A DNA stretch of 64,000 bases from Candidatus Bathyarchaeota archaeon. GTDB taxonomy: Archaea; Thermoproteota; Bathyarchaeia; Bathyarchaeales; Bathycorpusculaceae. The notes beneath the pieces are model-generated. The model was not told the DNA's origin, searched no databases, and worked only from the letters and a program-made list of their open reading frames with translations. The stretch spans positions 352,001-416,000 of the forward strand of contig CAVYES010000004.1 of assembly GCA_963767735.1 (NCBI GenBank), read 5' to 3'. Position 1 is the stretch's first letter. Each line of letters begins with the position of its first letter. A program made the position numbers and the translations under genes. Below, piece by piece: positions 1 to 64,000 of the stretch.

Positions 1-156
1 TATTCCGCCTAGCATTATATTTGTTACAAGCTGTATTAACTCGTAGAAGATAATTGCGCCTATGCCAGCAACGATGCCTATTAAGAGACCAGTGACGACC
101 CACTTTCCAACATAACTTTCGTGAAGGATACGGTCAAACATGCTTCTAACTTTCAA
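1..156 (-). CDS. ClC-family chloride channel/antiporter, N-terminal part (runs off the window)
   Basis: Hand translation MKVRSMFDRILHESYVGKWVVTGLLIGIVAGIGAIIFYELIQLVTNIMLGGI resembles the first helix of archaeal ClC proteins. TTG at 156, alternative ATG at 141. Confidence 0.6.
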   Translation of the reverse strand, partial: MKVRSMFDRILHESYVGKWVVTGLLIGIVAGIGAIIFYELIQLVTNIMLGGI

Positions 157-813
157 ATTACATTTCGCCTACGTTTCTAGCCGTTTTTTTATTCTACTTT
201 CTTCATAGCAAGGTGCTTAATCAAGTTCTCGCAATGGAAAAACTCGAAAGCGCCCTGGTTTGTCCCGAAATTCCTAACGTTTATGTTTGAGTTGGTTCTT
301 GTATTTTTTGAGAAACGTCCAAGCTTAGGAGGTGACCCAAGCGGGACAAGATGAGCACGAGACTTGCGCTCTCAATCTCTTTCAATCTTAGCTTTAACCT
401 CGGAAACATCCTCATTCACCCAAGCAGCTTTCAACAAAGATTTAGCTTCCCCAAACTTTTGTCTTTGAAGAAACGAACGAAAGCACTATCTGATTTCTCG
501 TCTCTAACTTTTTGGGTAAGACACAAACAAAATTCTTAGAATAACTCTTAACTTTACTAAAATCAACGACAACGAAACGAAAGCTTTTCAGCAACCACCT
601 ATGTTCACATATAACATTAAATGGACTGACACCAACATTAAAAGAAGCGAAAAACAGTGAAGATGTAGGAATATGTTTTGGTCGAAGAGGAAAGAAATAA
701 GAAACCTAAACTTCCAAAGAAGAGCCTCAATAAAATCTTAAAAAAGACAGGCCAACGTTGAACACCTTAAGCAATAAAATTCAAAGCAAAATCCACTCGC
801 TTCTATATAATTA

Positions 814-2463
814 CTATCGGAAATACGGTTTTTCTCTGGTAGAGCTTAAACCAATTATGCAGTTGATTTTAGTTTTGGTTTTTTTGTTTTTGGTTTTGCG
901 TTTGGGAATTTTTGGAAAAGAATTGTATAGGGCAGAGGCTCTTGCTCGTATGATTTTTCTTGTTTCAACTGTAACAGGCGACGTTGCGATTAGTTTGTCG
1001 AGTTTCTCTTTGTTTTCTTCTATTCTTTTTGTGAATTCTTCGTTGGATATTTTGCCTTCCGATTTTAGTTTTCTCACTTCTTCCATATGCGAGGCTATTA
1101 ACTCGAATTGTTCGTCAATTTCTGTTTCTGGCACGGTTTCGGTTTGCGGTATTTTTTTCCTTACATAGCGGAACAGTAAAGGCACTTGGAAGACGATTGA
1201 GATGAAGGCTACTCCGAGCACCATTGTATCTATTGTATTGATATCTCCCTGAGAAATAACCGCAGAAGCAGTTATCGTAGCCACTAACGCTATGGACAAA
1301 GCACCTCGGACTCCGCCAAGCATCGCGATGTTACGCCAGACGGCAGATATTTTGTCACCAAATTTGTTAAACACAGTAAGTATTGGGTAAACCGTAGCTG
1401 CTCTAGCTATAGTCACAGCTGCATATGCAACCACGATGAGCAGAACTGATTGCGAAAGAGTGATAATATTTGTCTCGAAACCGATGATTAGAAACGCAAT
1501 CGAGTTGCCTAGGAAGGCTGCTATCTGCCAAAAAGTCTTTACGGTTTCCTTTGACGCAGGTTCCATGGCGGACCGCATAGTGAAGTTGCCAAAGTATAAA
1601 CCTGCCACGGCGACCGCTATTAGTCCTGAGGCGCCTATTCCGGTTGCTAAAGCGTACGATCCGTATACCACCGCAACCGTCAAGATGGTTTCGGCCACTC
1701 TGTCCTCTATCAAGCTTGAAAGTACTTCGCCTAGAAACGCTGCTGCCAACCCGATTAAAACGCCTACACCAAGAGTAAATCCGAAATTGAGCGCTGTTTG
1801 GGTTACCGAAATCTGGTGAAGACCAACGGTTGAGAGAATTATTGTGAAAAGAACAATACCGGTAGCGTCGTTGAAGGCTGCTTCGGTGTCTAGCAGCGTA
1901 GATAGTTTGGAAGGCACCTTGACCCGTCGAAAAACCTCTAAAACCGTAACTGTGTCCGTTGGGGCAATCAGTGCTGCGAAAAGAAAAGAAACGGTTGGTG
2001 AAAGGCCGACGCCCTTCCATAGGATAAGCCCACCAACCGCGGTGGCTATTAAAACGCCCACTGTCGCTAACGCTAACGATGGCTTGATGATAGCCCGCAG
2101 ATCACTGGCGCGAAGGTGAATCATGGCTTCGAATATTAAGGGGGGAACAACGATGCCTACGAAAAGACCGCCTCCGCCACCTTGAAGCAATTGAGCGCAG
2201 AGTGATCTCAATTGAGAAATCAGGCTCTCGAAAGACCCTCCCTGAAGGGTAAACGAAGACGCGATTACTGTGATCACAACGCCTGTTAAGACCAAAACGA
2301 GAGTGTACGGTACCTTGAGCTTTGTCGATAGGACTGCAGCTAGGAAAGCTATAAGCAGGAACGCTGCCACAATGAGCTCGATGCTGAGAACCAGAAGACT
2401 ACCCACCTTTGTTACAACTTTTGCATGAAGCTTGTTTTCTAATTCTTCAAAGCCCTTAATCAA
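814..2463 (-). CDS. Na+/H+ antiporter, CPA1 (NhaP/NhaG-like)
   Basis: Many TM helices; motifs PPLIFEA, APTDTV, EAAFNDATG and GGVRGALS. The true start may lie slightly downstream. Confidence 0.9.
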   Translation of the reverse strand: MIKGFEELENKLHAKVVTKVGSLLVLSIELIVAAFLLIAFLAAVLSTKLKVPYTLVLVLTGVVITVIASSFTLQGGSFESLISQLRSLCAQLLQGGGGGLFVGIVVPPLIFEAMIHLRASDLRAIIKPSLALATVGVLIATAVGGLILWKGVGLSPTVSFLFAALIAPTDTVTVLEVFRRVKVPSKLSTLLDTEAAFNDATGIVLFTIILSTVGLHQISVTQTALNFGFTLGVGVLIGLAAAFLGEVLSSLIEDRVAETILTVAVVYGSYALATGIGASGLIAVAVAGLYFGNFTMRSAMEPASKETVKTFWQIAAFLGNSIAFLIIGFETNIITLSQSVLLIVVAYAAVTIARAATVYPILTVFNKFGDKISAVWRNIAMLGGVRGALSIALVATITASAVISQGDINTIDTMVLGVAFISIVFQVPLLFRYVRKKIPQTETVPETEIDEQFELIASHMEEVRKLKSEGKISNEEFTKRIEENKEKLDKLIATSPVTVETRKIIRARASALYNSFPKIPKRKTKNKKTKTKINCIIGLSSTREKPYFR

Positions 2464-2546
2464 TCTGTCTCGGCAACCACAGAGACCAACTACGAAAGAA
2501 AGAAGAACTTAGCGGAATTAATTGGATTTGAGCCTTAAACGGTTGG

Positions 2547-2570
2547 GTCTCTATGGATTTGAACCCAAAA
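2547..2570. repeat. tRNA-3'-end-like repeat, copy 1
   Basis: GTCTCTATGGATTTGAACCCAAAA; its reverse complement contains the T-arm-like GGGTTCAAATCC. A near copy lies at 8788-8811. Confidence 0.45.
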
Positions 2571-2777
2571 CAGGGTTATTGAAGTAGCCTCACTAAACTT
2601 AGTGTAAGTTTTAAACGTAAGTCTAAAAATCTCTGGCCCCACTAAATTAACAAAAGCACTCAACTTTAACATAGTTATTTTATCTTAAGCGATTACTTCA
2701 TCGGTTTTTTGTTAAGCAGAAAAACTATTGCTTTTTAAAATAAACGAAAGCTCTTTTTGGTACCGTACGGCGTTGGC

Positions 2778-3164
2778 TCAGGGCTTCATCAAGATAATAC
2801 GAATAGGCTCTATTCTCAGAATGACCCTATCGCCGTGCTGCCTGTAGTCCATGTCCATATACTTATGCGCAAGCTTATCTATATGTTCCTCAGCGCCTTC
2901 TTTTCTTATCTCAACAACCTTGCCCCTAATGAAAAGCGAATCGTACGGGTCATTCATGTTGAATACGCTTAGGGCCACACGAGGATCACGCCTAATATTT
3001 CTTGTTTTGACCCTGTTCTCTGTTGTATTGATCAGTACGGTGTCGCCATCGTGGTCTATCCAAGTGGTCGTTACGTGGGGGGAACCATTCTTCATCAACG
3101 TGGCAATGTTTGCGAAATTTTTCCCTTCAATCAATTTCTTAGCTTTTTCTGGCAGGTTTACCAT
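2778..3164 (-). CDS. PPOX-class (pyridoxamine 5'-phosphate oxidase-like) putative F420-dependent oxidoreductase
   Basis: Motifs ATLMKNGSPHVTTTW, KTRNIRRDPRVALSV, IDKLAHKY; 128 aa split-barrel size. Confidence 0.85.
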   Translation of the reverse strand: MVNLPEKAKKLIEGKNFANIATLMKNGSPHVTTTWIDHDGDTVLINTTENRVKTRNIRRDPRVALSVFNMNDPYDSLFIRGKVVEIRKEGAEEHIDKLAHKYMDMDYRQHGDRVILRIEPIRIILMKP

Positions 3165-3221
3165 ATGGTCACCATACTAAGGAAGGGGGCACAATGATTA
3201 ATAACTTTCTTGGCTAGCGCG

Positions 3222-3701
3222 CTATATAGATTGCTTCAACTTCAAAGCAAACTCTTCAGCATGTTTGAGGTCTTCGGCGTTAGGTCTGCCTTTATTCAAT
3301 CCACCAAACCGGCCGTAGATACGATTAGTGTTAAATCCTTTGCAATTAAACTCATCAACAACAGTGTAGCCTTTAGATTGCAGTTTCTCCTTAAGTGCTG
3401 TGTGAAATTTGCCTGTAACTTTTCCAAAGACCATTGAGTCAACGCTCACGAAACTTGTTGAGAAAATGAATGCTTTCTTATCGGTGACTTGTGGGAGTTT
3501 GTCGGCTAGTTCAAGCAGACTTTCGTGGTGTTTTTCATCGTATATTCCTGACCCGAACCCTACTAAGTCAAACTGTTGAAGCTCTTCTGGGTTAGTTTGC
3601 TGCGGAGTTTTGAGTTGCGCATCGAGAACTTTTGCCATAGCTTCAGCTACTTTCTGAGTATTATTGTGATGATAAGAATAACAAACTACCAGAGACTTCA
3701 T
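3222..3701 (-). CDS. Flavodoxin-like protein
   Basis: Phosphate loop YSYHHNNTQKVA, FGSGIY, C-terminal GRPNAEDL. Confidence 0.85.
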   Translation of the reverse strand: MKSLVVCYSYHHNNTQKVAEAMAKVLDAQLKTPQQTNPEELQQFDLVGFGSGIYDEKHHESLLELADKLPQVTDKKAFIFSTSFVSVDSMVFGKVTGKFHTALKEKLQSKGYTVVDEFNCKGFNTNRIYGRFGGLNKGRPNAEDLKHAEEFALKLKQSI

Positions 3702-3878
3702 GATGTACTCAACCTACGACTTCATTGTATGCGTTACAATTAACTTCTTTTCCTAACTAACAATAATGCATTGTGCTCACTTATCAGTAGAAAGAAAGTC
3801 GAGCGCACTATTTTTACCCTGTAAGCTGTGCGATTTCCTAAGGATGCAAACAACCGCAATGTAGGGCAAATATAGGGT

Positions 3879-5246
3879 CTACTTTTTGAGTTGAACACCC
3901 TGCCGCCACACAGCTTGGATGGACAGCGTATCGGAGATGTTCGTCGTCGGGTCCCCATCGACCAGCAGCAGGTCGGCACGAGCCCCTGGAGCGACTCGGC
4001 CTCGGTCAGTTAGGGAAAACCGGCGCGCAGGGGTGGACGTCGCTGCCTGCAAAGCTTCAACCGGGGTCAATCCAGCTGCGACCAGAAGTTGCAGTTCTTG
4101 GTGCAAACTGGCGCCGTGGGCAAGTCCACCGAGGCTGGGAATAGGCTCCGACACATCACAACCTGCCAGAATATCCACACCCGCCTTGTGGAGGGCCATG
4201 ACGCCGGCATAAGCATCTTCAAGCTTTCCTTCGGGGTAGACGTTCATGCTGCGGGAGAGCGAGTCGAGCCACTTCTGGCTCAGCCTGGAACTTACTCGTT
4301 TGTCGGCTGCCAGCGCGGATGCGTTATTGCCAACGGCAGAGGAGATTGTCACCAGGGTTGGTATAACAAACGCACCTGAGGATGCAGCGGCATCCACAAA
4401 TTTGGGAGAAGGCTGACTGTCAAAGAATATGTGCGCCAGCCCATCTACTCCAGCCGCAATAGCTCGCCTGCCTCCTTCAGCGGTCGTCACATGGGCGATG
4501 GCCATCTTACCATTACGATGAGCTTCTTTTACGGTTGCATTGAGGGTTTCATCATTCAGTACAGGAAGTCCGGGGAAACCGATACAGGTTCCATCTTCTA
4601 TAAAGATTTTAATGTAGTCGGCTCCTTGGGCGATCTGTTTGTCTACGAATTTGACTGCCTCGTCAGGGGTCGAGACAGTCGGATAACGGTAGAAGAAGCG
4701 TATAAGTAAGTTGTTGCTTGAGCTCATATATTCAGTTGGATGACCTCCTGGAGGAGTGAGGCCCATCCCTGGAGAGCGCAAATCAGCGATATCTCTCCGT
4801 TCAGCGATTTTTTTACGCATCCTCGGTGTCCAATGGCCGTTCATCTCCAGCTCTGTGGTGACACCAAACAACAGCGCGTCCCGCAAGCCGCTCAGGTCGG
4901 TATGCACATGGGAGTCAATCAAGCCGGGCATCAGGGTTGCGCCGTGACCATCGATGACAGTGGCCCCGGCTGGTACCTCGCCACCCACCGCCTGTATATA
5001 TGCCCCTTTGATCACCACAGTCGTGTCGTCGATGACACGGTCACCGTCGAAGATCCTCGCGTTGGTTATGGCTGTAATCCGATCTTGTAAAAGTACTGGC
5101 TTATTTCTGCCACCCCTCAAAACTCCAACAGCAAGAGTCCCGGCAACAACGGCCGTTACCGTTTTCAGGAAGGTCTTTTTGGACATTTCACGCTCGTGAT
5201 TATGCTTGTTTTCATAAATGCATTTTTCACATTTCATAGCAGTCAC
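3879..5246 (-). CDS. Metal-dependent amidohydrolase
   Basis: PGLIDSHVH (HxH), YIKIF, AHV, GLAH, AGCD and GRVAPGARADLLLVDGDP motifs. Visibly GC-richer than the flanks. The start may be the internal Met of MSKKTFLK. Confidence 0.9.
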   Translation of the reverse strand: MTAMKCEKCIYENKHNHEREMSKKTFLKTVTAVVAGTLAVGVLRGGRNKPVLLQDRITAITNARIFDGDRVIDDTTVVIKGAYIQAVGGEVPAGATVIDGHGATLMPGLIDSHVHTDLSGLRDALLFGVTTELEMNGHWTPRMRKKIAERRDIADLRSPGMGLTPPGGHPTEYMSSSNNLLIRFFYRYPTVSTPDEAVKFVDKQIAQGADYIKIFIEDGTCIGFPGLPVLNDETLNATVKEAHRNGKMAIAHVTTAEGGRRAIAAGVDGLAHIFFDSQPSPKFVDAAASSGAFVIPTLVTISSAVGNNASALAADKRVSSRLSQKWLDSLSRSMNVYPEGKLEDAYAGVMALHKAGVDILAGCDVSEPIPSLGGLAHGASLHQELQLLVAAGLTPVEALQAATSTPARRFSLTDRGRVAPGARADLLLVDGDPTTNISDTLSIQAVWRQGVQLKK

Positions 5247-5488
5247 GTCGCATATTCCTTCTTATCGTTGTAGTCGAATACAGTCACTTTCTTATAAAAG
5301 ACTACCAAAAGCTTTAATGGGTACCAAAAGCTCGGTTTATTTGGAGATTTTTTATGACAAGTTTTTCTGTCTTCTCTTTGCCCTTTCTCTCCAGTCTACA
5401 AGAATGAACACTGCGAGAAATATCGAGGGAAGCGTGAGCAACTCGTTCATGGTGGTTCAAAACCAGCGAATAGATTCTAAGGAATGAG

Positions 5489-6424
5489 GTGAATATGGTC
5501 CAAAAAAGGAAAATCCGTAAGGTGTTTAAAAGCATGGTCACTCTCGAAGGGGCCGGAGTCCATCTTCACAGGGTGTTTGCTAATGGCGAGGTGCCGCTCT
5601 TTGATCCCTTCCTGCTTCTCGACGATTTCAGTAACACCCAACGCAGCCAGTACATTAAGGGTTTTCCCTGGCACCCTCATCGCGGCATCGAAACTATTAC
5701 GTACGTCCTGAAGGGCGATATTGAGCACGGTGACAGTCTAGGCAACGCGGGAATCATCTCCTCCGGTGATATGCAATGGATGACGGCGGGTAGTGGCATC
5801 ATTCACCAGGAGATGCCGAAGGGAGATAAGAATGGCGCAATGGAAGGCTTTCAACTGTGGGCGAATCTTCCGGCATCACACAAAATGATGTCTCCTCGTT
5901 ACCGAGATATAAAAAGCGATCAGGTCCCGAAGGTTGAAACCGCTAGCGGCGCTGAGGTACGAGTCATCTGCGGTACTCTGGATGGAAAGCAGGGACCGGT
6001 CACTGATGTTGTAAGTGAGCCTGAGTATCTGGACGTTACCGTACCGATTGCTTCCGATTTCGTCCATGATATCCCCCAAGGGCACACAGCCTTCGCCTAC
6101 GTTATCTCTGGGAAAGGCATCTTCAGCGATGAAACAAATCCCTTTGGGTATGATGCCCAGGGAGAGAATTACTTCGACATGCAGCGTGACGCATATATTC
6201 GAAAAGGATCGGCAGTGCTCTTCACCGATGGTGACCGGGTGATAGTAAAAGCTCCAGAAGAGGAGTTGCGTTTATTACTTATTTCAGGTCGACCTATCAG
6301 GGAACCCGTGGCATGGTGGGGTCCTATCGTCATGAATACCGAAGCGGAGCTAAAGACTGCGTTCGAGGAATATGCAAACGGCACATTTATCAAACACAAG
6401 TCACGGCTGGACCCAGTTGTGTGA
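5489..6424 (+). CDS. Pirin-family protein
   Basis: FDPFLLLD, GFPWHPHRGIETITY, QWMTAGSGIIHQE, FQLWANLP, GPIVMNT. Confidence 0.95.
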   Translation: MNMVQKRKIRKVFKSMVTLEGAGVHLHRVFANGEVPLFDPFLLLDDFSNTQRSQYIKGFPWHPHRGIETITYVLKGDIEHGDSLGNAGIISSGDMQWMTAGSGIIHQEMPKGDKNGAMEGFQLWANLPASHKMMSPRYRDIKSDQVPKVETASGAEVRVICGTLDGKQGPVTDVVSEPEYLDVTVPIASDFVHDIPQGHTAFAYVISGKGIFSDETNPFGYDAQGENYFDMQRDAYIRKGSAVLFTDGDRVIVKAPEEELRLLLISGRPIREPVAWWGPIVMNTEAELKTAFEEYANGTFIKHKSRLDPVV

Positions 6425-6485
6425 TGTGCTTCTAAATCGTCGAGCCTTTTCTTATCCGCAAGCTCCCTTGCAAAAATATGTTTCT

Positions 6486-6499
6486 AAGCGCGCCGCGCT
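6486..6499. repeat. 14-bp GC-rich direct repeat AAGCGCGCCGCGCT, copy 1
   Basis: Identical copy at 7591-7604; the pair brackets the DUF4331-like gene. Confidence 0.6.
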
Positions 6500-6508
6500 A
6501 TCTTCTCC

Positions 6509-7504
6509 TCACATCTTTGCTTCAAAAGTCTTCGGGCTGTGTGGTGCACCCAGATAGGGGAACTCGTCCAGCAAGTCAGCATGCGGTCCGGTCTTGTCAG
6601 ATGTTAGCCTGCCATTATACACAGTCAGAAAGACGTTTTTCGAATCGTCCCTAGGCGTGCGCCCGTTTCCAGGATACGACGCGAGCTTCATGGGATTGTA
6701 GGGCAAGACGTCAGGCAACAGGCTCATTGCCGCTGCCTTCGCACCTTCAGGGGTGTAACCGGCAGTGTGCTCAAGGACGTGTGCAAACATCGGCACGAAT
6801 CTTTCGTCCTGCGCAGGTTCGCCGTCGAGGTATGCCCCTTTTTCGGCGTCCGTCATAAAGGGGGTCTGAGTGGGCCGAGCTCCGCGGTCGGCCTGCACCC
6901 ATTTACCGTCAACCTGCACAAGGGAACGATGCCAAAGATTCAAACTCACCCCGCCGCCAATGTCGCTGATAGGCAGCTCCAAGGCTATGCTGCAAACATC
7001 CTTGTCGGCAAAGAAGTCCTTCCCCGTGAATTGCATTTTGTTTAGAGCACCGTCCACGTCGAAGAAAAACGGGTCACTGCGCCAGCCAGCAAAAAAACGA
7101 TACGCGTCAGACTCCGTCACCTTCGCCTCGCGACCCATCGAAACGGGCGCTCCTTGAATGATGACTTTGCCTTCTTCGCCTTTGCCAGCAACCTCAGGTC
7201 CTTCCGCCCGACGCACAGTCGCCTTCATTGTACCATCGCCGCTGTAGATGAAGCGCGTTCGATAGGCGATGTCTGCGACCAAGTCCCCATTCGCGTCCAC
7301 TCTTAGTTCATAGAGGGCCTCTGGCGCGAAGGGTTCCGTAGTTGTCGGTACCAGTGGTTTTAGTCCAGATGAGGGATGCATGTTCATAATCACAATCGAC
7401 TTGCTGGAGTCGCCACGTTTGGGAAACGCGAAAAGGTCAGTGAGATTCACACGTGCGTCTCCACGCGGAAAGCCTAAATTCGGTCCAGAATAATGGTGCG
7501 TCGT
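6509..7504 (-). CDS. DUF4331-like protein, probable ACG start
   Basis: Motifs LTDLFAF, FAGWRSDPFFFD, YPGNGR and FPYLGAPH. The open frame extends 18 codons upstream of GTG 7450 (TTHHYSGPNLGFPRGDAR) to ACG at 7504, with GGAGG 8 nt upstream. Confidence 0.7.
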   Translation of the reverse strand, partial: TTHHYSGPNLGFPRGDARVNLTDLFAFPKRGDSSKSIVIMNMHPSSGLKPLVPTTTEPFAPEALYELRVDANGDLVADIAYRTRFIYSGDGTMKATVRRAEGPEVAGKGEEGKVIIQGAPVSMGREAKVTESDAYRFFAGWRSDPFFFDVDGALNKMQFTGKDFFADKDVCSIALELPISDIGGGVSLNLWHRSLVQVDGKWVQADRGARPTQTPFMTDAEKGAYLDGEPAQDERFVPMFAHVLEHTAGYTPEGAKAAAMSLLPDVLPYNPMKLASYPGNGRTPRDDSKNVFLTVYNGRLTSDKTGPHADLLDEFPYLGAPHSPKTFEAKM

Positions 7505-7590
7505 GTTCTTAACCTCCTCAAAATACTGTCTGACCAGTGAATAATCTGACCAATAAAAACTTTTGTGGCTACATCAAGTGGCAACACCAG

Positions 7591-7604
7591 AAGCGCGCCG
7601 CGCT
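7591..7604. repeat. 14-bp GC-rich direct repeat AAGCGCGCCGCGCT, copy 2
   Basis: Identical to 6486-6499. Confidence 0.6.
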
Positions 7605-7746
7605 CCACACGAGTTAGACAATGTCTTTAGAACTAAGGCAGAGACTTACTGAATAGTTGATAGAATAAACTGACTCAACTCAAGACAATGAGAAAAAGAA
7701 AAAGTGGAGGTTTTGCATTTAATGGTAAGAAATTCTAAGTCGGGAG

Positions 7747-8604
7747 TTAAACTGTCATGGATTCTGCTTCTTGATCCGAGGTTTTTCCTTCGAAGAAAGC
7801 CAGAAGATCCTCGTTCACTTGTTGCTTGTGTGTGGTGCACATGCCATGCGGCGCGCCCTTGTAGACTTTGAGCGTTGCTTTCTTGACGATTTTGGCGGAG
7901 AGCATACCCGAGTCGGCAATGGGAACAATCTGATCATCATCGCCCTGAAGAATCAAGGTTGGCACCTCGATTTTTTTGAGATCTTCCGTCATATCTGTTT
8001 CTGAGAATGCTTTGATACAGAAATATGCTGCTGGAAATCCTGCCATCATGCCTTGATGCCAGAAATTCTCGCGCACGCCTTCCGAAATTTTGGCGTTTGG
8101 TCTGTTGTAGCCGTAGAATGGCATCGAGAGGTCTTTAAAGAATTGCGAACGGTCAGCTATGACGTTTGCGCGCATTTGGTCAAAAATTTCTATTGGTAAC
8201 CCTCCGGGATTGTCTGCTGTATTAACCATTAACGGTGGAACCGCGCCGATCAGCACAGCTTTTGCGACTCTTTTGTTTCCATGGCGACCTATGTATCTTG
8301 TAACTTCGCCGCCTCCGGTTGAATGTCCAACCAGAATTACATTTTTTAGGTCAAGCTTTTCGATGATCTCATTAAGGTCATCCGCGTATGTGTCCATGTC
8401 ATTTCCGTTCCAAGGTTGACCTGAGCGTCCGTGCCCTCTTCGGTCATGCGCGATGCAGCGGTAACCTTTAGGCGCCAGATAGAACATTTGATCTTCGAAA
8501 GCATCGCCATTTAGTGGCCAGCCATGACTGAAAACAACGGGTTGCCCCTTGCCCCAATCTTTATAATAAATCTTCGTACCATCTTTAGTAATAATATTAG
8601 GCAT
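7747..8604 (-). CDS. Non-heme chloroperoxidase / arylesterase-like alpha/beta hydrolase
   Basis: [15 protein letters not shown], nucleophile elbow [21 protein letters not shown]. Confidence 0.92.
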
Positions 8605-8787
8605 TTCAACAACTCCAGTTCCAAGAAAGGGAGCATAAATATTTTAGAATTTATGACTTCGCGCCGACTACAACAGGTATCAGCTTCAAATGCTTCCAAT
8701 GATTACCAGCAACAACTGATTTGTAATGTCTCAAAAAAGAGTGCTCTGACGTTGCTGGAGAAAAAATATAGAAGCGTAGGTCAGTGA

Positions 8788-8811
8788 GTCTCTATGGAAT
8801 TTGAACCAAAA
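8788..8811. repeat. tRNA-3'-end-like repeat, copy 2
   Basis: GTCTCTATGGAATTTGAACCAAAA, a near copy of 2547-2570. Confidence 0.45.
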
Positions 8812-8952
8812 TACCTTTTTACTGCAGCTTCATCAGCTAATTCAACCCTCACAGCCTACAACCTCATATCTTTTGTTTAATAAGGTTCTGTCAAGTCTCC
8901 GTTTGTTGACTTTCCATGTCAACTTTCGTCTGCTTATAGCGCATTTTCATTC

Positions 8953-9492
8953 TTAATGATGAGCCATTCGTTCGTCTACTTCTTTACTCAGCTCAGGGTA
9001 TTTTTTTCGTAGGAATTTTTCAGATTCCATAGTGGTCAAAATCTTATAGGGAATATCTTTCTCATGGTAAAATTCTTTTGCCATTTCCACTTTCTTGGGT
9101 ATATTCGAAACAAGAATTGGAGAAAAATTTGAGGCAGAATACCATGTGTCGCATAGAACGAGTATGCTATCATCCTCGTTTAGACCATGAATAGATGCAT
9201 TGTCTACTATAATCAAGGCGTTACCTAAAGCAACAATAACTTCTTTTTGTTTTGGAGAAGGTTTCTCGCCTAAGAATTTTATGGCAAAATGTGCCAAAGC
9301 TTCCTTGGATGTTATTGCAAAAATACAATCAGGTTGTTCCGCTTTTCTTAGAATAATAAAATTGGCGATGAATCTGGAGGACTTCCATGCATTAACGCTT
9401 TTTGCAGTTAATGCTCGTAGCCTAAAGGCATCATGAAAAACGGAGTGGCATAAAACCAACACTATCTCGCGTTCTGCACCTGCCTCCTCCAT
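8953..9492 (-). CDS. PIN-fold-like protein (IS passenger)
   Basis: Pattern IVLVLCHSVF...EDDSILVLC...PILVSN parallels PIN strands and acidic positions, but the first Asp appears to be Cys. Confidence 0.45.
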   Translation of the reverse strand: MEEAGAEREIVLVLCHSVFHDAFRLRALTAKSVNAWKSSRFIANFIILRKAEQPDCIFAITSKEALAHFAIKFLGEKPSPKQKEVIVALGNALIIVDNASIHGLNEDDSILVLCDTWYSASNFSPILVSNIPKKVEMAKEFYHEKDIPYKILTTMESEKFLRKKYPELSKEVDERMAHH

Positions 9493-9515
9493 AAAATCTC
9501 CTTCTTAATTTTTGA

Positions 9516-9743
9516 TTATGCTTTTGCTCTATTAAGCAAAAATGAGACAGGATCACCATCTATTTTCTCAATGCTGTATTCTGGAAGAGAATTTATAGAG
9601 GTTGTAAGAAGTACAAGGTCGTTTGCTTCTAAACCCATTTTTGTTGCTTCTTCTCTAGCACGACCTTGTAAAACCTTAACTTTTCGAATAGAAATATCCG
9701 TTGGCATATCGATAAGTACCCCTTTTTTCCTTGATTTAGGCAT
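9516..9743 (-). CDS. Small hypothetical protein (IS passenger, possible antitoxin partner)
   Basis: 75 aa ORF with GGAG upstream, co-oriented directly upstream of the PIN-like ORF. Confidence 0.5.
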   Translation of the reverse strand: MPKSRKKGVLIDMPTDISIRKVKVLQGRAREEATKMGLEANDLVLLTTSINSLPEYSIEKIDGDPVSFLLNRAKA

Positions 9744-9901
9744 ATTGTAGTTTCTCCTACTTTAATCTTGCCTAGAAGCTTTTCCCAACTCAAATCAATT
9801 ATGAAGGGAAACACTGAATTGTAACTCAGTGCCAAGCGTATTTAATTATTTGTTGTCGCATTGAGTTACAACAAGCATTCACATAAGCATAAAAAAGATA
9901 T

Positions 9902-11020
9902 TTATTGTTTTTTACTTGCGTTTTGTATTAAAGTTTTCCACTTATTCTCTCCCTCTATCGTTATTCCGCATGCTTCGCTTGGAGTTTTTCCGCCTAATGC
10001 TTCGTGAGGTCGGATATAGTTGTGGAACAGTTGATAACCTGTTAAGATTGCTGTGTCGGTTGTTTTTAGTCCTCGCATGGTTTTTTCTCGGTCACGAATT
10101 TCACCGTTCATTCTTTCCATCTTGTTATTGTGAATTGCACCTGTCAGTCTAATCTCTTTAACATGTTCAGTTCTAGGACCTTTATTTGTCCAAAACTCTT
10201 TCTTGTAAGCGTCATTATAAGAGGGTAAACCATCGGTTATGAATGTCATAGGTTTCTTCCCCATCAATTTCTTAGACATTTTCAGTAGATTTTGCGCATC
10301 ATGTTTAAACTTCGTATCTGCCACTTCTTGAGCAATCCAAAACCTTGTCTCATCATCCATCATGGCGAAAAGATATTTCATATCACCTTTGACCTTTATC
10401 CATAGTTCATCGGCTCTCCATGTGTCGCTAACATTAGGAACAATTTTTTCTGTATATTCTTTCATGAGTTTAACGTATTTCTCAATCCAATTATCAATCG
10501 TTTGATAAGAAACATTTACACCTAAGAGCTTTAGAGACTTCATTGTGTTTCTAAGTGATTCACCGCTAAAGTACAGTTGCATAGCAGAAGTGATTGCTTG
10601 TGGGTTATGCTTCATACGCTCAAAACCAATATTGATTGTGAAGTAGTGGTGACAATCTCGGCAATAGAACTTCTGAATATTTCCTATCTTGTTTTTTCGT
10701 ATCCCGTCTTTTTTGAGGTTACTTGAACCGCAAAACTGGCAGTTACTAACATTAACTTCTTGGATAACTCGGTTAGTTTGAACTACTTTTCTTATTTGGC
10801 TTGAAAATTCAACCGCAAAAATATGCTTACACTTCACATGACGATACTTATTATCTGGACATTCACAGACAAATTCTCCGCAAACCTTAGCAACTGTGTA
10901 CTCACCATTTCCCGACTGAGATTTCACGGTGTATAAGCAATCATCTACTCTCTGAACATTATCAGATAAGTTTGCGATTGCTTGACCGCGTTCTTCTCTT
11001 GAGATTATTAGTTTACTCAT
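9902..11020 (-). CDS. IS6/IS240-type DDE transposase with N-terminal SWIM and zinc-ribbon domains
   Basis: SWIM CECPD...KCKH; CQFC/CRDC ribbon; HTH GESLRNT; DDE motifs WRADELWIKVKG, ITDGLPSY, NNKMERMN; FHNYIRPH. Confidence 0.92.
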   Translation of the reverse strand: MSKLIISREERGQAIANLSDNVQRVDDCLYTVKSQSGNGEYTVAKVCGEFVCECPDNKYRHVKCKHIFAVEFSSQIRKVVQTNRVIQEVNVSNCQFCGSSNLKKDGIRKNKIGNIQKFYCRDCHHYFTINIGFERMKHNPQAITSAMQLYFSGESLRNTMKSLKLLGVNVSYQTIDNWIEKYVKLMKEYTEKIVPNVSDTWRADELWIKVKGDMKYLFAMMDDETRFWIAQEVADTKFKHDAQNLLKMSKKLMGKKPMTFITDGLPSYNDAYKKEFWTNKGPRTEHVKEIRLTGAIHNNKMERMNGEIRDREKTMRGLKTTDTAILTGYQLFHNYIRPHEALGGKTPSEACGITIEGENKWKTLIQNASKKQ

Positions 11021-11036
11021 CTTTGTCGCCTTTTTA

Positions 11037-11060
11037 TCTACCTATGCATACATAGGTAGA
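11037..11060. promoter_or_regulatory. Palindromic operator-like site between the divergent transposase and AbrB-like genes
   Basis: TCTACCTATG-CATA-CATAGGTAGA, perfect 10-bp arms, next to TTATAAA TATA-like boxes. Confidence 0.55.
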
Positions 11061-11143
11061 GGGGGTTATAAATCTATCGGTGGATAAGGCGATAGACTTA
11101 AATAAATGTATAGAGGTAGATATGTAAGCAGAGGTAAATAAGT

Positions 11144-11317
11144 ATGAGTTTAAAAAGCACTGTTGGAATAGCAAAAACAGGAACAACTTCCCTTAGAGTC
11201 ACCATACCTGAAGGCTGTGTGGCATTTCTTGACTTAAAAGCTGGAGATAAGTTGGAATGGCGAATGGATATTAATGAAAAAGGTGAAAGAGTACTAGTTT
11301 CACGAAAAATCAGGTGA
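11144..11317 (+). CDS. AbrB/MazE/SpoVT-family DNA-binding protein (57 aa, not in ORF track)
   Basis: MSLKSTVGIAKTGTTSLRVTIPEGCVAFLDLKAGDKLEW... has the swapped-hairpin signature. GAGGT RBS; its stop overlaps the next start (GTGA). Confidence 0.8.
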   Translation: MSLKSTVGIAKTGTTSLRVTIPEGCVAFLDLKAGDKLEWRMDINEKGERVLVSRKIR

Positions 11318-11802
11318 TAACTTTGTCAGATGAACAAAACAAAATATCTGCCTTTCTTGACAATTTTATAAACGACTTTCTAAATGGAGATATAGAGATA
11401 ATCTACTCAAAAGCCAGAAAAATGACAACTTTTGTAAGAGAAAAGAGTTTTTTAGGAACCGAAAAACGAAAAGACCATAATACAGTACCTAACGACATAG
11501 GGTTTGCTATTAGAGATTATATGATAACAAAGTCAGATCCTGTAGCTCATCAGAATGCTACCAGTGAACTTTTCAATCTTATTGTGTTAGCAATTACTCA
11601 TCAAGTAATCAAGAGAACGAGTCTGTTAAAAACAAATATTGAACTTAGCAAAGAGAACGCTCAACTGAAAGAAGAAAAAGACAAACTTGAGAAAGAAAAT
11701 CAAAGGCTTAAACTTCTAAATGAACAGATACAAGCTATTTTCGATAAATACGGTTTCCAAAAATTAAAAAACGATAATGGTAAGGAAGGTGAAGACTTTT
11801 GA
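11314..11802 (+). CDS. Hypothetical protein with C-terminal coiled coil (IS passenger)
   Basis: Heptad run LSKENAQLKEEKDKLEKENQRLKLLNEQI; translationally coupled on both sides. Confidence 0.65.
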   Translation: MITLSDEQNKISAFLDNFINDFLNGDIEIIYSKARKMTTFVREKSFLGTEKRKDHNTVPNDIGFAIRDYMITKSDPVAHQNATSELFNLIVLAITHQVIKRTSLLKTNIELSKENAQLKEEKDKLEKENQRLKLLNEQIQAIFDKYGFQKLKNDNGKEGEDF

Positions 11803-12203
11803 TTGTCAAATGTTCTCATTGTAAACAAATGCTATCTTACGAGAATTTTGGCAGTCATGAATGTGATATGCCTCTAAAAAACACTAAGCGAATTGAAGTT
11901 ATCTATTTTCGAGATGACTCTTACAAAGGCAAAAAGCTAATGACTGGGTGGGGAACCGATGGGGTTCTATACACTTTTGAAGTTGTTCCACGAAAACCAA
12001 TCCCAATAACAACACCATTAACAGACGATAGTAACAGACGATTTTTGACAGACAACTTCAAACGGAACAAAACAGACGGAGACTTGACAGAACCTTTAAT
12101 AAATTTCTACCTCAGAATTTTCACAAAGCGCGCTGGCTTGTCCCTAATGTGTTATTTTTTGGTTCATGCGTCTATCTTGTCGTCTGCTTGGAATCAGAGT
12201 TAG
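11799..12203 (+). CDS. Zinc-finger-containing hypothetical protein reading out through the right TIR
   Basis: N-terminal CSHC...HEC. There is no stop inside the element, so the C-terminus comes from flanking DNA. Confidence 0.55.
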   Translation: MIVKCSHCKQMLSYENFGSHECDMPLKNTKRIEVIYFRDDSYKGKKLMTGWGTDGVLYTFEVVPRKPIPITTPLTDDSNRRFLTDNFKRNKTDGDLTEPLINFYLRIFTKRAGLSLMCYFLVHASILSSAWNQS

Positions 12204-13382
12204 TTCGGTTGATTTTTTATGTGCCGACGCAACCGCACAAATGGTCACTGCCAAGACACATACAACCACTAAAATGAGCGATGCAATGCTAAACTCCGGT
12301 ATGGTCGGGCTTGGAGACGGGGACGCAGCTGGAGAAACAGTGGGCGTAGGTGAAGTTATTGCGTTCGACGTGCTTATCACCGAAACCGTATCGCTGCCTT
12401 CATTTGTTACGTAGGCGTATGTGCCGTTGGGCGTTATAGCCACATCGTAAGGCTCGCCTCGATCGGTTATATTAGCCGTTATTGTGTTCGTTGCTGTGCT
12501 TATCACCGAGACCGAACTGCTGCCGGCATTTGTGATGTAGGCGTATGCGCCGTTGGGCGTTATAGCCACACCATAAGGCGCGCTTTCAGCGCCAAATATA
12601 TTGGGTCCAAAGTAGGTTGATATTGTCGCCGTCACTGTATTTGTCGCCGTGCTTATTACCGATACCAAACTGGTGTCGGCGGATGTCACGTAGGCGTATG
12701 CGCCGTCGGGTGTTACAGCCAAATCATAAGAATAGTCTCCATCAATTCGTATGTTAGCCGTTATTGTGTTAGCAGTTGTGTTTATAACCGAGATGCTATC
12801 GCCGCCAGTTATGACATAGGCGTAGGCTCCGTTGGGCGTTATAGCCACGCCCGTAGGATTGCTTAAACTTATCGCCGCCGCTAGAGTGTTCGTTGCCGTG
12901 TTTATCACCGAGACCGAATCGTTGGCGTAGCCATTTGAATTTGCGACATAAGCGTATGCACCGCTGGGAGTAACAGCCACAGCGGTAGGATAGTTTCCCG
13001 CGGGTATTGTAGCCGTTACTTTGTTCGTGGCTGTGTTTATCACCGAGACAGAACCATCGTTGACATCATTTGTTACGTAGGCGTATGCGCCGTTGGGTGT
13101 TACAGCCACACCAAGAGGGTCGTTAAAACCAGTTATTGTGGCCGTTACTGTGTTCGTAGCGGTGTTTATCACAGAAACCGTATTGCCCTCTTCATTTGCA
13201 ACGTAGGCGTAAGCGCCGCTGGGCGTTACAGCCACATCATTAGGAGCGGTTCCAACGGGTATTGTCGCCGTCACCGTCTGCGCTTGAACTGACTGGGGCG
13301 ATAATGATAAAGCATAGAACAAGAAGAGGACGACAAGAAGGATGCAAGCAACTTTCAACACGCTTGATGCCTCATGCTTCAT
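12144..13382 (-). CDS. Secreted YVTN/YncE beta-propeller surface protein with PEF-CTERM-like anchor
   Basis: Signal peptide; about seven VAxTPxGxYAYVTN...VSVIxTATN repeats; PT/PS linker; IPEFS followed by a TM helix and basic residues. Confidence 0.9.
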   Translation of the reverse strand: MKHEASSVLKVACILLVVLFLFYALSLSPQSVQAQTVTATIPVGTAPNDVAVTPSGAYAYVANEEGNTVSVINTATNTVTATITGFNDPLGVAVTPNGAYAYVTNDVNDGSVSVINTATNKVTATIPAGNYPTAVAVTPSGAYAYVANSNGYANDSVSVINTATNTLAAAISLSNPTGVAITPNGAYAYVITGGDSISVINTTANTITANIRIDGDYSYDLAVTPDGAYAYVTSADTSLVSVISTATNTVTATISTYFGPNIFGAESAPYGVAITPNGAYAYITNAGSSSVSVISTATNTITANITDRGEPYDVAITPNGTYAYVTNEGSDTVSVISTSNAITSPTPTVSPAASPSPSPTIPEFSIASLILVVVCVLAVTICAVASAHKKSTELTLIPSRRQDRRMNQKITH

Positions 13383-13653
13383 TCGTTCACCTCAACAGTC
13401 AAACCCTTCGGGCTACCTGTGCTCCAAACGGTTTTTTTCATTTGTTTTCCAACCTGCTATATTTCTTTAAAAAGATAAAAGGGTTCTTGTCAGCGCAATT
13501 CTGGGTTTATTCTCGATAAAAGGCGCATTTAGAGTCGATGCTCATATATTCAAAAAGTTGCAGGGTCGAATTGAAACGTTAAGGTTTTTACTGTTAGTGT
13601 TAAATAATAATAAGCTGTTAAATAATGGCTAGAGGATAGGAGGTCAAAGTGGT

Positions 13654-14085
13654 ATGAGCGAAAATAGTAACCCGGGGATTTTAGAAATCGAGATTGACCC
13701 CAGTGCTCTCAATTATCTTAAGAGAAGTGGCAATGTTTTCATACTTACGGATGTTCAAAATCCCCAGTACTCATATTACAAGATTAAGGGTTATGATGCT
13801 AAAGCCGATCTTATAATTAAATTCGAGGAGTTCGTTGAAATCTGCAAAACAATTCCTGATTCCCAAACTAATCCGCAAACAGAATTCACCACTGAAACAT
13901 TTGATGTGGCGTCCCCTGCAAAATTAAAGCATGACTTATCGTTTTATGTTGCGAAATCTGGTTTTTCAACCGTTAATGATTGGTTAACAACGTTAAATGT
14001 TGAGGATCAGATTCCGGAGTGTTCAACTGGACACAAAAAAACATTCTATCTTTATCATATACAGACCGCTCAAACAACTTCCTAA
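13654..14085 (+). CDS. Hypothetical protein (possibly ASCH/PUA-like)
   Basis: GGAGG RBS; YVAKSGFSTVNDWL resembles the C-terminal helix motif of ASCH-like proteins. Confidence 0.5.
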   Translation: MSENSNPGILEIEIDPSALNYLKRSGNVFILTDVQNPQYSYYKIKGYDAKADLIIKFEEFVEICKTIPDSQTNPQTEFTTETFDVASPAKLKHDLSFYVAKSGFSTVNDWLTTLNVEDQIPECSTGHKKTFYLYHIQTAQTTS

Positions 14086-14234
14086 AAAGCCACAGGCCAT
14101 TTTTGACCATCGATCTTTTCTTCTCCATTGTTTATGCAAGATATACCCACTATTGATGTTAATAATTTTGGATAAATTCGGGGTTCGCTTTATAAGCTAG
14201 GAATACTTGCTTGCACGGGAGATGAGATTACAGT

Positions 14235-15191
14235 ATGCCATTCAGCGATGTTCCCACGATTGAAGCAGTTAAGCTAACAAAACAATACGGATCCTTTACA
14301 GCGGTTTCCGAATTGAACCTCAAAATAGAGGGCGCAAAATGCGTCGGTTTCCTAGGCACCAACGGCGCAGGAAAAACAACCACACTTAAAATGTTCACAG
14401 ACTTGATTCATGCTTCCTCTGGAGAAGCCCTGATAAACGGCATAAACGTTCACACTGACAAGAAGGGAGCGCTGGCATCTGTTGCTGCGATTATTGAGAC
14501 GCCTGAAATTTATCCTTCACTGACGCCTCGCGAAGCGCTGGCGATGATTGCTGAATTCAGAGGCGTCCCAACAATAGAGATTAAAAAGAGAATTGAAGAA
14601 GCCGTGGCCGAAGTCCATATGAACGAATGGATCGATAAGCGAGTCGGCAAGTTCTCCAAAGGAATGAAACAGAGAATAAACATTGCCTCTGCACTTCTCA
14701 GTGACCCCTGCATCCTTCTTCTCGATGAACCCACTACAGGTCTTGATCCCAGAGGCATGAGCGAAGTGCGGGACATCGTCAAATCACTCAAGGGCAAGAA
14801 AAGATTGATTTTCATGAGTTCGCATCTTCTCAGCGAAGTTTCAGACGTATGCGACGAAGTCGCCATGATCGATCATGGCAAACTGCTTGTTTACGACACC
14901 ATTTCCAACGTGACCTCCAAATTTTCGGGAGGATCAAACGTGGTCGAAGTTGGTCTTCAGCATTCCATAGATCCTCAATTAATAACAAGAAACATAGCCA
15001 AAATCTCTGGCGTTAGCTCAGCCGAGCAAATGAACGATATAACACTGCGGATCAGGTTTAGCGGAGGCTTGGATGTTCAGGAACAGATTCTCGTTCAATT
15101 GGTAAAGTTGAATATCGGGGTCATAAGTTATAGACCTGCGGCTTCGGAGCTTGAAGACGTCTATCTTAATCTGATTAAGGATACGGTGTGA
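14235..15191 (+). CDS. ABC-2 type transporter ATP-binding subunit
   Basis: Walker A GTNGAGKTT, signature FSKGMKQR, Walker B LLLDEP, H-loop SSH. Confidence 0.95.
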   Translation: MPFSDVPTIEAVKLTKQYGSFTAVSELNLKIEGAKCVGFLGTNGAGKTTTLKMFTDLIHASSGEALINGINVHTDKKGALASVAAIIETPEIYPSLTPREALAMIAEFRGVPTIEIKKRIEEAVAEVHMNEWIDKRVGKFSKGMKQRINIASALLSDPCILLLDEPTTGLDPRGMSEVRDIVKSLKGKKRLIFMSSHLLSEVSDVCDEVAMIDHGKLLVYDTISNVTSKFSGGSNVVEVGLQHSIDPQLITRNIAKISGVSSAEQMNDITLRIRFSGGLDVQEQILVQLVKLNIGVISYRPAASELEDVYLNLIKDTV

Positions 15192-16057
15192 TAAATATGA
15201 CTGAAACAGGAACACAATGTGGAAATAACGTGCCCAGCAGCATGGCGCAAGTCCGAATATCAATGAAGTATACGCTTTTAGAATACTTGAGGTCGCGCCG
15301 TTTCCTTATAATGCTGATTATTACTCTTTTAATAGCCGCCCTTCTCACAATCATAGTGGCTTGGCGGCGTCCCGCAGGTTTTGTAACTACAAACCTCGGG
15401 TTCTATTCCAGTTGGTGGGGAACTGCCATAACCCTCGTAATTATCCTGGCTGGAATTTTCTTTGGGGGAGATGCCATTTCAGGAGAGTTTCAGAATAAAA
15501 CAGGTTACTTCGGAATCCCTAACCCAATTAGACGGTCATCAATATACATTGGGAAATGGTTGTCGGCTTTCTTAGCGGCAACCGCAATAATGCTCATATT
15601 CGCTGCAATTACAATCGCCAACGGATTTTACTATTTTGGCTCATCCGGTTTACCATATCAATTCCTTGAGTCTTTGCTTTTCGCATGGTTTTATCTCGCT
15701 GCGGTCTTGGGATTGGCGTTCTTTTTCAGTTCGCTGTTTAAAAGCAGTTCCATGTCTATTCTTGTAACGGTTATCCTCTTACTGTTCGGATTCACACTAA
15801 TTTCGACGCTGGTCTCAGACCTTGTCGGAATAGAACCTTGGTTCATTCTAACTTATGGGTCGGGGATAATAGGAAACATATTACAATCGCCTTATCCCCT
15901 TCCCAAGGTCACGACATCTTCGACGTTTGGTCCTCGTACAATTACTACTACCACATTCGCCGCAACGGTTCCTCAAGGACTCGCCATCATAGGAATATAC
16001 TTCATCGTCACCGCAGTGTTGGGGCTACTGCTATTCGAAAGAAAAGAATTCAACTAA
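15188..16057 (+). CDS. ABC-2 type transporter permease
   Basis: About six TM helices; DAISGEFQNKT...PIRRSSIYIGK motif; coupled to the ATPase. Confidence 0.9.
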   Translation: MINMTETGTQCGNNVPSSMAQVRISMKYTLLEYLRSRRFLIMLIITLLIAALLTIIVAWRRPAGFVTTNLGFYSSWWGTAITLVIILAGIFFGGDAISGEFQNKTGYFGIPNPIRRSSIYIGKWLSAFLAATAIMLIFAAITIANGFYYFGSSGLPYQFLESLLFAWFYLAAVLGLAFFFSSLFKSSSMSILVTVILLLFGFTLISTLVSDLVGIEPWFILTYGSGIIGNILQSPYPLPKVTTSSTFGPRTITTTTFAATVPQGLAIIGIYFIVTAVLGLLLFERKEFN

Positions 16058-16311
16058 AACAGCAAATTCCAAATCGCTAACGTTGCTAGTCGTTCGTTCA
16101 AACACGGGCGGCTCACCATTTTTCATATTTTTATGATGCTTAAATTTGTTTTTTAAGGAATTGCAGCAATGGTTTGGAAGGGGAATGGCTGAGTTTTCGT
16201 AGCTTTAGATTCACATCAAACCTGATTTTCGTTTACTGTAAGCGTTGGCACTGTTATTTTTATGACTGAAATAGGCTAAAATATATTCAAGTTGGACGTT
16301 AAGTTCAAGCG

Positions 16312-17094
16312 ATGTCCTTGGTGTCACATCAAAATCTTAAATGGCTACGGCGAAAAGCTCCTCAACTGATTGCTATAGCCATCGCTGTCATAGTTGTCGT
16401 TTATTTCGTTCTTGATTTTTTGGAGGACGTCGTCATCGGAGGCGCACCGGTGACTAGCGAACCAATAATTAGCCTTATCCTTTCTATAACTCGCGGCGTA
16501 ACTGGGGCAGTGCAGACTTGGGGTTACTCGGGCATCTTTGGGTTGATGCTGCTTGAATCAAGCTCGCTGCCTATCCCGAGCGAGGTGATTCTTCCGTTCG
16601 CAGGTTACTTAGCTTCCATGGGGCAACTTGATTTTTGGGTAACCGTAGCACTTGCAACTGTTGCGGGTTTGGCGGGTTCACTTATTGATTACTACATCGG
16701 ATTAAAAGGCGTTCAATCTCTAATGAAACACAAAATTCTGGGCAAAGCTGTTTTGTCAACAAGCCAGCTCGAAGTTGCTGAAAAATGGTTTATCAAGTAC
16801 GGCAGCTTAATGGTTTTTGTAAGCCGCATAATTCCTGGTTTTCGAACAACTTTTTCGTTTCCAGCCGGCGCCGCCAAAATGAAGCTGACAAAGTTCATCT
16901 CTTTCACCATTGCAGGCTGTTTACTTTGGAATGTGATTTTGGTTTACTTGGGCTGGTATCTGGGCAAAAACTGGACACAAGTTGCAGGAGTCTCCCATTA
17001 CTTAATCGTCGCAGCCGTGGCAACCATATTAATCGTCATTGTCCTTTACCTATTTATGAGAAGTCGAAAAAAGCAAGCGGCAAAAACTCAATAA
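16312..17094 (+). CDS. DedA-family membrane protein
   Basis: LLESSSLPIPSEVILPFAG, SRIIPGFRT, PAG motifs. Confidence 0.92.
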   Translation: MSLVSHQNLKWLRRKAPQLIAIAIAVIVVVYFVLDFLEDVVIGGAPVTSEPIISLILSITRGVTGAVQTWGYSGIFGLMLLESSSLPIPSEVILPFAGYLASMGQLDFWVTVALATVAGLAGSLIDYYIGLKGVQSLMKHKILGKAVLSTSQLEVAEKWFIKYGSLMVFVSRIIPGFRTTFSFPAGAAKMKLTKFISFTIAGCLLWNVILVYLGWYLGKNWTQVAGVSHYLIVAAVATILIVIVLYLFMRSRKKQAAKTQ

Positions 17095-17118
17095 AAATAA
17101 GATAAAATTTGGGAGCGT

Positions 17119-18162
17119 TTAAGGTGTTTTGGTTATCTTTGGTTTAACTTCCCCTTTAATGCCGATGTCTTTTGCTTCTTGAACCTGCAGCATGCAATCT
17201 ACGTGAGATGCTTCATTGAATACTTTATAGTCAATCGTTTTCAGGAATGCGGCGTCGATTGAAACTGGCGAGTCGGAAGCAAAGATGCCGACGTCCTTCA
17301 TCATAACTTCGCCTGGATTAGGCATGCAGTCGCAGTATGGTGTAATGTCTCTGGCAAAGCTGACGTATGACACTTTTTTCGGTTTAAAGGTGGAGAGTAC
17401 CCCGTAGGCGGCTGAAGCAAGTGCCCTGCAGATGTTTTCCTGATGCGTAAAACTTATGGCTTCCATGGGGCAACCCTGTTTGCAGACTGGGCAACGCATG
17501 CATAAATTTGAGCTGTTTCTTGCTTTTCCCTCAACGATTTCAGGCAACTCCAATTCGCAGTTTTCTCTGCATTTACCGCAGCCGATGCATTTGGACGTAT
17601 CTATTTCTAAGCCTACTGTTCTATGCTGCCGAAGCTTGCCCGCTCGTGGTGTGCAGCCCATGCCCAAGTTTTTTATGGCGCCGCCGAACCCGCTGAGTTC
17701 ATGCCCCTTATCATGCGAGACAACAATCATCGCATCAGCCTCCGCGATAGCGCCTGAAACTTCAATCTCTTTCAGTATGCCCTTGGTGGGGACTGTTCGG
17801 TAGTTTTCTCCTCTGAGCCCATCTGCCACGATAAAGGGTGCCAAGTTGAAGCCATTTGTCAACGCCGTAACCATGTGGTCGTAGGCGTTGCTGCGCTGCG
17901 CGTGATACAGTGTGTTTGAGTCTGTAAGGAACGGTTTGCCACCTGCCTCCTTAACCCTGCGGATTACGTCATGGACAAAAAACGGCTGCACATAATTCGG
18001 GTTGCCTAACTCGCCCACATGCAACTTCACAGCTACAAGGTCACCCTTCGCTATGCAGTCAAAAGTGCCGGCTTCATCATAGAGACGATTTGCCTCCGCC
18101 ATGAGGTTACGGCTAGTATCCCAAGGAAGTAAATGAACAACCATGTTAATCACTTTCTTCAC
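17119..18162 (-). CDS. DUF362 family protein with inserted 2x[4Fe-4S] ferredoxin domain
   Basis: VKLHVGELGN, SHDKGHELSGFGGAIKNLGMG, CIGCGKC, CMRCPVCKQGCP, PYCDC, DPV-like SPVSIDAA. Confidence 0.88.
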   Translation of the reverse strand: MKKVINMVVHLLPWDTSRNLMAEANRLYDEAGTFDCIAKGDLVAVKLHVGELGNPNYVQPFFVHDVIRRVKEAGGKPFLTDSNTLYHAQRSNAYDHMVTALTNGFNLAPFIVADGLRGENYRTVPTKGILKEIEVSGAIAEADAMIVVSHDKGHELSGFGGAIKNLGMGCTPRAGKLRQHRTVGLEIDTSKCIGCGKCRENCELELPEIVEGKARNSSNLCMRCPVCKQGCPMEAISFTHQENICRALASAAYGVLSTFKPKKVSYVSFARDITPYCDCMPNPGEVMMKDVGIFASDSPVSIDAAFLKTIDYKVFNEASHVDCMLQVQEAKDIGIKGEVKPKITKTP

Positions 18163-18282
18163 CTTTCAGTATTTCAGAATTTTTATATAAATGTAATCTG
18201 TAGAATTGATGCTTTTCAAAATAACGGAAGGAAATTGAAATATATTGTAATGTTATTGTCATGTTTTCAGAAGTAATAGTTC

Positions 18283-19185
18283 ATGGGCACGCTTGAATGC
18301 AAAGGGTTAACAAAGGTTTACGAAGACCACCGCAAAGCTCTCGAAAACGTCTCCTTTTCAGTGGATACTAAAGGTATTTTTGCTTTAATCGGCAGAAACG
18401 GCGCTGGAAAAACCACGCTTATCAGAATCCTTGCCACGGAGCTTCAACCTACCGCTGGAAGCGCAAGCATTAACGGTTTGGATGTTGTTGCGCAGGATAG
18501 TAAGTTAAGGGAGAAAATTGCAATTGTTCCACAGGAAGCCAGAGCTGTAAGGTGGATGACAGCCAAACAAACTGTTTTTTCATATCTTCTTTGGCGAGGC
18601 TGGAGCTACAAGCACGCAAAGAGGCTTGCTGATGAATCGCTTGCAAAGCTCGGCTTAGAACAATACGCTAATGTATTAACCAACAAGCTCTCAGGCGGCA
18701 CAAAAAGAAAGGTTCTCCTCGCAACTGTAACCGCCTCCGAAGCAGATGTTATTTTTCTTGATGAACCGACCACAGGCTTGGACCCGATTTCAAGGCGGGA
18801 ATTATGGGAAATTCTCAGAGCTCTGGGTAAAGAACGGTTTATTTTTCTTACAACTCACTATCTTGAAGAGGCAGAGCAACTTGCGGATAAAATCGGTATT
18901 CTTAAAGACGGAAAACTGGTCTCATTCGGCACACTTCCTGAGCTGAGAAAAACCGTTAGATACCAGTACAGTATCAAACTGCCTCCTAAAGCGCAAGTTC
19001 CACAGTTGAAGGATGCTGAGGTAACCACAGACCAAAGCGGCGTCACACAGATAATGACCAATGAAGACGAAGCCTTCAGCTTAGCCAAAGCATTCGCTGA
19101 GCAAGCAGTAAAATTCTCTATTGCTCCAGTCACCTTGGACGACATTTTCTTCTACCTTGTCGGGCAAAAAGCGAGGGATGAATAA
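18283..19185 (+). CDS. ABC-2 type transporter ATP-binding subunit
   Basis: GRNGAGKTT, LSGGTKRK, FLDEPTTG, TTHYLEEA. Confidence 0.95.
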   Translation: MGTLECKGLTKVYEDHRKALENVSFSVDTKGIFALIGRNGAGKTTLIRILATELQPTAGSASINGLDVVAQDSKLREKIAIVPQEARAVRWMTAKQTVFSYLLWRGWSYKHAKRLADESLAKLGLEQYANVLTNKLSGGTKRKVLLATVTASEADVIFLDEPTTGLDPISRRELWEILRALGKERFIFLTTHYLEEAEQLADKIGILKDGKLVSFGTLPELRKTVRYQYSIKLPPKAQVPQLKDAEVTTDQSGVTQIMTNEDEAFSLAKAFAEQAVKFSIAPVTLDDIFFYLVGQKARDE

Positions 19186-19928
19186 CGAAGCGCAGCAAAC
19201 TCAGCCAACTTCTAGCAGGAATTCTGGTAAATGCCATTTATGAAATGGTAAACTACCCTATCGTTTTAATAAGCGCCGTCATCGCACCGTTCTCTATTCT
19301 GATTGTAATCACCTTCATATCACATGGCAGTCTTTTCGGAACAGCCATTGAAGGCGGATTGATAATGACTTTCTTCTCCAGCGGAATTTCACTCCAATCT
19401 GACCTTTCTCACTTAAAAAACGACTTCAAACTTCAAGACATGATTGTGAGCTCGCCGACAAGTTCAACCTTATACATGGGCGGAATGACTCTTGCCGAAA
19501 TAGTTTACTCAATTCCCTCTTTAGTTATCCTTATTGCGCTCGCCGGATTCTATCTGCAGCATTCGCTTCTTCAAATAGGAATCTTATCCATTGCGCTATT
19601 GCTGATATTTGCTGTCTCAGTAGCTTCAGGGTTCATGCTATCCACTTTCTCAAATGATGTAGTTCAGAGCTATGCGTTCTCCAGACTTATTTCACTATTG
19701 TTTACCACGTTGCCGCCCGTATATTACCCGATAACCTATGTTCCAGTGGATTACAGGTACATCGCGTATCTTTCGCCGACAACATACGTGGCGGAAATTA
19801 TGCAGTCGGCAACAGGCTACCTCAAAATCTCTACTAACAATCTAATTTTTGATTGGGCGGTACTGGCAGCAGTCTGCGCCATTGTCCTATTCATTGCTGT
19901 AAAGAAGACCCGATGGAAAGATGTTTAG
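19182..19928 (+). CDS. ABC-2 type transporter permease (possible ATA start at 19182; first ATG 19245)
   Basis: Six TM helices with PVYYP and YLSPTTY motifs. The frame is open from an ATA that overlaps the ATPase stop (ATAA). Confidence 0.85.
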   Translation: MTKRSKLSQLLAGILVNAIYEMVNYPIVLISAVIAPFSILIVITFISHGSLFGTAIEGGLIMTFFSSGISLQSDLSHLKNDFKLQDMIVSSPTSSTLYMGGMTLAEIVYSIPSLVILIALAGFYLQHSLLQIGILSIALLLIFAVSVASGFMLSTFSNDVVQSYAFSRLISLLFTTLPPVYYPITYVPVDYRYIAYLSPTTYVAEIMQSATGYLKISTNNLIFDWAVLAAVCAIVLFIAVKKTRWKDV

Positions 19929-19939
19929 GAGCTTAAAAC

Positions 19940-20728
19940 ATGAGTGGATCAGGGGAAATGAAAGTTTCCCAAATATGGAATTTATCTGAAATAGACTTTG
20001 TCTTTCCAAATGGCTTCTCGTTTTTTGAGCCTTATCTTCACTATTTCATTAAAGAAATTCTGGAAATTGGAGGTGAGGTGTATGTATCCAGAACTTCCAA
20101 GGAAGCTGTTTCGGGCATATTTATGTACGACAGCGCTGAGAAGCTCGGAACAATTTACACGCGATCAAGAGAGGTATTTGACTACTTTTATGGCTTAAAT
20201 CCGTTTAATTTCCTCTTCTCTGAATTGAGAACTGAGCTTGAAAACGAAATCTATGATATTTACACTGTAGAGCTTGAGAATCTTGCCCTTGCTCATAGAT
20301 TCAGCTACGAAATTTCCATCGCGGAGAAGGAACACATAGGTGAGATAGAACAATTCATGGCTGCAACCCATCCGGGGATAAACAAGAGGTGGGTAAGTGT
20401 TGCGCTCAATAACGGAGATAGATGCTTTACTGTTAGGCTAAGCAACGAAATCGCTGGGTTAGGCTGGGTTTCACTTGTGAAGGGAATTGGCAGACTGCAC
20501 ACTCTTTACGTTAAGCCTCAATTTAGGAGAATAGGCATAGGTGAAGATATTTTGAATGCGCGACTTCTCTGGCTTAAGTCAAAGCATGCCCACTCAGCAT
20601 TCTGCGAAATTTCCCGTTATAACGTAGCTTCTTCAGGAAATGTCCTGAAAACGCACATGAGGGTATCTGGACAGGTTTTTCAGTATTTTAAGAAGAACTT
20701 GGATAGAAAGAAGGAACTAAAAAGTTAG
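19940..20728 (+). CDS. GNAT-family N-acetyltransferase
   Basis: Acetyl-CoA motif A LYVKPQFRRIGIG in the C-terminal domain. Confidence 0.8.
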   Translation: MSGSGEMKVSQIWNLSEIDFVFPNGFSFFEPYLHYFIKEILEIGGEVYVSRTSKEAVSGIFMYDSAEKLGTIYTRSREVFDYFYGLNPFNFLFSELRTELENEIYDIYTVELENLALAHRFSYEISIAEKEHIGEIEQFMAATHPGINKRWVSVALNNGDRCFTVRLSNEIAGLGWVSLVKGIGRLHTLYVKPQFRRIGIGEDILNARLLWLKSKHAHSAFCEISRYNVASSGNVLKTHMRVSGQVFQYFKKNLDRKKELKS

Positions 20729-20737
20729 TACCTGCAT

Positions 20738-21772
20738 CTATGTCCTTGGAGCTCCGCATATAGGACAGGTCTCAGCTGTGGAGTCTATTAGTGCTCCGCA
20801 GTAGCGGCATTTTACCTTCACAACCTCTTTAATCACGATCTGTTGAACTGGAGGTTGCTTTGGAGTCAAATCAATAGGCTCTGGCGGCGGACCTTGCATG
20901 GGTGGTTGTTGCTGGTTGGATTGTTGTTGGACGGGATGTTTGGGGAGTGTTTTTCTGCTTCTTCTTAAGAGCGCGTAAATGATAATTGCAACGATCACTA
21001 TCAGTAAAAATATTCCAATAATGTAACCAACATATTGTGTTGAGTTTCCTCCGCCTGAATTGCTTGTCGTCGCAGCCGTTAGTGGGTAGCTATTTGAATT
21101 CACATACAAGGTGTCTGTGTAGGTGAACCCAGTTCCAGACGAGTTGGTATCGTGTTCAACGTAGCTGTACCCTATGATGTATCCTGTTGATGGATCAAAG
21201 TAAGCACTCCAAGTATATGCTGCATTGAACTGGCCGTATTCATCGTTTCGCTGATAGCTTGAGGTTCCTTGAGCAAAAATTGCGTTTACGTTCCTGCTCT
21301 CCGAGGGAAGGTAGTAGCTATAATTTTTAGAAAGGACTGTCATCTCGGTGTTTAGAAGCGAAAAGGTATTGCCCTTCGGAATTGAGGTATCCATGTAGAA
21401 CCAGACTGTTGGGTTAACGTATCCTGTTTGGTCGTCAGTTCCGTTGACATAAAGGAAGTTGACTGATGAGAACGTGTAGTTTCCTGACATGCTTCCAGTT
21501 TCTGTCGCGCCAGTGCTGTTGCTCCACGTGTAGGTGTAACTGTAGTAAGCAGATACAATCCCATCTGCACTAACTCCATTCATCGTTTCCTGTCCGTTAA
21601 TGACCGTCTGTTCAGTATATCCTGCATAGTTACCGGTGCCGCTTTCAAGATTCTCAACTTCGTGGTAGCTGAAATAATCTCCCTGATGGGGCACGTAGCC
21701 TGCGACAGCGGGCGCCAGAAAGAGAACCGCGCTGAGTGAAAGTACGACAACAAGAAACGACTTTGAGGTCAG
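20738..21772 (-). CDS. Secreted single-pass membrane protein with Pro/Gln-rich cytoplasmic tail and C-terminal zinc ribbon (probable CTG start)
   Basis: Signal peptide LTSKSFLVVVLSLSAVLFLAPAVAG lies upstream of GTG 21694. Tyr/Thr/Ser-rich ectodomain, TM helix, KVKCRYCG...CPICGAP. Confidence 0.75.
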   Translation of the reverse strand: MTSKSFLVVVLSLSAVLFLAPAVAGYVPHQGDYFSYHEVENLESGTGNYAGYTEQTVINGQETMNGVSADGIVSAYYSYTYTWSNSTGATETGSMSGNYTFSSVNFLYVNGTDDQTGYVNPTVWFYMDTSIPKGNTFSLLNTEMTVLSKNYSYYLPSESRNVNAIFAQGTSSYQRNDEYGQFNAAYTWSAYFDPSTGYIIGYSYVEHDTNSSGTGFTYTDTLYVNSNSYPLTAATTSNSGGGNSTQYVGYIIGIFLLIVIVAIIIYALLRRSRKTLPKHPVQQQSNQQQPPMQGPPPEPIDLTPKQPPVQQIVIKEVVKVKCRYCGALIDSTAETCPICGAPRT

Positions 21773-23325
21773 CCCATGAAACCCCCGACGCCATGCACAT
21801 GGGCAGGGTGGGCGCCCCCAATCCCGCTGAATGTGGAATAGTAAGATGAATGTGCGACGATCAGGGGCGCATAGTATATGAAGAAAAGGTTTGATGGAAC
21901 ATATGTGAACTGCACTGGCGTCGGCGTAATTTTTGCGGTCGGGTCAATTTCCTTTACAAGCCCATTTTTGATTCCGTGAATCATCCTCACTGAGAGGCTT
22001 ATCAATTCAGAACGCTCCAAACCAGCTGCGAAAGACCCAAGCAAAGAATAAGCCTTTTCCATCAAATCAAGAGTCTCATTAGCTTCAAGGGTGGCTATTG
22101 AAGTAAGTATTGCGGCAGCCACAAGGGGATATTCCAGATAATTTTTAAGTCCATCTATAATTATTGTCATCTTCGTCTTCACATCATCTGGCCCCAAATC
22201 TGAAATTGATAAATAGGCAGAAGCAAGTTCGGTATCCTCTGATATCTGGTATCCCCAAGAATTGAACAATGATCTAAACGCTTGGAATTTATCAGACAGT
22301 TGGTAAATTGGGACATTCATTACAGAAAGTATTGCCGCAGATTCATATGAAGAGGTCATTTTGGAAAAATCCATAAATCTGTCAGTGGGAAATGTGCCGT
22401 CAAATCTCTTTCCAAACAAAATAATTGCAGCAACGCCGACCGATAGTTGCTTAGGAACCTTAGCGTCACGCCTGAGCTGGCGATCAAGACTTACCAAGGA
22501 GTCACACAGATTTTGAAGATCAGAATTATTTTGTGATTGAGAGGGATCTGCCTTTGTGGGGGTCATTATTTCCGCTGCCATCATTTTATTTTCAATGGTG
22601 GAGTTGAAATTTTTGAGAAGGCCAAGTGCAAGAAGATACCTTTGACTGATTTGATTCTCGTCGCCTTGAAGCTTCGCCAGTCCAATAGACACGCTCCAGA
22701 GTTGAGATAGATCATAATCCGGAAATTCAGTTCTAAAGCGAGACACATAAAAGCTGCCCCTTGATGCTATGGATAGCAATTCATTGGAGGTTTCCTTGCT
22801 TTCTTGAATGTAGTCCGAGAATTCGTTATTGGAGACCCGGTAATTTCTGACATTGAGGTCGTTTAGCGTGATTACTCCGAGACCGGAAAGTGCCAGATAT
22901 TTGCCGTCACAGGGCACCATTCTGTCAATAATGGATTTCTTTTGAATAAGCTCGTTTATAGCGGAGTTTTTTTCAGCGATGTCGGCTTCTTCTTTGGAAA
23001 CGACATTTCTTTCGTTTTCTTCAGTTTCAAGTTCTGCTTGCTTTTTCTCTTTCGCCTCAAAATGAAACGTGATTGAGTGGGTTTTCTTTTCTTCTTCTTT
23101 AAGAGTGGCGTCTGCGGTTCTTTCTGCGTTCGTCTCATTTTGCAAATCTATGTTCATCTTTGTTAAATTTGAAACTTCGGCTGAAGCCTGATCGTAATCT
23201 TCTTTCTGCATCATCGAAAGGTAGCCTGCATTGTGAAGAAAATCCAAATCAGCTTGTTGAATTTGCGTTGAAATCGACTTTCCAGCTATTTGAGATAGAA
23301 AGTTTCTTACATCATTGCATTTCAT
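21769..23325 (-). CDS. Hypothetical protein: coiled coil, helical repeats and Gly/His-rich C-terminus
   Basis: Long ORF coupled by 4-bp overlaps to both neighbours; tail GIGGAHPAHVHGVGGFMG. Confidence 0.7.
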   Translation of the reverse strand: MKCNDVRNFLSQIAGKSISTQIQQADLDFLHNAGYLSMMQKEDYDQASAEVSNLTKMNIDLQNETNAERTADATLKEEEKKTHSITFHFEAKEKKQAELETEENERNVVSKEEADIAEKNSAINELIQKKSIIDRMVPCDGKYLALSGLGVITLNDLNVRNYRVSNNEFSDYIQESKETSNELLSIASRGSFYVSRFRTEFPDYDLSQLWSVSIGLAKLQGDENQISQRYLLALGLLKNFNSTIENKMMAAEIMTPTKADPSQSQNNSDLQNLCDSLVSLDRQLRRDAKVPKQLSVGVAAIILFGKRFDGTFPTDRFMDFSKMTSSYESAAILSVMNVPIYQLSDKFQAFRSLFNSWGYQISEDTELASAYLSISDLGPDDVKTKMTIIIDGLKNYLEYPLVAAAILTSIATLEANETLDLMEKAYSLLGSFAAGLERSELISLSVRMIHGIKNGLVKEIDPTAKITPTPVQFTYVPSNLFFIYYAPLIVAHSSYYSTFSGIGGAHPAHVHGVGGFMG

Positions 23326-24506
23326 TTTGCTCCCCCGTCAATAATTGGGAATTTCTCAATTAAACGTTCCTCTCCCAGAATATTACCCACGACCAGTTCA
23401 AGACTTTGTCCCTCACGTGCAAGGTCAACAACTTCATCATTCTTTAGAGCCTCTCTAAGAAGATATTCGAACTGCCCTTGTCTGTCTGCCATCTCACCGA
23501 ACCTTTTGGATCGTTCTCGTTCTATCTGTTCATAAGCGTACATGAATTCGTAGAGGGATCTGTATATCTGGTCGTTTATCTTTTCTTGGATATTATTTTC
23601 TCCGACAGTTATCCATTCTAAGCCTTCAAGGTCTACGAAGTAGATGGTGCCGTCGGGAGCGAGGACCGCATCTTTGTCAAGCCAGACATCATAAAAATCC
23701 AATCCACTGTAAGTTCCGTTACCGTTGTTTTTTATTGATCTGGTGAACAACGTTAGGAAGGCGATTCCACTTTTAACGAAGTTTTTCAGAAATTCTAATG
23801 CTTTGTCATTGGTGTCTATTCCAAAGATGTCAAAGATTGAACTTATTTTTCCTCCAACTGTGCTTCCAGAGTGAAAATAAATCCTCACATTGGACGGAAC
23901 TAGCCTTGTTTCCTGAACCATTCTGCCCCTGAATCTGCGATACCAATATAATTTTTTGATTTCATTCTCAAGGCTTTCAGGAAGGAAAACTATTTTCACA
24001 AGGGGCGCGACTCGAAATCCGTGAATGGAGGTAAGGTCGGCCATTTCCGACACTCTTAATGATGTGGTTGCGTGCTGGAGCCCTTGACCCCCATATGGGG
24101 AGCCTCTTAGCCATAATTCGCCTGTAAGGTAACGTGGAGCGATTTCCCCTGAATTCACGATTCTTTCTTTCAATGTGGAATCTTTCAGTAGGCTGCATAT
24201 TTCAGTTTTCCCGAAAAGCTGATGAGAAAATGGACTGGTAGTCGAGCCTACGCCTTTAATTGAAAGGTAAAAATCAGTGCCGTCCATTTTCAAAGAAGGC
24301 AGAGCGGAAACTGCTCCTCTGTTGTCGTCTACAATAAACTCTTTCGTATCCACGGGACTGATATCCATGAACGGTTTCATGCTCTCCGGAAGGTGAATTC
24401 TTTCAAATACAGGCATTTTGAATTCTTGAAAATGCTTGCTTGTCAGAACTTCAGAAGCTTCATAGGTATTTAGATTAAGCGGCAAACCTTTCAATTTCAT
24501 TTTCAT
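23322..24506 (-). CDS. Hypothetical protein with protein-kinase-like (SelO/YdiU-like) motifs
   Basis: LSIKGVGSTTSPFS and DKDAVLAPDGTIYFVDLEG resemble the SelO KGxG motif and the kinase catalytic/DFG region. Confidence 0.55.
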   Translation of the reverse strand: MKMKLKGLPLNLNTYEASEVLTSKHFQEFKMPVFERIHLPESMKPFMDISPVDTKEFIVDDNRGAVSALPSLKMDGTDFYLSIKGVGSTTSPFSHQLFGKTEICSLLKDSTLKERIVNSGEIAPRYLTGELWLRGSPYGGQGLQHATTSLRVSEMADLTSIHGFRVAPLVKIVFLPESLENEIKKLYWYRRFRGRMVQETRLVPSNVRIYFHSGSTVGGKISSIFDIFGIDTNDKALEFLKNFVKSGIAFLTLFTRSIKNNGNGTYSGLDFYDVWLDKDAVLAPDGTIYFVDLEGLEWITVGENNIQEKINDQIYRSLYEFMYAYEQIERERSKRFGEMADRQGQFEYLLREALKNDEVVDLAREGQSLELVVGNILGEERLIEKFPIIDGGAK

Positions 24507-24805
24507 GAGAGTTCTACACTTCGTAAGGAGGGTTCAACTCTTAAATCTAATGCAGCCTTTAGAAAAATCTGCAAATAAACAGACTTCCACAAAACCAACC
24601 CGACAAACCCAAAAGCCGCAACTTAAAAATTCAGCAAACCAACCCAAAAAAATAGGCTTAGTATTTTTTCTTCCACGTTGTATTCGGCTAGTCAACACAA
24701 AATAATTATTGTTTTCCAGAAAATCCTTAGAGAATCCGATAGGTCAAATGGATATGTTTTTCACTACACACATATCGTTAATTCTAATTTCTGATTAATT
24801 GTAAG

Positions 24806-25108
24806 ATGATAAGTATGAGGCGTTCAAAACTAGAAATGTACGTTGACATCCTCAGCGTTCTGGCCCAAAGAGGACCACTAAAACTAACACACGTTATGTA
24901 TAAAGCAAATGTTAACTGCTGTGTCCTAAAAGAGTACCTTGACTTCCTCAAGAAACAGGGCTTAGTGGAAGAACGCACCATGAGAAAACAACGCGTAGTT
25001 TACGCCGTTACACAGCGCGGAATAACCGTTCTCAAATACTTTAAAGAACTAAAACAGGTACTGCCCATAGTAGAGGAATCACGAAACCAAACACCAATCC
25101 CCTACTAA
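24806..25108 (+). CDS. Archaeal winged helix-turn-helix transcriptional regulator
   Basis: RRSKLEMYVDIL...THVMYKANVN...YAVTQRG pattern. Confidence 0.88.
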   Translation: MISMRRSKLEMYVDILSVLAQRGPLKLTHVMYKANVNCCVLKEYLDFLKKQGLVEERTMRKQRVVYAVTQRGITVLKYFKELKQVLPIVEESRNQTPIPY

Positions 25109-25401
25109 ACCGCACTAAACCACAGTTTCTTATTTCTTAACGCATGTACATCAAACAGAAAATCTATTTTTAGCCTGCTCTTATCAACCAGTTTATCCAA
25201 TTCTCGCTTCAGAATAGCTGATTTAAGAAAAAAAAACTATAATTCAGCGCAAAAAAAGCGTTTCAATTTAATAGATAACATGGAAATAAACTAAGCGCTC
25301 GCTACACAAAAGATTAGAGAAAGTTTAACATATTATTAATTGAGAATGACAAAAAAACTGCGTTAACATTAACTTTCATATTTGTACTCCTAGTATCCAC
25401 G

Positions 25402-27771
25402 ATGGTTGGAGTTACTACCTTGCATTTTGGAAAGGCTCAAAGTGGCACAAACGTTAATGGCATAATCACTTCAGACACTACATGGACTCAAGCAAATAGT
25501 CCGTACACGTTAACAGGAAATGTTCTAGTAAATGAGAGCGCTTCCCTAACCGTTGAACCCGGGGCAACAGTCGATTTTAATGGATTCTATATTCAGTTAA
25601 ATGGCTCTTTAATTGCCCAAGGAACTCCTGGTAACCCAATAATATTTAACATTGCAAAAGGGGGGGATACAGGGAACTCAGCAATTGAATTTATGAGTAG
25701 CAGCCAAAGTTGGAATGAAACGACAAAAACTGGCAGCATAATTGAGAATGCAATAATTAATTCCACGTGGAGCAGCATATACCCAACCATACTCATCGAT
25801 GAGGTTTCACCCAAAATAGACAACACCAAAATTACCTGCACAAGTAACCTGTCTTCCAACATAGCAATCAATATTGAGGGATCAAATGCAGCCCCAACAA
25901 TTTCCAACAACTCCATAGTAGGAGAAGTTCAAGCCAGTGGCGGAACTGTTTGCAATAACACGATTACGGGGTCTCTATATGCTGGAATTTATCTTTTTGG
26001 AAACGCAACCGCTTACGGTAACACGATATCTGGATCGTACATCGGAATATATGCGTCTTCACCCAATCTCAATTATTACTCGTCTTCCAGTATACAAGGA
26101 AACTTAATTGTTAATGACACATACGGAATTGAATTGGAAATATACGGTTATGCTGATTCATATTCACGAACGTTAACCACGCAAAACAACACAATCACCA
26201 ATAACGAATATGGAATGCAAATAGAGGCGTATAGTTCATCAGCAATTTACTCAATTTCTAATAATAACATCTACGACAACATAAATTACAACTTCTTATT
26301 GACTGGAAGCATCACTTCAGACATAAATGCAACAAATAACTGGTGGGGAACAACAGACACATCAGCAATCAATCAAACGATTTATGATTTCAAAGATGAT
26401 TTTACTTTAGGCTCAGTTAGTTTCGTTCCCTTACTGAACGCGCCAAATCCTCAAGCTCCAACTTATATTGCTGTTTCCGCTGGCGCCGGCGGTTCAATTA
26501 GTCCGAGCGGAATTATTAGGGTTAACTATGGTGGCAGTCAAAGTTTCACTATAACGCCTGACGTCGGGTATGCCATAGCTGATGTTTTAATAAATGGGAC
26601 TTCTGTTGGTGCTGTTAGCTCTTACACTGCCCAGAACATCCAAGCTGCAACAACGATCTCAGCAACTTTTGCGCCTAATCCAACGCCTACTCCAAGTCCA
26701 ACTCCTTCTCCAACTCCAATATCAGTTTATCCATCGGTTAGATTAGATCCTTCTATCGGTTCAGTAGGAACGGGCGTGGTGGCTGAGTTATCTGGGTTCC
26801 CTGCATACGCTACAATAATTGTGACCTTTGGTACAATTAACGTCGGGACTTTAACGTCAGCCACTGGAAGTGGAAATGTCCAGTTTACTGTTCCGCAGGT
26901 ATCTAACGGCATGTATAACGTAACTGCCACTTGCTCGTCGGGAGGTGTTGCCACAGAAGCATTTTTCGTCGGTCAACAGCTGTTTCCAACTCCGACACCA
27001 GTTCCACATCCAAACGCTACGCCAGCTCCATCATCTACTCCAACGCCAAATCTGCCGTCCCCGAACTTATCTTTCTACTGCATAAGTTCAACAGCATCTT
27101 CTGGATTTAATGTTCAAATTCAGGGTTCATTGACGTATAATGGCGTGGGCTTATCTGATGCCGGAATACAGCTTTCTGACAGTGTCACAGGAGGACGCTC
27201 TTGGCAAGACTTAACTTACGTAAACACAGACAGTAACGGAAGTTTCACCTGTGTGTGGAACCCTTCTGTTTCAGGAAATTACGGGATTGAAGCTACGTGG
27301 CCAGGTGACAGTGACTATTCAAATGCAAGTGCGGTATACAACTTTGCAATAGCGCCCTTCAACAATCAAAATCAAAATGTTTTCTCTGTTACTTCAAATT
27401 CAACACTTACAAGCCTAACGTTTAACTCAGCAACAAATGAGTTAAGCTTCGGCGTCTCTGGACCTTCGGGAACTACAGGCTTAACAAAAGTTTGCATTCC
27501 ACAATCACTAATCCCGGATATTTCTAAAATCAATGTCACTTTAGACGGCAGTACAATTAATTATACTTCCTTTTCAGAGGAAAATGTGTGGATATTAACT
27601 TTTACTTATCACCACAGCAGCCATACTATTGCAATAGCACTTGGGTCAACAACGTCTACCGTTCCGGAGCTACCCTATTGCACACCAGTAATCATAACCA
27701 TTTTCCTATTCGCAACCTCAATAGCCTTAGTCTTTAAAAAATATAGGTCATCTTTTTCATACAGTCCTTAG
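25402..27771 (+). CDS. Secreted surface protein: right-handed beta-helix (PbH1/NosD-like), Ig-like domains, PT linkers, PEF-CTERM-like anchor
   Basis: GI/NN beta-helix repeats, ATNNWWG, PTPTP linkers, VPELP plus TM plus KKYR. The signal peptide extends upstream of 25402. Confidence 0.85.
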   Translation: MVGVTTLHFGKAQSGTNVNGIITSDTTWTQANSPYTLTGNVLVNESASLTVEPGATVDFNGFYIQLNGSLIAQGTPGNPIIFNIAKGGDTGNSAIEFMSSSQSWNETTKTGSIIENAIINSTWSSIYPTILIDEVSPKIDNTKITCTSNLSSNIAINIEGSNAAPTISNNSIVGEVQASGGTVCNNTITGSLYAGIYLFGNATAYGNTISGSYIGIYASSPNLNYYSSSSIQGNLIVNDTYGIELEIYGYADSYSRTLTTQNNTITNNEYGMQIEAYSSSAIYSISNNNIYDNINYNFLLTGSITSDINATNNWWGTTDTSAINQTIYDFKDDFTLGSVSFVPLLNAPNPQAPTYIAVSAGAGGSISPSGIIRVNYGGSQSFTITPDVGYAIADVLINGTSVGAVSSYTAQNIQAATTISATFAPNPTPTPSPTPSPTPISVYPSVRLDPSIGSVGTGVVAELSGFPAYATIIVTFGTINVGTLTSATGSGNVQFTVPQVSNGMYNVTATCSSGGVATEAFFVGQQLFPTPTPVPHPNATPAPSSTPTPNLPSPNLSFYCISSTASSGFNVQIQGSLTYNGVGLSDAGIQLSDSVTGGRSWQDLTYVNTDSNGSFTCVWNPSVSGNYGIEATWPGDSDYSNASAVYNFAIAPFNNQNQNVFSVTSNSTLTSLTFNSATNELSFGVSGPSGTTGLTKVCIPQSLIPDISKINVTLDGSTINYTSFSEENVWILTFTYHHSSHTIAIALGSTTSTVPELPYCTPVIITIFLFATSIALVFKKYRSSFSYSP

Positions 27772-27804
27772 AAGGATTACGCCGAAGCGCTTAAGCGAGC
27801 GCTT

Positions 27805-28626
27805 TCAAAAGTAACTAAAGATTGCTGATGCCAGCAAATCGGCGCCTATTAGAATGAGAGTTATATTGGCGAAATAGCCGAAACCAAGACTAACACTAAG
27901 ACCGTCTGAAGAGTATATTTGAACCCTTGCAAAAAGAATAATCAAGGTTGAGAAAAGTCCAATCGCAATACCTATCATTATATTGAAAGCCCTTAGCGCT
28001 GTGTTAAATTTACCCGCAAAAGCACCAATGATGATTCCGCCCAATTGCATAACTTAATAACCCTACTCCCAAAAGAACATTTAACCATTCATTGCCCTGA
28101 AGCGACCATTTGAAAAAACAGAACAGTTATGGCTGCGGCTGCAATTATTACATTCGTCGCTAGGTTGGCCAATTTTGCATGTTATCGAAAAGTCGATAAA
28201 GAAAGCACTAGACAATCTATAAATTCCTATTATGAGGGTAACAATGCTGAATATTGAAAACGAATTAAAATCAATTTCAATTCCTGTCTCAATCCCAAAA
28301 AATTTTAGGGGGAATAGCAAGATAAAACTCAATATCAGGGCTAAAAGCCCAACCAACGCTCCTGTTGAGTTGAAAACAAAAGGCGTTTTCAATTTTTCTA
28401 TGGGCTTGTTTTTCGCAAGATAGTTAAGTCCCACCGAAACAGCTAGTATCCCAAAAATTAACATTGAAAGCCCAACAAAATAATCTGCTTCGTTTATCGG
28501 AGCAACTCCTGTTGCGTTAGGGACACCTACGGTTGGTTTAGTGAAAAGCCAAAGGTAAGTAGCTAATGCCAGAATGAAGATTCCGAGTGAAGTTAATGCA
28601 ACGCCAACTTTACTGATTTTGCTCAT
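27805..28626 (-). pseudogene. Multiply frameshifted polytopic membrane protein
   Basis: Hydrophobic segments continue in alternate frames (NLATNVIIAAAAITVLFFQ / EWLNVLLGVGLLSYAIGR / IIIGAFAGKF) and link ORFs 28081-28626 and 27805-28050. Confidence 0.55.
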
Positions 28627-28710
28627 TTAAACTTCCATTTATTTCAATGGGTTTATTTAACTTGCGATTGCAACTTTTTTTAACATGTTTATCAAAAAAA
28701 CCGTTTAGGG

Positions 28711-28962
28711 CTAGTATTTTTTTCCTAAACCAAGTTTCTTTTGAATATCTGAAACCTCGTTGGCATTATCAGCCAAGATGTTTAGCCAAAGGTCAAATTC
28801 GGCTTTCGAGATTTCTTTTTGAATAACGCCTTTTTGGTCTCCGGAGAAAAATCTTGATGGTTCATAAGAAAACATTTTTACGTAAAAGATTCGGTCTGCA
28901 ATTACCAGTTTGGAGGAGCAGCCTGATTTTTCAGCCGCACTGTAGTCGATTTCGAAACTCAT
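28711..28962 (-). CDS. Small hypothetical protein
   Basis: 83 aa ORF with normal composition and GAAGGG upstream. Confidence 0.6.
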   Translation of the reverse strand: MSFEIDYSAAEKSGCSSKLVIADRIFYVKMFSYEPSRFFSGDQKGVIQKEISKAEFDLWLNILADNANEVSDIQKKLGLGKKY

Positions 28963-29121
28963 TACTTGCGCCCTTCTTTAGAAGCGTTGACTTATGTTTA
29001 CTTAAATTTTATCTTTTGAAGAGATGTTTTTTAGCTTCTGTGCATCCAACAGACTTGAAACAATAATCTATCTTGAATGTGAATAATTTTTTGCCTAAAC
29101 TTTTTCTTTTGCGAAATAATT

Positions 29122-30798
29122 CTAGCCTTTAGGAGGGATGTCTATTTTTTCTTTTTTGTTGTGTGGTTTTCTGCGGTCAAAAAGAATGTATCCAGCAGCG
29201 AAAGCTATCATTATTGAGGCTGCGACTCCTACAACCGTGACTGTCGGAAAAGGCGCTATGTTAAAGTACACTGTTTTTGAACCTGTGTTACCGATTTGAT
29301 CAGTTGCGTAAACGGTTAAGCGGTGCGAACCAGTAGATAACGCTGGTAAAGTAACGTTTCCGATTATGGTTACATTTTGCTCTCCATCTAAACTGTAAGC
29401 TAACCATTTGACCGTCTTATTTACTTCCAAGGTCAGTTGGATGTCTGTGGAACTATAAGTTTGGTTTAGGGGAAAACTAATAACGATGTTTGGAGCAATC
29501 GTGTCCACAGAAAAGAAAACCCTGTTAGAAACACCCATGTTGCCAAGGCTATCGTTGGCGTAGAGTATTATGTTGTAAGCTCCTTGTGATAGGTTAAACA
29601 GTTGTGTTTCCCCGTTTATGGTTACGTTTCGATGGTTATCTAAACTATAACCCATCCATTCAGTGGCTTTGTTAACAGTAAAGTTCAGGGTTACTTTATT
29701 GTAAGTTTGGTTTTGGGGCAAGTTAATCTGAATTATCGGCGGAGCGGTTCCATAACCAATGGGCGTGTACTCCTCAACCGTGTCTAGCCAGTTTTGGCCG
29801 TCAAATCCTCCAATTGCATATAAAACATCGTTTACGACAGCAACGTCTAGAAATGCACGAGCTGTAGGCATCGAAATGCCGGTACTCCAAGAGTTGCTGC
29901 TTGAATTATAAGCTTGAACAGTACTGCTATAGGAATTCACAAAATATCCACCGATAACATATAGCAGAGAAGGAGCCATCAAGCCTTCAGTGGACGCAGC
30001 AGCCCCAAAAGCAACTGCTGAAGGCAAGTTCGCTTCTAAACTCCATGTGTCAGTTTGAGGATTGTATAGTTGGTTTGAGTCAAAGAAAATGCTGCTTCCT
30101 TGTGAGTGTGAAGCCTGTGAGCCGCCAATGATGTGAATTTCGCCATCTGTCACGGTTGATGCGTAACCATAAACTGCAATCGGTATAGGCGTTCCTGTAG
30201 TCCATGTGTTGGTCGCTGGATCATAAACTTCGGTTAAGTTAGTTTCAATATAATAGGGGCTTATGCTTGAATATTCTTCGCCTCCGATTAAGTAGATTTT
30301 ACCGTTCACCACATTTGCACTTAAGTAAGCTCGGGGAGTAGGCATCGAAGCTTCTGTTCCCCAAGTATTCGTGGCAGGATTGTACACTTCGTTATTTCCG
30401 ACAAACCCGTTGTTGCCGACTGTTCCGCCTATAACATATATTTCGTTATCATAAACGGCGACGGCGCAACCGCTTCTGGCTGTTGGCATAGGCGCTTCAG
30501 TTGTCCAATCGTTTGATTCGGGGTCATACACTTCGTTAACGTTAACAGGGGCATCACCACTCATGCCTCCGATAGCGTAGATTTTTCCGTTCACAGTTGC
30601 CACACTGAGTCCACCTCGCGCTGTGGGCATAGGCGTTATTGAAGTCCACGACGATTGATCTTGGGTTGCTTGGGCTTTGGTGATGGGAAAATAGCTCGCT
30701 GGTAAAACTATTGTTACAATAATAAGCATGGCTATTAGAATTTGAATATGCTTATTTATTGATGAACCCCCACATGCCTCTTTACGTAATAAATGCAC
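29122..30798 (-). CDS. Secreted Kelch-repeat beta-propeller surface protein with Ig-like domains and C-terminal TM
   Basis: Repeats MPTAR...IY(A/V)IGG...EVYDP...W; two YSLD..N.TI domains; PFPT plus TM plus RRK. Start uncertain. Confidence 0.9.
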   Translation of the reverse strand: MHLLRKEACGGSSINKHIQILIAMLIIVTIVLPASYFPITKAQATQDQSSWTSITPMPTARGGLSVATVNGKIYAIGGMSGDAPVNVNEVYDPESNDWTTEAPMPTARSGCAVAVYDNEIYVIGGTVGNNGFVGNNEVYNPATNTWGTEASMPTPRAYLSANVVNGKIYLIGGEEYSSISPYYIETNLTEVYDPATNTWTTGTPIPIAVYGYASTVTDGEIHIIGGSQASHSQGSSIFFDSNQLYNPQTDTWSLEANLPSAVAFGAAASTEGLMAPSLLYVIGGYFVNSYSSTVQAYNSSSNSWSTGISMPTARAFLDVAVVNDVLYAIGGFDGQNWLDTVEEYTPIGYGTAPPIIQINLPQNQTYNKVTLNFTVNKATEWMGYSLDNHRNVTINGETQLFNLSQGAYNIILYANDSLGNMGVSNRVFFSVDTIAPNIVISFPLNQTYSSTDIQLTLEVNKTVKWLAYSLDGEQNVTIIGNVTLPALSTGSHRLTVYATDQIGNTGSKTVYFNIAPFPTVTVVGVAASIMIAFAAGYILFDRRKPHNKKEKIDIPPKG

Positions 30799-31023
30799 TT
30801 TACCTTTATATTGTTTAAAGAAATCAACGAAAAAAACAATCTGACATTTGAAAACTTAAGCAAGTCCATTTACTTGAAGTATTCAGATATGATTTACTTC
30901 TTTTCTCTCCCTACTTTATCATCCCAAGTTTTATATCGCTGAGACCTCATGAAGTTGGTTAAAATAAAAGAAGGTTCAAATTTAAACGGGGAATAAACTA
31001 TTCAATTAAGAAAACTTCTGGCG

Positions 31024-31467
31024 TTGGTTCTGATAATATTTATTGTTGCTGGAAGTATAGGCGCTGTTCTGATTTTAAGCAAAAAACCTCCTTCTTCTTC
31101 TTCGTCTCCAATGGCTCATACGATTCAGATAGTGAATGGAACAGTCACGGTAAATGCCAGTGGCTACGTCGATTACGTCTTCTCTATTCCTCCGGGTTCC
31201 TCAAGCATTCATGTTTCAGGAAACTTTACGGTACAAGGCAACGGAGGCAGCGGCATCATTGTTTACATTTTTGACAGCACCAACTTTGACGATTATGAAA
31301 CAGGAGCTTACTTCGGCGCACTCTACCAAAGCTCACAAACTACAACAGCTCCAATTGATTCCAACCTTGACTCAAACGGAACCTACTACCTTGTACTGGA
31401 CAACACGTTATCGACAATCGCTCAAACCGTGAATATACAAGCGAGTGTTGCCTACTTTACGTCATGA
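31024..31467 (+). CDS. Membrane-anchored beta-sandwich protein (GOLD/emp24-like)
   Basis: N-terminal TM, Ser/Pro linker, GTYYLVLDN motif. Confidence 0.6.
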   Translation: MVLIIFIVAGSIGAVLILSKKPPSSSSSPMAHTIQIVNGTVTVNASGYVDYVFSIPPGSSSIHVSGNFTVQGNGGSGIIVYIFDSTNFDDYETGAYFGALYQSSQTTTAPIDSNLDSNGTYYLVLDNTLSTIAQTVNIQASVAYFTS

Positions 31468-31608
31468 GGAAAAGGACCTATCAGATCTTTGATCTAAAAA
31501 AATGAGAATATCCCGAGTTTCTTTTTATTCTGCGAAACATATTAGGGGCTAGAATAGCTCTATTAAAATCGAATGAGTGTTATCAATTATGTTTCATACA
31601 GTAGGTAA

Positions 31609-32526
31609 TTGCCCATGATAACGGTTATTGGCGCTGGCAAAGTAGGAAGCGCGGCTGCCTTCGACATTCTGCGCTACAAAATAAGCGACGTAGTCTTGAT
31701 TGACGCTAACGAAAACCAGGCGAAAGGTGAAGCCCTAGACATGATGCAGGCTGCACCAGCAATCGAATTTGACGGTAAAATCCATGGAACCAGCAACTAT
31801 GCGGAAATGCAGGGGTCAGAGCTTGTGATTGTGACAGCTGGGTTTGGCAGAAGGCCAGATATGACTCGCAGCGATCTTACGATTGCTAATGCACAAATCA
31901 TTCGATCAATCCTAAAAGAGGTCGTTAAGTATGCTTCTGACTGCAAGCTTATGATTGTTACAAACCCCGTTGACGTGATGACTTATGTTGCCTTCAAAGA
32001 AACTGGTTTTCCACGTAGCCGCTTGTTCGGCATGGGCAACATTCTTGATACAATACGCTTTAGAGCATACATTGCTAGTGAATTGGACGTTTCAAGAGAA
32101 GACACTAATGCTTTAGTTATCGGTGAACATGGCGATTCAATGGTTCCACTGGCGGAATACGCTTCGGTTTCGGGGATTCCCATAACAAATTTTCTGACAA
32201 AAGAGCAGATCGAAAAAATAATTCATTTAACGATAACCTCAGGTTCTGACGTTATCAAACTCAAAGGCTCAACAATCTATGCCCCCGGTACCGTAATTGC
32301 CATTACGGCTGATGCAATTCTAACGGGAAGAAATCGAGTTATGAGTGTATCCACATGCCTTGATGGCGAATATGGCCATTCAGACGTTTCAATTGGTGTA
32401 CCTGTTGTTCTTGGGAAAAGCGGGGTTGAAAAGGTAATTGAGCTTGAATTGTCAAATCAGACAAAAGAGCGCTTTGATAAGTCGGTTGTGGTGGTTAAAG
32501 AAGCGATAGCTGCGTTGAAGAGCTAA
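31609..32526 (+). CDS. mdh: Malate dehydrogenase (LDH-like)
   Basis: GAGKVG; TAGFGRRPDMTRSDL with Arg at the specificity position; TNPVD; LDTIRF; GEHG. Confidence 0.92.
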   Translation: MPMITVIGAGKVGSAAAFDILRYKISDVVLIDANENQAKGEALDMMQAAPAIEFDGKIHGTSNYAEMQGSELVIVTAGFGRRPDMTRSDLTIANAQIIRSILKEVVKYASDCKLMIVTNPVDVMTYVAFKETGFPRSRLFGMGNILDTIRFRAYIASELDVSREDTNALVIGEHGDSMVPLAEYASVSGIPITNFLTKEQIEKIIHLTITSGSDVIKLKGSTIYAPGTVIAITADAILTGRNRVMSVSTCLDGEYGHSDVSIGVPVVLGKSGVEKVIELELSNQTKERFDKSVVVVKEAIAALKS

Positions 32527-32567
32527 CACTAACCCGAGGACTTAATGTTTAAAATGATAGAGTGTGT

Positions 32568-32765
32568 TTAGCTGTGGATTTGCTTGGCACGTGCGCAGTA
32601 AAAGTTTCCATTAACTTTTGTGAATGCTGGGCATTTGCCATCATAACAGTGCTCGAGCCATTGGCATGGTGCTCTAACATCATATACGCGAGGCATGTAT
32701 CCTTGCGTGTTAAAACTTTCTTGGATTTTTTGTCGTTTAGAAACTTTTTCCAAAATTGTTTCCAT
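32568..32765 (-). CDS. Small Cys-rich hypothetical protein
   Basis: 65 aa with PCQWLEHCYDGKCPAF...YC; GAGGG RBS. Confidence 0.55.
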   Translation of the reverse strand: METILEKVSKRQKIQESFNTQGYMPRVYDVRAPCQWLEHCYDGKCPAFTKVNGNFYCARAKQIHS

Positions 32766-33003
32766 TAAAATTCCCTCAAAATTTTTAATTGAAATTAGTA
32801 AAGCTTCAATGGTGTTATTAAAAATGTGTGGCAGTCGCTAGGCAACAACAAAAGCATATAAGCACTAACTTGCGAAGAAAAAACAAGCGGAAAGCAGGTA
32901 AACTGTTATTTTGCGAGCGTGTGCCTTTAGCAATTTTGGTCGTTTTTGCCCATTTTTAGGTCAAGGTCATTGCTGGCAAAGGATAATTATATTTAGCAGT
33001 TAA

Positions 33004-33951
<948 letters not shown>

Positions 33952-33955
33952 GCTT

Positions 33956-36172
33956 TCATGTGGAAGTGAAGCGGTCGAATGTTGCCAGGTTGCTCATGGA
34001 GCCGCACGATGGACATTTATGTAATGTTCCAAGCCAGCTTTTTTTGCAGTTATCGCAGAAACTAATTATTCGATTGTAAGTGAAGAATTCCAAAGATTGG
34101 TTTTCAATTAAGCGACGGGTTAAATCCATTACTGCTTCAGGCTTAAACTCAGCGGTCCACAACTCTATAACGCCTAAGGCGCCGCCAGCGTTTAGTCCCT
34201 TCATTTTTTGCGTTGTCTCCAACATTTCAGATGGTAGGCTGAGGGGTTCGCCAGCTTTAACTTGGAATCTTTTTGTTGTTGAGTAATAGGGTTTTTCTCT
34301 TGTTCCTGAGAACTTTACTTTGGCTACACCGTATTTTTCGATATCTAATTGGGCTAGCCGCTCTGATGCTTCAGAATCGCTCAGTATAACGGGGTATAAG
34401 CGTTTTCCATGTTTCCTGCCGATTTTCTGCTTGAAAGCCAAAATATTCTGAATTGTTTCCTCGGCAAACTTTCGGCCCTCTTCCGAATTTATGCTTTTTT
34501 CTGTAAAAGCTTCTACGGCTTCTTTGAATCCAGCTAAATTTATTATCCGTGAACAATTTTCTATCCTGAAGTATGTGTCTCCATTGGTGTTTTTTAGCAG
34601 GAAAGGCAACGAGTTTTTTCCAAATTGCTTAAGGGCAGTGTTTTTTACTCCTAAAGTTCGGGCGGCAAGTTCAAAACGTTCCCTTACCAAATCGAAAAAT
34701 TTGTTCTTGTCTTTCTCACTTTCTTGAGCGATTCTTGGCAAATTAATTGTTACACAGCCAAGGCAGCCTGTGCGGAGAGTGTCGGTTTCCCAGTCTCCAG
34801 TAAAATCAGATGCAAGTTTAACTCCTGAGGCGGAAAAAACCGTGTTTTCTGCTTCTTTTCTTACGGTGTTTGCAAAGTACGGTATTCCTTTTTCAGCTGC
34901 CAACTGGTGAACTTTGAGGAGAACCGCTTTCGCGTATTCACCTGCCAAGTCGTCTTTGCCAATTTTTATGACCAGTTTGGGGTTGAACAGTGGCTTCTGA
35001 GAACTCTCTTCGGTGAAGATTTCAATTATAAGTGACGCTAACAGTTGGCTTTCTTGGATGAAGTCCCCGTATTTGCCGCATATTTTTCCCTGAGGGCCAT
35101 ATGCTTCTTTTTCTGAGATTAATTTTGGAATTGAAAGCTCAAGCCCCAACGTTGCATTGGCATTCTGATTTAGGTTTAAGATGAATAAACGTAGGTTTTC
35201 CTTGATTCGTGATGTTTCAGCGTTTTTTGCAAAAGGTGCGAGAAAAACGTTGAAGTGGTCGCAGGTTTGAGTTCGGTTTGTTTCTTTGTTAGCATGCAGA
35301 AGAACGTTGAAGGCAACTGCCAACGCTGATTCAAAGTTGCTCGGAGACTCCATTGAAACTTGCTGTGGATTATTGAGTTTGAGGCCGTTTTGGAAGAAAA
35401 ACCTTAGGTCATGGCTGATTTCGTCTGGTTTTAGTATCCATGTGCCTAAGTTGTCGATGTGGATGGTGCCTGATAGGTGAGCGTCAGCTATGTCTCTTGG
35501 GAAAACGTTTAGCAGGGTGTACTCGCCAAGGACGGTTTGGCCTGCTTTTGTAAGCAATGTTGCGGAGTCAGCGGGGTCGTCTTTTGACTCCAATGAAGTG
35601 GTTACCTCATGTACGGGCATGCCAACTCTTGTGAGTTTATGGCGGTACTCCTCATAGCCTTTCTCAACCAAAATCCCGTTCACAATTTCCCTGATTAGGG
35701 CTGCTGTTAGGTACTTTGTTTTTGATTTAACCAGGCGTTTTTCCGCTTCTTTAGCCGCTTTCTGCGCTAATTCAGCTGGAACTTTTGCTTCTTTTATGAG
35801 TGAATTTGCTATTTTGTTTGCATCAAACTCTTCCATTGTTAAATGTGAAGTGCGTACAAGCATACCTCTGGGTTTAACCGCTTTCTTCTCAACACGGTCA
35901 GCTACGTCAAGAACCATTTTGCCAAGGTCAGTTAAATAGTATTTTTTTGATTCAACATCCGCTTCCACCAAATCTGCTTTTAACAGGAATTTTAAATGAT
36001 AAGCGAACCTGCCGGCGTCTCGGCTGGGATTCATTTTTAGCTGGTTCATCAGTTCAGTGTATGAGAGAGCGCTTTTGTCGAATAACAGGTTGAGGATTTG
36101 CAGTCTAAGAGGTGAAGAAACGGCTTTAAGCACTTTAACGCCGCGTGCACGTTGCGGAGGCTGATTTACCAT
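33956..36172 (-). CDS. ArsR-type wHTH + ATP-cone + class III ribonucleotide reductase (NrdD)-like protein lacking catalytic motifs
   Basis: HTH LKAVSSPLRLQIL...YHLKFL...YYLTDLG; ATP cone LVRTS...EEFDANKI; NrdD landmarks DAHLSGTIHI, FNVFLAPF, GDWETDTLRTG, TINLPR, PYYS and CxxC..CxxC. Likely start is ATG 36172. Confidence 0.85.
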   Translation of the reverse strand: MVNQPPQRARGVKVLKAVSSPLRLQILNLLFDKSALSYTELMNQLKMNPSRDAGRFAYHLKFLLKADLVEADVESKKYYLTDLGKMVLDVADRVEKKAVKPRGMLVRTSHLTMEEFDANKIANSLIKEAKVPAELAQKAAKEAEKRLVKSKTKYLTAALIREIVNGILVEKGYEEYRHKLTRVGMPVHEVTTSLESKDDPADSATLLTKAGQTVLGEYTLLNVFPRDIADAHLSGTIHIDNLGTWILKPDEISHDLRFFFQNGLKLNNPQQVSMESPSNFESALAVAFNVLLHANKETNRTQTCDHFNVFLAPFAKNAETSRIKENLRLFILNLNQNANATLGLELSIPKLISEKEAYGPQGKICGKYGDFIQESQLLASLIIEIFTEESSQKPLFNPKLVIKIGKDDLAGEYAKAVLLKVHQLAAEKGIPYFANTVRKEAENTVFSASGVKLASDFTGDWETDTLRTGCLGCVTINLPRIAQESEKDKNKFFDLVRERFELAARTLGVKNTALKQFGKNSLPFLLKNTNGDTYFRIENCSRIINLAGFKEAVEAFTEKSINSEEGRKFAEETIQNILAFKQKIGRKHGKRLYPVILSDSEASERLAQLDIEKYGVAKVKFSGTREKPYYSTTKRFQVKAGEPLSLPSEMLETTQKMKGLNAGGALGVIELWTAEFKPEAVMDLTRRLIENQSLEFFTYNRIISFCDNCKKSWLGTLHKCPSCGSMSNLATFDRFTST

Positions 36173-36465
36173 AACCCTTTTCCCTAGACTCCCCGATTGG
36201 TGCTCTACGCATAATTGCAATGCAGAGTTTAAACTTAACTACCTCCTTATTTTCTCATTTAGCGTATTCTTTGGTGAAAAATGGCTCATTCTGCCGCTAT
36301 TTTCAGGCGACTTCCCCTGTTACCTTAGCCTAGACAGAGGCGTAATGAGTCGCGGTATTAAGGAAAGAGTTAAAATGCAGTAAAATGATAAGCGTGCTGA
36401 TTTGACACCAAGGGAGATGCAAATAGTCTATTAACTTAAGGGATAAAGGGAATAATTTTCATCTT

Positions 36466-37127
36466 GGTGAGTTTCTTGGGTCAATGCTCTTGTTATTGCT
36501 TCAATTTCACCAGCTATTCTTTTTTACCAAATCCTAAAAACTGATCTTGCTTTGGCTGTCTTGGCAGGTGCGATTGCTACTGGTTTTACTTTATTTGCTT
36601 TAATTGAGATTTTTTCGCTAGTTTGTACTGCGCTTTTTAATCCAGCTGTAACCCTAGTATTTGCTATTGATGGCAAATTGACATGGAAGCAAGCGGGGAT
36701 TTATAGTGTAACTCAAATATTAGGAGGACTTGCAGGTCTTTTAATTTCTCAATTAATGTTTTATGATAAGATTCCCAAGCTATTTGTAATATCTAATATT
36801 TCTCGTTCAGGCGGAAGTTTTGTTGCTGAAATTCTTGTTACTTTTTTTCTTGTGATTGCCGTTTGTTCTTTGAAGGAACAAAAGTCAAACAAAATGTCGC
36901 TTGTTATCGGTTTTCTTGTTGTAGGCATGAGCCTTGCAACTTCCAGCACCATGTTTGCGAATCCTCAAGTCACCATTGCTAGAATGTTTACTTATTCTGC
37001 AGCAGGAATAACTCCTCTTGACGGCTTAGTTTTTATCGCAATGCAAATTATTGGGGCTGTTTTGGCTGTTTTCGCGTGGAGAAGCATGCGCCTCACATGC
37101 TTTGACTACAAGTGCCAAAATTCCTAA
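36466..37127 (+). pseudogene. MIP/aquaporin-family channel (NPA + NPQ), 5' frameshift
   Basis: FNPAVT and FANPQVTIARMFT motifs. The first-helix GEFLGSM (36466) is in a different frame from the rest, with the shift near 36485-36490. Confidence 0.65.
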
Positions 37128-37237
37128 GCCCCAGAAGCGGCTATCCCGCCAGCGTATTTTTTGCATCTCGACAGAAAAAAAGCACAAACCGCAAAAGCCT
37201 TTTATTCGTATTCTGTTTAAGGTAGCTTTAAACGTAC

Positions 37238-40200
37238 TTGAAAGGGTTTACAATGGCTTCTTTTGGTAAAGGCAAAGAAAATCTTAGAAAGAAAGTTGAA
37301 AGTAATCAAACGGTTGTCAATCGCAAGAAAGCAGAGGTAGCTTTGGCAAGGCAGGCTGAGCTTATTGATCTTAGTCCCAATGCCATAATGGTCAGGACAT
37401 TTGAGGGTGTTATTACTTTTTGGAGTAAGGGTGCGGAGAAGCTGTATGGTTGGACAAAAGATGAAGCCATTGGCCAAGTAACTCACACACTATTTAAGAC
37501 GAAATTTTCAGTGCCGCTTGAAGAGATTGAAAAAATGCAGAAGCTGGAAGGCAAGTGGTCGGGTGAACTTACCCAAACACGCAAAGACGGCGGCAAAGTG
37601 GTTGTTCAGAGTTATCAGTTGTGCCAGTTTGTTGCAGACGGCAAAATAGTGGAAATATTAGAGTCGAATGTTGATATTACTGAGCGAAAGAAAGCGGAGG
37701 AAGCTACAGCAAGGCAAGCTGAGCTTATCGACCTTAGTCCCGATGCAATAGTTGTTAGGACATTTGAGGGTGTTATTACTTTTTGGAGTAAGGGTGCGGA
37801 GAAGCTCTATGGTTGGACAAAAGACGAGGCATTGGGCAAAGTTACTCATAGATTGCTTAAGACGGAATTTCCATTACCGCTTGAAGAGATTGAAAACAAG
37901 CAAAAGCTGGAAGGCAAGTGGTCGGGTGAACTTACCCACACACGCAAAGACGGCGGTAAAGTGGTTGTGCAGAGTTTCCAGTTGGGTCAGTTTAGTGTCG
38001 ACGGCAAAATTGAAAGCATTCTCGAATCAAACATAGACATTACTGAACACAAGCAACAAGAGCGCGAAGTTAAAAATCTCGCAAAGTTTCCCTCCGAAAA
38101 TCCTAATCCAGTATTCCGTTTAGACGGAAAAGGCACAATTCTGTATGGCAACCAAGCCGGAACTTCTTTTTTGACTGCGTGGAAGAGCAAGGTGGGCGGA
38201 CGTGTACCTAAACACATAAGTCGGCTTGTTGCCGATGCCTTAGCATCCGATAAGAATGTTGAGGTTGAAGAAACATTTGGCGCTAAGACATTTTCAATCT
38301 TGTTTGCGCCTGTCACCTTGGAAGGATACGTAAATATTTACGCGACCGACATCACTGCGCGCAAGAAGGCGGAGGAATCACTTAAAGAAAGTGAACGTCT
38401 TTATCGCAAAGTGTTTGATAATAGTCAAGACGGTTTTCAGCTAATTGAGTTAATATATGATGAGAATGGAGAACCGTACGACCACAAGTTTTTGAGAGTT
38501 AACCGTGCTTATGAAAAAATAATAGGTGCTAAAGCAAAAGATGTTATAGGCAAGACGGCAAGGCATATCTCTCCAAACTGTGAGTCTTACTGGTTTGAAA
38601 TTCCTGCACGAGTTGCTAAGACTGGAAGATCAGAACATGTTGAACTTTATAATAAAAACATAAACAAATACTTAGACTGTTACTATTTCTCGTATTCCGA
38701 AAACGCAGTTGGTACACTTTTTAGAGACGTGACTGGAAGCAAGCAAGCTCAACAAGCAATTGAAAGGCAGGCTTCACTTATCGATCTTAGTCCTGACGGC
38801 ATTATGGTTAAGAGGCCTGATGACACTGTCACTTTTTGGAGTCAGGGCGCCGAGAAACTTTACGGTTGGACCAAAGAAGAAGCCATAGGTCGAAAGACCC
38901 GAGAACTTTTCATGACTTCGTTTCCGGTTTCCTTGGCTGAGATTGTTGGTCAACTTAAGCTCATTGGGAAGTGGTCAGGAGAGCTTATCCATCATGCGAA
39001 GAATGGGAATGAAGTCATAGTTCAAAGCTCTTGGCTCGCCACATTTGATAAGCAGGGCGAATTAACCGAAATTCTCGAATCTAACGTAGATATAGGTGAA
39101 CGTAAGCAGGCTGAGGAGAGGGTGCGTGCGGCTTCGCTTTATTCAAGAACCCTGATTGAAGCGAGTCTTGATCCGCTCGTAACAATCAGTGCCGAAGGCA
39201 AAATAACCGACGTAAACAAAGCAACTGAAGACGCAACTGGCTGTTCTCGTGAACAACTTATAGGCAGCGATTTCTCGAACTATTTTACTGATTCTGAAAA
39301 AGCCAGAAAAGGTTACCGTCAAGTGTTCTCAGAGGGTTTTGTAATTGACTACCCGCTTTCGTTGTGTCATAAATCAGGGAAAGTAATTGATGTTGTTTAT
39401 AATGCAACAGTTTACAGAAATGAAAGAGGCGAAATTCAAGGTGTCTTTGCTGCGGCACGCGATATCACACAACAGAAAAAAGCTGAAGAGCAACTGCGGG
39501 CGGCGTCTCTGTATTCACGGAGCCTGATTGAGGCAAGCCTTGACCCCCTGGTAACTATTAATGTTGTGGGCAAAATCACGGACGTAAACGAATCCACCGA
39601 AGAAGTCACTGGATGCGCCCGCGAGGAACTAATCGGTAGCGACTTTTCTGATTATTTTACCGAACCAAAGAAAGCTAAAGCGGGATATAGGAGAGTATTC
39701 ACTGAGGGCTATGTTAAAGACTACCCCCTTGCGATTCGTCATAAATCAGGCAGAATAACAGATGTGCTGTATAACGCTAGCCTTTATCGGAACGAGGCAG
39801 GTGAGATTCAGGGTGTTTTTGCAGCAGCAAGAGACATCACCGAACGCAAAGCGATGGAGAACGAAATCAAAGAAACAATGGAAAAACTTCAACTATCTAA
39901 TGCCGAACTGGAACAATTCGCGTATGTAGCATCGCATGATTTGCAAGAGCCTTTGCGTATGGTAGCAAGTTATGTTCAGCTGTTAGAGCGTAGATATAAA
40001 GGGAAACTAGACCCAGAGGCTGACGAGTTCATCGCCTACGCCGTGGACGGTGCCAACCGAATGCGAGGCTTAATTGATGACCTCCTAACTTACTCGCGGG
40101 TTAGCAGACTTGGCAAGCCCTTTGAACCAACAAACCTTGAATCAACGCTTGACGCCGCTCTTAAGAACCTGAAAGTATCCATTGCTGAAAACGGTGCAGT

Positions 40201-40597
40201 GGTGACGCATGATAAGCTCCCCGTAGTTATGGCTGATGGGGGGCAGCTTGTTCAGCTGCTTCAAAATTTGATTGGCAACGCCATAAAGTTCCATGGTAAG
40301 GAGCTGCCGCGTGTTCACGTATCAGCTAAGTCTCAAGAAAAAGACTATTTGTTCTCCGTGAAGGATAACGGCATTGGCATAGCACCTGAATACTATAATA
40401 GACTTTTCAAGATTTTCCAGCGCCTTCACACCCGAGAGGAATATCCTGGCTTAGGAATTGGCCTTGCAGTCTGCAAAAGAATCGTTGAGCGCCATGGCGG
40501 ACGTATCTGGATTGAGTCGCAGGTAGGGAAAGGTTCAACTATCTATTTTACATTAAACAAACAAAAAGGAGTGATTAAGCAAAATGAAAAGGATTGA
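37238..40597 (+). CDS. Multi-PAS cytoplasmic sensor histidine kinase (Cph1-like HisKA)
   Basis: About seven PAS/PAC units; H-box FAYVASHDLQEPLR; N-box NLIGNAIKF; G boxes DNGIG and GIGLA. Confidence 0.95.
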   Translation: MKGFTMASFGKGKENLRKKVESNQTVVNRKKAEVALARQAELIDLSPNAIMVRTFEGVITFWSKGAEKLYGWTKDEAIGQVTHTLFKTKFSVPLEEIEKMQKLEGKWSGELTQTRKDGGKVVVQSYQLCQFVADGKIVEILESNVDITERKKAEEATARQAELIDLSPDAIVVRTFEGVITFWSKGAEKLYGWTKDEALGKVTHRLLKTEFPLPLEEIENKQKLEGKWSGELTHTRKDGGKVVVQSFQLGQFSVDGKIESILESNIDITEHKQQEREVKNLAKFPSENPNPVFRLDGKGTILYGNQAGTSFLTAWKSKVGGRVPKHISRLVADALASDKNVEVEETFGAKTFSILFAPVTLEGYVNIYATDITARKKAEESLKESERLYRKVFDNSQDGFQLIELIYDENGEPYDHKFLRVNRAYEKIIGAKAKDVIGKTARHISPNCESYWFEIPARVAKTGRSEHVELYNKNINKYLDCYYFSYSENAVGTLFRDVTGSKQAQQAIERQASLIDLSPDGIMVKRPDDTVTFWSQGAEKLYGWTKEEAIGRKTRELFMTSFPVSLAEIVGQLKLIGKWSGELIHHAKNGNEVIVQSSWLATFDKQGELTEILESNVDIGERKQAEERVRAASLYSRTLIEASLDPLVTISAEGKITDVNKATEDATGCSREQLIGSDFSNYFTDSEKARKGYRQVFSEGFVIDYPLSLCHKSGKVIDVVYNATVYRNERGEIQGVFAAARDITQQKKAEEQLRAASLYSRSLIEASLDPLVTINVVGKITDVNESTEEVTGCAREELIGSDFSDYFTEPKKAKAGYRRVFTEGYVKDYPLAIRHKSGRITDVLYNASLYRNEAGEIQGVFAAARDITERKAMENEIKETMEKLQLSNAELEQFAYVASHDLQEPLRMVASYVQLLERRYKGKLDPEADEFIAYAVDGANRMRGLIDDLLTYSRVSRLGKPFEPTNLESTLDAALKNLKVSIAENGAVVTHDKLPVVMADGGQLVQLLQNLIGNAIKFHGKELPRVHVSAKSQEKDYLFSVKDNGIGIAPEYYNRLFKIFQRLHTREEYPGLGIGLAVCKRIVERHGGRIWIESQVGKGSTIYFTLNKQKGVIKQNEKD
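37346..38071 (+). repeat. Tandem 363-bp intragenic duplication of a PAS-PAC unit
   Basis: Copies start at 37346 and 37709 and share long identical nucleotide stretches. Confidence 0.8.
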
Positions 40598-41030
40598 CGC
40601 AACAGCAGTGGACATTTTATTAGTGGAAGACAACCCTGGAGACGTTCGCTTAACCAAAGAAGCCTTGAAAGACGCAAAAGTGCTAAACGAAATTTACGTG
40701 GCTAGAGACGGCGTTGAAGCAATGGAATTCTTGAACAAAAAAGGATCATTTAAAGAAGCTCCTACTCCCGACATGATTCTATTAGACTTAAACTTGCCAA
40801 GAAAAGATGGGCGCGAAGTCCTAGCTGAAATTAAAAAAGACCCAAAACTCAAGCATATTCCTGTGATTATCCTGACAACATCCAAGGCTGACGAAGACAT
40901 TGTCAAGACATACAATTTACACGCAAACGCCTACATTACCAAACCAGTTGACTTAAACCGATTCGTTGAGATTATGCATGCTCTGGAAGAGTTCTGGTTT
41001 ACAATAGTAAAACTGCCACCAAAGGAGTAA
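40584..41030 (+). CDS. Single-domain response regulator (Rcp1-like)
   Basis: LLVEDN, LLDLNLP, LTTS, YITKP. Confidence 0.95.
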   Translation: MKRIDATAVDILLVEDNPGDVRLTKEALKDAKVLNEIYVARDGVEAMEFLNKKGSFKEAPTPDMILLDLNLPRKDGREVLAEIKKDPKLKHIPVIILTTSKADEDIVKTYNLHANAYITKPVDLNRFVEIMHALEEFWFTIVKLPPKE

Positions 41031-41037
41031 CTAAAAA

Positions 41038-42501
41038 ATTAGAATCCTTTTAATTGAAGACAATGCCGGCGACGCCAGGCTCATCCACGAGATGTTGGCT
41101 GAAGAAAAATTTGATGTACACGATATTGAGCGCGTTGACAGGCTTTCAAGAGGATTAGACCGTTTGGCAGCAGGTGGCATAGATGCAATTCTGCTTGACC
41201 TTGGATTGCCTGACAGTCAGGGTCTAAGTACCTTTGAAAAGATGTATGCAGCGAGTAAACAAGTACCTATTTTGATATTAACTGCATTCAAGGATGATGC
41301 ATTAGCTTTAGAAGCAGTCCGAAGAGGCGCACAAGATTATCTCATCAAAGGAAAAATTGACGCCGCTTTGCTAATTAGAGCTATAACCTACGCTATTGAA
41401 CGCGAAAAACTAGATGAAGCCTTAAAAAGGCAGGCAGAACTCATTGATCTCAGTCCCGACGCTATCATTATAAAAAAACCAGATGACACTATTACCTTCT
41501 GGAGCTCGGGCGCAGAAAAATTATACGGGTGGAGCAAGGCTCAAGCTATCGGACAAAAGGCCAATACGCTTTTTAATCCAAAGTTTTCAATGCCGTTTGA
41601 CGACATAAATCGTCAGCTAAAGCAAGAAGGCAAATGGTCAGGGGAATTTACTCATCAAACTAAACTTGGGCGCGCAGTAGCAGTTCAAAGTTACTGGTTA
41701 GCCAAATTTAATGAACAGGGAGAAATAGCGGAAATATTCGAGTCAAACGTGGATATCACCGAACGCAAAGATGCTGAACGTTTGGCCGCTATTGGTGCTA
41801 CAGCTGGCATGGTTGGGCATGATATACGCAATCCATTGCAAGCTATAGTTGGCGAAATATTTCTGTCAAAAAAAGAAATAGACGATTTGCCTGAAAGTGA
41901 AGCCAAGAAGTACCTTAAAGATAGCATCCAATCTATTGAAGATAACATATTTTATATTGACAAGATCGTTCGTGATCTACAAGATTACGCTAAACCCTTA
42001 ATGTCTTCTATTGAAGAAACCGATTTCACAAAGCTTGTTGAAGACGTTTTCTCCGGCTTAAAAGTTCCTGAAAACATAAATGTTGTTTATTCCATTGAGC
42101 CTTGTTTTACAAAACTTATGACTGACTCTTCAGCTATGAAGAGGATTCTAACAAACCTAAGCTCAAACGCAATTCAAGCCATGCCTAAAGGCGGAAAATT
42201 AACCTTGGATGCTGCCTACAAAGATGACAAGATATTCATAAGCATCCAGGATACAGGCTTGGGTATACCCGATGAAACTAAAGATAAACTTTTCAAGCCC
42301 TTATTTACAACTAAATCTAAAGGGCAAGGTTTCGGTTTAGCAGTAGTCAAAAAGCTAACTGAAGCATTAAATGGTAAGGTAAGCGTTGAAAGTGAGGTTG
42401 GAAAAGGCTCCCGCTTCACCGTTGAATTTCCTCTCCAAAAAATAACCACTCCTATTAGCCGTGTCCGCCTCAAGAATGCTGAGGTTCACCACCCCGCATA
42501 A
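41038..42501 (+). CDS. Hybrid receiver-PAS-histidine kinase (possible ATT start at 41038; first ATG 41092)
   Basis: Receiver strand 1 IRILLIEDN lies upstream of the ATG. LLDLGLPD, PAS, GHDIRNPL, NAIQA, DTGLG, GFGL. Confidence 0.9.
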   Translation: MRILLIEDNAGDARLIHEMLAEEKFDVHDIERVDRLSRGLDRLAAGGIDAILLDLGLPDSQGLSTFEKMYAASKQVPILILTAFKDDALALEAVRRGAQDYLIKGKIDAALLIRAITYAIEREKLDEALKRQAELIDLSPDAIIIKKPDDTITFWSSGAEKLYGWSKAQAIGQKANTLFNPKFSMPFDDINRQLKQEGKWSGEFTHQTKLGRAVAVQSYWLAKFNEQGEIAEIFESNVDITERKDAERLAAIGATAGMVGHDIRNPLQAIVGEIFLSKKEIDDLPESEAKKYLKDSIQSIEDNIFYIDKIVRDLQDYAKPLMSSIEETDFTKLVEDVFSGLKVPENINVVYSIEPCFTKLMTDSSAMKRILTNLSSNAIQAMPKGGKLTLDAAYKDDKIFISIQDTGLGIPDETKDKLFKPLFTTKSKGQGFGLAVVKKLTEALNGKVSVESEVGKGSRFTVEFPLQKITTPISRVRLKNAEVHHPA

Positions 42502-42609
42502 GGCACTCTGACAGTAATCCGTCTTGCGATGGAAAATATTTGTTGTTACCTGTTTGAGACAACACATTTTCATATAGTTTAATCGCACTAGAAACAAGTA
42601 GTTGATTTA

Positions 42610-42756
42610 ATGATTTCGAGCTGCAATGTTAACTGTCCAAGATGCGGAAAAGAGCTTGCTAAACCTGATAAGAAACTCGAGAATTCTGTTTTTTGCGTTG
42701 CGCTTTACACATGTGATATGTGTGGCGCGAAATTCAAGTATGCTAAGTCATTTTAG
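42610..42756 (+). CDS. CPxCG-type zinc-ribbon microprotein (48 aa)
   Basis: MISSCNVNCPRCGKELAKPDKKLENSVFCVALYTCDMCGAKFKYAKSF; paralog at 43261-43389. Confidence 0.7.
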   Translation: MISSCNVNCPRCGKELAKPDKKLENSVFCVALYTCDMCGAKFKYAKSF

Positions 42757-43260
42757 CTATTTGCGTAGCAGATGACGGATTCATTTTTCTTTTTTGTTGT
42801 CAAACTCGTTCTCGACTCCACTTCTTAATAATTTTTTTGTCTTAAATTATAGGTTAGTGTGTTTTTTAGTGAGTATTTGATTAATTAGTTTAATCTTTGC
42901 TCCATACTAACCCTTCCCCCCCGCACTTCTTAAAGTAAGAAACTTACCACTTTTAGACCTTGAAAGTTGGTCTTAGACCTTATTGCTTAACTCTTTTCTC
43001 TATTTTGTCTAAGATTTTTTTGTACTTTGACTTAGGGATTCTAATGCGAATTTAAGCCCGTATTCAAAAACTGATTTCTCTGAATAGCCTTCTTCTTTTA
43101 ATTTTTTAAGTTTGTCTATTGTTTCTGAATCTACGTCTGCACGAAAAGTCTTTTCTTCCAATCCACTCACCTTTATGATAACAAACATATCAAAGCTTTT
43201 CAGATTTAAGACTTCTCCACTCTAAATAGCGAAGTTACTAACCCTTGAAAAATATTGTTG

Positions 43261-43389
43261 TTACCTTACCATCTTGAATTTACCCTTACATTTATCACAA
43301 GTGTAGGCTTCGATTACGATATTACTATTCTGTAATAAAACTTGGGGTTTTGAGGAAACTTTCTTATGGCAATGAAGGCATTCAGTCAC
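43261..43389 (-). CDS. Zinc-ribbon microprotein (42 aa), paralog of 42610-42756
   Basis: MTECLHCHKKVSSKPQVLLQNSNIVIEAYTCDKCKGKFKMVR (GTG start). Confidence 0.7.
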   Translation of the reverse strand: MTECLHCHKKVSSKPQVLLQNSNIVIEAYTCDKCKGKFKMVR

Positions 43390-43533
43390 TTTGATTACTT
43401 CTTACTGTAAGGTACGGTACTGAACAGAATATTACCTTATGGTGTCTCTTTCTGCTACAACATTTTAATAATCAAAAAGGTACCGAACAAACGTTTTTAT
43501 CATTCTTTTTCTTCTAATTTATTTGGTGTTTTT

Positions 43534-43783
43534 CTGAATCGAAATGAAGCGGTCCAAGTTCTTAAGGACATTTTTGAAATGTCCACGCTGTTTCATTTTC
43601 AATACGTTTCTTTGATAAGTCCTAACTCTGAAAATTTGCTATCACATGGTTATCAAGTTCTCTTTAAAGTAGACTTTGACAAAGAAAATGAAATGAGTAT
43701 TCTGTACGATGTTGCTGATAAGTAAGTTAGCTATGGAAATAGCTAAAGAAGGTTTAATTACCATTTATCGACCTATGCAGTAA
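43534..43783 (+). pseudogene. Small hypothetical protein, CTG start, frameshift near the 3' end
   Basis: (L)NRNEAVQVLKDIFE...GYQV...ADK* continues in a shifted frame as KLAMEIAKEGLITIYRPMQ*. Confidence 0.4.
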
Positions 43784-44070
43784 AAGAAGAAAGAATTAAC
43801 GAAGCCCTCTCGTTAGGCGGGTTTGGCTGCAGCATAAGCAAGGCGTTTAATGCTGTTTTTGTGTCTTGCCAATGTTCAGCACTTGGCTAAATTCGCTTAA
43901 TCATCTTTTTTGCCCTATCGAAACTGCCAATTTGATTAAAATCTATTAATTTTCCTTCTTTAGCTCAAAACCTTGTTATTGTTGATGCACAGTCACATCA
44001 TTATTTATTATTCTAGGCGCATTATCTTTATAAGCACGCAGAAAGGAGTAACCTAAAAGCGTGAATCAAT

Positions 44071-44140
44071 GGTTAACTTAGACGCAGGCGAATGATTCCC
44101 TCTCTCTTCCTGAAATTTTTTGTTTGCGTCTAAGTTAACC
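44071..44140 (+). ncRNA. Candidate structured RNA hairpin with C/D-box-like loop
   Basis: 16-bp perfect stem GGTTAACTTAGACGCA/TGCGTCTAAGTTAACC, extended by G-U pairs. The loop has ATGAT...CTGA. TTTATAA lies about 40 nt upstream. Confidence 0.4.
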
Positions 44141-44433
44141 TACTTCGTTTAAGCCCATAACTATTTCATGTTTCCATCACATAAAAACCTAGTGTATTTG
44201 CCTCGCTTCCTTTTTATCTATTGCACTCGAGCATTCAAGCTGTGGCTTGTTAGCCTGTTTGGGTTATACAGTAGCTCTATTCAAATATTGGGCACAAAAG
44301 TTGGTTCGGCATTTACGACTGGCGCTTAAAGATGATGACAGAATGGGAAAATACGGTTTTTTCAATTTAAGTCAAAGAAACTGTTTATTAAGTTAAAGTC
44401 GTGACAATAGTTAGTTTATTGGGGCTCAGAAAC

Positions 44434-45753
44434 ATGAAATCAATCATCATCCAGTTTCCGTACGGCGTAGCAGCTTTCGACGACAAAAACAGTTTAGTAG
44501 AGAAGGTTCTGTTTCCAAAAAAACCTCAGGCAGCAGCAAGAAGCCTGCTTAAAACTGAAGCCGGAAAAATGTCAGACGAAATATTCTCATTAATTTCCCT
44601 TCTAAAAAATGCAGGTTACGACATTTTTATTTTTGAAAACGCCAACTTGGCAGAGGAAATTCAACGCAAAATGAACGTCACCGTGGAAGTGGCGAAACCT
44701 GCCGAAGCTGAAGTTCTCCGCTCACGTATGAATGAAGTTGCAGTTGAATCAGGCTTTGTAAAAAATGAGCAAGATCTAAGCCTTTGGAACCGCAACGTTA
44801 GCTTGGAACTTGCCAAGTTAAGAATTAAAGGTGCCTCAGAAAAAAGAGACTTAATTGTTGCTCAGGGCATTCAGACGCTGGATGATTTGGATCGGACAGT
44901 TAACCTATTCGTGGGCAGGCTCAGAGAATGGTACGGCGTCTATTTCCCAGAACTTGACCGTTTAATCGAAAAACATGAAACTTACTCTCGTTTAGTCATG
45001 AACTTAGGCGACAGAGAAAGCTACACAACCGAAGCTTTAGAGAAGGAAAATATTCCTAAAGAACGAGCGGCATTAGTTGCAAAAGCTGCGGAATCATCTA
45101 TGGGTGCAGACATCGCTGAACGCGATTTACAGCAGATACAAGAATTGGCAAAGAATGTGCTTAGTTTCTATGAACTTCGCAAGAACATGGATAACTATGT
45201 TGACAGAACCATGGAGGAAATGGCGCCCAACGTACGCGCAGTTGCAGGTGCACTCCTAGGCGCACGCTTAATAGCCCTCGCTGGCAGCCTACAAACCTTA
45301 GCTATGAGACCAGCAAGCACCATTCAAGTTTTAGGCGCAGAAAAAGCCTTGTTCCGCTCATTGAAAACCGGCGCGAGACCGCCAAAACACGGCTTAATCT
45401 TCCAGCACACACTGTTGCACGATGCTAAGAGGTGGCAGAGAGGAAAAATTGCAAGGGTCATTGCTGGAAAACTAGCCATCGCCGCACGAGCAGACGCTTT
45501 CGGAGGCCATTTCATCGGAGATAAACTCAAAGCGGACATAAACAAGCGTCTAGAAGAAATACATGAAAAGTACAAAGAGCCGCCGCCACCAAAAGAACCA
45601 AAACCGAGACCTGAAGGACGCGAAGGACAGTTTAGAGAACGCAGAGAAGGTGGAGAAGGCCAATTTAGACCTCGCGAAGGCGGAGGGCGACCGTTTAGGC
45701 AAAACCGTAGCGGACCCCGTAGAGATAGGCAGCGGAGAAGAGAACGTCGTTGA
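44434..45753 (+). CDS. nop5: C/D box sRNP core protein Nop5 (Nop56/58)
   Basis: RLREWYG.YFPEL, PASTIQVLGAEKALFR, PPKHGLIFQH, RGKIAR...AARAD. Confidence 0.97.
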   Translation: MKSIIIQFPYGVAAFDDKNSLVEKVLFPKKPQAAARSLLKTEAGKMSDEIFSLISLLKNAGYDIFIFENANLAEEIQRKMNVTVEVAKPAEAEVLRSRMNEVAVESGFVKNEQDLSLWNRNVSLELAKLRIKGASEKRDLIVAQGIQTLDDLDRTVNLFVGRLREWYGVYFPELDRLIEKHETYSRLVMNLGDRESYTTEALEKENIPKERAALVAKAAESSMGADIAERDLQQIQELAKNVLSFYELRKNMDNYVDRTMEEMAPNVRAVAGALLGARLIALAGSLQTLAMRPASTIQVLGAEKALFRSLKTGARPPKHGLIFQHTLLHDAKRWQRGKIARVIAGKLAIAARADAFGGHFIGDKLKADINKRLEEIHEKYKEPPPPKEPKPRPEGREGQFRERREGGEGQFRPREGGGRPFRQNRSGPRRDRQRRRERR

Positions 45754-46448
45754 CCGTCAGGGTTAAACCACACCCAAAATTCAAGGAAATCTATGAAGTA
45801 ACACTTGAAGACGGGGCAAAACGGTTAGCCACCAAAAACTTAACTCCTGGCTTAAACGTTTACGGCGAACGTCTTATCAAACTCAAAGGTGTTGAATATC
45901 GGGTTTGGGACGCTTTCAGAAGCAAGTTGGCAGCAGCCATTCTTAAAGGCGTGCAAAATGTGCCAATAGAACCGGGCTCCAAAGTGCTTTATTTGGGCGC
46001 TGCTTCCGGAACCACACCCAGCCATGTTTCAGACATCATCGGGGAAAGCGGCTATGTTTACTGCGTAGAATTTGCTCAGCGGTCAATCCGCGATTTAGTT
46101 AACAATGTAGCTGCTTATCGACCTAATATTTCGCCGCTGCTGGAGGACGCTCGGATGCCTGAAAGATATGCGATGTTCATCTCTGGCAAAGTAGACACGA
46201 TATACTGTGATGTGGCTCAGCCAGAGCAAGCGAAACTGCTTGCTGACAACGCCGATGTCTTTCTGAAACCCTCCGGCTGGGTCATGATTGCCGTGAAGGC
46301 GCAAAGCATCGATGTGACAATGGATCCAGAAGCAGTGTATCGGCAAGAAGCCAATATTTTGCGGAAAAGAGGCTTTGACGTAAAAGAAGTTTTGAATTTA
46401 GAACCCTTCGACAAAGCACACGCCATGATAGTTGCCCAACGAACCTGA
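45750..46448 (+). CDS. flpA: Fibrillarin-like rRNA/tRNA 2'-O-methyltransferase
   Basis: YRVWDAFRSKLAA, VLYLGAASGTT, DVAQPEQ; coupled to nop5. Confidence 0.97.
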   Translation: MTVRVKPHPKFKEIYEVTLEDGAKRLATKNLTPGLNVYGERLIKLKGVEYRVWDAFRSKLAAAILKGVQNVPIEPGSKVLYLGAASGTTPSHVSDIIGESGYVYCVEFAQRSIRDLVNNVAAYRPNISPLLEDARMPERYAMFISGKVDTIYCDVAQPEQAKLLADNADVFLKPSGWVMIAVKAQSIDVTMDPEAVYRQEANILRKRGFDVKEVLNLEPFDKAHAMIVAQRT

Positions 46449-46645
46449 TTTACAAGCGCCACGCCTTCTTTTAGCTAACAAAGCAAATAGTATACCCAGT
46501 CCCCATCAATTTTGCTGGAGAAATTCAGTTGCTAAATTGATACCCCGTCCCGCCTTTCTTTCTGCAATTCTGCTCCGTTTTCTTTGTAAAGTAGCTTTTG
46601 GAAAACTATTATAGCTTAGTTTACTAACGCAATGATAGTTTAAGG

Positions 46646-47320
46646 TTGAAAAAACGAATGTTGGTTGCTGGTGTTGACGAAGCTGGGCGTGGATGCGTTA
46701 TCGGTCCTTTAGTTGTTGCTGGAGTCATGTTGAGAACTGAGAGTTTGCCCCTTTTAACCGAATTAGGAGTGAAAGATTCAAAGCTCCTAACAGCCAAGAA
46801 GCGTGAGGCACTGTACCCTGAAATCATACGCTTAACCGAAAAATACCAAACGATAAAGGTGCTTCCATACCAAATTGACAAAGCAGTTGAAAGCGCCAGA
46901 AAACTGCATAAACTAAACAGGCTTGAAGCTCAGACGATGGCACAGGTAATTGAAGCCTTAAAACCCGATGAAGTCTACGTTGACGCGGCAGACACCGTTG
47001 AGCATCGTTTTGGAAACCACATAAAAGAATGCTTAAAAATCAAAACCAGACTTATCTCAAAACATAAAGCAGACAAGATTTTCCCGGTTGTTTCAGCCGC
47101 ATCAATCATAGCTAAAGTTGAGCGTGACAGAGAAATCGCCAATTTAAGACTTGAATACGGCGACTTCGGCAGCGGATACTTAACTGACGGGAAAACCATG
47201 GATTTCCTGAGGCAGCTGCTAGAAAAAAACCGTGATTATCCAAGCTTTGTTAGAAAATCATGGAAACCTGCGAAAAGAGCAAAAAGCGAGAAAGGCTCGC
47301 AGCAACAGATGCTTGCTTAA
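46646..47320 (+). CDS. rnhB: Ribonuclease HII
   Basis: GVDEAGRG, KDSK, VSAASIIAKV, GSGY. Confidence 0.96.
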   Translation: MKKRMLVAGVDEAGRGCVIGPLVVAGVMLRTESLPLLTELGVKDSKLLTAKKREALYPEIIRLTEKYQTIKVLPYQIDKAVESARKLHKLNRLEAQTMAQVIEALKPDEVYVDAADTVEHRFGNHIKECLKIKTRLISKHKADKIFPVVSAASIIAKVERDREIANLRLEYGDFGSGYLTDGKTMDFLRQLLEKNRDYPSFVRKSWKPAKRAKSEKGSQQQMLA

Positions 47321-47453
47321 CCGTGTTTTACGGCAAAATGTTTTGTTTGTAGTCAAATGTTTCAGCAAAAAGTCTACAATTAAGCACTAATTATATTAAT
47401 AGGTGACTACACCTTTTATTTAAGAATCGGGTTTTAAAACGGCGGTTGCTTGA

Positions 47454-49145
47454 ATGAGCGAAAAGGATGTAACCAAGTTTCTCCAGATGCTTGGGCTTTC
47501 AAAAAGAGAAATTCAAGTCTATATGTTTCTTGCCAAAAGCGGTGTCCAATCAACAAGCTTTGTGGCTAAAAGACTTAAAATGGAGCGTGTTCAAGCCTAT
47601 CGTACATTCAAGAAGCTGCAGGAGAAAGGCTTCATTGAAGCCACACTGGAAAGGCCCACCCGTTTCACCATTGTTGCTTTTGAAGCTCTAGTTGACCAAT
47701 TCATTAGTGCCAAAAAGAACGAGATTACCAACTTAACTGACCAGAAACAGCCTCTTCTAACCGCGTGGCAATCAATAAGCGCTCCCGAATCAGAATATCC
47801 CGTGGCTAAATTCTCAATTATAACGGGCAAGAAAAAGATTCATGCTAAAATGCTATCCATGATTGAAGAGTCAAATACTGAAGTCATAGTTTTAACAACT
47901 GCTTTAGGTTTCATTCAGGAAGATATCGCAGGCGTTTTTGATACAGCTTTTGTTTCTTCCCAAGAGAGAAATATCCCGCTTCAAGTAATAACCGAGATTT
48001 CCCCAGAAAACCTCAAGGTTGTAGAGAGGGTAGATAGGAATATTTCGGAAGAAAATTTAAACATTAAACTTCGCCATGTTAACATGAGCTCAAAATTTTT
48101 CCCGCGCTTCTTGATTAAAGATGAAGAAGAAGCCATGTTGTATGCGCCTTTTGGAAATGAAGCCTCCGTGCTTAATTTGGAAGATGAAGGCTTATGGATC
48201 AATGACAAAATGTTCATTTCGGTTCTGAAAGCTTTTTTCGTCCAAATGTGGCAAAGTGGGGTTGAAGCTTCAAGACGAATAGATGAACTCAAGACCGGAA
48301 TACCGCTGGGCGAAACACTTGTCATAAAAGACCCTGAAGAAGCCTGGGCCAAAGTAACTAAGGTTCTTGAGTCAGCGAAAAAAGACATTGTAATAATCAC
48401 AACATCACAAAGCATTAACCGCCTATCTGAAAATGACCCCTTAATAAATTGCTTCAAAAAAGGCCTGAAAGTTCAATTAATGGCGTCCATAGACTTAGAC
48501 AATCTTGAGCCAGCGCAGCGACTTTCAACTCACTATGAAATCAAGCATGTGCCCATAAGCTACATGACGATGATGCTGGTTGATGACAAGCACCTGTTCA
48601 TGTTTAAGATTCCTCCGCTGAACGATGTAGGAACTGAATCTGCCTTTTACTTAGTAGACACCTTCTACTCCAGCGACCCCAGCCAAATAGAGCGAGTAAG
48701 CGAGATGCTTAGTGATATTTGGAAGCGGGGAATAGATATCTCGGAGGTCAGTAGTCAAGCAGGAACTAAACTTCCCGCCGTTGAGGTCTCAACAACTGAC
48801 TCAGTTGCTAAACTTGTCGATAAAATGTTACAGAATAACGTCACTTCACTATTAATCAATGAGGATCAAACGCCCGTTGGGGTGATAAACGACAGAGAAC
48901 TTTTGAAGGAAATAGTTGAAGAACACAAGGACCCTAAGAAAACTTTGGCAAAAGACCTCAACTATACACCTCTCATAATTCTCCAAGGAGACGAATCCAT
49001 GATTACCGCCATGAAGCTTATGGAGGAAAAGAACCTGAAGCGAGCTGCTATGGTTAAAAACGGGCAACTTATGGGCATGTTAATGGAAAATGCTGCTAAT
49101 GCTGCTAAAAGGGCTGCCTTGCAAGTTAAAGCCCCTGTTTCATAG
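47454..49145 (+). CDS. TrmB-family regulator with two PLD-like effector domains and a C-terminal CBS pair
   Basis: N-terminal LGLSKREIQVY...LQEKGFI...RPTRF; duplicated xxD.ee motifs (LIKDEEE, LVDDKH); CBS-like VGVINDRELL. Confidence 0.85.
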   Translation: MSEKDVTKFLQMLGLSKREIQVYMFLAKSGVQSTSFVAKRLKMERVQAYRTFKKLQEKGFIEATLERPTRFTIVAFEALVDQFISAKKNEITNLTDQKQPLLTAWQSISAPESEYPVAKFSIITGKKKIHAKMLSMIEESNTEVIVLTTALGFIQEDIAGVFDTAFVSSQERNIPLQVITEISPENLKVVERVDRNISEENLNIKLRHVNMSSKFFPRFLIKDEEEAMLYAPFGNEASVLNLEDEGLWINDKMFISVLKAFFVQMWQSGVEASRRIDELKTGIPLGETLVIKDPEEAWAKVTKVLESAKKDIVIITTSQSINRLSENDPLINCFKKGLKVQLMASIDLDNLEPAQRLSTHYEIKHVPISYMTMMLVDDKHLFMFKIPPLNDVGTESAFYLVDTFYSSDPSQIERVSEMLSDIWKRGIDISEVSSQAGTKLPAVEVSTTDSVAKLVDKMLQNNVTSLLINEDQTPVGVINDRELLKEIVEEHKDPKKTLAKDLNYTPLIILQGDESMITAMKLMEEKNLKRAAMVKNGQLMGMLMENAANAAKRAALQVKAPVS

Positions 49146-49223
49146 CATATTTAACTTAAAATTTCTTTATTTAATTTTTAGAAAGGCAAACGATATTAAT
49201 AAAATACTCTACCTTTTAAGTGA

Positions 49224-49913
<690 letters not shown>

Positions 49914-49926
49914 CTGTGTGAGTACA

Positions 49927-50808
49927 TTGAAAGTTGAAGCTGAATGTGAATCTTGCTTGCTAGCTAGAGGCGCAACGCAGACCTACCAAGCCACCACAAA
50001 CCCTGCCCTGCGGTTCAGATGCCTCGCTGAAATTGTTAAACTTTTAAATCGCGAATTCAAGCCTACGTCGGTTGCAGCTGATTTAGGCACTAAAAGAGAC
50101 CGTGTAATTAAACAGTTAACAGGCAACAGTGACCCGTACCTTCGAACTAAGAAGGCGGCTAACGAGAAAGCGTTGAAAATGTTGCCGCGTGCAAAAAAGC
50201 TGGTGGAAGAGGGCAATAATCAGCAGGAACGCTTCAAAAAAGCGTGCTTATGCGCTATTGTCGGGAATATTATGGAGTTTGATATTCCAGGCCACAAGTT
50301 CAGCTTGAACAATTTGTCGGGTTGTTTTAGGGAAGCAGCTAAAGACTTAGCAATAGATGATATTGACAGGGCATATGAGTTGGCAAAGAAGGCAGAGCGT
50401 GTTCTCTTCTTAGCGGATAACGCTGGAGAAATCGTTTTTGATATGCTGCTTGTTGAACAGTTAAAAAACATGGGGTTAAAGGTAACTTATGTCGTTAAAG
50501 GAGGACCCGTCATTAACGACGCCACTTTAGATGATGTTGCTGTTTCAGGCATGGATAAACTTGCCGACGAAATATTAACGTCGGGAACCGACGCGGTTGG
50601 CTTGCAGAAAAAAGAGGTTTCGCCTGAATTTTTGAAAGTTTACGATGCTGCAGAACTGGTTTTCGCCAAAGGCATGGGGTACGCTGAAACCCTCACTGAA
50701 TACAAGTTAACGAAGCCTCATCTGCTTTTGTTCAGAACAAAATGTGTTCCAGTGGCGAACTATTTCTGTGTTCCACGCGACAAAAACATTGCTAAGCTGA
50801 TGCCGTAA
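49927..50808 (+). CDS. DUF89 / ARMT1-like damage-control metal-dependent phosphatase
   Basis: CxxC N-terminus, DPY, GNIM, DNAGEIVFD, INDAT, AKGMG. Confidence 0.9.
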   Translation: MKVEAECESCLLARGATQTYQATTNPALRFRCLAEIVKLLNREFKPTSVAADLGTKRDRVIKQLTGNSDPYLRTKKAANEKALKMLPRAKKLVEEGNNQQERFKKACLCAIVGNIMEFDIPGHKFSLNNLSGCFREAAKDLAIDDIDRAYELAKKAERVLFLADNAGEIVFDMLLVEQLKNMGLKVTYVVKGGPVINDATLDDVAVSGMDKLADEILTSGTDAVGLQKKEVSPEFLKVYDAAELVFAKGMGYAETLTEYKLTKPHLLLFRTKCVPVANYFCVPRDKNIAKLMP

Positions 50809-50810
50809 AA

Positions 50811-52874
50811 ATGAACTTGCCCGCCATAGCCTTCACGCAAGAAATGCTTTCTCGTTTTGGCGAGGTTATGCGGAAGGAGTGGCTTATAACCAATGGGCTG
50901 GGCGGTTACTCGTCAAGTACTGTTTTAGGCATAAACACAAGGAAATATCATGGTTTGTTGGTTGCCGCGTTGCATCCGCCAGGCGACCGCACAGTTTGCG
51001 TCTCAAAGCTTGACGAGGATGTTTTGGTGGGTGAAGATGTTTACCAGTTGGGTGCTAACGAGTTTCAGGATGCGATTTACCCACAAGGGTACAAGCTCCT
51101 TAAAACGTTTTCCGTAGCACCTTTCCCCACGTATCTATATGGCTTCAGCAACGTCGAGGTCAATAAAACGGTTTTTGTGCCTAAAAACAAGAACGTTGTC
51201 TCAATAATCTATAAGGTTTCTAACGAGAACGCTGTCGCGGCTAAACTTAGGATTTACCCAATTTTAACGTGCAGATATTTTCACACCGTTACAGATAGAT
51301 TCAAAAATCCTTTTGGTTTCACTCAAAAAAGCGTAGGCAAAGAGTTAGAAGTAGCTTTCCAGCGTCCAGAAGCCACAATGTTGTGTCGCTCAACTGACGG
51401 GGAGTTCAAGGAGAAAATCAACTGGATAGAACACTTATATTATCGCATGGAAGCGTCACGAGGTGAAGCCAGCAGCGATGATTGTTTCCAGCCTGGATAT
51501 TTTGAAGTTGCTGCTCCCACTCAAGAACAAAAAGAGTTTGCGGTCAGCTTCGCCGTAAACCATGAAAACCAAACGGCAAGAGAAGCTCTGGCTTCTGTCG
51601 GAAACACAATCGATGAAATTAATGCTTCTTTGGGCAGAGAATTAACGCAGCAAAGCAATATGCTGGAAAAATTTTACGGTTTACACCCTGAGGTCCCAAT
51701 AAGTGATTGGCTGAACTGGGTTCTTTTAGCTGTAGACTCCTTCATAGTCGATAATGCCTCCGGAGGAAAAGCTGTCATTGCGGGGTATCACTGGTTTGAA
51801 CCATGGGGCAGAGACACCCTCATCTCGTTGCCTGGTCTTATGTTGGTTCCGGGCAGATTTAGCGATGCCAAGGAAATTTTTCAAAATTATATTCAATTCA
51901 GCCGAAATGGGCTTATTCCAAATTTTGTTGGCGATAAGTCGGGTGAGCCAGCCTACAACACTGTTGATGCGACACTTTGGTATGTTAACGCTGTGCTTCA
52001 ATACTTAAAATACACTGGGGACTTCGCGTTTGTTCAAGAAAAGCTTTGGGCGCATCTTCAGGCTATAGTTGATTTTCATGAGCGGGGCACTTTGTTTGGT
52101 ATTCGTTTAGATTATGACGGTTTGCTTATGCATGGTTCAAGGTTAACGTGGATGGATGCAGCGGTAGGCGACAAAGACATTACGCCACGAGCTGGAAAAG
52201 CAGTGGAGATCCAAGCTCTCTGGTACAATACGCTGCGAATAATGCAGTTGCTGGCAAACAAATTCGGCGAGAAAGCTTTAGCTGAAAAATACGCTGCAAT
52301 AGCAGATAAAACCAGCGTCAGCTTTAACGAGAAATTCTGGAACACAAACGCAGGCTACCTCTCTGACGTTCTCGACGGTAACGGCGCCGATGCGTCGCTT
52401 CGCCCCAACCAGATTTTGGCTGTCTCATTGGATTTTAGCATGCTGGATAAAGACAAAGGCGCGCAAGTTGTGGACCTTGTGAATCGTGAGTTGGCAACAC
52501 CCTTCGGATTGCGCACCTTAGCGTTAAGCGACCCAAAGTTCGTCGGCAAATGCTTCGGCGATCGGCTAAGCAGGGACACCGCTTACCACAACGGGACAAT
52601 TTGGCCATGGCTGCTGGGACCATTCATAACGGCATACCTGAAAATCAACGGCTACAGCCCCGAATCGCGGGAGTATGCAATGAAAAATCTTGTTTTTCCC
52701 CTATTCAGCAGCGGAATCAACCAGGCTGGACTGGGCACCTTGAGCGAAATATACGACTGCGACTCACCGAACACCCCAAGAGGCTGCATCTCGCAAGCAT
52801 GGAGTATCGCGGAGCCCCTGAGAGCTTACATAGAAGACGTTCTGCTGATTAAACCAAGATTTCAGTTAACTTAG
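50811..52874 (+). CDS. Glycogen debranching enzyme (amylo-alpha-1,6-glucosidase), archaeal type
   Basis: EWLITNGLGGY, RKYHGLL, AGYHWF..WGRD, TWMDA, YHNGTIWPW, QAWS. Confidence 0.93.
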   Translation: MNLPAIAFTQEMLSRFGEVMRKEWLITNGLGGYSSSTVLGINTRKYHGLLVAALHPPGDRTVCVSKLDEDVLVGEDVYQLGANEFQDAIYPQGYKLLKTFSVAPFPTYLYGFSNVEVNKTVFVPKNKNVVSIIYKVSNENAVAAKLRIYPILTCRYFHTVTDRFKNPFGFTQKSVGKELEVAFQRPEATMLCRSTDGEFKEKINWIEHLYYRMEASRGEASSDDCFQPGYFEVAAPTQEQKEFAVSFAVNHENQTAREALASVGNTIDEINASLGRELTQQSNMLEKFYGLHPEVPISDWLNWVLLAVDSFIVDNASGGKAVIAGYHWFEPWGRDTLISLPGLMLVPGRFSDAKEIFQNYIQFSRNGLIPNFVGDKSGEPAYNTVDATLWYVNAVLQYLKYTGDFAFVQEKLWAHLQAIVDFHERGTLFGIRLDYDGLLMHGSRLTWMDAAVGDKDITPRAGKAVEIQALWYNTLRIMQLLANKFGEKALAEKYAAIADKTSVSFNEKFWNTNAGYLSDVLDGNGADASLRPNQILAVSLDFSMLDKDKGAQVVDLVNRELATPFGLRTLALSDPKFVGKCFGDRLSRDTAYHNGTIWPWLLGPFITAYLKINGYSPESREYAMKNLVFPLFSSGINQAGLGTLSEIYDCDSPNTPRGCISQAWSIAEPLRAYIEDVLLIKPRFQLT

Positions 52875-53245
52875 CTGGTTTTTGTTTTGGCACGATTGCG
52901 TGTGGTTCCTGACAGTACGCGGAACGGGTTGTGTTGCTATTTACTTAGCCGTGCTGGTTGTTAATAGTGGGGAGGGAGCTCCGTTGCTTAGCCTCCATTT
53001 TTGTGGCTGGATTTTGTCACAAAAATTAGGGACCCCTATCGGTAGCAGTGTTTTGTTCTCTTACACGCTTACCCCCGGTCTGCTAGATGATCCTATTAGA
53101 CGCAAAACATGATTTAACACAGATCAACATAGGCGTAATGCCCGCACTTTGCATGTAGAATTGGTGAAATCGCATGTGCTTTGGCACAATTAACGGGGGC
53201 TTCATTGTTACTAATATGTTTCATAAAGGCTCCGGAGGAAGAGTT

Positions 53246-54526
53246 TTAATGATGGTGTTTTTTGAAGTAGACCAGCAAACCAGCACCAACCACAACCACT
53301 ACTGATGCCACAGAAACAGCAGCGATTGTTGCAGTTGGGAAAGGCTCTGGTTTCGCTACAGTGAAGTTGACTGTTGAAGCGCCGAGGTTTCCAAGTGTGT
53401 CGTTAGCATAGACTGTAATGCTGTGCAAACCGTTAGGAATGTTAATTAGGGTATCGTTGCCGTTTATGGTTATGTTTTGTTTTCCATCCAGACTGTAGCC
53501 TGACCAGTTAACAGGGTTATCTACTGAGAAAATTAAAGGAATAGATGATTCATTGTACTTCTGGTTTAGTGGCGATAAAAGCGATATTTCTGGCGGATTT
53601 GTGTTGAAGGGTTCCATAAGCGGATAGTAGTCAGTATTATTCTCGTATGCTGCGTCTATCGTGCTCCAGTAACTCTTTGCTTCGCTCGTCGTCACGCTTG
53701 AAGGAGCAACGTAGTTAAACGGCTTCACAAAATATTGCATGTTGCCTATTCCCGAATTATCTATCTCGGCAGCATTAGGGTATAACATCTTGTAGTTGCT
53801 CCAGTAGTTTCCACCATTGGGAAAGCCATCATCCCAAATGTTTACAGAGATTGATACGTCTCCATACTCGCTATCTTCCAATAGATATGTATTGTTGATG
53901 AAGTTGTTATGGTAAAAGATAATGTGTGAAGCCCCCGAAAAGCTGAGTGCGGACGTAATTATTTCTGTATAATTAGGATTGGATGTGTCTGTTATGTTGT
54001 TTCCAACAATTAAGTTATTTTTGGTTTCGCTAAGTGACAGGCCAAAGTAGTTGTTTACCACATTATTTCCAATTATGAAGTTTGAACTCCCGCCTGAGAC
54101 TTCGATTGCACCCGTGTTTGCGCCATTAAGTAGTAAATACCACTCGACAGATGTATCTGTTACTGTATTATCGGCTATTACGGAATTTGATGTATCGTCT
54201 AATTCAATGCCAACTGCGGTATCTGTGATGGTTAAGTTTTTCAAGGTCACATTTGACACGTTATTCATAGAAAATTCGCCTTTAAGCGTGTCTCCGTTTC
54301 CATCAACTACAGTGTTATTTCTCTCCACGGTTATGCTTCCACTCATGTTGCTTGTCAAAGTATAGATATTGCCAACCTGCTGAATGGGTGCTGTTGAGGG
54401 AGTTATGCTGCCGTCTGCATTGATGGTTATGCTCCCTTGATATTGAGCTTTAACGGGTCGAACGCAAACCACACTTAGAGCCATCAGCAAAACGAGAATT
54501 GAGGCGACGATGGCGGCTTTTTTCAT
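53246..54526 (-). CDS. Secreted NosD/PbH1 beta-helix surface protein with Ig-like domain and C-terminal TM
   Basis: Signal peptide; YHNNF...GNYWS..DYYPL; YSLDG domain; PEPFPT plus TM plus KK. Confidence 0.85.
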   Translation of the reverse strand: MKKAAIVASILVLLMALSVVCVRPVKAQYQGSITINADGSITPSTAPIQQVGNIYTLTSNMSGSITVERNNTVVDGNGDTLKGEFSMNNVSNVTLKNLTITDTAVGIELDDTSNSVIADNTVTDTSVEWYLLLNGANTGAIEVSGGSSNFIIGNNVVNNYFGLSLSETKNNLIVGNNITDTSNPNYTEIITSALSFSGASHIIFYHNNFINNTYLLEDSEYGDVSISVNIWDDGFPNGGNYWSNYKMLYPNAAEIDNSGIGNMQYFVKPFNYVAPSSVTTSEAKSYWSTIDAAYENNTDYYPLMEPFNTNPPEISLLSPLNQKYNESSIPLIFSVDNPVNWSGYSLDGKQNITINGNDTLINIPNGLHSITVYANDTLGNLGASTVNFTVAKPEPFPTATIAAVSVASVVVVVGAGLLVYFKKHHH

Positions 54527-54531
54527 GTTCT

Positions 54532-55410
54532 TTACCTCTTAGTTATTATTTTATGAGTTGTAGGCTTGCGTATTTTGAAGTAGACCAACAAACCCGCACC
54601 CACAGCCACTGCTACTGCACTTGAAACAGTAGCAATAGGTAAAGTTGGAAAAGGTAATGCCTTCAGTACATTTGATACAGTAATTGTGAAATTCATTGGT
54701 TGCGAAGCGCCCATATTTCCAATTGTATCATTAGCAAATATAGTTAAACTGTGCTGACTCTCACTTAATCCTGTTAACGTCGTGTTTCCAACGATTGTAA
54801 CATTGCTTTTATTGTCTAAGCTGTAGCCTATCCAAGAGGTTGTTTTATCAATGGTGAAGTCTAAGGGTATTGAACTCAAAGATATGTTCGCTACTTCATA
54901 GCTTTCATTTTGAGGAGACAAAATAAGGACGTTTGGAGGAGAAAAATTATAAACTGAAAAGTAGACGGGAGCAAGCGATACGTTCCAGGGAAAAATTCCA
55001 TCATCATCAACATTGCAAATTCCACTTGCAGATATTGTGAGTTCATGTTTTCCATTCGTTAAATTAGAAATATTCACAATGGTGCTTGCACATATTGGAA
55101 CTATCTCCCAACTATATTGAAAATTAATTGTGCCGTCCGACGTGAAGATTGTTGATGACCTTTCATCATCTATACTGTAACTAATTGCCGCCGTCATCCA
55201 AGGTATAGGGGCATTCTGACTTAAGTTTACTGTAAAGTTCAAAGCCATAGTGCCTGCGTAAGTTGTGTTACTGTTTGGACTTGTAATAATTAACTGACCT
55301 TTAACATTCGTGTAATTTGTGTCTGCTCTTACTCTAATAGGCAGCAATACAACCGATGCCATTAGGAAGGCGAAAACAAGCATTAATTCGAAACCTTTAC
55401 GCATACTCAT
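54532..55410 (-). CDS. Secreted surface protein with two Ig-like domains and C-terminal TM
   Basis: Signal peptide; YSID and YSLD domains; PFPT plus TM plus KIRK. Confidence 0.8.
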   Translation of the reverse strand: MSMRKGFELMLVFAFLMASVVLLPIRVRADTNYTNVKGQLIITSPNSNTTYAGTMALNFTVNLSQNAPIPWMTAAISYSIDDERSSTIFTSDGTINFQYSWEIVPICASTIVNISNLTNGKHELTISASGICNVDDDGIFPWNVSLAPVYFSVYNFSPPNVLILSPQNESYEVANISLSSIPLDFTIDKTTSWIGYSLDNKSNVTIVGNTTLTGLSESQHSLTIFANDTIGNMGASQPMNFTITVSNVLKALPFPTLPIATVSSAVAVAVGAGLLVYFKIRKPTTHKIITKR

Positions 55411-55503
55411 CCAACTTTAGCTGAGAAATGGATTGCGATAAAAGAGTTTTTGTCATGGTTTCTGGACTAAGCGCCTATTTTTTAGTCCAGATTTCTTGAC
55501 TAA
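55405..55503 (-). promoter_or_regulatory. Duplicated upstream region, copy 1, with TTTCT(G/T)GACTAA repeats
   Basis: Aligns with 57466-57563. Motif at 55459 and 55492, plus an inverted copy at 55482-55491. Confidence 0.65.
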
Positions 55504-55621
55504 GTTTAGGGCGCTGGTTGTCCCTAAAATTTTAATGCCCCTGCAAAGGTGATTTTATTAAAGATGATCTTGGGAAGATGGCAGATGTGAAGAAACTGTT
55601 AAGTGCGTTTCAATCGGTTCC

Positions 55622-57310
55622 CTAAGAGCCTTTGTCTTTCTTTCCTTTTACTACGAACATAAGGGCAGCTACAACAATTGCTGCGATTGCTAAGCCAGCT
55701 ACTACTCCATAGATTGCTTCTTGAAGTAAACTTGGCTGCGGTGTAGGGCTGTGAGAAGGCACTGGCGTGATGTTTGGGGTTGTGGTGAATACGATTGATA
55801 TTTGGTGTGTGCTGAATTGGGTTGTGTACCATACGTAGTAGTTGTTGCTGTCTTGTGTGTAGCCTTGGTTTGGCGCAATTTGGCCGTCAATGTAGATTGT
55901 CGGCGTGGTTCCATAAGTTACTGCGCTTATCGGGATGGTTATGTTGCCGAAGCCTATGGTGCCGCTTTCCCCTGTCACGGTAAAAGACAACGTTGTTGAT
56001 GCGGTAGACTGGTCTGTTGCGATTGTGACGTTGGACATTTGAGAGCTGGTTATGTTTCCGCTGATTGAAAGGTCCACTGTTGCGCCGCTTTCTGTTGTCG
56101 CGGGCACAACGGTTGCTAACGGCGTTGGAGATGGTGTTTGAGTTGTCGTGGGAGTAGCTGTAGGAACGGGCAAGGAAGGAACGCCCAAAGCATAAACGTT
56201 GCCGTCAAATGAGCCTACGTAAAGTACGCCGTTGACAATAGCGGGAGACGAATAGACATTGCCGCGGGTGGTGTAATTCCAAAGTGGGATGCCGTTAGCA
56301 GCGTTCAAGGCATAAACGTTGTCGTCCTCGGAGCCGACGTAAACTACTCCGCCGACAACAGCAGGAGATGAATCGATCCCGCTACCGGTGGTGTAGTTCC
56401 AGAGTTTGGCGCCAGTAGCAGCATTCAAAGCGTAAACATTGCCGTCACCGGAGCCGACGTAGACTACGCCATCTACAACTGCAGGAGACGAATCAACCTC
56501 GCCACCCGTGGTGTACCTCCAAATTGGGAGACCGTTGGCAGCATTCAAGGCATAAACGTCACCGTTGGTGGCGCTTGCATAGACTAAGCCGCCGACAACC
56601 GCTGGAGACGAAATAATATAGCTGCCAGTATTGTAGTTCCAGATTTGGGCTCCGGTGGCAGCGTTTAAAGCGTAAATGTTGTCGTCACCTGAGCCTACGT
56701 AGACTGCGCCATCTACAACCGCAGGAGACGAAACAACTTGGTTGCCAGTGGTGTAGTTCCAGATTTGGGCGCCGTTTGCGGCGTTTAAAGCATAAACCTT
56801 GCCGTTCTCAGAGCCTATGTAGATTACGCCGTTGACAACCGCAGGAGACGAAATCCCCCAGCTGCCAGAGGCTCCGCCATCGTTGCTACTCCAAAGTTTG
56901 TCGCCGTTTGCAGCGTTTAAAGCATAAACGTTGCCGTCATCGCAGCCGACGTAGACTACTCCATCTACAACCGCAGGAGACGACATAACCCAGTTCACGG
57001 GAATCGAGAAAGCGTTGGAGCCAGTAATGTAACTCCAGATTTGGGTGCCGCTATAGGCGTTTAAAGCGTAAACGTTACAGTCCTTTGAGCCAATGTAGAC
57101 TACGCCGTTGACAACGGCAGGAGACGAAGCAACCTCATTACCCGTGGAGAAATTCCAAAGCAGCGTTGAGGTCAGCACTGGATTGCCTGATCCTGCGCCG
57201 CTGTGAGATGGATCCGCATGGAACATTGTCCAGTCAGCGTTGGCAAACGGAATCAAAACTACGCTGGAAATAAAAATTATGCAAACTAATGCCCCGACGG
57301 TTTTTTTCAC
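55622..57310 (-). CDS. Secreted PQQ-type (BamB-like) beta-propeller surface protein
   Basis: About eight SSPAVVxGxVYVGS.D..VYALNA..G..W repeats; PT linker; C-terminal TM. Confidence 0.9.
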   Translation of the reverse strand: MKKTVGALVCIIFISSVVLIPFANADWTMFHADPSHSGAGSGNPVLTSTLLWNFSTGNEVASSPAVVNGVVYIGSKDCNVYALNAYSGTQIWSYITGSNAFSIPVNWVMSSPAVVDGVVYVGCDDGNVYALNAANGDKLWSSNDGGASGSWGISSPAVVNGVIYIGSENGKVYALNAANGAQIWNYTTGNQVVSSPAVVDGAVYVGSGDDNIYALNAATGAQIWNYNTGSYIISSPAVVGGLVYASATNGDVYALNAANGLPIWRYTTGGEVDSSPAVVDGVVYVGSGDGNVYALNAATGAKLWNYTTGSGIDSSPAVVGGVVYVGSEDDNVYALNAANGIPLWNYTTRGNVYSSPAIVNGVLYVGSFDGNVYALGVPSLPVPTATPTTTQTPSPTPLATVVPATTESGATVDLSISGNITSSQMSNVTIATDQSTASTTLSFTVTGESGTIGFGNITIPISAVTYGTTPTIYIDGQIAPNQGYTQDSNNYYVWYTTQFSTHQISIVFTTTPNITPVPSHSPTPQPSLLQEAIYGVVAGLAIAAIVVAALMFVVKGKKDKGS

Positions 57311-57462
57311 GGGATTTCTCCCTCAATTTTGCGGTGATTCGTAGGTGGTTTAGCTTTCAGAGAATTTTCGGTTACATCGTCGGAAGACAACGCAGGCTTA
57401 GCAACAATTACGCACGGTACAGTTTGGAAGACGACAGCAAGCACTAAGTCGAGACTTTTCAC
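57307..57462 (-). pseudogene. Relic 5' end (signal peptide) of a lost surface-protein gene
   Basis: VKSLDLVLAVVFQTVPCVIVAKPALSSDDVTENSLKAKPP looks like a decayed signal peptide and sits directly behind the duplicated promoter. Confidence 0.4.
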
Positions 57463-57465
57463 TCA

Positions 57466-57563
57466 ACTCATCCAACTTTAACTAAGCAATAGTTAGCGAT
57501 AAAAGGTTTTTTGTACGTGTTTCTTGACTAACTCCTATTTTTTACTGCAGATTTCTTGACTAA
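57466..57563 (-). promoter_or_regulatory. Duplicated upstream region, copy 2
   Basis: ACTCATCCAACTTTA...GCGATAAAAG; TTTCTTGACTAA at 57520 and 57552. Confidence 0.65.
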
Positions 57564-57655
57564 GCGCGGTCAACCTTTGGTTAAGGTTTCGCTTAATCAT
57601 GAGGTTAAATTTTCTAGCAAAGTTTTAAGCATTTCAATGTCATACTGTAAGGCGG

Positions 57656-58937
57656 TTGAGAGAAGTGCCTGATGCTAAGGAAGAGATTTACTCAACTATG
57701 TTCCGTTCACTTAAGCATCCTGTACGCCGCAAGATACTTCATATACTTTCAGAAAAGACGCAGACTTTTTCTGAAATGCTTGATTTGCTGGGCGTTTCCA
57801 GTTCCAATTTAACTTATCATCTTGAAAGCTTAGGCGAACTTGTAACTCAGGAGAATGGCGTTTATAAGCTATCGACTTTCGGTTCGGCTGCCGCCAATAC
57901 AATGAGGATTGTGGAAGAGGCACCTGAAATTCAGCCGAGGAAACGCGCTTTATCGTTGAAGTGGAAGACCGCTGTCGCTGTCTCGCTTATTGCACTGGTT
58001 CTTGTGGCAAGCGTGCGTGACGATTTGGCAGTTTAATGCTTTGAATGAGGCATCTAACCAGAGTAATGCTTTGCAATCAAAGTATAATCAATTGTTATCT
58101 TGGACTCAGATCACAAATATGGCGATAAATTTTCTGCAGCAGGTTACGCAAATTGACACTTCCCACTACCAAGCGACTTTGGTAAGCGACGCTGTGGATG
58201 AGCCTTCAGATTTAGGCGGCATATTAGAGCAGACCATGATGTATTCGCTTACAAGCAACGACAGCAAAATGGACGTTTACTTCAGGTTCAGAAGCAACGA
58301 GTTATCATGGTACCAGATTGTACCGCTGGAGGGTTCACCCGCTTATTCTCAACCTCAGCCAAACAGCGCTCTGGATGCTGCAAAGGGCTTGCTTTTGAGG
58401 TTCACGAGTTATGAGAATGCGTCTTACCTTGGAAACATGAGCAGCATGCTATCGTCAGTTAGCAACTCAATGCAAAACATGCAAATCACGGAGGGCAACA
58501 ACAAGTTGAATGTAACTGTATCCGGAGCCACCACGCAAATAGTGATAATGTACACTGAGAACGGAGTGGATTTTTCGCCTAAATGCGTGAGCTTAACTTT
58601 TATGAACAACAATTTAATGGACTTCATCGATGACTATTACTTATTCACGATAGGAAGCACCACAGTCAACATTTCCATAGACCAAGCCATTCAACTCGCA
58701 ACAAACGCAGTAAAAGGCTACAGCTGGACCGCAAACGGCACAACGGTCTCAAATTTCACCGTTCTTTCAGAGCCCGTCTCCGTTGTTTTTCACCCGAACA
58801 CCAAAAACGGGTTAGCGTTGTACCCCCAGTGGACCGTCACGCTTGACCTTAACAAAGTTTACCCAGGCGGCGTAGACAGCATAACCGTTGAAATATGGGC
58901 AGACACGGGAGACATAGCCCAAATACAAAACGGCTGA
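57656..58937 (+). pseudogene. Membrane-spanning one-component regulator (ArsR wHTH - TM - extracellular domain) split by a 4-bp duplication
   Basis: HTH SLKHPVRRKIL...LTYHLESL. GCGTGCGT at 58011-58018; removing 4 bp gives VLVASVTIWQFN and fuses ORFs 57656-58036 and 57990-58937. Confidence 0.8.
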
Positions 58938-59056
58938 CCACCGCACGATGATTGGGAAATGTTAAACAGTGGGGGTCAACAAGCAGCCGTTCTCGTAAGC
59001 GCAGTTTAAACCCACTAAATACCGAAAAAACTGCAGTTCTGGAAGAAACTTGAAAT

Positions 59057-60097
59057 TTAGGGTTTTATTGCTTTTTTGAAGCTGTCAGCGGCTGTTTCAG
59101 GCGTTACAGTGTTTATGTATGTTCCTGTGCTTATTTCGAATCCTGCCCAAATAGACAGTTTAGGGTAAACTTCCAGGTGCCAATGGTAGTAGTCTTGGGC
59201 TTCTTGGTTTATGGCTAAGTGGAGACCGTAATTGTACGGTGGATCATTCACTAAATCCTTTAAGCCTTTGAGGCTTGTTTTGAGGGTTTTAGCGAACGCT
59301 GCCACTTCAGCATCATCCAAGTCCAAGATGTTGGCGGCGTGTTTTCTGGGCATAATCCAGAACTCCATCGGGTTAATGCTTGCGTAAGGAGCGAAGACAA
59401 CAAAATCTGAATCTTCACAAATAAGCCTTGGACCTTTTGATTCTTGCTCGATCATGTCGCAAAAAACGCACTTACCCTCTTCGGCGTAGAAGTTTTTACT
59501 TGCATCCATCTCTTCTTGAACTATTACAGGAATAACGGGTGTTGCGATTACTTGACTGTGTGCATGAGAAAGCGAGGCGCCAGCTTCTTTACCGTAATTT
59601 CTGAAAATCGAAACGTATTTGACGTATGGTTTTGCGCTTAACTCTCTGAGCCTATCAACGTAAGCATGGATGACCAGTTCCAACTGGGGCAGTTCTGCGT
59701 CAGCTGGGTCCTCATCATGATTTGGAGACTCAACTATAACCTCATGATTACCAATCGCGTAGCCAAAGCATTCATCCTTTAGGATTTGAATTTCATCTTG
59801 GGGTTGTTTGGGTGGACCGAAGGCTGGGAAAAGATTCGGGATGCAGCGGACAAGCCAGTTTTTGGGGCGTTCGCCAACCAGCGGATCTTTAGCCGTTTTT
59901 ATTTCGCCGTTCTCTTTCAAGTACAGCATTATGGCTGGCGGAGTCATGTTCTCGTTGCCAACGCACAGCGGACAAACTGCGCTTTCGGCAATTTCAGTTT
60001 TTTGTTTAGCAAAATCGGTGGGTCTTCGACTTCGCTCTGTCGCAATGACGACCCAGCGGTTTAGTAAGTAATCCTTTCTCAATTCATTGTATGGCAT
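59057..60097 (-). CDS. galT: Galactose-1-phosphate uridylyltransferase (HIT-fold)
   Basis: RSRRP, CPLC, PNLFP, HEVIVESP, GASLSHAHSQ, YHWHLE, AGFE. Confidence 0.93.
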   Translation of the reverse strand: MPYNELRKDYLLNRWVVIATERSRRPTDFAKQKTEIAESAVCPLCVGNENMTPPAIMLYLKENGEIKTAKDPLVGERPKNWLVRCIPNLFPAFGPPKQPQDEIQILKDECFGYAIGNHEVIVESPNHDEDPADAELPQLELVIHAYVDRLRELSAKPYVKYVSIFRNYGKEAGASLSHAHSQVIATPVIPVIVQEEMDASKNFYAEEGKCVFCDMIEQESKGPRLICEDSDFVVFAPYASINPMEFWIMPRKHAANILDLDDAEVAAFAKTLKTSLKGLKDLVNDPPYNYGLHLAINQEAQDYYHWHLEVYPKLSIWAGFEISTGTYINTVTPETAADSFKKAIKP

Positions 60098-60218
60098 CTG
60101 TTAAGCACTCAGACAAACAAAGGCGTATAGCATAAAAAAGCTTTGTTTCCAAAAGCAGAAAAACAAAGAATGTGCTGACTCGAAAAGTCTATGAGCTTCA
60201 ACGACGAATTAAGCTTAG

Positions 60219-60710
60219 ATGACCATGATAACAAAAATTCTTGTCGGTGTAGACGGCTCTGAAAATTCAGCGAAAGCTTTAGATTATGCTCTTGAAATCG
60301 CGGACAAGTTTTCCGCCTCTGTTTTGATAATTAACGTTTTTCAGCCGCCTCCAGAGTTTGGATATCAAATCAACACATTTCAACAGTATCCATCGTCGGC
60401 GTACCCTCAAAGACAAATAGGTTACCTGCCAAACATGGAATCCGTCCTCAATGAACTAAGAAAGCTGCATGAAACAATACTATCCAAAGCCCAAGAGAAA
60501 GCAACCAAACAAAAACCCGCCGTTAAAATCACCGCCGAACTCAAAGAAGGGTACTCGCCGTCAAAGATAATTGAGGCTGCTGCAGAAGAGGAAGTTGACT
60601 TAATAGTCTTAGGCCATAGGGGAGACAGCCAAATCAAAGAACTCTTCCTTGGCAGCACAAGCGAAAGAGTCGCCCATCAAGCAAAATGCACCGTGCTAAT
60701 TGCCAAATGA
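60219..60710 (+). CDS. Universal stress protein (UspA family)
   Basis: ILVGVDGSENS, DLIVLGHRG...LGSTSERV. Confidence 0.93.
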   Translation: MTMITKILVGVDGSENSAKALDYALEIADKFSASVLIINVFQPPPEFGYQINTFQQYPSSAYPQRQIGYLPNMESVLNELRKLHETILSKAQEKATKQKPAVKITAELKEGYSPSKIIEAAAEEEVDLIVLGHRGDSQIKELFLGSTSERVAHQAKCTVLIAK

Positions 60711-60781
60711 AACCGCGATTACTGAAAATAACTTGGGGTTCTCCAGTTTGGCTGAAAACTTTCTTGAGAAGTTTTACCTAT

Positions 60782-63208
60782 TTAAGCTGCTCTTTGAGTT
60801 GAATGCAGCGCAGGGGAAGTTCCGTGTTTCTTTGTTGGTTGCTGCATTTTTTTTGAGAGCTGGTATAGTAAACTGCTTATTGCTATGGCGAAAGCTGGGA
60901 AAGCTGGAAGGATGTACCAGTAAAGTTTTGTTTGCGCAAAAGTGAACACTGCCAGCACGATTACCATCCATAAAAGAATTAAAGTGTCTTCTTTTAAACG
61001 CTTAAAAACCGCGTTGAATGCGCAAAGTGCAGCCGCAAAAGGCAGCAGTATTACCCAAAGCAGGTTTTCGTTATTGGCTAAGTAGCTAAAATAATACAGA
61101 TAGCCTCCGGCGTGGCCCTCAATGGGACTAACTGTTCGCGTAACGTCAGCGTAGAGGAAAAACCATTGCCAAAACTTCAATCCAAAATTGACGTCCATAT
61201 AGATTAGCCATGGAGAAAAAACCAGAATACCTACTCCCCAAAAAAGGGTAAAGTGTTTTGTGAGGAGAAACCTGATGCTTCTGTGTGTTGCGATGAGATA
61301 CGTGAAGATGATTAGTGGAATGAGTAAGGCTTCAATCTGTTTTGTCATTAGCGCCAACCCGAAAAATAAGCCGCTTAACGCTGCGTATCGGTAGGGTTTT
61401 TCTGTTTTTTCGCTTAAAACAAAAAAGTACAAGCTGCCCAAAATAAAGAAAACTAGTGGAATATCGGTCATTGCGAGTCGTGCAAACACGTAGAAGGTTG
61501 TAGATGTGCCTAAAACAAGCGCCGACATGAACCCAACATAACGATTGTAAAGTGTTTTTCCCAAATAGAAGACAAGCACCAAGGACAAGGTGCCAAATAC
61601 GGCGCTAAAAAACCTTGATGAGAAATTGTTAACGCCGAAGACCTGGTAAGCGAGAGATATCAGCCACATGTTAAGCGGCGGTTTAGCTATCCAAAGTGTT
61701 GAAACGCCAAAAGCCCAAGGAGTCAGGTAGTCCCCTGTTTTAACCATGTGGTATGCCCATTGAGAGTACGTTTGTTCATCGGCGGCTCGAAGAACTCCGC
61801 TCTCTAAATTAATGAAGAATATTGTTGAAAAAGCCAAAATTAGCAAAATGCAAACGGCATCGGCGTGAGCTGAGAACCAGGAGGCGTTTTGAGCCGAAAT
61901 ACTTGTGGCTTTAGCGCTTCGCTTAGCCCGCCAATTTGGAAGAGCAAAAAACACGATTGCAAAAATAATCACAGCCCCAGCAAAACACGCAATCACATCA
62001 AAAGCAATTACCGTCCACGCTAAAGGGCTGCTAGATTTCAAAGCTGAAGTTTCAAGATTGGAATCGTATAAGGCAAAAGCGTAGATGTGATTGTCATCGG
62101 AGCCAACGTAAAGTGTACCATTCGCAATGGCTGGTGAGGAGTCCACGAAATTTCCAGTCGGGTAACTCCATTCCTTTGCGCCTGTTGAAGCGTTAAAGCA
62201 GTAAATGTTGTTGTCTTCTGAGCCGACGTAGACGTTGCCACTTGCAACTGCAGGTGAAGACCAGACCCAATACCCTGTTGGAGTTTGCCATATTTTCTGG
62301 CCGTTTGTAGCGTTTAGGCAATAAAGGTTATTGTCTTCGGAGCCAACATAAACGCAGCCGTAGGCGACAGCTGGGGAAGAGGTCACTGAATCTTGAGTTT
62401 GAAATTTCCAAATCTGGGCGCCTGTGGAGCCATCTAAACAGAAAACATAGCCGTCGATTGAGCCTGTGTAGACGTAACCATCGTATACGCTGGGCGAGGA
62501 GATGCTGCTTCTAGTGTAGCGGTTCCATATCTCGTTACCTGAAGATGCATTAAGAGCGTAAACAAAATAGTCGTCGGAGTCAACATACACTATACCGTCT
62601 GAAACCGCGGGAGACGACTCAACCTCGCCATAGGTGGTGTATTTCCAGAGTTTTGCGCCGCTTGTGGCGTTCAAAGCGTATACATTGTCGTCGTCTGAGC
62701 CTATGTAGACTACGCCGTTGGCAACTGCAGGAGACGAAGTAACCTTGCCTCCGGTGGGGAAGTTCCAGAGTTTTGCGCCATCAGTTGCGTTCAAAGCATA
62801 AACGTTGGCGTCTTCTGAGCCTACATAGACAATCCCGTTGTAAATAGCAGGCGACGACTCCACCGCATCTCCGGTTGGGTAGTACCATACTAGTTGGCCG
62901 TTGGAGGCGTTAATGCAGTAAACTGCGCAATCAACAGAACCTACATAAACGTAGCCGTCCGCGACTGCGGGCGAAGATACAACACCTTGCATCGTTGTGA
63001 AATTCCACAAGAGCTCAGCCGAATCGGTTGAGATAATACCCGTTGCGGTGCCGCTGTGGCTGGGGTCATTACGGAACATTGTCCAATCGGAGGTGGAGCT
63101 GGCGTTTCCTGAGGCTACCGACATGCAATATGGTGAAATCAGGATAAGAAAAATAAGAATGGTTAGCATCCACTTGTGCTTTCTCATTGTCACCATACAA
63201 GAAACCAC
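60782..63208 (-). CDS. PQQ-type beta-propeller fused to an ArnT/PMT-like GT-C glycosyltransferase
   Basis: Signal peptide and about eight PQQ-type repeats, then DEQTY, KPPL..W, SSRF, ARLAMTD, LTK-like MTK and KLYWYILP motifs with many TM helices. Confidence 0.85.
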   Translation of the reverse strand: MVSCMVTMRKHKWMLTILIFLILISPYCMSVASGNASSTSDWTMFRNDPSHSGTATGIISTDSAELLWNFTTMQGVVSSPAVADGYVYVGSVDCAVYCINASNGQLVWYYPTGDAVESSPAIYNGIVYVGSEDANVYALNATDGAKLWNFPTGGKVTSSPAVANGVVYIGSDDDNVYALNATSGAKLWKYTTYGEVESSPAVSDGIVYVDSDDYFVYALNASSGNEIWNRYTRSSISSPSVYDGYVYTGSIDGYVFCLDGSTGAQIWKFQTQDSVTSSPAVAYGCVYVGSEDNNLYCLNATNGQKIWQTPTGYWVWSSPAVASGNVYVGSEDNNIYCFNASTGAKEWSYPTGNFVDSSPAIANGTLYVGSDDNHIYAFALYDSNLETSALKSSSPLAWTVIAFDVIACFAGAVIIFAIVFFALPNWRAKRSAKATSISAQNASWFSAHADAVCILLILAFSTIFFINLESGVLRAADEQTYSQWAYHMVKTGDYLTPWAFGVSTLWIAKPPLNMWLISLAYQVFGVNNFSSRFFSAVFGTLSLVLVFYLGKTLYNRYVGFMSALVLGTSTTFYVFARLAMTDIPLVFFILGSLYFFVLSEKTEKPYRYAALSGLFFGLALMTKQIEALLIPLIIFTYLIATHRSIRFLLTKHFTLFWGVGILVFSPWLIYMDVNFGLKFWQWFFLYADVTRTVSPIEGHAGGYLYYFSYLANNENLLWVILLPFAAALCAFNAVFKRLKEDTLILLWMVIVLAVFTFAQTKLYWYILPAFPAFAIAISSLLYQLSKKMQQPTKKHGTSPALHSTQRAA

Positions 63209-63645
63209 TTGTTGGCGACTACAATATATTAAACTAATTGAAGTTCAAGAGTCATCAACGGCCTGGGTCAGCGTAACCGCATTTTGGGCAAACTGCATTC
63301 TCGGGAACCGTGGCGCGGCAATGAGGACATGTAGACATACCGAATTTTTCTCCTTAATACGGTTAGAACGAACAGAAATTATTTGTGATTAAAGTTTTCT
63401 GCCAGCAAAACTAACGTTACACACCTGCTTTTTTATGGCTCAGCCGAAAAAGCTTACGTGAAACGACAATGTTATTGCTGTCGCTTTCATTATTATATGC
63501 TTGGCACTTGGGGTGGCGGGGACTCTGGCGATTGGCTTTGGAAAAATTTATTTGGTGTTTGTGGGTGTTTTCCGCAAAGAATAAATCGTTAGTCAAGCCT
63601 GTTCCTTCACCTCATAGCTTCGCTGCAACCCTGTGGAGAAAGCTA

Positions 63646-64000
63646 ATGAAGCTACGGCTATCCAAAAAAACTGCAATCACCTTAATCATCCTTTTAGCAG
63701 TACTGCTGAACTTTAGCATTTTTTGTTTCGCGTATCCTCAAACGTTTACGCCAGAATCGCCTAATCTTGCCAGAGATTTTTCAGCCTACTACAATGGGGA
63801 ATGGCGATTGTTCCACAATCCAAGCCAAATCTACAATGGAAGCGGTCAGCCGGGCGATTATCAGATTCTTGGGCAGCCGCAAGCTTTCAAGTATACTCCT
63901 TCCTTTCTGATACTTTTTGCGCCATTTTTAACCTTAAGCTACCAGAACGCGCTGAACGCTTTTGACATAATGCAGTTCCTTTCAATTCTAGCTTTGGCTT
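63646..64000 (+). CDS. GT87-like (DUF2029) GT-C glycosyltransferase, N-terminal part (runs off the window)
   Basis: Hand translation: N-terminal TM, RDFSAYY, FKYTPSFLILFAPF. Confidence 0.7.
   Translation, partial: MKLRLSKKTAITLIILLAVLLNFSIFCFAYPQTFTPESPNLARDFSAYYNGEWRLFHNPSQIYNGSGQPGDYQILGQPQAFKYTPSFLILFAPFLTLSYQNALNAFDIMQFLSILALA

Follow-up and report, generated by a model that had tools for sequence, protein, structure and literature searches.

A winged-helix-fused, catalytically dead class III ribonucleotide reductase paralogue is probably a nucleotide-sensing regulator in Thermoproteota

What does a gene do that joins a winged helix to the barrel of a class III ribonucleotide reductase (RNR) from which the radical residues appear to be gone? 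To our knowledge, the control of RNR and nucleotide-supply genes in archaea is largely unknown. The gene studied here lies in a 64,000-nucleotide stretch of DNA, analysed as a whole and termed the window, from a Candidatus Bathyarchaeota archaeon (GenBank assembly GCA_963767735.1, contig CAVYES010000004.1, positions 352,001 to 416,000). Its product, which we call the dead-NrdD protein, carries the public label anaerobic ribonucleoside-triphosphate reductase. We conclude that its probable role is that of a hitherto undescribed regulator which senses nucleotides and controls DNA-precursor and pyrimidine genes. The gene and its main domains are the following (window coordinates).

33956..36172, minus strand: coding sequence of the dead-NrdD protein (winged helix, ATP-cone and dead NrdD), 738 amino acids plus stop, defined by open frame, translation, domains, same-length orthologues and a dN/dS of 0.086
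35879..36133, minus strand: winged helix-turn-helix, residues 14-98 (ArsR-like / DUF7347), from PF24038, PF01022 and the AF2 layout
35633..35860, minus strand: ATP-cone-like domain, residues 105-180, from PF03477
34073..35557, minus strand: NrdD-type barrel, residues 206-700, devoid of the radical residues, from PF13597, the family profile and Foldseek

Translation of 33956..36172 (minus strand) shows no internal stop over 738 residues and ends in FDRFTST before the stop codon; the start ATG at 36172 agrees with the starts of the orthologues (MVNQPP...). Pfam recovers HTH_5 (PF01022; residues 20-70, 29.1 bits, cut-off 22), the DUF7347 winged helix (PF24038; residues 14-89, 32 bits, cut-off 27.6), the ATP-cone (PF03477; residues 105-176, 29.3 bits, cut-off 25.8) and NRDD (PF13597; residues 206-734, 229 bits). 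The initial annotation, which had read an intact ORF with an ArsR-type winged HTH, an ATP cone, an NrdD-like barrel and a CxxC..CxxC site, is thereby confirmed. The HTH that it took to be gained is a family trait, since the winged helix is found in 52/52 sampled members (DUF7347 matches all 52, HTH_5 31 of them), as is NRDD, and the ATP-cone is found in 51/52. The AF2 model (pLDDT 89, pTM 0.80) joins winged helix and cone by a low-confidence tether at residues 99-102, and its top Foldseek matches are class III RNRs (target TM 0.6-0.75). Moreover, the family profile matches the solved NrdDs of S. thermophilus (9d3x), P. copri (8p23), T. maritima (4coi) and phage T4 (1h78) with E-values of 7.5e-45 to 1.3e-33. 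The barrel fold, the framework motifs (A-H-x-S-G-x-I-H, N-L-P-R-I-A, R-L-A-x-L-D, P-Y-Y and G-G) and the four-Cys zinc ribbon are common to NrdD and the dead-NrdD protein. Unlike NrdD, however, the latter has the extra winged helix and stays under the cut-off of the NrdD equivalog TIGR02487 (234.3 versus 326.35 bits), and canonical relatives score 475-571 bits with PF13597 versus its 229.

The altered catalytic sites are given here together with the zinc ribbon.

35408..35428, minus strand: what is left of the beta-A Cys motif, P249-D-E-I-S-H-D255, in which E251 replaces Cys (alignments)
34814..34837, minus strand: finger-loop remnant F-S-A-S-G-V-K-L, residues 446-453, without Cys (three alignments)
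34004..34057, minus strand: the two Cys pairs of the zinc ribbon, C706/C709 and C720/C723, which match the CxxC pairs of T4 and T. maritima NrdD in the alignment
33956..33976, minus strand: remnant of the cut-off glycyl-radical loop, D733-R-F-T-S-T738 plus stop, with S737 at the radical-Gly position (alignments)

A preprint on RNR phylogeny places the catalytic Cys third in the motif MGCR/MCCR across 1375 class III sequences and gives the beta-A Cys a conservation of 92.6%. When the dead-NrdD protein is compared by BLASTP with the canonical NrdD of the same genome, S-M-C-C-R is aligned with A448-S449-G450-V451-K452, and Y-C-V-G-W-D with D250-E251-I252-S253-H254-D255. The position of the catalytic Cys falls on V451 (BLASTP), S449 (MAFFT) or G450 (profile against solved NrdDs), depending on the method, and in all three alignments the finger-loop Cys is absent, with no Cys anywhere within residues 444-456. 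In the MAFFT alignment TPAE(G/S) is matched by L-S-D-S-E. Finally, R-V-V-G-Y / R-I-T-G-Y is aligned with R734-F-T-S737-T738, after which the frame stops, 15 residues past the last CxxC. The replacement of the finger loop, the beta-A Cys, the TPAES motif and the glycyl loop, first proposed in the initial annotation, is thus borne out by alignment, and the alignment to solved NrdDs likewise places neither a Cys at the finger loop of the dead-NrdD protein nor a radical Gly behind its zinc site. Unlike NrdD, it has therefore lost the Cys of the finger loop, that of strand beta-A and the radical Gly, and its glycyl domain is cut off.

The same holds across 122 aligned family members. The V451 column contains V (34), L (16), I (13), C (11), T (11), F (10) and S (10); the 11 members with Cys read S-G-C-K/R, and the adjacent G450 is conserved in 103. 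Gly occupies the S737 column in 18/122. The two radical residues never occur together (0/122) and are both missing in 93, so the orthologues carrying the HTH do not retain GCR plus RxxGY. The E251 column has E in 86 members and Cys in none, and all four zinc-site Cys are present in 122/122. Judged from these residues, the dead-NrdD protein is a non-catalytic NrdD paralogue devoid of radical machinery. Might it nevertheless be an enzyme, with a new, non-radical nucleotide activity in the old active-site barrel? The purifying selection on the barrel (dN/dS 0.10) and its retained framework motifs would fit such an activity. However, variability is among the highest in the former active-site columns 251, 451 and 737, unlike in a catalytic centre, and a fused, highly conserved winged helix is unexpected in a simple enzyme. 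We therefore hold a new enzyme to be very improbable.

A real nrdD that is decaying into a pseudogene, or that was truncated or misassembled, could be suspected because the frame ends exactly at the glycyl-loop position and a few relatives contain in-frame stops. The probability of this is negligible, since 67/76 orthologues from independent assemblies terminate exactly 15 residues after the last CxxC, and the dN/dS over 20 orthologues is 0.086 (winged helix 0.033, cone 0.064, barrel 0.101, C-terminus 0.082). Also against it, the best 120 listed relatives have uniform lengths (676-773 amino acids, mostly 738-739) and the winged-helix family groups as a single 76-row clade in a FastTree tree. 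The loss of catalysis without a frameshift, as the initial annotation had put it, is therefore that of an intact gene under purifying selection. Broken copies do occur: the sole copy in genome G022 has several stops, a second copy in G004 is broken, and locus L036 has five in-frame stops. Because of these copies, the gene is not indispensable everywhere.

The architecture is widespread. Of the 301 genomes sampled in the phylum, 192 encode a relative, as do 45/45 in one family of small, mostly closed genomes (f19). The family spans Thermoproteota, including Bathyarchaeia, ammonia-oxidising Nitrososphaeria and Thermoprotei, and source labels add Asgard lineages to its range. Its basal members have a full C-terminal domain, often with the Gly and without the Cys, and in the clade of the window this domain is cut off. 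Three NrdD-like proteins with two ATP-cones (P0197, P0205 and P0234) share with the dead-NrdD protein a barrel without Cys and Gly motifs and kept cones; unlike it, they have no DNA-binding domain and group with canonical NrdDs outside the 76-row clade (FastTree). Three relatives with long N-termini that keep Cys and Gly were considered as active NrdDs with an HTH, and carry a second ATP-cone instead. Relatives of 1146-1603 amino acids, considered as dead copies with inteins, proved in 6/6 tested cases to be canonical NrdDs with inteins and without a winged helix. In the literature searched, with sequence lists of RNR surveys lying outside its scope, no account was found of an NrdD that is catalytically dead or fused to a winged helix. 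Metatranscriptome matches inside the coding sequence consist of short contigs from four runs of two studies in which DNA carry-over is possible; they are a weak hint of expression, and the runs were found using the dead-NrdD gene itself.

What, then, has been conserved in this protein? Invariant family columns cluster in the winged helix, the cone and the four zinc Cys, and the winged helix has the lowest dN/dS of all parts. In the AF2 model (pLDDT 86-92 in this region) it consists of helices 6-17, 21-33, 38-44 and 49-65, strands 69-72 and 77-80 (hairpin 69-80) and helix 82-98. A winged helix framed by further helices is the ArsR/SmtB reference layout, and this helix-hairpin-helix arrangement is typical of DNA binders. 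With ArsR/SmtB regulators (PF01022) the dead-NrdD protein shares an HMM match above cut-off and, as modelled, the order of three helices, recognition helix, hairpin and helix. Unlike in these regulators, the winged helix makes up only the N-terminal 100 residues of 738, and the similarity to solved members is marginal, the nearest solved sequence being HlyU (E 0.045-0.2). The putative recognition helix (about residues 49-65) contains ..RDAGRFAYHLKFL.., a motif strongly kept even over very distant lineages; L30, H59, Y78 and G84 are invariant across the family. A predicted complex of two copies of residues 1-205, run without controls, gave a median score of 0.27 against a mark of 0.42.

The cone-like domain ends in a near-invariant segment, E-E-Y-R-H-K-L-T-R-x-G, and in the family alignment V106, R107, F116, I121, L125, E128, R161, L168, R177, R182 and G184 are invariant at the cone. 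In classical ATP-cones the N-terminal nucleotide-binding motif is K-R-D-G. This motif is absent from the dead-NrdD protein, whose cone reads V106-R-T-S-H; the corresponding motifs are V-R-K-K-D-G in the NrdR and V-L-K-R-D-S in the NrdD of the same genome. The V-R-T-S form is also found in neighbouring archaeal NrdDs, namely the catalytic P0186, P0208 and P0210 and that of locus L018. The Pfam score of the cone barely exceeds its cut-off. When the segment alone was searched by sequence against solved structures, only chance matches were recovered (best E 0.076).

We then consider the genes around the locus, of which one adjoins the dead-NrdD gene tail to tail.

33031..33951, plus strand: pyrB (aspartate carbamoyltransferase catalytic chain; Pfam OTCace_N and OTCace), convergent and 4 bases from the dead-NrdD stop codon

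The neighbour on the other side is a MIP-like ORF. Convergent pyrB is present at 73/80 related loci and recurs in two distant families whose dead-NrdD proteins have 31-33% identity; the convergence had been remarked upon in the initial annotation and is a conserved feature rather than a coincidence. In a third distant family, the dead-NrdD gene is flanked by a convergent pyrI and a divergent gene of the amino-acid-kinase family. The pyrB neighbourhood is a conserved context, which suggests a functional link. A tail-to-tail neighbour is not the usual layout of a regulator and its target.

The only RNR cluster of this genome, nrdR-nrdD-nrdG, is on another contig (C10), where nrdG follows the canonical nrdD. 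This agrees with the earlier reading that no activase gene adjoins the dead-NrdD gene, and means that a separate catalytic NrdD with its NrdG is encoded in the same genome. At the 80 closest loci no full canonical nrdD was found; L046 has a weak NrdD-like match (23-28% identity) about 2 kb downstream. In other genera of the same order a canonical nrdD (W-S-R-I/V-T-G-Y) lies downstream on the same strand at 6/8 loci, and a glutaredoxin-like ORF (nrdH) between the two genes is listed at L016 and L017 and lies in the intergenic DNA of L019 and L020. In five f19 genomes (99% complete) the dead-NrdD protein is the only NRDD match (5/5), and an RNR gene matching PF02867, itself equipped with an ATP-cone, follows in the same orientation about 1 kb downstream. 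Adjacency to RNR genes was seen in 0/5 further diverse genomes. Thus, RNR adjacency of the dead-NrdD gene is lineage-specific. Unlike NrdD, the dead-NrdD protein occurs where canonical NrdD is missing, namely in these five genomes and in G057. The suggestion that it is an inhibitory partner of the real NrdD is for this reason not well supported, and NrdD heterodimers cannot be its general role.

The closest known logic is that of NrdR, which switches between oligomers in an ATP/dATP-dependent manner and binds tandem NrdR boxes, and is called 'rare in archaea', according to a 2022 paper (PMC9110341). Like NrdR (TIGR00244), the dead-NrdD protein combines a DNA-binding domain with an ATP-cone and, in several lineages, lies beside RNR genes; the nucleotide-dependent control of nucleotide-supply genes that we propose for it would, by analogy, be the same. 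NrdR has a zinc ribbon, whereas the dead-NrdD protein has a winged helix and a 530-residue dead RNR barrel. An NCBIfam scan (E up to 1) gave no TIGR00244 match in the dead-NrdD protein, and the NrdR zinc ribbon PF22811 is not among its Pfam matches; the true NrdR of the genome matches PF22811 with 56.3 bits. A true NrdR accompanies the dead-NrdD protein in 23/24 genomes of the genus, this one included, and pairs of NrdR-box-like sites precede nrdR in 21/21 upstream regions of the genus, though nothing ties these sites to the dead-NrdD protein. Since true NrdR and its box-like sites are present, the two proteins are not simple substitutes in this genome. The description 'archaeal analogue of NrdR' therefore needs care: it stands for the proposed logic and fails as a simple replacement here.

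NrdR and box-like sites are already in place at the only RNR cluster, so this genome does not need the dead-NrdD protein for RNR control. The winged helix might then couple nucleotide pools to a DNA-associated process other than supply, such as replication initiation, repair or chromatin state, an idea that also draws on the near-universal presence of the gene in whole families regardless of an adjacent RNR (f19 45/45; 192/301 in the phylum sample) and on the deep conservation of the recognition-helix motif. However, no replication or repair genes recur at the loci examined, and the neighbours that do recur are nucleotide-synthesis genes, which makes this idea decidedly unlikely.

If the protein is a regulator, its sites might be found upstream of its own or neighbouring genes. 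Two conserved blocks precede the dead-NrdD gene.

36222..36241, minus strand: conserved 20-nt promoter block with a TATA-like TTTAAA, 61 nt upstream of the ATG, kept in 71 anchored orthologous upstream regions
36203..36216, minus strand: second conserved block, close to where transcription is expected to start; in relatives its consensus is ..AATWATAGGTAG..

By its sequence, the first block presumably represents BRE/TATA. With up to 3 mismatches allowed, it occurs only once in the 3.04-Mb genome, and at 4 mismatches there are five further, apparently unrelated matches. The second block could be an initiator region or an operator; degenerate versions of it have 0-5 scattered matches across the genome. 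Both blocks look like core promoter elements and are not palindromic. The upstream region has a single weak inverted repeat (79% complementary), away from the promoter, and no convincing motif is common to the upstream regions of pyrB and nrdR and the dead-NrdD promoter. Conserved-block and repeat searches of this genome thus found no DNA-binding site for the dead-NrdD protein. At six loci of other genera, motifs resembling TACA-N2-ATTTTATA and TAGAATWAT were seen by eye, without a background model, upstream of nrdH/nrdD and are a lead only. The flanks of the f19 loci look rich in GATC.

The empty operator search speaks for a regulator that works through protein contacts instead of transcription, modulating RNR or aspartate carbamoyltransferase or sequestering nucleotides, its winged helix serving to contact protein or RNA. 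So do the tight linkage to nrdD, nrdH, pyrB and pyrI and the NrdD framework motifs kept in the barrel, through which an NrdD-type dimer and nucleotide sites may persist. Against this stand the genomes that have the dead-NrdD protein without any canonical NrdD, and the winged helix itself, which is the most constrained part (dN/dS 0.033) and ArsR-like in the model. We consider action by protein contacts unlikely, if less so than the other alternatives.

Catalytic residues have been lost and a DNA-binding domain has been gained, and the protein is therefore probably a nucleotide-sensing regulator. On balance it seems rather probable to us that it would bind DNA and respond to a nucleotide ligand at operators of nucleotide-supply genes, analogous to NrdR without belonging to its family. 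What we infer is that it senses (d)NTPs, binds DNA and controls transcription, and the same applies to its oligomeric state, its targets and whether activation or repression results. In such a regulator, an NrdD paralogue would have been re-used as a sensor, with barrel, zinc ribbon and cone-like domain kept as a nucleotide-binding, dimerising body. The flexibly tethered, N-terminal ArsR-like winged helix would supply DNA binding, most likely as a dimer or higher oligomer. Nucleotide in the ATP-cone, and possibly also in the former effector or substrate sites, would alter this binding, and the outcome would be a tuned transcription of RNR genes in many lineages and probably of the pyrB/pyrI region too. 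More tentatively, and with rather less confidence, one ancient family across Thermoproteota, and as labelled in Asgard, could be a long-missing archaeal master regulator: an RNR turned receptor whose cone and old pockets would read NTP and dNTP, and whose winged helix would coordinate RNR genes of any class with aspartate carbamoyltransferase.

The public RNR label has consequences of its own, since because of it metabolic reconstructions can assign a class III RNR to genomes that lack one. The five genomes in which the dead-NrdD protein is the only NRDD match are an example, their real reductase being of the class I/II type. The family also shows a staged change of a radical enzyme into a pseudoenzyme and, being present in 192/301 sampled genomes of the phylum, offers a concrete, testable candidate for an archaeal regulator of RNR and nucleotide supply. 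Should nucleotide and DNA binding hold true, it may be a natural dNTP-responsive switch.

The dead-NrdD gene is a single ORF that ends in ...ATFDRFTST and a stop codon. A TTG lies 16 codons upstream in the same frame, but we take the ATG at 36172 as the start, since orthologues share MVNQPP... from there, whereas their upstream sequences differ and contain a conserved promoter block. The coding sequence and the Pfam matches of its product are as follows.

Window 33956-36172, minus strand: dead-NrdD coding sequence, 738 codons
Residues 14-89: DUF7347 winged helix (32 bits, cut-off 27.6)
Residues 20-70: HTH_5, ArsR-type helix-turn-helix (29.1 bits, cut-off 22)
Residues 105-176: ATP-cone (29.3 bits, cut-off 25.8)
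Residues 206-734: NRDD (229 bits)

With the NCBI equivalog model for NrdD the protein scores 234 bits, below the cut-off of 326. An AlphaFold2 model built from 52 family members is confident (pLDDT 89, pTM 0.80), its single weak spot being residues 99-102, which join the winged helix to the cone. The top matches of this model among solved structures are class III RNRs throughout, with target TM-scores of 0.6-0.75. The protein's cone belongs to the V-R-T-S type, which neighbouring archaeal catalytic NrdDs also have.

The initial annotation had claimed that the radical motifs are replaced, and comparison with the genome's own canonical NrdD, with relatives from our searches and, by HMMER alignment, with solved NrdDs bears this out: the finger-loop Cys, the beta-A Cys and the radical Gly are all absent. 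According to a preprint on RNR phylogeny, 1375 class III sequences carry MGCR or MCCR, the third residue being the catalytic Cys, and the beta-A Cys is 92.6% conserved. In BLASTP, the canonical finger loop S-M-C-C-R aligns with A448-S449-G450-V451-K452. MAFFT and the family profile against S. thermophilus NrdD shift this alignment by 1-2 residues, but no alignment yields a finger-loop Cys, since residues 444-456 contain none. The canonical beta-A strand Y-C-V-G-W-D aligns with D-E251-I-S-H-D, and the T-P-A-E site reads L-S-D-S-E. R734-F-T-S737-T738 and the stop align with the glycyl loops R-V-V-G-Y of the own NrdD and R-I-T-G-Y of P. copri and archaeal NrdDs. Both zinc-ribbon CxxC pairs are retained.

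The gene represents a conserved family and is not a broken gene. The best 120 relatives in a large protein collection show 76-98% identity and are mostly 738-739 aa long (range 676-773). Within the window's genus a match is found in 23 of 24 other genomes, the exception being the 65% complete G020. Elsewhere in the order, each of 16 genomes, representing 15 other genera, encodes a near-full-length copy with 40-47% identity. Moreover, 67 of the 76 orthologous genes extracted from the best 80 loci end exactly 15 residues past the last CxxC, usually in ...F-D-R-F-x-S-T. The dN/dS values, which the initial annotation had proposed to determine in relatives, indicate purifying selection (Nei-Gojobori, 20 orthologues, median of usable pairs):

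Whole dead-NrdD protein: 0.086
Winged helix: 0.033
ATP-cone and linker: 0.064
Barrel: 0.101
C-terminus: 0.082

In the 52-member alignment, which reaches down to 25% identity, invariant columns lie mainly in the winged helix, in the cone with its E-E-Y-R-H-K-L-T-R-x-G end and at the four zinc Cys. Against conservation stand the only copy in G022, a related genome (C15:47582-49779), and a second copy in another, G004 (C4:3071-5286), each interrupted by several stops, as well as the copy of locus L036, which has five in-frame stops and lies next to a degraded pyrB (39% identity). Short metatranscriptome contigs give a weak hint that the gene is expressed.

We then surveyed the catalytic columns in 122 aligned sequences, comprising 71 intact orthologues and 51 diverse members.

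Residues at former catalytic and zinc-binding columns of the dead-NrdD family (n = 122)
Four zinc Cys columns: present in 122/122
E251 (beta-A Cys position): Cys in 0/122
V451 (finger-loop Cys position): V 34, L 16, I 13, C 11, T 11, F 10, S 10
S737 (radical Gly position): S 57, G 18, A 10

Where column 451 is Cys (11 sequences), the context is S-G-C-K/R, which is similar to M-G-C-R, and 10 of the 18 with Gly at column 737 are diverse members that have a full-length C-terminal domain (e.g., P0170 with R-R-L-G-Y). Orthologues with the winged helix that mostly keep GCR and RxxGY would have pointed to recent decay or a truncation error, yet not one of the 122 sequences combines the Cys with the Gly, and 93 have neither. 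In a FastTree tree, 69 winged-helix members and seven N-terminally short rows form one clade (local support 98), and all 13 catalytic NrdDs group outside of it. The pattern, read on this tree, which lacks a secure root, suggests that the Cys was lost first, that the glycyl loop decayed next and that the domain was cut off last, in the window's clade.

The family extends beyond close relatives. In a collection with one genome per species, 595 of the 600 pattern matches listed encode a relative. All but seven of the best 80 loci are labelled Bathyarchaeota, Bathyarchaeia or Bathycorpusculum, the others being Nitrososphaerota (three), 'uncultured archaeon' (three) and miscellaneous Crenarchaeota group-6 (one). 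Source labels of cluster members include Nitrososphaerales, Nitrososphaeraceae and Thermoprotei, and, by source labels only, the Asgard groups Baldrarchaeota, Promethearchaeota and Helarchaeota. A further label, Dormibacteraeota, comes from the binning of one 3.6-kb contig and is doubtful. Of 301 genomes sampled evenly from the window's phylum, 192 match a Nitrososphaerales-type member at E 1e-20 or better. These include all 45 genomes of family f19 (~1.6 Mb, many of them closed); in several other families no genome matches (0/14, 0/20, 0/11 and 0/11).

Some relatives are of other kinds. In three whose motifs are intact, the long N-terminus contains a second ATP-cone and no winged helix, and six very long relatives are intein-bearing catalytic NrdDs. 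Another type of NrdD-like protein also lacks the Cys and Gly motifs (P0197, P0205, P0234, also P0204, P0240 and P0257); the first three have two ATP-cones and no winged helix. Most of these proteins stand beside the catalytic NrdDs in the tree, outside the winged-helix clade; P0240 branches off first within the winged-helix group of 76 rows.

Whether the genome has a separate catalytic RNR had been left as a check, and it does: contig C10 encodes nrdR (NrdR zinc ribbon and ATP-cone), a canonical nrdD (M-C-C-R, R-V-V-G-Y) and the radical-SAM nrdG. A search of the genome, which is 94.9% complete, detected no class I/II barrel. The canonical nrdD is split over two frames (614-aa and 151-aa ORFs) by a one-base shift at ~2880-2900 of its locus, L001, near ...L-P-V-D-F / T-S-A-G-D-L-F.... 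Since it is the only RNR found in the genome, the shift is probably an assembly error (indel). The canonical nrdD frame of the related genome G015 is likewise shortened (570 aa). Among the other genomes of the genus, 23 of 24 have an NrdR that scores above the cut-off, compared with only two of 16 genomes from other genera. The nrdR-nrdD-nrdG cluster is of bacterial type in an archaeal genus. All 21 nrdR upstream regions (L001 ~625-690, and L114-L133 from 20 genomes of the genus) have a TATA-like box and then ..T-G-T-A-G-T-G-T.. and ..A-C-A-C-T-A.. elements. The two NrdR-box-like elements, ..TGTAGTGT.. and ..ACACTA.., directly follow the box; their core words start ~23 nt apart, and the 16-nt box centres are roughly three helix turns apart. 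This layout matches that described in PMC9110341, where two NrdR boxes lie about three helix turns apart and overlap the transcription start.

The neighbourhood of the dead-NrdD gene links it to pyrimidine genes and, in some lineages, to RNR genes. In 73 of the best 80 loci, pyrB lies on the opposite strand and ends within ~300 nt downstream, mostly within 50 nt; of the other seven, five have too little flank and two are rearranged. None of the 80 has a full canonical nrdD beside the gene, and L046 has a weak NrdD-like match (23-28% identity) ~2 kb downstream. In other genera of the order, a catalytic nrdD (W-S-R-I/V-T-G-Y) follows on the same strand in six of eight fetched loci, with pyrB converging from the far side. 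A glutaredoxin-like ORF between the two genes is listed in two loci and seen in the intergenic DNA of two more. In L016, L017, L019 and L020, the small glutaredoxin-like ORF has C-P-R-C or C-T-R-C and precedes the catalytic nrdD, which suggests that the class III RNR of these genera depends on a redoxin. In f19 (5/5 genomes), the sole NRDD match is the dead-NrdD protein itself (67-75 bits), and a PF02867-barrel frame of 883-910 codons, with an ATP-cone in the one checked, lies ~1 kb downstream on the same strand. Adjacency to RNR genes is not universal: in five more genomes, which represent five other families, none adjoins the dead-NrdD gene. A convergent pyrB recurs in two of these five distant genomes, whose dead-NrdD proteins are 31-33% identical; in a third, pyrI is convergent and an amino-acid-kinase-family gene, which may encode UMP kinase, a member of that family, is divergent; in a fourth, the divergent gene encodes a carbamoyltransferase whose type is uncertain.

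Other features of these flanks were also seen. Upstream of pyrB, at window ~32975-33030, a promoter and leader (..GTTATTTAGCAGTTAACGGCTTTCTTGTTTTTAGGTG..) show strong conservation across the majority of 67 related loci; next to the start the leader is T-rich, which recalls the UTP-sensitive control of bacterial pyr genes. In f19 (L108-L113), GATC-containing words (e.g., AAACTGATC, TTGATC) reach 18.9 per kb in the gene's flanks (220 nt upstream, 300 nt downstream) against 4.6 per kb elsewhere in the same loci, a ~4-fold difference with the rest of these loci as the baseline; this enrichment is absent in the window. A MIP/aquaporin-like ORF (window 36552-37127, plus strand), not conserved beside the gene in related loci, matches Pfam only from profile position 43 of 222, reflecting either a mis-called start or an N-terminal truncation. 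Window 37238-42501 (plus strand) holds a 1119-aa histidine kinase with several PAS domains (up to five Pfam stretches per PAS family) and two near-duplicate stretches of ~100 residues; behind it come genes for a response-regulator receiver and a hybrid receiver-PAS-kinase.

The literature search returned no description of the winged helix, ATP-cone and dead-NrdD architecture in the texts it covered. The analysis adds the conserved truncation point, the suggested graded loss from Cys to Gly to domain, the co-existence with a true NrdR regulon in the window's genus and the per-domain dN/dS values. Constraint is strongest on the winged helix, which is tethered by the low-confidence linker; the ATP-cone-like domain hardly varies, nor does its C-terminal segment; and the barrel retains NrdD framework motifs while the former catalytic positions in it drift. 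Since class III RNRs form dimers with specificity sites at the dimer interface, a likewise dimeric body would bring two winged helices to DNA. Oligomer geometry, and thereby DNA binding, might change with the nucleotides bound in the cone and perhaps in the former effector or substrate pockets. The same logic has been shown for NrdR (PMC9110341) and is proposed for the dead-NrdD protein. Searches for an operator, covering conserved promoter blocks against the genome, the pyrB and nrdR upstream regions and inverted repeats, found none. Likely targets would be RNR genes, where adjacent, and the pyrB/pyrI region. In the window's genome, putative control of pyrimidine genes or autoregulation appears more likely than RNR control, since NrdR already sits on the only RNR operon.
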